This document shows positions 1 to 10,139 of a stretch of 10,139 nt of DNA, piece after piece (positions within the stretch are counted from its first letter, which is position 1; every line of letters begins with the position of its first letter). Made by a program: the position numbers and the translations under genes. The notes beneath the pieces are model-generated. The model made no database searches and was not told where the DNA came from. It saw nothing but the letters and a program-made list of their open reading frames with translations. The stretch lies in UHGV virus genome UHGV-0107762; one strand, given 5' to 3'. The DNA is from a virus.

Positions 1-7
1 GCGGCCT

Positions 8-34
8 CTTTAGCATAACGTCATTGTGCGAACC
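8..34 (-). other. Degenerate dif-like sequence, inverted relative to the dif at 8404
   Basis: The minus strand reads GGTTCGCACAA-TGACG-TTATGCTAAAG: 9/11 matches to the XerC arm and 9/11 to the XerD arm of dif, but with a 5-nt rather than 6-nt central region. Confidence 0.3.
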
Positions 35-49
35 AAAATCTTTTAGATT

Positions 50-241
50 TTATTTTCCGCAAGCAGGGCAGACGTTTGCATCACCAAATTGCATTGTAGT
101 GCTTTTATTCACACTAAAACTTTCGAATCCTTCACGTAAGGATTTTTTTTCACCATTAAAAAGATATGTTGTAAATTCTTTTTTCTCCGCATCAGTCAAT
201 TGAAGCCAGAGAGCTTTGACTTGATCTACTTTATAACTCAT
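50..241 (-). CDS. Small hypothetical protein (63 aa) with C-terminal CPAC motif; downstream gene of a two-gene operon
   Basis: Internal ATG at 241 of the 50..283 ORF is preceded by a strong SD (AAGGAG, 6-nt spacer) that overlaps the TAA stop of the upstream gene (253-255), suggesting translational coupling. No homolog recognised. Confidence 0.45.
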   Translation of the reverse strand: MSYKVDQVKALWLQLTDAEKKEFTTYLFNGEKKSLREGFESFSVNKSTTMQFGDANVCPACGK

Positions 242-252
242 TTGTTTCTCCT

Positions 253-834
253 TTATTTCACGAGATTGCCACAATTTGTGCAACCTTTCCGCTTGTTAAA
301 TTTAGTCGGTATTTTATTGCAACGTACGCATTCTTTATTTTTCTTTACCAGAATGTCGAACATAATCCGTTTCTTATCATTATTGCTAACATATTTTTCA
401 TCTTCCTTGGCATTGAAGTCATCTTTTGATTTTATCACTGAAAACAAATGGTTAGCGGGTTGCTGGTTGCCTGTCTTTGATTTAAACATGCTCGACAGTT
501 CGCCATACAAATCAGTTAGGAGTTTATTGAAAGAGTATGATTCCAGATATCGAGATAAATTTTCATCAGTCTTCATGACCAGTGTGTATAAATTAGAAAG
601 CAAGACTATCACTGATAATATCCCTGTGCCCCAAACTAAAAAATCAAAATATTTGGAGCTGTGATCAACCGATGCGTATCCTCCAACTAGGACAGGGAGG
701 GCAAATGATAGATATTGGTTTATTTTTAAAAGTCGTTCGCTTTTTTTGATTTTAGTTTTTAAGTAGTCAGCTGTTCCCTCTGCGTAAAATTTCCTGAGGT
801 CCATTTCTTCATTCGGTTGCATACTCATCTTCAC
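253..834 (-). CDS. Hypothetical 2-TM membrane protein with C-terminal 4-Cys zinc-ribbon-like motif (CVRC...CTNC)
   Basis: 193-aa ORF: N-terminal amphipathic region, two hydrophobic helices (LSFALPVLVGGYASV and LVWGTGILSVIVLLSNLYTLV) separated by a short loop, then a Lys-rich tail with CxxC-x13-CxxC. Visibly AT-rich. Start is uncertain (GTG 834, ATG 828 or ATG 822; SD AAAGGTG lies just upstream). Confidence 0.55.
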   Translation of the reverse strand: MKMSMQPNEEMDLRKFYAEGTADYLKTKIKKSERLLKINQYLSFALPVLVGGYASVDHSSKYFDFLVWGTGILSVIVLLSNLYTLVMKTDENLSRYLESYSFNKLLTDLYGELSSMFKSKTGNQQPANHLFSVIKSKDDFNAKEDEKYVSNNDKKRIMFDILVKKNKECVRCNKIPTKFNKRKGCTNCGNLVK

Positions 835-900
835 CTTTCACAATATCAAACTAGCGCGGGCTGAAATTATAAAAAACCTGTAAATTCAAGTGATTGACAT

Positions 901-1323
901 TCACCAATAATATGAATTCCTTCTGTGCCACCAATAAAGCAGACCGTATCCGACGATAAGAATCCCGAAGAACATCAGAGACATTCCCCAGCCAGTTCCA
1001 TACCACGAAACCATATCATCGAAAACCAGCCCACCCGTTTCACGAACTCCGGCAGCTTCCTTAAGAATTGGCTTGAATATCGGAATCAGAAGGGCGATCG
1101 CCAGTGGAGCACCCCAGCGAACAAGACCAGTTTCCATTTTGATACCGAAAAAGATCCCCGCACCGACAACAAGCAGCCAGACTATCAGGCCAGGCGCAGT
1201 TTCCAGTGCTGTTTGCCATTCAACATCGAAAGTTTTCATTAGCCAGGCTACAACAGCCAGGCAGAAAGCAAATACGCCTACAACAACCAGTTCAACGCCG
1301 CTTGTTCCGTTATTTCTACTCAT
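901..1323 (-). CDS. Hypothetical small integral membrane protein (about 4 TM helices)
   Basis: 140-aa ORF with four hydrophobic stretches (LVVVGVFAFCLAVVAWL, GLIVWLLVVGAGIFFGI, GAPLAIALLIPIF, GMSLMFFGILIVGYGLLYWW). SD-like AGGA sits 8 nt upstream of ATG 1323. The overlapping + strand ORFs (925..1242, 1073..1363) look non-coding by composition. Confidence 0.55.
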   Translation of the reverse strand: MSRNNGTSGVELVVVGVFAFCLAVVAWLMKTFDVEWQTALETAPGLIVWLLVVGAGIFFGIKMETGLVRWGAPLAIALLIPIFKPILKEAAGVRETGGLVFDDMVSWYGTGWGMSLMFFGILIVGYGLLYWWHRRNSYYW

Positions 1324-1361
1324 CCTTTTGATCCTTTGTTACTGTTCAAAATTCGCACAAT

Positions 1362-1394
1362 AAAAAACGTGCAGTGTTGGTAATACTGCACGTT
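1362..1394 (-). terminator. Putative rho-independent terminator for the minus-strand 60-aa gene
   Basis: Perfect inverted repeat AACGTGCAGT / ACTGCACGTT (1366-1375 / 1385-1394) with a 9-nt loop. On the minus strand it is followed by a run of six T (complement of the A-run at 1362-1367). Lies 18 nt downstream of the stop of ORF 1412..1594. Confidence 0.5.
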
Positions 1395-1411
1395 TGTACC
1401 ATTCGTGGTAC

Positions 1412-1594
1412 TTAATCCTTTTGTTTGGCAGACATGAGATCTTCTGCTGCATCTTTAGAGTAGTTATCAATCAGATAACCTAAAATCTCTGTCCATGTAA
1501 TTGTTTTTCCTAGTTTTACACTGGCATTTATAGCCAGTCGTTCTAGTTTCATTTTTCTTTCTTCCGTCACGTTATAAGTCGTGCGCTTTGCCAT
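1412..1594 (-). CDS. Putative ribbon-helix-helix (CopG/Arc/MetJ-like) transcriptional regulator, candidate phage repressor
   Basis: 60-aa ORF MAKRTTYNVTEERKMKLERLAINASVKLGKTITWTEILGYLIDNY. The N-terminal beta-strand with alternating residues, helix, G-x-T turn and second helix follow the RHH pattern (compared with CopG from memory). Transcribed divergently from gII, analogous to rstR/rstA in CTXphi. Confidence 0.5.
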   Translation of the reverse strand: MAKRTTYNVTEERKMKLERLAINASVKLGKTITWTEILGYLIDNYSKDAAEDLMSAKQKD

Positions 1595-1620
1595 TTTTTA
1601 CGCTCGTTCAATGCAATATT

Positions 1621-1723
1621 TGAAGTGAGTATACATGCTCATGAACTCATATCATCCAATCCTCTTGAACTCACTAGCTCACTGGTGTAATGTTAAAACA
1701 CTAATGAACTACTGAACTCATGT
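1621..1723. promoter_or_regulatory. Candidate operator/promoter region between the divergent regulator and gII: repeated TGAACT(C/A) motifs plus a putative sigma70 promoter
   Basis: TGAACTCA at 1642-1649, 1666-1673 and 1713-1720, and TGAACTA at 1704-1710. AGTGAGT (1624-1630) is the inverted copy of ACTCACT (1669-1675). Possible -35 TTGAAC (1665-1670) and -10 TAATGT (1688-1693) with a 17-nt spacer, so one repeat overlaps the -35. Confidence 0.4.
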
Positions 1724-1763
1724 GTTAGTAAGTCGTCATTTTTGCAATTTTGAGGATTTATTC

Positions 1764-2816
1764 GTGATCGATTGGCTTACCGGGATTTTCCCTTGCACAC
1801 ACAAACCGCTTCCGGCGGGGAGTGTTGTCAGCGTTGATGCTGACGGTGCAATTGAGTGGGAAACCGTTAAGCGACTGACTGTTCGCGGTTCGCATGAAGC
1901 AACGATGAAAGTACGATCGATAGGATCTAATGGCGAAGGTAAAGCGACACATTTGTACATTGATGGTAATCCTTCCAAGTTTCTGCAGGGGCATTCTGTT
2001 GTTGGGTCGGATGATATACAAGGGCTCATGTTGACGGTCTATGCCAGGATTTTATCCTTATTGAATATTCCTCATGATTTAGCGTCTTATAAAGCCGTTA
2101 TGGCAGGTCAGTATAAAATTTCACGTATTGACATTAATTACATGTATTCATTATCTACGCTGGAAAATGTCAGATCATGGCTTTATGCCGCCGAATTTAA
2201 AGCTAAAACACGCCATGGTCGCGCATGTGGGAAAGGCGGTACAGTTTATTTAGGTAAAAACTCCCGTCGATGGAGTCTGAAATTTTATTCAAAATATGAT
2301 GAACACGTTTCTGGTAAAAAAGGGCACCAGATAGCCGAAGAGTTTGTACGAGCCGGGTTACTGGACTGGACGAAAGATAAATTACGTATTGAATTAACAT
2401 TAAGAACAACTGAGCTTATTGATTTAAATTTAACGCTTGGCGCTAACTGGAATATGAAAACACCACGTCAATTATTCTCTGAATATGTAGGGAGAATAGA
2501 AATGAATCAGAATGCTATTTTAAGTGATGAAAAAATAACGAAACTGCCAAGAAAAATACAGTCAACTTATTTACTTTGGAAACAAGGGGCTAACATGAAA
2601 GAAATGTTACCTCATAACACTTTTTATCGCCATAGAAGAGAATTGCTTTCGTTCGGTATCGATATTAATTTCTATTGTGATTCACCAGACTCTAATAACG
2701 TTGTTCCGCTAATAAGAACGCTGGAAGCCAAGCCAGCGGAAATCCCCTTATGGATTTATGAGAAAGGTTTTATTTTCGATTACAACCGTATTTCGCACGC
2801 CAGTAGCTGGCATTAA
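1764..2816 (+). CDS. gII: Replication initiation protein pII (rolling-circle nickase) of an Ff-like filamentous phage
   Basis: Translation shares blocks with M13 pII recalled from memory: N-terminal MID..., KFLQGHSVVGSDD vs KVLQGHNVFGTTD, KISRID vs TISRID, NNVVPL identical. Preferred start is GTG 1764 (SD GAGGA 7 nt upstream, gives MIDWL... like M13 MIDML...); the track ORF starts at an in-frame GTG 1722. About 350 aa, shorter than M13 pII. Confidence 0.9.
   Translation: MIDWLTGIFPCTHKPLPAGSVVSVDADGAIEWETVKRLTVRGSHEATMKVRSIGSNGEGKATHLYIDGNPSKFLQGHSVVGSDDIQGLMLTVYARILSLLNIPHDLASYKAVMAGQYKISRIDINYMYSLSTLENVRSWLYAAEFKAKTRHGRACGKGGTVYLGKNSRRWSLKFYSKYDEHVSGKKGHQIAEEFVRAGLLDWTKDKLRIELTLRTTELIDLNLTLGANWNMKTPRQLFSEYVGRIEMNQNAILSDEKITKLPRKIQSTYLLWKQGANMKEMLPHNTFYRHRRELLSFGIDINFYCDSPDSNNVVPLIRTLEAKPAEIPLWIYEKGFIFDYNRISHASSWH
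2502..2816 (+). CDS. gX: pX, in-frame internal restart within gII (replication regulator)
   Basis: In-frame ATG at 2502 preceded by GGGAGA. The product begins MNQNAILSDEKI..., matching the position and start of M13 pX (MNIYDD...). 104 aa. Confidence 0.6.
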   Translation: MNQNAILSDEKITKLPRKIQSTYLLWKQGANMKEMLPHNTFYRHRRELLSFGIDINFYCDSPDSNNVVPLIRTLEAKPAEIPLWIYEKGFIFDYNRISHASSWH

Positions 2817-2827
2817 AGGAAAGTAAT

Positions 2828-3145
2828 ATGTCTAATTATGGTCTTTTCGTTAAGGGTAAAATGTTGGGAGCCCGCCAACGTAATAAAGTTAATGGTCAGG
2901 GCTATTATAATGAAATTGGTATTGGCCTTGAAATACCTGATGGTTTTGGTGGTACAAAGCAGGATCAAATTATTATTCGAGTTTCTCAGGCTCTCGTTAA
3001 CGCAGGTCTAATGAACCAGGCGAATGCTTTCATTGGGAAATTAGTTCAAATTCCTGTCTATGTCCGTGCGTGGTCAATGGAGGGTAGGGAAGGTGTAACT
3101 TATAATGTTGCTTCCGATGGTGGCATCGCAGAGATCAAAGGTTAA
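2828..3145 (+). CDS. Protein in the gV position (presumed ssDNA-binding protein), sequence not recognisably Ff/IKe gV-like
   Basis: 105-aa ORF directly after gII with SD AAGGA upstream of ATG 2828, and directly before gVII. Gly-rich, no similarity to M13 or IKe pV as recalled. Function is inferred from position only. Confidence 0.55.
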   Translation: MSNYGLFVKGKMLGARQRNKVNGQGYYNEIGIGLEIPDGFGGTKQDQIIIRVSQALVNAGLMNQANAFIGKLVQIPVYVRAWSMEGREGVTYNVASDGGIAEIKG

Positions 3146-3147
3146 AT

Positions 3148-3234
3148 ATGGACGATGTTATTCAAATTTTGATAGCGTCTGGCATCGTTATTTCTTTTGG
3201 CCTCGGCGCGATTACTGCGGGGGTCTTTCGTTAA
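3148..3234 (+). CDS. gVII: Minor coat protein pVII
   Basis: 28-aa ORF MDDVIQILIASGIVISFGLGAITAGVFR. Hydrophobic; C-terminal GAITAGVFR resembles M13 pVII ...GIIAGGQR. Starts 3 nt after the gV-position stop. Confidence 0.7.
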   Translation: MDDVIQILIASGIVISFGLGAITAGVFR

Positions 3235-3329
3235 TGTATATCGTTTATTTCTTCGGGGCTTATACCTTTGGTTTTGCCCTTTTCTATGCGGTCGGTTCAT
3301 TTAAATCATTTTCTGACCGATTAATGTAA
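3234..3329 (+). CDS. gIX: Minor coat protein pIX
   Basis: 31-aa ORF MYIVYFFGAYTFGFALFYAVGSFKSFSDRLM. Its ATG overlaps the gVII TAA (TAATG) as in Ff phages; C-terminal SDRLM resembles M13 pIX ...TRLM.... This is the 3' part of track ORF 3105..3329. Confidence 0.7.
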   Translation: MYIVYFFGAYTFGFALFYAVGSFKSFSDRLM

Positions 3330-3348
3330 CCTTAATGGAGTTATTCCT

Positions 3349-3591
3349 ATGAAAATTCTGTCTACTGTTAAATATAAAATTGCTCTGGCTTCAACTGCGC
3401 TTTTTATTTCTGCAAGTTCTTTTGCGGCTGAAGGCGCTACAGGTGGTACTGATTATGCAGGTCAGGCAATGGATGCTTTGTTGACTCAGGCAAATGATCT
3501 CATTGGTAAAGTATGGCCTGTTGTTGTTGCTGTGGTTGGCGCTGGGCTTGCCATTCGTATTTTCAAAAAATTCTCTTCAAAAGCGGTTTGA
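3349..3591 (+). CDS. gVIII: Major coat protein pVIII precursor
   Basis: 80-aa ORF with signal peptide ending SFA/AEG (M13 has SFAAEG), an acidic N-terminal segment, a hydrophobic core and a basic C-terminus [12 protein letters not shown] (M13 IKLFKKFTSKAS; IKe-like as recalled). SD GGAG upstream. Confidence 0.92.
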
Positions 3592-3601
3592 ATTTCACTC
3601 A

Positions 3602-3624
3602 GGGGCACTCGTTGCCCCTTTATT
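3602..3624 (+). terminator. Rho-independent terminator after gVIII
   Basis: GC-rich hairpin GGGGCA-ctcgt-TGCCCC (3602-3618) followed by TTTATT. Ff phages have their main intrinsic terminator at this same position. Confidence 0.7.
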
Positions 3625-3637
3625 AAAGCGGGTTACT

Positions 3638-4927
3638 ATGAGAAGGAAAATATTAATTCTTTCCGCTGTCCTCATTTCTCCTTTTTCACATGCTGAGTCA
3701 TGGGAAAGCATTACTAAATCCACTTATCAAAGTTCTGCCTATGCTGAAAGTAAGCAAATAACCAATCAGGATGGCTCTAAGATAACGGTTTACTATATTG
3801 ATGCTGCTATGCAGGCCTCCGCTTGTCAGGGTGCTAAATCCAGTGCTCAGAGTGTATTTACTCGGATTAAACCAACTTATGAGGGTATCTGGCCTGATTC
3901 TGAATTCCGTCTTGTTTTTACTGGCGATTGTACTTACAGCGATTCACCAGGGCAGAAGGATAAATATTGGTCTTTAACGGCTTATATTGTTGGTAATATT
4001 CAGCGTTCTGTTCCTGATGAAAAACCTACTGACCCGACACCAGAAGAAATTTGTGAAGCGAAGCCGCCAGAAGAAGGTGTATTTAATAATGTTGATTCAT
4101 ATGATGGTGGTCGCTATATCTACTATAACGGCTGTGAATATGAGGCTACTGGTGTCATTGTTTGTCAGGGTGATGGTACTGTTTGCGCTGCAACATGGAA
4201 GCCTACAGGTGCTGTAGCTGACCCCTCTGATAAACCCTCAACCCCCCAAAATGGTGGTGGTGAGTCTGGCGGTGGTGAGTCCGGCGGTGGTGAGTCCGGT
4301 GGTGGTGAGTCCGGTGGTGGTGAGTCTGGCGGTGGTGAGTCCGGTGGCGGTAGTTCTGGCGGTAGTTCTGGCGGTAGTTCTGGCGGTGGCTCTAGTGGTT
4401 CCAGTCTTTCTAAAGGTGATATTCAGTCTGCGATCGAAGGTGCTTCACCCAAAATAGCCAGCGATATTCATGATAAATTAACGGAGAAAGACACTTCATC
4501 AGATGATAAAAAAAATGCCGATGAACAAACCAGGAATAATATAAATCGTCTTGACGATTCCATTAACAATCTTACGCGGGGGGCTGGCCGTTTTGCTGAC
4601 CCTTCAGGTGGTGATTCTCGTTATGGAAAGGGCGACTCTGAATTAGATGGCGCTTCTACTTTAGCTGATTCTGAATTGGGAATTGAAAAGGATTCTCACG
4701 GTGCTTTATGGGAAGCATTTTTAAATAAAGGTGCTATGCTGCCTAATTTACCCAATGGTAACGGCTGCTCTGATTTTATTATTTTTCCCGGAGAGGTTTA
4801 TCAGATTGATATTGGTTGCGATAAATTACTGACTATTAAAGATGTTCTTTCATGGGTTTTTTATTGCCTTACGTTCTGGTATGTCTTTACTTCTTTAACT
4901 TCATTGCTTCGCAAAGGGGGTGAGTGA
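3638..4927 (+). CDS. gIII: Attachment/adsorption protein pIII
   Basis: In-frame ATG 3638 gives signal peptide [46 protein letters not shown] matches the M13 pIII TolA-binding N1 motif GCLWNATGVVVCTGDETQCYGTWVPIG. A (GGGES)n/(GGSS)n linker follows, and the C-terminus (...[23 protein letters not shown]...[17 protein letters not shown]) parallels the M13 pIII C-terminal anchor. The track ORF 3494..4927 is a 5' over-extension. Confidence 0.92.
4253..4406 (+). repeat. Tandem in-frame codon repeat encoding the Gly/Ser/Glu linker of pIII
   Basis: Six copies of the 15-bp unit GGTGGTGGTGAGTCY (GGGES), then three copies of GGCGGTAGTTCT (GGSS) and a degenerate tail. Confidence 0.85.
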
Positions 4928-5268
4928 TGCCTTTATTATTAGGTATTCCTGCATTGTTGCGTTTTCTTATTGGTCTTGTTCCTTTGTTTATTGGCTATGT
5001 GGCGAGTTTTTTAGCTCGACTTGCTACCAGAACAGGATTAATCGCCTTTGCATTGGTCGCATTAATTACAACAACTGTTACGCTTTTAATGCAGTACCTT
5101 GCTGAGGTCATGTATAACGGTTTACCTGCTGATTTCTCCCATTTAATGGCGTCTGTATTGCCTGACCATTTTCAGGCGTGTGTTAACGTTATTATGGTTA
5201 CTCGTATCAGTGTTTTTGTTTTCGATTTAAAACAAAAATTTCTTGATTATGCAAACAGGGTGATTTAA
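4927..5268 (+). CDS. gVI: Minor coat protein pVI
   Basis: [17 protein letters not shown]... matches M13 pVI MPVLLGIPLLLRFLGFL...; also VFDLKQK vs IFDVKQK. ATG 4927 overlaps the gIII TGA (TGATG). The track ORF begins one codon earlier at GTG 4924. Confidence 0.9.
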   Translation: MPLLLGIPALLRFLIGLVPLFIGYVASFLARLATRTGLIAFALVALITTTVTLLMQYLAEVMYNGLPADFSHLMASVLPDHFQACVNVIMVTRISVFVFDLKQKFLDYANRVI

Positions 5269-6363
5269 ATGGCGGTTTATGTAGTAACAGGCAAATTAGG
5301 CTCAGGCAAGACACTTGTTAGTGTTTCCAGAATACAGGAAAGACTTGCTAAGGGTTGTCCTGTTGCCACTAATCTTGATCTTAAATTGCATAATATGCCT
5401 ATGGTTGGGCGTTATGCGAAAAAAACGCGCGTTATTCGCATTCCTGACAAGCCTTCATTAAATGATTTACTTGCTATTGGTATTGGGAATACATCTTACG
5501 ATGAATCCCGTAATGGCCTCCTTGTACTTGATGAATGTGGTACTTGGTTTAATTCCCGCTCATGGGGTGATAAAGACAGACAACCTGTTATTGACTGGTT
5601 TTTACATGCCAGAAAATTAGGCTGGGATATTATATTTTTGATTCAGGATATTTCGATAATGGATAAGCAAGCTCGTCTGGCGCTTGCTGAGCATGTTGTT
5701 TATTGTCGCCGTTCAGATAAATTAAACATTCCTTTTGTTGGCTCCATTATGAATTTGGTTTCAGGGGCGAGATTTTCTTTACCAAAGGTACACTTTGGCA
5801 TTGTCAAATATGGTGATAATGTTAATTCAATCACTGTTGATAAATGGATATATACAGGAAAATCTCTTTATTCTGCTTACAATACCAAACAAGCGTTCAC
5901 AGATAATTATCCTCATGGCGCATTTTCGCTTTTGCCACCATTTATCACGCACGGTCAATTTTCTGTTCACAGAGGATTTAATTATTATATGCGCCTCACT
6001 AAAATTTATTTTCGCAAATCGAACCGTCTTATATTAATGCTTTCTTTTTTGGCGCTGGGGCTTGCGTTTGGTTTCTGGCTCCAGTCTGGAAAGAATGTTG
6101 ATGAAATCTCAGCTATTAAATCTGCTTATGCTGAACAGGCGAGGGCGGTAACGCCTGATTCGTCCAGTGACTTACCCCGACTTTCTATTAATTCTTTTTC
6201 ACAACTTGGCTTTGACGTTTCCGTTACGTTTGTTGATGCAAAAGGTATGAAATATCAGTATTTTGATTTGATTAAAGATGGTTATTCCGTTGATATTAAA
6301 GATGCCTGTCGTGTTGTTATTAGAAAAGGCCGTTATTTACAGACTGTTACCTGTCAGGAGTAA
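5269..6363 (+). CDS. gI: Assembly protein pI (Zot-like morphogenesis ATPase)
   Basis: MAVYVVTGKLGSGKTLVSV (Walker A) is near-identical to M13 pI MAVYFVTGKLGSGKTLVSV. Further long matches include LLVLDECGTWFNSRSW, DWFLHARKLGWDIIFL and ALAEHVVYCRR. ATG follows the gVI stop directly. Confidence 0.93.
   Translation: MAVYVVTGKLGSGKTLVSVSRIQERLAKGCPVATNLDLKLHNMPMVGRYAKKTRVIRIPDKPSLNDLLAIGIGNTSYDESRNGLLVLDECGTWFNSRSWGDKDRQPVIDWFLHARKLGWDIIFLIQDISIMDKQARLALAEHVVYCRRSDKLNIPFVGSIMNLVSGARFSLPKVHFGIVKYGDNVNSITVDKWIYTGKSLYSAYNTKQAFTDNYPHGAFSLLPPFITHGQFSVHRGFNYYMRLTKIYFRKSNRLILMLSFLALGLAFGFWLQSGKNVDEISAIKSAYAEQARAVTPDSSSDLPRLSINSFSQLGFDVSVTFVDAKGMKYQYFDLIKDGYSVDIKDACRVVIRKGRYLQTVTCQE
5989..6363 (+). CDS. 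gXI: pXI, in-frame internal restart within gI
   Basis: In-frame ATG at codon 241 of gI gives MRLTKIYFRKSNRL..., which parallels M13 pXI MKLTKIYLKKFSRVL. 124 aa with one predicted TM segment. Confidence 0.55.
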   Translation: MRLTKIYFRKSNRLILMLSFLALGLAFGFWLQSGKNVDEISAIKSAYAEQARAVTPDSSSDLPRLSINSFSQLGFDVSVTFVDAKGMKYQYFDLIKDGYSVDIKDACRVVIRKGRYLQTVTCQE

Positions 6364-6370
6364 TATTATT

Positions 6371-10139: not shown

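What the first reader, a model, noticed from the sequence alone, without database searches (positions are those of the whole stretch)
50..834. AT-rich two-gene operon: 2-TM zinc-ribbon membrane protein plus a 63-aa Cys-containing partner (candidate defense or exclusion module)
Two translationally coupled minus-strand genes: the stop of the first overlaps the SD of the second. The first protein has an amphipathic N-terminus, a tight pair of TM helices and a Lys-rich tail with CxxC-x13-CxxC. The 2-TM hairpin topology is reminiscent of small membrane effectors in abortive-infection and nucleotide-signalling systems (for example SLATT-type proteins); that comparison is an inference, not a demonstrated homology. 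The operon is markedly AT-richer than the phage core, suggesting separate acquisition.
Basis: inference. Interest (0 to 1): 0.65.

Follow-up and report, generated by a model that had tools for sequence, protein, structure and literature searches.

The report
SLATT-like membrane protein with tiny partner
A swappable cargo slot at the end of an E. coli filamentous prophage holds a two-gene module: a membrane protein of the uncharacterised "mobilome CxxC" family, distantly related to pore-forming SLATT immune effectors, and a tiny, often unannotated zinc-knuckle protein that follows it in every relative examined; the module is probably a toxin-plus-regulator device used in conflicts between mobile elements, but its function is untested.

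Summary
Two tightly coupled minus-strand genes are present: ORF1 (253-828, 191 aa) and ORF2 (50-241, 63 aa). Both are under strong purifying selection.

ORF1 is a clear member of NCBIfam TIGR04402 / Pfam PF27874, "mobilome CxxCx(11)CxxC protein" (143 bits against a cutoff of 70). No function has been assigned to this family. HMM hits across the family and Foldseek hits of a high-confidence AlphaFold model both point to the SLATT 2TM effector superfamily as a remote relative, here fused to a C-terminal zinc ribbon.

ORF2 belongs to a family absent from Pfam, NCBIfam, PHROGs and PADLOC. It has helices followed by a C-terminal "GP..C.xCG[KR]-stop" knuckle. It lies directly downstream of the ORF1 homologue in every locus examined, about 17 lineages from at least four phyla, including IncF plasmid leading regions.

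The pair fills a polymorphic slot (window 37-902) of a dif-integrating inovirus. Other E. coli strains carry Abi-like or nuclease cargo there.

My best reading is a self-contained membrane-toxin plus small-regulator module serving maintenance, abortive infection or exclusion. The function is inferred, not shown.

The parts
253..828 (-). ORF1, 191 aa (stop at 253-255; alternative starts are GTG 834 and ATG 822). Member of TIGR04402 / PF27874 'mobilome CxxCx(11)CxxC protein': a SLATT-like 2TM hairpin, a cytoplasmic helical bundle and a C-terminal zinc ribbon.
   Evidence: (143.1 bits against cutoff 70)
718..816 (-). ORF1 residues 5-37: N-terminal amphipathic, positively charged cytoplasmic helix, continuous with TM1 in the model. 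Contains the conserved AEGTAD motif.
664..717 (-). ORF1 residues 38-55: TM helix 1, with Pro45 and Gly49 nearly invariant across the family.
574..648 (-). ORF1 residues 61-85: TM helix 2. A 4-5 residue loop separates it from TM1.
271..330 (-). ORF1 residues 167-186: zinc ribbon CVRC-x12-CTNC in a Lys-rich tail. C167, P174 and C183 are invariant and C170, C186 and G187 are nearly invariant across 106 family members.
242..255 (-). Gene junction: ORF1 stop TAA overlapping the AAGGAG Shine-Dalgarno of ORF2, with an 11-nt gap between stop and ATG (translational coupling).
50..241 (-). ORF2, 63 aa (stop at 50-52): soluble partner with three predicted helices, including the conserved 'L(S/T)xxE(K/R)xEF' stretch, then a beta-hairpin. 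It belongs to a family absent from Pfam, NCBIfam, PHROGs and PADLOC.
53..70 (-). ORF2 residues 58-63: the C-terminal knuckle CPACGK, directly before the stop. This is the hallmark of the partner family (C-x-x-C-G-[KR], 0-3 residues from the end).
37..902 (.). Polymorphic cargo cassette of the prophage. Positions 1-36 and 903 onward are conserved backbone; other strains carry unrelated cargo between these exact boundaries.
866..871 (-). Perfect TATAAT hexamer inside the cassette, 38 nt upstream of the ATG at 828. It has only a weak -35 (3 of 6 at a 17-nt spacer), so it is a possible cassette-borne promoter and no more than an inference.
   Evidence: read directly from the sequence; the consensus scan did not call it
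901..1323 (-). Backbone gene directly upstream: 140-aa membrane protein (phrog_4174), conserved in all related prophages. Its stop codon marks the cassette boundary.
1412..1594 (-). Backbone 60-aa gene (phrog_2503), first gene of the minus-strand unit and divergent from gene II. A promoter-like site lies at 1628-1655 (-).
8404..8431 (+). Exact 28-bp E. coli dif site marking the right end of the prophage unit, which implies XerCD/dif integration.
   Evidence: neighbours of the prophage in other strains are hipBA

Best explanation
The module is a self-contained two-gene membrane effector plus regulator, carried as exchangeable cargo by mobile elements. In this window the carrier is a dif-integrating E. 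coli inovirus prophage.

**Shown here**
- ORF1 is a member of the TIGR04402 / PF27874 family.
- ORF1 is predicted to sit in the inner membrane as an N-in/C-in two-helix hairpin. Its cytoplasmic side carries a helical bundle and a Lys-rich four-cysteine zinc ribbon.
- The hairpin region is remotely related to SLATT domains, the predicted pore-forming effectors of CBASS-like and reverse-transcriptase (DRT) defence systems.
- ORF2 is a soluble protein of about 63 aa whose extreme C-terminus is a single CPxCG[KR] zinc-knuckle. A gene of this type follows the ORF1 homologue, tightly coupled, in every relative examined.

**Inferred**
- When released, ORF1 oligomerises and permeabilises or depolarises the inner membrane, causing growth arrest or death.
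- Translational coupling makes ORF2 whenever ORF1 is made. ORF2 binds the cytoplasmic bundle or zinc ribbon and holds ORF1 inactive, like an antidote or gatekeeper.
- Loss, titration or turnover of ORF2 would free ORF1. Triggers could be infection by another phage, shut-off of host translation, or loss of the element.
- The element would gain stable maintenance, abortive-infection-type exclusion of competitors, or both.
- Unlike classical SLATT systems, no nucleotide-generating enzyme is involved.
For: **Family membership**
- ORF1 scores 143.1 bits against the TIGR04402 cutoff of 70. All 106 sampled relatives pass the cutoff, and precomputed PF27874 hits are on record.

**Structure and topology**
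- The AlphaFold2 model has pLDDT 95.5 and pTM 0.86.
- Hydropathy and charge support an N-in/C-in hairpin.

**SLATT link, from three independent sources**
- NCBIfam: SLATT_1, SLATT_4 and SLATT_5 are hit by 61, 28 and 5 of 106 members, with best E-values of 1.8e-6, 1.4e-5 and 3.2e-3.
- Pfam: DUF4231, SLATT_4, SLATT_6 and SLATT_fungal give sub-threshold hits.
- PADLOC: CBASS '2TM effector' at 1.3e-6 and 'RTasSLATT' at 2.6e-6.
- Foldseek against BFVD: the top hits are SLATT-annotated proteins (probability 0.98-1.0, query-normalised TM-score 0.46-0.63).
- As a small control, the neighbouring 140-aa membrane protein gave no SLATT hit.

**What SLATT effectors do**
- A SLATT effector is required for both defence and toxicity in DRT10 (preprint 10.64898/2026.04.29.721553).
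- SLATT domains were predicted to be pore-forming effectors by Burroughs et al. 2015, as cited in PMC7159879.

**The pair is obligate**
- A partner gene lies directly downstream in every locus examined, about 17 lineages. These include Pseudomonadota, Actinomycetota, Bacteroidota, Planctomycetota and metagenomes.
- The C-terminal motif occurs in 38 of 1,638 small ORFs across 308 kb of fetched DNA. All 38 are the partner.

**Selection**
- Both genes are under purifying selection.

**Conflict context**
- The same prophage slot holds AbiJ-like, DpnII/MboI-type nuclease and PADLOC-candidate cargo in other strains.
- Relatives sit next to restriction genes, HigB, TIR+caspase genes, a methyltransferase and Fic genes, and in the IncF leading region beside an antirestriction gene and hok.
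- Inoviruses are known to carry toxin-antitoxin and exclusion cargo (PMC6813254).

**Asymmetry consistent with a toxic ORF1 and a protective ORF2**
- Decayed loci keep ORF2 but lose the ORF1 hairpin: a Y. enterocolitica remnant in 24 contigs and the deletion fusions P0027 and P0029.
- No locus had an intact ORF1 without the partner.
Against: - No experiment or toxicity data exist for any family member, and the held literature has no paper on it.
- The window protein's own SLATT hits are sub-threshold: SLATT_1 at E=0.06 and 13.3 bits against a 41-bit cutoff, and DUF4231 at E=0.088.
- The Foldseek E-values are weak (0.017-0.3), and similarity between TM hairpins can be partly compositional.
- PDB searches gave only generic helical bundles.
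- PADLOC has no model for either window protein.
- The direction of ORF2's effect, inhibitor or activator/sensor, is not determined.
  - The ORF2 model is of low confidence (pLDDT 64).
- The decayed loci could reflect one-sided deletions from the phage side rather than selection against ORF1.
- The gene order, effector first and small partner second, is the less common one for type II toxin-antitoxin pairs.
Confidence: 0.5

Rival explanations
1. The parts are the same but the logic is reversed. ORF2 is the sensor or activator: it recognises an invader-derived cue (a protein or nucleic acid) and switches the ORF1 pore on. This would be a true two-component abortive-infection system, not an antidote-type pair.
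For: - SLATT effectors in known systems are activated by a partner's product.
- Some loci carry two diverged tandem partner paralogues of 63 and 59 aa, as expected for diversifying sensors.
- The N-terminal half of ORF2 varies more than its C-terminal half (pN 0.118 against 0.078; alignment).
- The prophage slot and several relatives lie among defence genes.
Against: - ORF2 is tiny and has no recognisable ligand- or nucleic-acid-binding domain.
- Strict translational coupling, and loci that keep ORF2 but lack the ORF1 hairpin, fit an antidote better.
- Nothing tested here discriminates between the two directions.
Confidence: 0.2
2. The module is not a killing device. It is an establishment, entry-exclusion or anti-defence function of elements that enter cells as single-stranded DNA. 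A membrane-anchored, Lys-rich zinc-ribbon protein and its cofactor would act at the inner membrane when inovirus or conjugative-plasmid DNA arrives, either blocking entry of related elements or protecting incoming DNA.
For: - The window copy is in an inovirus, and a second, different inovirus backbone carries the 50%-identical pair.
- A paralogous pair lies in the leading region of 165 E. coli/Salmonella plasmids, nearly all typed as conjugative. On the IncF plasmid examined it is on the same strand as, and next to, an antirestriction gene.
- Zinc ribbons with basic tails often bind nucleic acids (general knowledge).
Against: - The family also occurs on non-mobilisable plasmids, on Streptomyces and Rhodococcus plasmids, and on planctomycete and metagenome contigs with no link to ssDNA entry.
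- No hit was found in 50,697 phage records or in IMG/VR.
- The SLATT relationship points to an effector role.
Confidence: 0.15
3. ORF2 is a small Cys-containing peptide product, bacteriocin-like or RiPP-like, and ORF1 is its membrane export or immunity protein.
For: - ORF2 is a small protein with an invariant C-terminal Cys motif, encoded next to a small membrane protein.
Against: - ORF2 has no signal or leader peptide and no cleavage motif. It is hydrophilic (maximum KD19 of -0.04) and its N-terminal helices are conserved.
- No modifying enzyme or transporter is conserved nearby.
- ORF1 has only two TM helices, with both termini predicted to be cytoplasmic.
Confidence: 0.03
4. The two ORFs are chance or decaying reading frames in AT-rich filler DNA and have no function.
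For: - The cassette is rare: it is in 1 of 5,426 complete E. coli genomes and in no species-representative genome.
- Decayed copies exist.
Against: - Purifying selection is strong on both ORFs.
- ORF1 makes a full-length match to a curated family that comprises 264 clusters at 50% identity.
- The fold prediction is high-confidence.
- The partner is conserved across at least four phyla.
Confidence: 0.01

Closest known systems
NCBIfam TIGR04402 / Pfam PF27874 (Mob_CxxC_CxxC), 'mobilome CxxCx(11)CxxC protein'
   Same: ORF1 matches the full length of the model (residues 7-188 against profile positions 2-179 of 180) at 143 bits, above the 70-bit cutoff. It has the same length of about 190 aa, the same four Cys and the same mobile-element context. 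RefSeq already annotates the identical protein, WP_077684033.1, under this name.
   Different: - The Cys spacer here is 12 residues, not 11.
- The family has no assigned function.
- Neither its SLATT relationship nor its obligate small partner is recorded in the libraries or papers I could search. The partner gene has no family and is sometimes not annotated at all.
[quoted passage not shown]
   Same: - Both have a two-TM hairpin flanked by cytoplasmic helices.
- Family-wide sub-threshold HMM hits fall on SLATT_1/4/5/6, DUF4231, the PADLOC 2TM effector and RTasSLATT models.
- The top structural neighbours are SLATT-annotated.
- In both, the SLATT-type gene is tightly coupled to its partner gene. 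DRT10 SLATT-RT genes overlap stop and start codons.
   Different: - No SLATT model reaches its curated cutoff for the window protein.
- ORF1 carries a C-terminal zinc ribbon.
- No cyclase, SLOG, TIR or RT partner and no ncRNA is present. The only conserved partner is a protein of about 65 aa.
- The whole system is under 0.9 kb.
Accessory toxin-antitoxin and superinfection-exclusion cargo of inoviruses (for example PfiAT of Pf4, and the 15 toxin-antitoxin sets in Roux et al. 2019), and membrane-toxin addiction genes such as hok in IncF leading regions
   Same: - It is a small two-gene cassette at the accessory end of a filamentous prophage or in a plasmid leading region.
- It is exchangeable by lateral transfer.
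- Its plausible role is maintenance or exclusion.
   Different: - There is no homology to any known toxin or antitoxin family.
- The putative toxin is a 2TM SLATT-like protein, not an RNase/ParE-type toxin or a Hok peptide.
- The putative antidote has no DNA-binding domain, and it is a protein, not an antisense RNA.
Rubredoxin/zinc-ribbon 'CPxCG' knuckles
   Same: The ORF2 C-terminus (CPACGK) and the second knuckle of ORF1 (CTNCGN) fit the classic knuckle consensus. hhalign aligns only these 9 columns.
   Different: - ORF2 has a single knuckle with only two Cys, so it cannot bind a metal ion alone. It would need dimerisation or a partner's ligands.
- The knuckle sits at the very C-terminus in almost all members.

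Membership tests
TIGR04402 / PF27874 mobilome CxxCx(11)CxxC protein | Whole-protein HMM score above the curated cutoff, with a full-length match | tested here: met
   143.1 bits against a cutoff of 70, E=1.1e-41, residues 7-188 on profile positions 2-179 of 180. PF27874 is precomputed for close homologues.
TIGR04402 / PF27874 mobilome CxxCx(11)CxxC protein | C-terminal CxxC-x11-CxxC motif | tested here: met
   Four Cys at 167, 170, 183 and 186. C167 and C183 are invariant and C170 and C186 nearly invariant across the family. The spacer is 12 residues in this subfamily and 11 in the 50%-identical relatives, a one-residue insertion.
TIGR04402 / PF27874 mobilome CxxCx(11)CxxC protein | Mobile-element context | tested here: met
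   Inovirus prophage cargo slot. Relatives lie on plasmids and another inovirus.
SLATT domain superfamily | Score above the gathering or curated threshold of a SLATT model | tested here: not met
   Window protein: SLATT_1 at 13.3 bits against a cutoff of 41 (E=0.06); DUF4231 at 13.7 bits against 24.7. Across the family there are many sub-threshold hits, 61 of 106 to SLATT_1 with a best E of 1.8e-6, which supports a remote relationship only.
SLATT domain superfamily | Two closely spaced TM helices with flanking cytoplasmic helices | tested here: met
   AlphaFold2 model and family hydropathy and charge profile.
SLATT domain superfamily | Fold similarity to recognised SLATT proteins | tested here: inconclusive
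   The top Foldseek BFVD hits are SLATT-annotated (probability 0.98-1.0, TMq 0.46-0.63), but E-values are 0.017-0.3. No SLATT structure was found in the PDB. The AFDB library was unavailable.
SLATT domain superfamily | Genomic association with a nucleotide- or DNA-synthesising partner (SMODS/CD-NTase, SLOG, TIR, RT) | tested here: not met
   No such gene lies within the cassette, which has room for only the two ORFs. None is conserved next to relatives. TIR+caspase genes lie 1.4 kb away in one plasmid, but in a separate unit.
SLATT domain superfamily | Membrane permeabilisation or toxicity on activation | not testable with these tools
   This needs expression and membrane-potential assays.
Type II-like toxin-antitoxin module | Two small adjacent, co-oriented, translationally coupled genes on a mobile element | tested here: met
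Type II-like toxin-antitoxin module | Homology of either protein to a known toxin or antitoxin family | tested here: not met
   No significant hit in Pfam, NCBIfam, PHROGs or PADLOC.
Type II-like toxin-antitoxin module | Toxicity of one product, neutralised by direct binding of the other | not testable with these tools
The only indirect evidence is asymmetric decay of the locus.
Known anti-phage defence systems (PADLOC-DB v2) | Match of the proteins to a defence-system model | tested here: not met
   No hit for ORF1 or ORF2 of the window. Only some distant family members hit 2TM-effector or RTasSLATT models. The partner family has no hit.

The most novel reading that the evidence does not exclude
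The TIGR04402 protein and its overlooked CPxCG[KR]-terminated partner form a widespread, previously unrecognised minimal conflict system. In it, a peptide-sized zinc-knuckle protein directly gates a SLATT-type membrane pore, with no nucleotide second messenger. The system may be deployed mainly by elements that enter cells as single-stranded DNA (inoviruses, IncF leading regions), to kill or arrest the cell when establishment fails or a competitor invades. This would be the simplest known SLATT system and a tractable model for how SLATT pores are gated, which the DRT10 preprint calls a central open question.
Probability: 0.3. Interest if true: 0.75.

Novelty: new variant of a known kind. Interest (0 to 1): 0.6.

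Why it matters
- **Mechanism of SLATT effectors.** SLATT effectors recur in CBASS-like, TIR and reverse-transcriptase defence systems, yet how they are activated and what they do to the membrane is unresolved. A system of under 0.9 kb, made of a SLATT-like protein and one partner of about 63 aa, would be the simplest setting in which to study SLATT gating.
- **A function for an orphan family.** The work suggests a role for a named but uncharacterised family. A paralogue is present in the leading region of 165 E. coli and Salmonella plasmids (162 of the 174 plasmid matches overall are typed as conjugative).
- **An annotation gap.** The partner gene has no family in Pfam, NCBIfam, PHROGs or PADLOC, and some genome annotations miss it altogether.
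- **A cargo hotspot.** Window 37-902 is a precisely bounded cargo-exchange site in dif-integrating E. coli inoviruses and collects Abi-like and nuclease genes. It could be mined for further conflict systems.

Tried and rejected
**Searches that found nothing useful**
- No DNA or protein match in 50,697 phage records.
- No relative in IMG/VR or in 185,579 species-representative genomes. This enterobacterial subfamily is a rare, strain-level accessory.
- Profile searches of PDB sequences gave nothing significant. The weak TFAM HMG-box hit to ORF2 (E 0.1-0.3) covers only a 'W..LS..EK' helix-capping pattern, and I rejected it.
- Rfam found no RNA family in the window.
- The consensus promoter scan found nothing inside the cassette.
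- Literature searches on the family names and accessions returned no paper. I could not retrieve Burroughs et al. 2015.

- The AFDB fold library was not available.
- The broad alignment A3 was too divergent for locus scanning.

**Ideas tested and dropped**
- ORF2 as a duplicated C-terminal piece of ORF1: hhalign aligned only the 9-residue knuckle, at probability 15%.

**Considered and rejected**
- A RiPP/bacteriocin pair.
- A holin-type lysis function; I know of no lysis step in the inovirus life cycle, which is my own knowledge.
- Chance ORFs.
Full report
**1. What the window is**

The window is an E. coli-type filamentous (Inovirus) prophage.
- On the plus strand it encodes:
  - the gene II replication protein (1722-2816; Phage_CRI and G2P_X_C);
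  - a gene V-like DNA-binding protein;
  - the major coat protein;
  - a Gly-rich attachment protein;
  - a gene VI-like protein;
  - Zot/gene I;
  - a secretin.
- An exact 28-bp E. coli dif site lies at 8404-8431. In other strains the same prophage sits beside hipBA. I recalled the dif sequence from memory; the zero-mismatch match confirms it. The element therefore integrates at dif.
- On the minus strand, divergent from gene II, lie a 60-aa gene (phrog_2503) and a 140-aa membrane-protein gene (phrog_4174). The two ORFs of the finding follow them.

**2. The observation**

- ORF1 (253-828, 191 aa) and ORF2 (50-241, 63 aa) are as described.
- The ORF1 stop TAA runs into the AGGAG of ORF2's ribosome-binding site, and 11 nt separate the stop from the ATG.
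- ORF1 probably starts at the ATG at 822 or 828, not the GTG at 834. Most homologues begin at the Met encoded at 822.
- The cysteines are at 167, 170, 183 and 186, so the motif is CxxC-x12-CxxC, not x13.
- GC content is 35.5% against 41.4% for the rest of the window. This bias is real but modest, and one stretch of gene I matches it.
- Both ORFs are real genes. Against copies that are about 81% identical in DNA, ORF1 has pN 0.04-0.05 with saturated pS of 0.74-0.77, and ORF2 has dN/dS of about 0.1.

**3. The cassette is exchangeable cargo**

- Of 5,426 complete E. coli genomes, 246 share the backbone from about position 893 (903 in the pairwise alignments) onward. Only one, strain C10, which carries two tandem prophage copies, has the whole region.
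- Pairwise alignment puts the boundaries at window 37 and 902. Positions 1-36 are 100% identical in the other strains, and similarity resumes at the stop codon of the 140-aa gene.
- In the same slot other strains carry:
  - an AbiJ_NTD4+DUF7014 protein (PADLOC candidate PDC-S32);
  - a DpnII/MboI-type nuclease-domain protein that matches pAgo-associated 'Aga_Helical-REase' models, together with DUF6953;
  - an ECs_2282 zinc-binding protein (matching PDC-S64) with a 159-aa orphan;
  - a 363-aa orphan.
- Separate acquisition is therefore established far more firmly by this polymorphism than by base composition. The slot behaves like a hotspot for conflict-related cargo.

**4. ORF1**

- ORF1 is a clear member of NCBIfam TIGR04402, 'mobilome CxxCx(11)CxxC protein' (143.1 bits, cutoff 70, E=1e-41, full length). 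This corresponds to Pfam PF27874, Mob_CxxC_CxxC. RefSeq names the identical protein in this way.
- An exhaustive HMMER search of 1.84 billion representative proteins found 264 clusters at 50% identity with E<1e-3. Nearly all are about 190 aa and match full length.
- With a 106-sequence alignment, AlphaFold2 gave a very confident model (pLDDT 95.5, pTM 0.86).
  - A long helix (5-54) runs into TM1.
  - A 4-residue turn follows, then TM2 (59-84).
  - Three more helices follow (87-116, 123-143, 149-162), then a small zinc ribbon.
- Family-averaged hydropathy shows exactly two hydrophobic segments. The charge distribution is N-terminus +3.8, loop -0.35 and ribbon +2.3, which implies that both termini are cytoplasmic.
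- Across the family, C167, P174 and C183 are invariant. P45 and G49 in TM1, D143, L160, C170, C186 and G187 are nearly invariant.

**5. Relationship to SLATT**

The window protein alone gives only sub-threshold hits: SLATT_1 at E=0.06 and DUF4231 at E=0.088. The signal is consistent across the family.
- Of 106 members, 61 hit NCBIfam SLATT_1 (best E 1.8e-6), 28 hit SLATT_4 (1.4e-5), 5 hit SLATT_5, and single members hit SLATT_6 and SLATT_fungal.
- In Pfam, 17 hit DUF4231, 5 SLATT_4, 3 SLATT_fungal and 2 SLATT_6.
- In PADLOC, 11 hit a CBASS '2TM effector' model (1.3e-6), and 8 member-matches across five DRT 'RTasSLATT' models were recorded (best 2.6e-6).
- Foldseek of the model against BFVD returned SLATT-annotated giant-virus proteins as the top named hits (probability 0.98-1.0, TMq 0.46-0.63, E 0.017-0.3).
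- The PDB holds no informative relative.

I conclude that ORF1 is a remote member or relative of the SLATT superfamily, fused to a zinc ribbon. I do not file it as a member of any existing SLATT family, because no curated threshold is met.

SLATT domains are predicted pore-forming effectors (Burroughs et al. 2015, as cited in PMC7159879). A SLATT protein is required for both defence and toxicity in DRT10 (preprint 10.64898/2026.04.29.721553).

**6. ORF2 and the pair**

- ORF2 has no hit in Pfam, NCBIfam, PHROGs or PADLOC. Close homologues are confined to Enterobacterales.
- Reading the DNA downstream of increasingly distant ORF1 homologues revealed the same kind of small gene every time. It is 49-71 aa. 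It has an N-terminal helix carrying 'L(S/T)xxE(K/R)xEF', a variable linker, then '(F/L/M)G(P)x3-6 C-x-x-C-G-[KR]' ending 0-3 residues before the stop.
- The loci where it was found:
  - a second inovirus backbone with 50%-identical ORF1, which carries two tandem paralogues;
  - a Plesiomonas plasmid;
  - a Rhodococcus plasmid, where the gene is not annotated;
  - planctomycete and other metagenome contigs;
  - an E. coli IncF plasmid, a Flavobacterium plasmid and a Streptomyces plasmid;
  - ten further metagenome loci.
- This amounts to about 17 lineages with no exception.
- Across all fetched DNA (308 kb, six frames), 38 of 1,638 ORFs of 40-95 aa end with the motif. All 38 are this partner.
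- The divergent partners also lack any Pfam, NCBIfam or PADLOC family. Precomputed Pfam annotations of the collection, which do include the newer PF27874, list none for them.
- The gene junction is always tight, from a 29-nt overlap to a gap of at most 37 nt.
- AlphaFold2 of ORF2 alone is of low confidence (pLDDT 64). It suggests three helices and a C-terminal beta-hairpin carrying the knuckle.
- ORF2 is hydrophilic and has only two Cys. It cannot complete a tetrahedral metal site on its own.

**7. Context of relatives**

- A paralogous pair, about 25% identical, occurs in 165 E. coli and Salmonella plasmids. Of the 174 plasmid matches overall, 162 are typed as conjugative.
- In the ATCC 11775 IncF plasmid the pair lies at the far end of the leading region. 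It is on the same strand as, and next to, an antirestriction gene, DUF1380 and hok, between these genes and sopAB.
- Other relatives neighbour a restriction endonuclease and a helicase/DUF1156 pair; HigB and TIR+caspase genes; and an N6/N4 methyltransferase and Fic genes.
- Inoviruses are known to carry diverse toxin-antitoxin and superinfection-exclusion cargo (PMC6813254).

**8. Decay pattern**

- In Yersinia enterocolitica (24 contigs) a chromosomal remnant keeps an intact ORF2 (87% identity, dN/dS about 0.15). ORF1 there lacks residues 1-95, that is, the N-terminal helix and both TM helices.
- P0027 and P0029 are deletion fusions that remove most or all of ORF1 but keep the ORF2 C-terminus.
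- No locus had an intact ORF1 without a partner.
- This asymmetry is what a toxic ORF1 and a protective ORF2 would produce. However, the sample is small, and one-sided deletions from the phage side could give the same picture.

**9. Mechanism proposed**

Shown:
- family membership;
- predicted membrane topology and fold;
- the remote SLATT relationship;
- the obligate, coupled partner;
- purifying selection;
- the location in a cargo hotspot.

Inferred:
- ORF1 oligomerises to permeabilise or depolarise the inner membrane.
- ORF2, made in step with ORF1 through translational coupling, binds ORF1's cytoplasmic bundle or ribbon and keeps it shut.
- Loss or titration of ORF2 releases ORF1, for example on infection, translation shut-off or loss of the element.
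- The effect would be post-segregational or abortive-infection-type killing that benefits the carrier element.

I give this about 0.5. The main rival keeps the same parts but makes ORF2 the activating sensor (0.2). A non-lethal establishment or exclusion function at the membrane, for elements that enter as ssDNA, is a further rival (0.15). Bacteriocin-like and chance-ORF readings are essentially excluded.

**10. Novelty and verdict**

- ORF1's family is already named, but I found no assigned function and no paper on it.
- Two points do not appear in any library or paper I could search. The first is its relationship to SLATT effectors. The second, more important, is that it always comes with a tiny CPxCG[KR]-terminated partner that has no family and is sometimes unannotated.
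- I could not read Burroughs et al. 2015, so earlier mention there cannot be excluded.
- I rate this a new variant of a known kind: a minimal, enzyme-free SLATT-type two-gene module. Interest is 0.6.
Its interpretation is partly supported: architecture, SLATT resemblance and separate acquisition hold, while a defence or exclusion function remains plausible but untested.

Noticed in passing
window 8404-8431: An exact 28-bp E. coli dif site marks the right end of the prophage unit. The same prophage lies next to hipBA in other strains and is present as two tandem copies of about 8.49 kb in E. coli C10. It is therefore a dif/XerCD-integrating inovirus and has no integrase of its own inside the unit.
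   Followed up: partly
window 8566-10089 (+): A 507-aa tyrosine-recombinase-like ORF lies just beyond dif, with weak Phage_integrase and phrog_1 hits. This flank occurs in 162 E. coli genomes, where it is annotated as 'site-specific integrase (x2)', and 62 of the places are on plasmids. It appears to be a separate element abutting dif.
   Followed up: partly
window 37-902, compared with L002-L005: The cargo slot has precise boundaries and holds at least five unrelated cassettes in different E. coli strains: the pair studied here; AbiJ_NTD4+DUF7014; a DpnII/MboI-nuclease-domain protein with DUF6953; ECs_2282 zinc-binding protein with a 159-aa orphan; and a 363-aa orphan with no family hit. It could be mined as a hotspot.
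   Followed up: partly
L024 4998-5798; L027 22932-23732 (E. coli ATCC 11775 IncF plasmid NZ_CP033091.2): A distant paralogue pair (WP_000343071.1 and WP_000092896.1) sits in the IncF leading region, between an antirestriction gene and sopAB. It is present in 165 E. coli and Salmonella plasmids. Both this context and the inovirus context are elements that enter cells as single-stranded DNA.
   Followed up: partly
L010 5518-5733 (Rhodococcus erythropolis plasmid NZ_CP091860.1): The 71-aa partner gene, which ends in CPCCGR, overlaps the end of the annotated mobilome CxxC gene and is missing from the record's annotation.
   Followed up: yes
L017-L019 6699-7192; L022 4947-5204 (Yersinia enterocolitica): A chromosomal remnant with no phage genes keeps an intact ORF2 homologue, but ORF1 is reduced to residues 96-191. 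A spurious antisense gene is called over the remnant. In L022 a further deletion fuses the ORF1 fragment to ORF2.
   Followed up: yes
L006 6166-6547; L007 4175-4558: In the 50%-identical module of a different inovirus backbone, the partner gene is duplicated in tandem (63 aa and 59 aa). The two copies have diverged strongly but keep the N-terminal helix motif and the C-terminal knuckle.
   Followed up: partly
window 8132-8365 (+): A conserved 77-aa backbone ORF (phrog_5435) with two CxxC pairs (CDRC ... CQHC) lies just before dif. It has a weak zinc-finger hit only, and its function is unknown.
   Followed up: no
window 4251-4400 (+): The attachment-protein gene contains a run of GGGES/GGSS repeats, which raises local GC to about 55%. 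This is the usual glycine-rich linker of gene III proteins. The ORF list extends this gene upstream to 3494, overlapping the coat gene, whereas RefSeq starts it at about 3611.
   Followed up: no
window 34-49 (-): A short AT-rich hairpin (AAATCT-AAA-AGATTT) followed by a short T-rich stretch (TGGTT) lies directly after the ORF2 stop and straddles the left cassette boundary. It may be a weak terminator or a recombination junction. The terminator scan did not call it.
   Followed up: no

Follow-up and report, generated by a model that had tools for sequence, protein, structure and literature searches.

The 60-residue protein encoded divergently from the replication initiator gene gII of an E. coli filamentous prophage is, from its predicted fold and genomic setting, probably a ribbon-helix-helix (RHH) repressor, which would bind four short boxes lying over two divergent promoters. 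The window (the whole stretch of DNA analysed, 10,139 nucleotides of the UHGV virus genome UHGV-0107762) is a dif-integrated filamentous prophage of the CUS-1/YpfPhi kind. Extraintestinal E. coli, Salmonella, Klebsiella and Y. pestis often carry prophages of the CUS-1/YpfPhi and UPphi types, whose effects on fitness are measurable. The arrangement described here bears on what holds prophage replication low and on which phages superinfect; the proposed operators, together with the candidate arrangement of promoters and the candidate origin, make the question of replication level and superinfection directly testable. The in silico analysis resolved selection on the gene, the RHH fold, synteny, box conservation, co-variation of the boxes with the regulator strand, and cassette swapping; that the protein binds and with what stoichiometry, in which direction it regulates, and where the promoters and the nick lie, we infer.

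The prophage and its putative 60-residue regulator

The window contains gII, gV, gVII, gVIII, gIII, gVI, gI (Zot) and gIV (secretin). Its closest matches are prophages in many E. coli genomes, including that of UM146, with 99% identity, and in other genomes such prophages stand in tandem, repeating about every 8.49 kb. An exact E. coli dif site (Table 1) delimits the prophage on the right; homology to most other genomes stops there. Integration at dif and tandem copies are both features of YpfPhi/CUS-1, the phage kind described by Derbise and Carniel (PMC4266046). A tyrosine integrase gene (8566-10089) lies outside the phage and adjoins the prophage in only two of 5426 genomes.

Several other segments of the prophage deserve description. 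The non-coding segment 8013-8118, which contains two long imperfect hairpins (single-stranded DNA fold z = -4.6), is among only five segments common to the window and the otherwise IKe-like UPphi prophage of UTI89 (86% identity), and is a candidate minus-strand origin or other single-stranded DNA signal. An Rfam scan of the whole window gave no RNA family. The cargo proximal to attL varies: the window has, on the minus strand (50-834), a 'mobilome CxxCx(11)CxxC' protein (TIGR04402, with a faint SLATT-like match) and a 77-residue open reading frame (ORF), while in strain 1368KP the slot (L002, 3041-4112) holds a PD-(D/E)XK nuclease and a DUF6953 protein. These cargo genes may be of a defence type. 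Between the cargo and the origin hairpin, ORF 901-1323 (minus strand) encodes a predicted membrane protein of 140 residues (phrog_4174); even UPphi-type phages, which otherwise have little in common with the window, retain it at 92% nucleotide identity, and it is therefore probably part of the replication/origin module.

Table 1. Positions in the window of the regulator cassette, its neighbouring elements and the dif site.
Feature	Position	Strand	Sequence and remarks
Hairpin, candidate plus-strand origin (nick)	1365-1395	+	AAACGTGCAGTGTT-GGT-AATACTGCACGTTT; inverted repeat, 14-bp stem
Second palindrome	1396-1411		GTACCA-TTCG-TGGTAC (GTACCATTCGTGGTAC); abuts the regulator stop codon
Regulator ORF	1412-1594	-	60 residues, ATG start; WP_001335098.1 (RefSeq hypothetical protein), phrog_2503
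Regulator promoter, predicted (sigma-70)	1628-1655	-	-35 ATGATA (1655-1650), 16-nt spacer, -10 TATACT (1633-1628); 9/12 matches
Box 1	1642-1649	+	TGAACTCA; within the spacer of the regulator's own promoter, putative autoregulation site
Box 2	1666-1673	+	TGAACTCA; overlaps the gII -35 TTGAAC (1665-1670); 24 bp (3 x 8) from box 1
gII -10, candidate	1688-1693	+	TAATGT preceded by TG, 17 nt after TTGAAC; read from the sequence
Boxes 3 and 4	1705-1712, 1713-1720	+	TGAACTAC, TGAACTCA; tandem, 8-bp period, about +5 to +20, downstream of the candidate gII -10
gII	1764-2816	+	replication initiator, Phage_CRI + G2P_X_C; GTG start, GAGG at 1752-1755
dif site	8405-8432		exact 28-bp E. coli dif, GGTGCGCATAATGTATATTATGTTAAAT; right prophage end

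A reading of the letters alone (the sequence-only reading) had pointed to a 60-residue gene divergent from gII, and such a gene is indeed present, separated from gII by a spacer of 169 bp. Compared with five relatives, it has a dN/dS of 0.05-0.08, the synonymous sites being almost saturated, and by this substitution pattern the ORF is a real gene under strong purifying selection. The protein matches phrog_2503, a family of unknown function, over its full length (residues 1-60, E = 3.6e-34), and a profile search places 329 protein clusters in the regulator family.

An AlphaFold2 model of the protein (from 52 sequences, mean pLDDT 93) consists of an extended amino-terminus (residues 1-10) followed by two alpha-helices (residues 11-28 and 34-59); in this model, which is of a monomer, the amino-terminal segment is extended and does not form a strand. 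The order and size of these elements are those of the RHH topology, in which an amino-terminal strand, helix A and helix B occupy about 45-55 residues. At the amino-terminus of helix B, the G-x-S/T/N turn of RHH proteins is found as G29-K30-T31, with the glycine kept in most family members. The best structural matches of the model are RHH DNA binders; a Foldseek search gave no significant match. The family profile has a weak match (E = 0.005) to ParG, an RHH protein, which coincides with the strand, helix A and helix B and is the sole link to RHH proteins at the sequence level. Searches of Pfam and NCBIfam and a single-sequence search of the PDB with the 60-residue protein gave no match, including none to a curated RHH family. 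The RHH-like character proposed by the sequence-only reading was recovered by the helices, the turn and the ParG profile, while Foldseek, Pfam and NCBIfam were silent. RHH proteins are obligate dimers, in which the paired strands make up a ribbon that reads the DNA. They have short repeated or pseudo-palindromic units, recognised through strand residues, as target DNA, and four near-palindromic 8-bp boxes, to which binding is predicted, are present next to the gene. The RHH fold is accepted for the protein, with a ribbon that would form in the dimer.

Boxes and predicted promoters in the spacer

The 169-bp spacer had been read as carrying at least four direct copies and one inverted copy of a TGAACT(C/A) motif, one of them overlapping a plausible gII -35 element. 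The four direct copies are the boxes of Table 1, and box 2 does lie over the TTGAAC hexamer; the inverted copy is only partial, being GTTCA at 1606-1610 (on the opposite strand, TGAACG), and relatives do not keep it. TGAACTMA has five matches in the whole window against 0.79 expected, a count reached in none of 200 shuffles. Bare TGAACT, with 11 matches against 6.3 expected, is not enriched over the window; the signal is one of clustering, with four copies within 79 bp. The box is an 8-bp near-palindrome, TGA-AC-TCA, the orientation of which flips among relatives from TGAACTCA to TGAGTTCA (centre AC to GT) with the palindromic outer bases kept, so that it matters little whether a copy is direct or inverted. 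When six diverged spacers are aligned (overall column identity about 63%), the columns without variation coincide with the boxes and the promoter hexamers, and all six spacers share TTGAACTCA unchanged.

The -10 hexamer of the predicted regulator promoter is conserved in relatives. For gII, TTGAAC and a TAnnnT -10 hexamer at a distance of 17 nt (18 nt in L076) are conserved in all six aligned relatives, together with the TG preceding the -10; a promoter scan scored this candidate below threshold (7/12 against the consensus, a weak promoter).

In the proposed mechanism, dimers of the 60-residue protein would bind TGA(AC/GT)TCA boxes, one dimer per box, and would cooperate across tandem or phased boxes in the way of MetJ and omega. 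A dimer on box 2 would cover the gII -35, those on boxes 3 and 4 would sit right after its -10, and one on box 1, inside the spacer of the divergent regulator promoter, would lead to autoregulation; gII repression and regulator autoregulation are both proposed because the boxes are positioned on both promoters. Occupied boxes would lower transcription from gII to gV, thereby reducing replication and phage output, and the regulator acting in trans would confer immunity to superinfection by phages with the same cassette. The cassette sits between the probable plus-strand origin and gII and is swapped as one unit. Of the lysogeny or replication switch suggested by the sequence-only reading, control of gII by the regulator is supported, but the term lysogeny switch overstates the case: as integration goes through dif/XerCD, the element would act as a throttle on gII expression and probably as an immunity determinant.

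Cassette exchange and the candidate plus-strand origin

A homologue of the regulator faces the Rep gene in nearly every locus with enough flanking sequence (about 25 distinct relatives), the exception being If1, which has an IS element. This synteny spans phages of Enterobacterales, Vibrio, Pasteurellaceae-like hosts and Aeromonas, with Rep types that are mutually unrelated. The prophages of UTI89 and ERP001 have a pII that is 86% identical to that of the window and a left flank (window 1200-1422) that is 91-95% identical. Between exactly these breakpoints, the regulator stop and the gII start, they contain an unrelated HTH_3/cI-type repressor of 148-150 residues and a 167-171-bp spacer without TGAACT. 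Regulator and spacer, divergent from rep, are thus swapped as a cassette, and in CTXphi rstR/ig-2 is likewise replaced as a unit.

Each spacer has its own repeated 8-mer, which follows the amino-terminal strand of the regulator rather than the Rep type. Conservation of the repeats in related elements, the lack of which would have counted against the sequence-only reading, is observed, and it goes with the regulator class, not with Rep. Regulators with a YNV strand (39-92% identical) occur beside three Rep clusters, window-type, If1-type and RstA-type; compared with the window pII, If1-type Reps are 21-25% identical and RstA-type Reps have no detectable similarity. The five closer YNV regulators (60-92% identical) have boxes of the TGAACTCA type whose placement is constant: the first is some 45 nt away from where the regulator starts, the next 24 nt beyond it (giving TTGAAC), and a tandem group is at about 110-125 nt. 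For the more distant YNV regulator, that of L007 (39% identical), the spacer keeps ATGAA(C/T) repeats. The spacer of Dulem virus 53, unalignable and beside a regulator only 39% identical, has five of these repeats. The density of TGAAC is 1.5-4.5 per 100 bp in YNV spacers against 0-0.76 in 20 others (Mann-Whitney p = 3e-5), and GAACTC occurs 19 times in seven YNV spacers against none in 19 others (26 distinct loci), although related cassettes share ancestry, so that these counts are not fully independent and the statistics overstate independence. Across Rep clusters, YNV is paired with ATGAAC/GAACTC boxes, KYTxLRV with ATACAT/TATGCA and also TGTATGCA, and DTxVR with GCATGC/CATGCG.

These pairings suggest a broader reading, to which we give about even chances: phrog_2503 would be a large family of RHH immunity repressors, carried in plug-in cassettes of a regulator and its box array that reach from the origin to rep, in at least four unrelated Rep lineages (window-type, If1-type, Ff-type pII and RstA), with a readable code between strand and box. 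If true, the correspondence of strand and box would amount to a small natural set of RHH specificity variants, and inovirus immunity groups would be predictable from sequence alone.

The hairpin next to the regulator gene behaves differently from the boxes. In agreement with the sequence-only reading, which had recognised no Ff nick sequence, none is present in the window even when three mismatches are allowed; that reading had left the origin either different or outside the window, and it is different from that of Ff but probably inside, at 1365-1411. The candidate there is the hairpin 1365-1395 (single-stranded DNA fold z = -5.05), beside the ORF. Window-type pII goes with a hairpin GTGCAGT...GTAATACTGCAC in all five loci, including one with an HTH cassette and one with a 48% identical pII and another regulator class. 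If1-type pII goes with GTTCGGGGTTCTGTGACACCCGAAC (eleven loci) and Ff-type pII, 42-43% identical to that of M13, with GTGGACTCTCTTTAATAGTCCAC and a CTCTTGT palindrome, almost an M13 core origin. The RstA type has CCCCCGTCTAGTATTACGGGGG in Ig-1 of CTXphi, the region nicked by RstA (PMC8265649). Because the hairpin at this position tracks the Rep cluster irrespective of the neighbouring regulator, 1365-1411 is, from these comparisons, probably the plus-strand origin of this phage, though not Ff-like in sequence. The layout is then origin, regulator cassette and gII.

The second palindrome takes the position of the pII-binding palindrome in the M13 core origin, and the layout of nick hairpin and palindrome resembles that of the M13/f1 core origin; the sequence differs (GTGCAGTGTTGGTAATACTGCAC instead of GTCCACGTTCTTTAATAGTGGAC), and Ff phages lack a regulator gene between origin and gII. 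In relatives, the stem of the second palindrome has compensatory substitutions in both arms, showing that it is conserved as a structure and not as a sequence. When the second palindrome was compared at nine loci (L071, L074, L076, L027, L043, L055, L007, L033 and L036), it followed neither the Rep cluster nor the regulator class. In E. coli cM8a (L014, about 2060-2190; pII 68% identical), two origin-type hairpins stand in series after the regulator, the first of If1 type (GTTCGGGAGTTCTGTGACACCCGAAC) and the second of window type.

Read on the minus strand, the stem at 1365-1395 runs into TTTATT, and on account of this T-run the hairpin is assigned as the intrinsic terminator of the regulator. 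A simple terminator scan did not flag it, the stem having one mismatch, and flagged instead a weak plus-strand site in the ORF, which was disregarded. As the hairpin doubles as a terminator, regulator transcription and origin firing could be coupled.

The different behaviour of boxes and hairpin bears on what the boxes are. Ff phages have their plus-strand origin upstream of gII, with repeated pII-binding sequences, and the window has no Ff-type nick sequence elsewhere; the TGAACTCA repeats might accordingly be pII-binding repeats of an f1-like origin, and the small ORF incidental. Such repeats would follow Rep and adjoin an Ff nick sequence, and these do neither: phages with 86-90% identical pII use three unrelated spacers, two of them without TGAACT, the same boxes occur beside Reps of only 21-25% identity or of RstA type, and it is another element, the hairpin, that tracks the Rep cluster. 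We consider pII-binding repeats hardly credible. Since the boxes follow the regulator strand, and the swap loses them despite 86% identity in pII, they are best explained as operators belonging to the regulator. That they are instead sites of a host factor, for instance of the RovA/SlyA family, with the ORF associated by mere linkage, is very improbable. RovA, a host regulator of Y. pestis, does bind the promoter region of YPO2274 (gII) in YpfPhi and represses YPO2274-2279 (PMC4266046). However, the box sequence follows the amino-terminal strand across Vibrio, Aeromonas and oral-bacteria hosts and is constant for YNV regulators in different phages, a pattern that a single host factor would not give.

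Granted that the boxes belong to the regulator, its action might be of another kind. An origin or relaxosome accessory (resembling TraY, TraM or ParG) or an antitoxin, rather than a gII repressor, is decidedly unlikely, given that the boxes lie on two divergent promoters, away from the hairpin, that the regulator and box pair is independent of both Rep and hairpin class, that the slot holds cI/Xre-type repressors in sister phages, and that a terminator hairpin follows the regulator gene. The antitoxin reading was rejected, since phages that carry the HTH cassette retain the next gene, ORF 901-1323, too, so that it is not a cognate toxin. Activation of gII by the protein bound at the boxes, or a two-way switch, in place of simple repression is unlikely. 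The sign of regulation is read only from the box positions relative to predicted promoters, themselves weak, and boxes overlapping a poor -35 can serve activation of the class II type. On the other hand, boxes 3 and 4 follow the candidate -10, where a bound protein would repress, the slot houses repressors in CTXphi and cI-like HTH proteins in the sister phages, and resident YpfPhi gives partial protection against superinfection (PMC4266046). Repression of gII by the RHH protein is the reading that we prefer.

Relation to RstR and to other RHH systems

The cassette can be regarded, by analogy, as an rstR/ig-2-type module built from a different fold. As in CTXphi, a small regulator is divergent from the replication gene, the short spacer between them contains operators and the promoters of both genes, phages whose Rep is nearly the same exchange regulator and spacer together, and the origin is just past the 3' end of the regulator gene (Ig-1 in CTXphi, PMC8265649). 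Unlike here, the El Tor RstR is a 112-residue HTH_3 protein with no detectable relation to the regulator, and the Rep of the window is pII/Phage_CRI, not RstA. Kinship with canonical RstR (the El Tor, classical and Calcutta repressors) was rejected: RstR-ET matches HTH_3 (E = 5e-16), and its hhalign probability against the regulator family is 0.4%. P16 of phage PM2, to which the 'CTX-I RstR' type has been related in print, likewise belongs to the HTH proteins and is unrelated to the regulator family. Searches with tblastn matched the 'environmental RstR' of CTXphi (40.7% identity), an RstR-like protein of Vibrio phage VAI1, several inoviruses from saliva and Vibrio, and an unannotated ORF of If1. 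The parallel with rstR drawn by the sequence-only reading consequently stands for the slot and for the homology to environmental RstR, but not for the canonical HTH protein. As canonical RstR and PM2 P16 are unrelated to it and environmental RstR is homologous, the regulator is RstR-like only by position and through one minor allele.

In YpfPhi, YPO2273 has been described as an RstR homologue at the same position with a role awaiting experimental test, and the spacer as 'believed to be involved in transcription initiation' (PMC4266046). The regulator ORF is probably the counterpart of YPO2273; this identity we infer, because an exact-sequence look-up of the regulator gave no Yersinia entry, and a narrow-alignment profile search of genome contigs found 12 loci, none from Y. 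pestis. The RstR-likeness of this kind of gene is already published as an idea (PMC4266046). In the literature that was accessible, no description was found of the RHH fold, the boxes, the correspondence of strand and box, the cassette breakpoints or the origin hairpin.

Among RHH systems, MetJ with its 8-bp met boxes and omega of pSM19035 with its 7-bp heptads are the most comparable: small RHH proteins on arrays of short near-palindromic units in either orientation, single or in tandem with a period equal to the unit length, as with the 8-bp tandem of boxes 3 and 4 and with boxes 1 and 2, which are 24 bp (3 x 8) apart. Neither has a sequence relationship with the regulator. CopG of pMV158, whose gene shares a transcript with repB and whose target is one 13-bp element, is similar in being an RHH repressor that sets Rep levels. 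Compared with CopG and with Arc and Mnt of phage P22, the regulator differs in being divergent from its target and in having four boxes.

Two further occurrences of the regulator were noticed. On a contig from a 'Candidatus Nanosynbacter' bin (L059, JARKOR010000214.1), almost certainly a binning contaminant, the regulator recurs between the same flanks and with 100% identity to its E. coli counterpart. In If1 (L003, NC_001954), an unannotated homologue (58% identical) is encoded in the 'major intergenic region' (5119-5322, minus strand). An IS200/IS605-type element (5311-7131; TnpA at 5388-5831, TnpB being the annotated 'ORF348') has inserted precisely where this ORF has its 5' end and separates it from its promoter, its operators and gII ('ORF320'); relatives of If1 in IMG/VR without the IS have a normal 178-bp spacer. 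As the IS cuts the regulator off from its promoter and operators, If1 may be a derepressed mutant.

Follow-up and report, generated by a model that had tools for sequence, protein, structure and literature searches.

The window analyzed here is a stretch of 10,139 nucleotides (UHGV virus genome UHGV-0107762), in which positions 1 to 8431 make up about one copy of a filamentous-phage genome. Many E. coli genomes, those of UM146 and C10 among them, have a chromosomal prophage that matches the window at ~99% identity, and similarity to most E. coli genomes stops at ~8431 to 8434, at the dif site (Table 1). Primers designed for UPΦ901 (PMC7307601) match gIII of the window with 0 and 2 mismatches, and the layout is likewise that of UPΦ: three reverse ORFs, the core genes in I2-2 order, two ORFs after gIV, and then dif. 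On the basis of the primers, the layout, and the near-identity to E. coli prophages, the element is a UPΦ-type, Lineavirus-like prophage at dif. When the phage core was compared with a phage collection by megablast, only a 190-nt patch of gIV (80% identical to IKe and PEar phages) was returned, so the searched collection holds no close sequenced phage. In E. coli C10, the prophage is present in tandem copies, and a gI-gIV-h1-h2 repeat lies upstream of the copy matched by the window. Just past dif is a 507-aa ORF (8566 to 10089) with a weak match to Phage_integrase (E = 0.011). It is annotated as a “site-specific integrase” in strain 1368KP and accompanies the prophage in only 2 matching genomes; possibly it is part of another element that has inserted beside dif.

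The ORFs from gII to gIV fall into the Pfam families G2P rep, G7P, Gp8 coat, G3P, DUF5455 (at the gVI position), Zot-like pI, and secretin. PHROG 17464 matches gII residues 261 to 360, which is the region of gX. Directly after gVIII, at 3600 to 3625, there is a G+C-rich hairpin (GGGGCACTCGTTGCCCC) followed by TTTATT, at the position occupied by the strong terminator in Ff phages. The N-terminal domain of gIII matches PF21443 (the G3P pilus-binding domain), and between 4250 and 4400 the gene encodes a long glycine-rich linker, (GGGES)n/(GGS)n, of the kind typical of pIII domain linkers. At the place of the candidate packaging hairpin of the window, I2-2 has an annotated morphogenetic signal, which also overlaps the end of gIV. 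Between gIV and dif, where I2-2, IKe, and M13 have only intergenic sequence, there are two ORFs here, and the smaller one contains paired CxxC motifs that hint at a zinc ribbon. Among the three reverse ORFs, none of which has a significant Pfam family, the 193-aa product is named “mobilome CxxCx(11)CxxC protein” by PGAP, the 140-aa product is a predicted membrane protein, and the 60-aa ORF occupies the repressor position.

Table 1. Features of the prophage and of its gene V region (positions in the window)
Feature	Position	Strand	Remarks
Reverse accessory ORFs	253-834, 901-1323, 1412-1594	-	193 aa, 140 aa, and 60 aa
gII, G2P-family rolling-circle replication initiator	1722..2816	+	PF05144, PF05155; PGAP start 1764; stop TAA 2814-2816 (sequence reading)
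gX, in-frame start inside gII	2502..2816	+	104 aa; ATG with GGGAG upstream; position as I2-2 gene X
gV Shine-Dalgarno AGGA	2817..2820	+	7 nt upstream of ATG; abuts gII stop; read from sequence
gV equivalent	2828..3145	+	ATG start, 105 aa; I2-2-type PF17426, predicted OB-fold ssDNA-binding protein, pI 9.35; stop TAA 3143-3145 (sequence reading)
gVII	3148..3234	+	28 aa; PF19978 Inovirus_G7P_2, E = 2.7e-11
gIX	3234..3329	+	31 aa; start overlaps gVII stop (TAATG)
gVIII, major coat protein	3349..3591	+	PF19199, E = 3.4e-19
Hairpin, candidate packaging (morphogenetic) signal	7632..7680	+	20-nt arms, 90% complementary, 9-nt loop; straddles gIV stop
ORFs after gIV	7706-8014, 8132-8365		102 aa and 77 aa; UPΦ “h1/h2” equivalents
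dif site, exact 28-bp E. coli	8404..8431	+	0 mismatches, 0 expected by chance; right prophage end

Our interest here is in the gene that fills the gV slot. A sequence-only reading of this DNA had placed an ORF with a Shine-Dalgarno sequence in that slot, and the ORF is indeed there, with gII before it and gVII after it. The same reading had given the gap between gV and gVII as 3 nt; the actual gap is 2 nt, since the TAA of gV ends at 3145 and the ATG of gVII begins at 3148. The 105-aa product had also been called glycine rich, which is borne out by a glycine content of 16.2% (17/105), versus 8.0% in M13 gVp. Short length alone would speak for a chance open reading frame with no gene behind it. 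Against this stand a Pfam score of 171 bits, the Shine-Dalgarno sequence and tight gene packing, the annotation of the gene by RefSeq, and the existence of full-length homologues (24 to 93% identity) in which length and motifs are conserved; on these sequence comparisons, we consider the chance reading refuted and its probability negligible. The protein has 43 relatives at an E value of ≤1e-3 among 1.8 billion cluster representatives, and the identical protein is encoded on at least 1000 public contigs. In G+C content, gV (0.412) does not differ from the rest of the phage (0.415) and thus gives no sign of recent acquisition. A scan for promoters and terminators around gV returned none above the shuffle expectation.

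The gV protein belongs to Pfam family PF17426 (Putative_G5P). Residues 2 to 104 align with positions 1 to 108 of the 108-position model (E = 8.3e-51; 171.1 bits, where the gathering threshold is 25 bits). The gene V product of phage I2-2 (NP_039617.1), itself a PF17426 protein (E = 3.6e-25), is 39% identical by BLASTP over 97% of the length (E = 2e-30). The two proteins occupy the same slot between gII/gX and gVII, are of similar length (108 aa in I2-2 versus 105 aa here), and have in common a DGFGG hairpin motif and the positions of tryptophan and tyrosine residues. Nevertheless, gV is the least conserved of the genes shared with I2-2 (39%, versus 52 to 73% for the others), and the phages themselves differ in that I2-2 is nonintegrating, whereas the element described here is integrated at dif and carries accessory ORFs. 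RefSeq lists the exact protein as WP_001734928.1 under the PGAP name “DNA-binding protein”; NCBIfam has no model for it, nor for the I2-2 or IKe gV proteins. We found no biochemistry or structure for any PF17426 member in the literature, and the Pfam name is itself “putative.”

A PF17426 gene that directly follows a G2P-family rep gene and precedes the coat genes is seen in the window, in I2-2, in D_HF2_144, in Dulem virus 53, and in Pseudomonas phages 97-1 and 42-1, so that beyond I2-2 this arrangement extends to human and lemur oral inoviruses and to Pseudomonas inoviruses. Two other kinds of match deserve mention. In a 144-aa ENA protein, helix-turn-helix (HTH) domains (PF12844/PF01381) are fused to a PF17426 domain that is 93% identical to gV of the window; this fusion is probably a gene-calling artifact on a short contig. 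In addition, four very long proteins (690 to 4005 aa) each match gV residues ~24 to 65 in 5 to 8 separate stretches. These could be repeat proteins built on a related hairpin motif, or the matches could be compositional.

The product had been said to bear no resemblance to the pV proteins of M13 and IKe, and each of our comparisons agrees with this. BLASTP against M13 and IKe pV gave chance alignments only (E values of 4.9 and 6.3), tblastn against IKe gave no match to gV at an E value of ≤10, and the Pfam search gave no match to PF02303 or PF17878 at an E value of ≤1. In the positive controls, PF02303 was matched by IKe gVp at 2e-23 and by M13 gVp at 1e-42. A profile-profile comparison by hhalign (a 37-sequence PF17426 alignment versus an 11-sequence gVp alignment) returned a probability of 1.2% over 8 columns.

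Structure prediction points in the same direction. The AlphaFold2 model, for which the input was the 37-sequence family alignment with the I2-2 sequence left out, has a pLDDT of 89.4 and a pTM of 0.76. It consists of strands at residues 6 to 19, 26 to 37, and 43 to 52, a helical segment at 54 to 67, and two further strands at 72 to 84 and 87 to 94. We confidently predict from this model that the protein adopts a classic OB fold with β1-β2-β3-α-β4-β5 topology. Almost all of the top 50 Foldseek matches were bacterial-type SSB chains (E values of ~3e-5 to 3e-4 and TM scores of ~0.5), the one exception being a trypanosome RNA-editing complex protein; PriB domains were among the best fold matches, and a BFVD structure search with the same model returned tailed-phage SSBs. 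None of the Foldseek or BFVD matches listed was an Ff gVp chain, even though the PDB contains 16 distinct Ff gVp sequences. When modeled with the same pipeline, an IKe-type gVp was all-β: it had eight short strands, and strand 3 led to strand 4 with no intervening helix. The comparison with OB-fold SSBs that had been proposed as a check therefore gives an OB fold whose best matches are SSB and PriB and not Ff gVp.

The relationship to cellular SSB and PriB OB domains (PF00436 and relatives; 1EYG, 1KAW, 6CQK, and 2CCZ) is one of fold resemblance, not of membership. The gV protein is shorter than these and ends straight after the barrel (...DGGIAEIKG, at residue 105); the disordered linker and acidic C-terminal tip (of the D-D-D-I-P-F type) of cellular SSB are absent. 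PF00436 itself (bacterial SSB) gave no match to gV at an E value of ≤1 in Pfam. A PDB search with the single gV sequence returned nothing, and a PDB profile search with the gV family returned PrgE alone, at a marginal E value of 0.085. Comparison by hhalign with E. coli SSB and PriB gave probabilities of <1%, although the targets were single sequences and this is a weak test. We also considered the “gV” of Thermus phage OH3, a BFVD match, as a possible bridge to gVp and rejected it: OH3 gV has no Pfam family or PDB relative and so says nothing about gVp.

One alternative that has to be weighed against these results is that gV is a highly divergent orthologue of Ff/IKe gVp (PF02303; PDB 1VQB/1GVP), of the same lineage and with the same dimeric all-β architecture, whose sequence similarity has been eroded. 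The two proteins do have a good deal in common: both are small (105 versus 87 to 88 aa) and basic, both are encoded between gII/gX and gVII, and both, taken broadly, are β-barrels of the OB type. Moreover, gII is remotely homologous to IKe gII (the same Pfam families), so a deep divergence of the whole ancestral module is conceivable. However, similarity to the PF17426 protein is missing at both the sequence and the profile levels, gVp is all-β whereas the PF17426 model has a helix between β3 and β4, and Ff gVp is not among the top structural matches listed. Neither sequence, profile, nor fold comparison makes this protein simply a divergent canonical gV product, and we regard such an orthology as very unlikely, although PF17426 and gVp may have a very deep shared origin inside the OB superfold.

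How far the replacement extends is apparent from the tblastn comparison of the core genes. Identities to I2-2 and IKe, respectively, were 70% and 70% for gVII, 53% and 57% for gIX, 57% and 60% for gVIII, 55% (N-terminal 195 aa) and 52% for gIII, 52% and 51% for gVI, 65% and 66% for gI, and 73% and 71% for gIV. In contrast, gII was 56% identical to I2-2 with only a 24% patch to IKe, and gV was 39% identical to I2-2. Since the genes from gVII to gIV are 51 to 73% identical to both phages, whereas gII and gV are of the I2-2 type only, the exchanged unit is the replication module. I2-2 was itself reportedly described by Stassen et al. in 1992 (J Mol Evol 34:141) as being like IKe except for an exchanged replication module, and our tblastn comparison reproduces the module boundary reported for that phage. 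Judged from sequence, then, gII/gX and gV appear to have been inherited as one replication module common to I2-2, UPΦ, and Ypfφ and unlike that of IKe and Ff, and the morphogenesis genes are those common to I2-2 and IKe. The sequence-only reading had proposed replacement by a nonorthologous protein within an otherwise conserved Ff backbone. The nonorthologous part stands, inasmuch as no orthology to gVp is detectable, but it was not gV alone that was replaced: gII, gX, and gV were exchanged together. Nor is the backbone that of Ff; it is I2-2/IKe-like (Lineavirus/UPΦ), and as a whole the element is collinear with I2-2.

The same division has been published for related elements. In UPΦ901, genes II and V make up a conserved module that is >85% identical to that of Ypfφ and <15% similar in IKe and M13, while outside these two genes UPΦ and Ypfφ are <20% identical (Shapiro & Putonti 2020, PMC7307601); in Ypfφ, YPO2274 and YPO2275 are assigned to the replication module (Derbise & Carniel 2014, PMC4266046). 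The prophage in the window has the same type of gII-gV module as that published for UPΦ901 and is in this respect like Ypfφ (CUS). A CUS-1/Ypfφ identity for the element as a whole was considered and rejected, in that its morphogenesis genes are 51 to 73% identical to those of I2-2 and IKe, whereas UPΦ is <20% identical to Ypfφ there.

Rep-PF17426 gene pairs are also found on plasmids. The H. ducreyi nadV plasmid pNAD1 carries (at 3215 to 5204 of the locus) a G2P-type rep gene, a PF17426 gene whose product is 35% identical to gV of the window, and a major capsid gene. It has no gIII, gVI, gI, or gIV and resembles the remains of a filamentous phage that now serve as a plasmid replicon. PF17426 ORFs have likewise been described on small Rep_1 rolling-circle plasmids (PMC10378824). 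The recurrence of the pair on pNAD1 and on Rep_1 plasmids fits an ssDNA function linked to replication.

The pattern of conservation within the family is also suggestive. Among 37 family members, the residue at gV position 40 (at the tip of the β2-β3 hairpin, in the motif D-G-[FWY]-G-G) is aromatic in 100%, that at position 82 in 97%, and those at positions 78 and 92 in 73%, while position 16 is basic in 86% and position 71 in 81%. Such a set of aromatic and basic residues is what one would expect where an OB protein binds ssDNA. Most likely, gV is the functional analogue of Ff gVp and coats ssDNA cooperatively. That the slot is kept across inoviruses and that nothing else in the compact genome is a candidate for an SSB argue for this role. 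By this analogy, plus strands would be made by gII-driven rolling-circle replication as the gV protein accumulates. The latter would then coat the displaced ssDNA cooperatively, with the conserved F40, W82, Y78, and Y92 stacking on bases and R16 and K71 contacting the backbone, and the coated strands would be kept from becoming the double-stranded replicative form. The ssDNA, with its packaging hairpin exposed, presumably would be brought to the export machinery (pI/pIV), at which pVIII would take the place of the gV protein. The binding of ssDNA, its cooperativity, the switch and packaging roles, and any translational repression by gV are thus suggested by analogy to gVp and by the model. The analogy need not extend to the dimer by which Ff gVp wraps two strands.

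It is also possible that gV is an OB protein of the replication module with no coating role at all, acting instead as a PriB-like primosome or origin factor or as a regulator of gII activity or translation, in which case host SSB or another phage protein would serve as the packaging chaperone. PriB domains are, after all, among the best fold matches; the gV gene travels with rep and not with the coat genes; and a PF17426 gene has been kept beside rep both on pNAD1, which is devoid of assembly genes, and on the small Rep_1 plasmids. Such contexts point to a function in replication that does not depend on virion assembly. On the other hand, every other ORF from gII to gIV is accounted for, which leaves no other candidate for an SSB gene, and even distantly related inoviruses have the gene in the same place, just upstream of gVII/gIX/gVIII. 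Furthermore, Ff gVp is both a replication switch and a packaging chaperone, and a plasmid context leaves ssDNA coating possible. On balance, a noncoating role seems unlikely to us. We put the probability at roughly 80% that gV of this UPΦ-type prophage is a small, basic, single-domain OB protein of the PF17426 family, with undetectable sequence kinship to PF02303, and that this protein coats plus-strand ssDNA by analogy to gVp.

Much of this is already known. PF17426 is an existing Pfam family, the exact protein has a RefSeq name, and the gII/gV module split has been published for I2-2 and for UPΦ/Ypfφ. The identity of gV therefore carries little weight as a discovery; it is correct but ordinary. 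What is mildly new is the confident prediction, from the structural model, that PF17426 has an SSB/PriB-like and not an Ff gVp-like OB fold. One tentative idea, to which we would give somewhat less than even odds, is that PF17426 arose independently, when a cellular SSB/PriB-like OB domain, perhaps carried in from rolling-circle plasmids, took over the task of gV. If so, inoviruses would have at least two unrelated ssDNA packaging chaperones, and perhaps three with that of Thermus phage OH3, and the I2-2/UPΦ/Ypfφ type of protein might differ from the Ff gVp dimer in its oligomeric state and in the geometry of its nucleoprotein complex. Pathogenic Yersinia and E. coli commonly carry prophages of the Ypfφ and UPΦ types. 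Structural and binding work on a PF17426 protein would close a minor gap in what is known of filamentous phages and reveal the interchangeability of the replication/packaging-chaperone module.

Follow-up and report, generated by a model that had tools for sequence, protein, structure and literature searches.

The gene at positions 3638 to 4927 of the 10,139-nucleotide stretch analyzed here (the window) is very probably an ordinary gene III, carried by an IKe-like filamentous prophage that is integrated at dif and belongs to the already described UPΦ group. The gene encodes the attachment protein pIII (also g3p). The original prediction described the layout of pIII correctly but was wrong to read its N-terminal domain as unrecognized. 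That domain is already known, as a curated Pfam family built around the solved pilus-binding domain of IKe.

Gene III and its prophage

Gene III is intact, running from an ATG at 3638 to a TGA that ends at 4927. A longer mechanical open reading frame (ORF) starting at 3494 was rejected because it overlaps gene VIII and because the RefSeq copies, which carry the name "attachment protein," and the IKe alignment both begin at the equivalent of 3638. The position of gene III between gene VIII and gene VI in the inovirus morphogenesis module is that of IKe-type phages. Moreover, the one-base overlap between the gene III stop and the gene VI start is common to the window, the RefSeq copies and IKe. 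A scan for consensus terminators missed the hairpin between gene VIII and gene III because its T-tail is weak, but direct folding gave a modest hairpin, and a stem-loop/terminator is annotated at the equivalent position in IKe.

The genes of the window are ordered gII-gV-gVII-gIX-gVIII-gIII-gVI-gI-gIV, with two small ORFs and then an exact dif site beyond gIV (Table 1). Over about 8.4 kb, the window is 99% identical to prophages in Escherichia coli UM146 and many other strains, and the matching prophages, that of UM146 among them, adjoin hipBA in the dif region and are often in tandem. The UPΦ viruses integrate at dif, are about 50% identical to IKe and I2-2, and carry two novel genes, h1/h2, after gene IV and reverse-strand accessory ORFs on the upstream side of gene II (Shapiro & Putonti 2020, PMC7307601). 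Their gene III was originally identified through blastp searches that used the genes of IKe and I2-2, and their g3p differs in the number of "GGGES" repeats between viruses (PMC7307601). The window has the dif site, the two small genes after gene IV, the reverse-strand accessory ORFs and the GGGES repeat variation, and its gene III, IKe-like and containing GGGES repeats, agrees with the UPΦ description. An identity with CUS-1/YpfΦ, suggested by the dif location and the UM146 match, was dropped, as the published description fits UPΦ and sets YpfΦ apart (PMC7307601).

The replication module (1722-3145; gene II and gene V) is of a different type from that of IKe, a phage that also differs from the present one in that it does not integrate. 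UPΦ and YpfΦ have only genes II and V in common, and the UPΦ replication module is more than 85% identical to that of YpfΦ (PMC7307601). The phage is thus a mosaic, YpfΦ-like in its replication module and IKe-like in its structural module. At the nucleotide level, the only similarity of the window to IKe and the PEar phages (about 80% over ~190 nt) lies at 6418-6606, in the N-terminal part of gene IV. A nucleotide search of the phage-record collection returned no member of the UPΦ group and just this stretch of gene IV as a match to IKe and PEar.

The two ends of the window hold genes of other kinds. One of the minus-strand ORFs at the left end (253-834) is a TIGR04402 "mobilome CxxCx(11)CxxC protein." Left-end accessory genes differ between UPΦ copies, and the cargo of this slot varies among otherwise 99%-identical prophages: UM146 carries the ECs_2282 zinc-binding protein, 1368KP a PD-(D/E)XK nuclease plus DUF6953, and a circular Salmonella copy (L006) a Doc-family toxin. 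Beyond dif (8432-10139), a 507-aa ORF at 8566-10089 is named "site-specific integrase" in matching RefSeq records, and NCBIfam gives it only a far sub-threshold recombinase match. This ORF is part of a different element, found on chromosomes and plasmids in 162 of 5,426 E. coli genomes and next to a UPΦ-type prophage in only two.

Table 1. Features of the window and of pIII, in window coordinates
Feature	Position	Strand	Basis or detail
Accessory ORFs upstream of gene II	50-1594	-	
Gene II	1722/1764-2816	+	PF05144 and PF05155
Gene V	2828-3145	+	PF17426 "Putative_G5P"
Small ORFs in gene VII/IX position	between gene V and gene VIII	+	
Gene VIII	3349-3591	+	PF19199
Intergenic hairpin, gene VIII to gene III	3601-3619	+	GC-rich stem of seven pairs, -12.5 kcal/mol, z = -2.2
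Gene III (attachment protein pIII/g3p)	3638-4927	+	429 aa plus stop; ORF and translation; homology to IKe, I2-2 and PEar
Signal peptide, aa 1-19 (predicted cleavage site)	3638-3694	+	column-for-column alignment with the annotated 19-aa IKe gene III signal peptide
N-terminal IKe-type pilus-binding domain, aa 20-128, Cys63 and Cys98	3695-4021	+	PF21443, 4EO0, AlphaFold2, Foldseek
Region of greatest divergence in the pilus-binding domain (predicted beta-hairpins), aa 30-56	3725-3805	+	19% identity to IKe
Short Pro-rich connector KPTDPTPE, aa 129-136	4022-4045	+	sequence; interdomain dip in pLDDT to about 73-75
TolA-binding (N1-like) domain, aa 137-195, Cys 139/166/176/183	4046-4222	+	PF05357, 4EO1, Foldseek
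Single Gly/Ser-rich linker, aa 196-256, six GGGES copies followed by GGSS-type repeats	4223-4405	+	TRF; pLDDT about 31
C-terminal domain, aa 257-429	4406-4924	+	8B3O alignment; 52% identical to IKe
Hydrophobic anchor in C-terminal domain, aa ~403-424	4844-4909	+	most hydrophobic 19-mer is aa 403-421
Gene VI	4927-5268	+	PF17537/DUF5455; ATG overlaps gene III stop (TGATG)
Gene I	5269-6363	+	Zot
Gene IV (secretin)	ends 7636	+	
Two small ORFs after gene IV (h1/h2 position)	7706-8014 and 8132-8365	+	
E. coli dif site	8404-8431		exact, 28 nt; right prophage end

Domain architecture of pIII

The N-terminal domain of pIII has the IKe fold represented by PDB entry 4EO0 and Pfam family PF21443. Residues 22 to 125 match PF21443 (G3P, pilus binding domain) with an E value of 2.3e-25 and a score of 89 bits, against a gathering score of 27 bits, and cover profile positions 2 to 105 of 105. 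In a sequence search of the PDB, residues 20 to 128 match 4EO0, the pilus-binding domain of IKe, with an E value of 3.2e-26 and 47% identity over 109 residues. An AlphaFold2 model of pIII, built on 32 family members, has a pLDDT of about 90 in the pilus-binding domain and about 85 to 90 in the TolA-binding domain; pLDDT is below 50 over the signal peptide, the linker is disordered, and the C-terminal domain is of low confidence. When compared with the PDB by Foldseek, the modeled pilus-binding domain superposed on 4EO0 with a TM score of 0.94 and an rmsd of 1.1 Å at 47% identity, and no PDB structure other than 4EO0 matched the first domain, Ff N2 included. Both the profile and the model therefore contradict the claim that the first roughly 130 residues are not recognizable. 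There is next to no chance that these residues make up a novel receptor-binding domain without known relatives. In favor of that reading, no NCBIfam model matches pIII, and a nucleotide search of the phage collection with gene III finds nothing, but the Pfam and PDB matches, the predicted fold, and the Pfam annotation already on nearly all of the 61 homologues argue against it.

The pilus-binding domain is unevenly conserved. Its residues 30 to 56 diverge most from IKe, whereas the other blocks of the domain are 45 to 70% identical, and the same residues are the least conserved block of the family. By alignment, they are a candidate specificity region.

The TolA-binding domain comes second. 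PF05357 matches residues 135 to 176, and residues 130 to 195 match 4EO1, the TolA-binding domain of IKe (E = 3.7e-25). The modeled domain superposes on 4EO1 with a TM score of 0.88, an rmsd of 1.1 Å and 73% identity by Foldseek, and the N1 structures of fd and IF1 come after 4EO1 in the list. The 27-residue N1-like motif occupies residues 165 to 191 (nt 4130-4210), inside this domain, and aligns with the N1 domain of fd/f1 (8B3O, 1TOL, 2G3P) and with the TolA-binding domain of IKe. As originally claimed, the motif lies just before the Gly-rich linker rather than at the N terminus. The proposed IKe-like order, in which the N1-like domain follows a different domain, also holds and is identical to that of IKe by alignment and by PDB matches; the four cysteines of the second domain are conserved, as in IKe-type proteins.

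The sole Gly-rich stretch of pIII spans residues ~201 to 260 (residues 209 to 263 in IKe) and separates the N-terminal domains from the C-terminal domain, as in other IKe-type proteins. The single long linker of the original prediction is thus real but is no peculiarity, as the pIII proteins of IKe, I2-2 and PEar6 also have exactly one. At the DNA level, the linker consists of tandem repeats (nt 4253-4387), with 7.2 copies of a 15-nt period and 3.6 copies of a 12-nt period as called by TRF. On the far side of the linker, residues 363 to 426 align with residues 340 to 403 of f1 pIII in the cryo-EM tip structure 8B3O. Residues 361 to 429 are 67% identical to IKe, and pIII thus ends in an Ff/IKe-like C-terminal domain and anchor.

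Comparison with known proteins places pIII as a full-length, colinear homologue of the IKe, I2-2 and PEar proteins. By tblastn, the pIII proteins of PEar1-6, IKe and I2-2 match over their full length at about 52 to 54% identity, whereas the Ff phages match only from residue 139 onward. A four-way alignment of pIII with IKe, I2-2 and PEar6 is colinear from the signal peptide to the C terminus, with nine cysteines and one linker common to all. IKe G3P (NP_040576), which is about 53% identical overall, has the same order of signal peptide, pilus-binding domain, TolA-binding domain, one Gly-rich linker and C-terminal anchor. Region by region, identity to IKe is 46.8% in the pilus-binding domain, 71.6% in the TolA-binding domain, 53% in the linker and 52% in the C-terminal domain. 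For scale, the pilus-binding domains of IKe and I2-2 are 91% identical, and those of IKe and PEar6 are 54% identical. The proteins of I2-2 and of the Erwinia phages PEar1-6 (genus Lineavirus) share the architecture, with 45 to 47% identity to the window in the pilus-binding domain and 69 to 73% in the TolA-binding domain. They are closer to IKe than to the window, however, as their C-terminal domains are 90 to 93% identical to that of IKe and 52 to 54% identical to that of the window.

The g3p proteins of Ff (fd/f1/M13) and IF1 are built differently. Their N1 (TolA-binding) and C-terminal domains are homologous to those of the window (8B3O, 1TOL, 2G3P, 2X9A), but the order is N1, linker, N2 (pilus-binding), second linker and C-terminal domain. 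In the window, the N1-like domain is second, nothing matches N2, and there is one linker. Thus, IKe-type pIII is not a permutation of the same two domains, and instead, a different pilus-binding domain is placed in front.

Entry pathway and receptor

By homology of fold and architecture, pIII most likely follows the two-step pathway of IKe. In IKe, the receptor is the N pilus; the first domain of p3 binds the pilus, and the second binds TolA (PMC6431161). IKe attaches to the tip of the N-pilus, and no cross-link to TraC was seen there (bioRxiv 10.1101/2022.07.29.501992). For the window pIII, the N-terminal domain would first attach to a pilus tip, probably that of a conjugative type IV secretion pilus. 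The TolA-binding domain would then engage the C-terminal domain of TolA, and the C-terminal domain of pIII would drive entry. In cells producing the phage, this domain would also terminate assembly, cap the virion, and anchor pIII in the virion tip and the inner membrane. We infer TolA-C binding by residues 137 to 195 from their 72% identity to the IKe domain and from the conserved fold. The Pro-rich connector, with its lower model confidence, would fit two independently folding domains, and the IKe domains are said to fold independently in the study behind 4EO0 and 4EO1.

Which receptor pIII binds is a separate matter. The analysis supports the idea that the N-terminal domain would set the primary receptor. 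That domain is not near-identical to that of a pIII with a known receptor, as it is only 47% identical to the pilus-binding domains of IKe and I2-2, and the receptor is therefore not assignable from sequence. Given this figure, and the still lower identity to IKe of residues 30 to 56, the receptor may differ from that of IKe and need not be a conjugative pilus. One possible reading, given somewhat less than even odds, is that the IKe fold has been kept while the hypervariable residues 30 to 56 retarget the domain beyond N/I2 pili, to another conjugative pilus or a chromosomal structure. By the same reading, the pIII family diversifies its host range by swapping or rapidly evolving the pilus-binding domain, which is the most variable folded domain across the family. 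Two mosaic homologues serve as examples: one (P0035) has 32% identity in the pilus-binding domain and 88% in the TolA-binding domain, and the other (P0027) has 69% in the TolA-binding domain and 84 to 100% in the other domains.

Alternatively, pIII might bind what IKe and I2-2 bind, namely the tips of IncN/IncI2-type conjugative pili, and share the IKe host range. The fold and architecture are those of IKe, and the UPΦ authors noted IncI plasmids in all of their lysogens and suggested IncI pili as the receptor (PMC7307601). The binding domain is 47% identical to its IKe counterpart, however, whereas the IKe and I2-2 domains are nearly the same, and it contains the hypervariable stretch. Moreover, the only published attempts at infecting new hosts, made with UPΦ901, failed; neither JE-1, the usual host of I2-2, nor the other IncI-bearing strains gave plaques or integration (PMC7307601). 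We consider a shared receptor unlikely.

A target other than a conjugative pilus is improbable to a similar degree. It might be a chromosomal fimbria, a type IV pilus or an outer-membrane component, or entry might proceed through TolA and be mainly pilus independent. Many lineages of E. coli and of Salmonella share identical folded domains, the failed infections were of strains bearing conjugative plasmids (PMC7307601), and the PEar phages of Erwinia amylovora, which are among the closest host-tested homologues, have no reported plasmid pilus receptor. A wide host distribution is equally expected of a receptor encoded on broad-host-range plasmids, however, and every characterized member of the domain family (IKe and I2-2) depends on conjugative pili. 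The probability that remains after these two alternatives have each taken their small share goes to a conjugative pilus of a type other than N/I2.

Distribution and variation of the pIII family

A full-length protein search returned 61 homologues across the Enterobacterales, nearly all of which carry PF21443 plus PF05357. A search with the N-terminal domain alone gave only 12 fragmentary matches, and it was the full-length query that recovered the family. The hosts are E. coli, Salmonella, Citrobacter, Yersinia enterocolitica, Izhakiella, Pantoea, Providencia and Arsenophonus. The folded domains of the window pIII are 100% identical to the representatives of two RefSeq clusters, P0013, with 165 member sequences, and P0014, with 682, and differ from them in the linker alone. 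The exact window sequence was not found in the protein collection because the number of linker repeats differs.

The linker repeats are length polymorphic among otherwise identical genes, with GGGES in five, six or nine copies and proteins of 405 to 440 residues (P0013, P0014 and P0015). The g3p proteins of UPΦ901 and other UPΦ viruses belong to the same group as that of the window, which has six copies where the RefSeq clusters have five and nine. Variation in repeat number is consistent with replication slippage.

The family is also mosaic, and either the pilus-binding or the TolA-binding domain is swapped in some of the homologues P0027, P0035, P0064 and P0072. The last of these, an E. coli ORF, fuses residues 1 to 155 of pIII to residues 87 to 452 of pIV and is probably a deletion derivative. 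In the chromosome of E. coli EC5502 (NZ_CP092647.1; H52), sixteen separate places match the window, which suggests a large tandem array or many dispersed prophage copies.

When 5,426 complete genomes of E. coli were searched at 95% nucleotide identity or more, 48 carried the N-terminal half of gene III, at a median of two copies each. In Salmonella, the same gene set is found on a circular record of 7,938 bp, consistent with a replicative form. It is very unlikely that gene III is a relic in a defective prophage that no longer works in infection. Infection of new hosts was not obtained in the laboratory, a premature stop was reported in one assembly (PMC7307601), and the pIII::pIV fusion is another disrupted copy found elsewhere. 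The ORF of the window is intact, however, and its folded domains are unchanged across the two large RefSeq clusters. Moreover, the E. coli genomes with gene III usually carry it as tandem copies, the circular form exists in Salmonella, and the release of UPΦ virions was shown by PCR of DNase-treated filtrates (PMC7307601). We conclude that gene III is very probably the ordinary attachment gene of its prophage.

As stated in the original prediction, the finding matters little, since the domain is covered by a Pfam family and a crystal structure, and a 2020 paper describes the phage group with its g3p (PMC7307601). Roughly 1% of complete E. coli genomes, among them those of extra-intestinal pathogenic strains, carry UPΦ-type prophages, which also occur in Salmonella and Citrobacter. 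The question of the receptor is of moderate specialist interest, and the IKe pilus-binding fold, together with a localized hypervariable stretch, narrows the search for that receptor to pilus tips.
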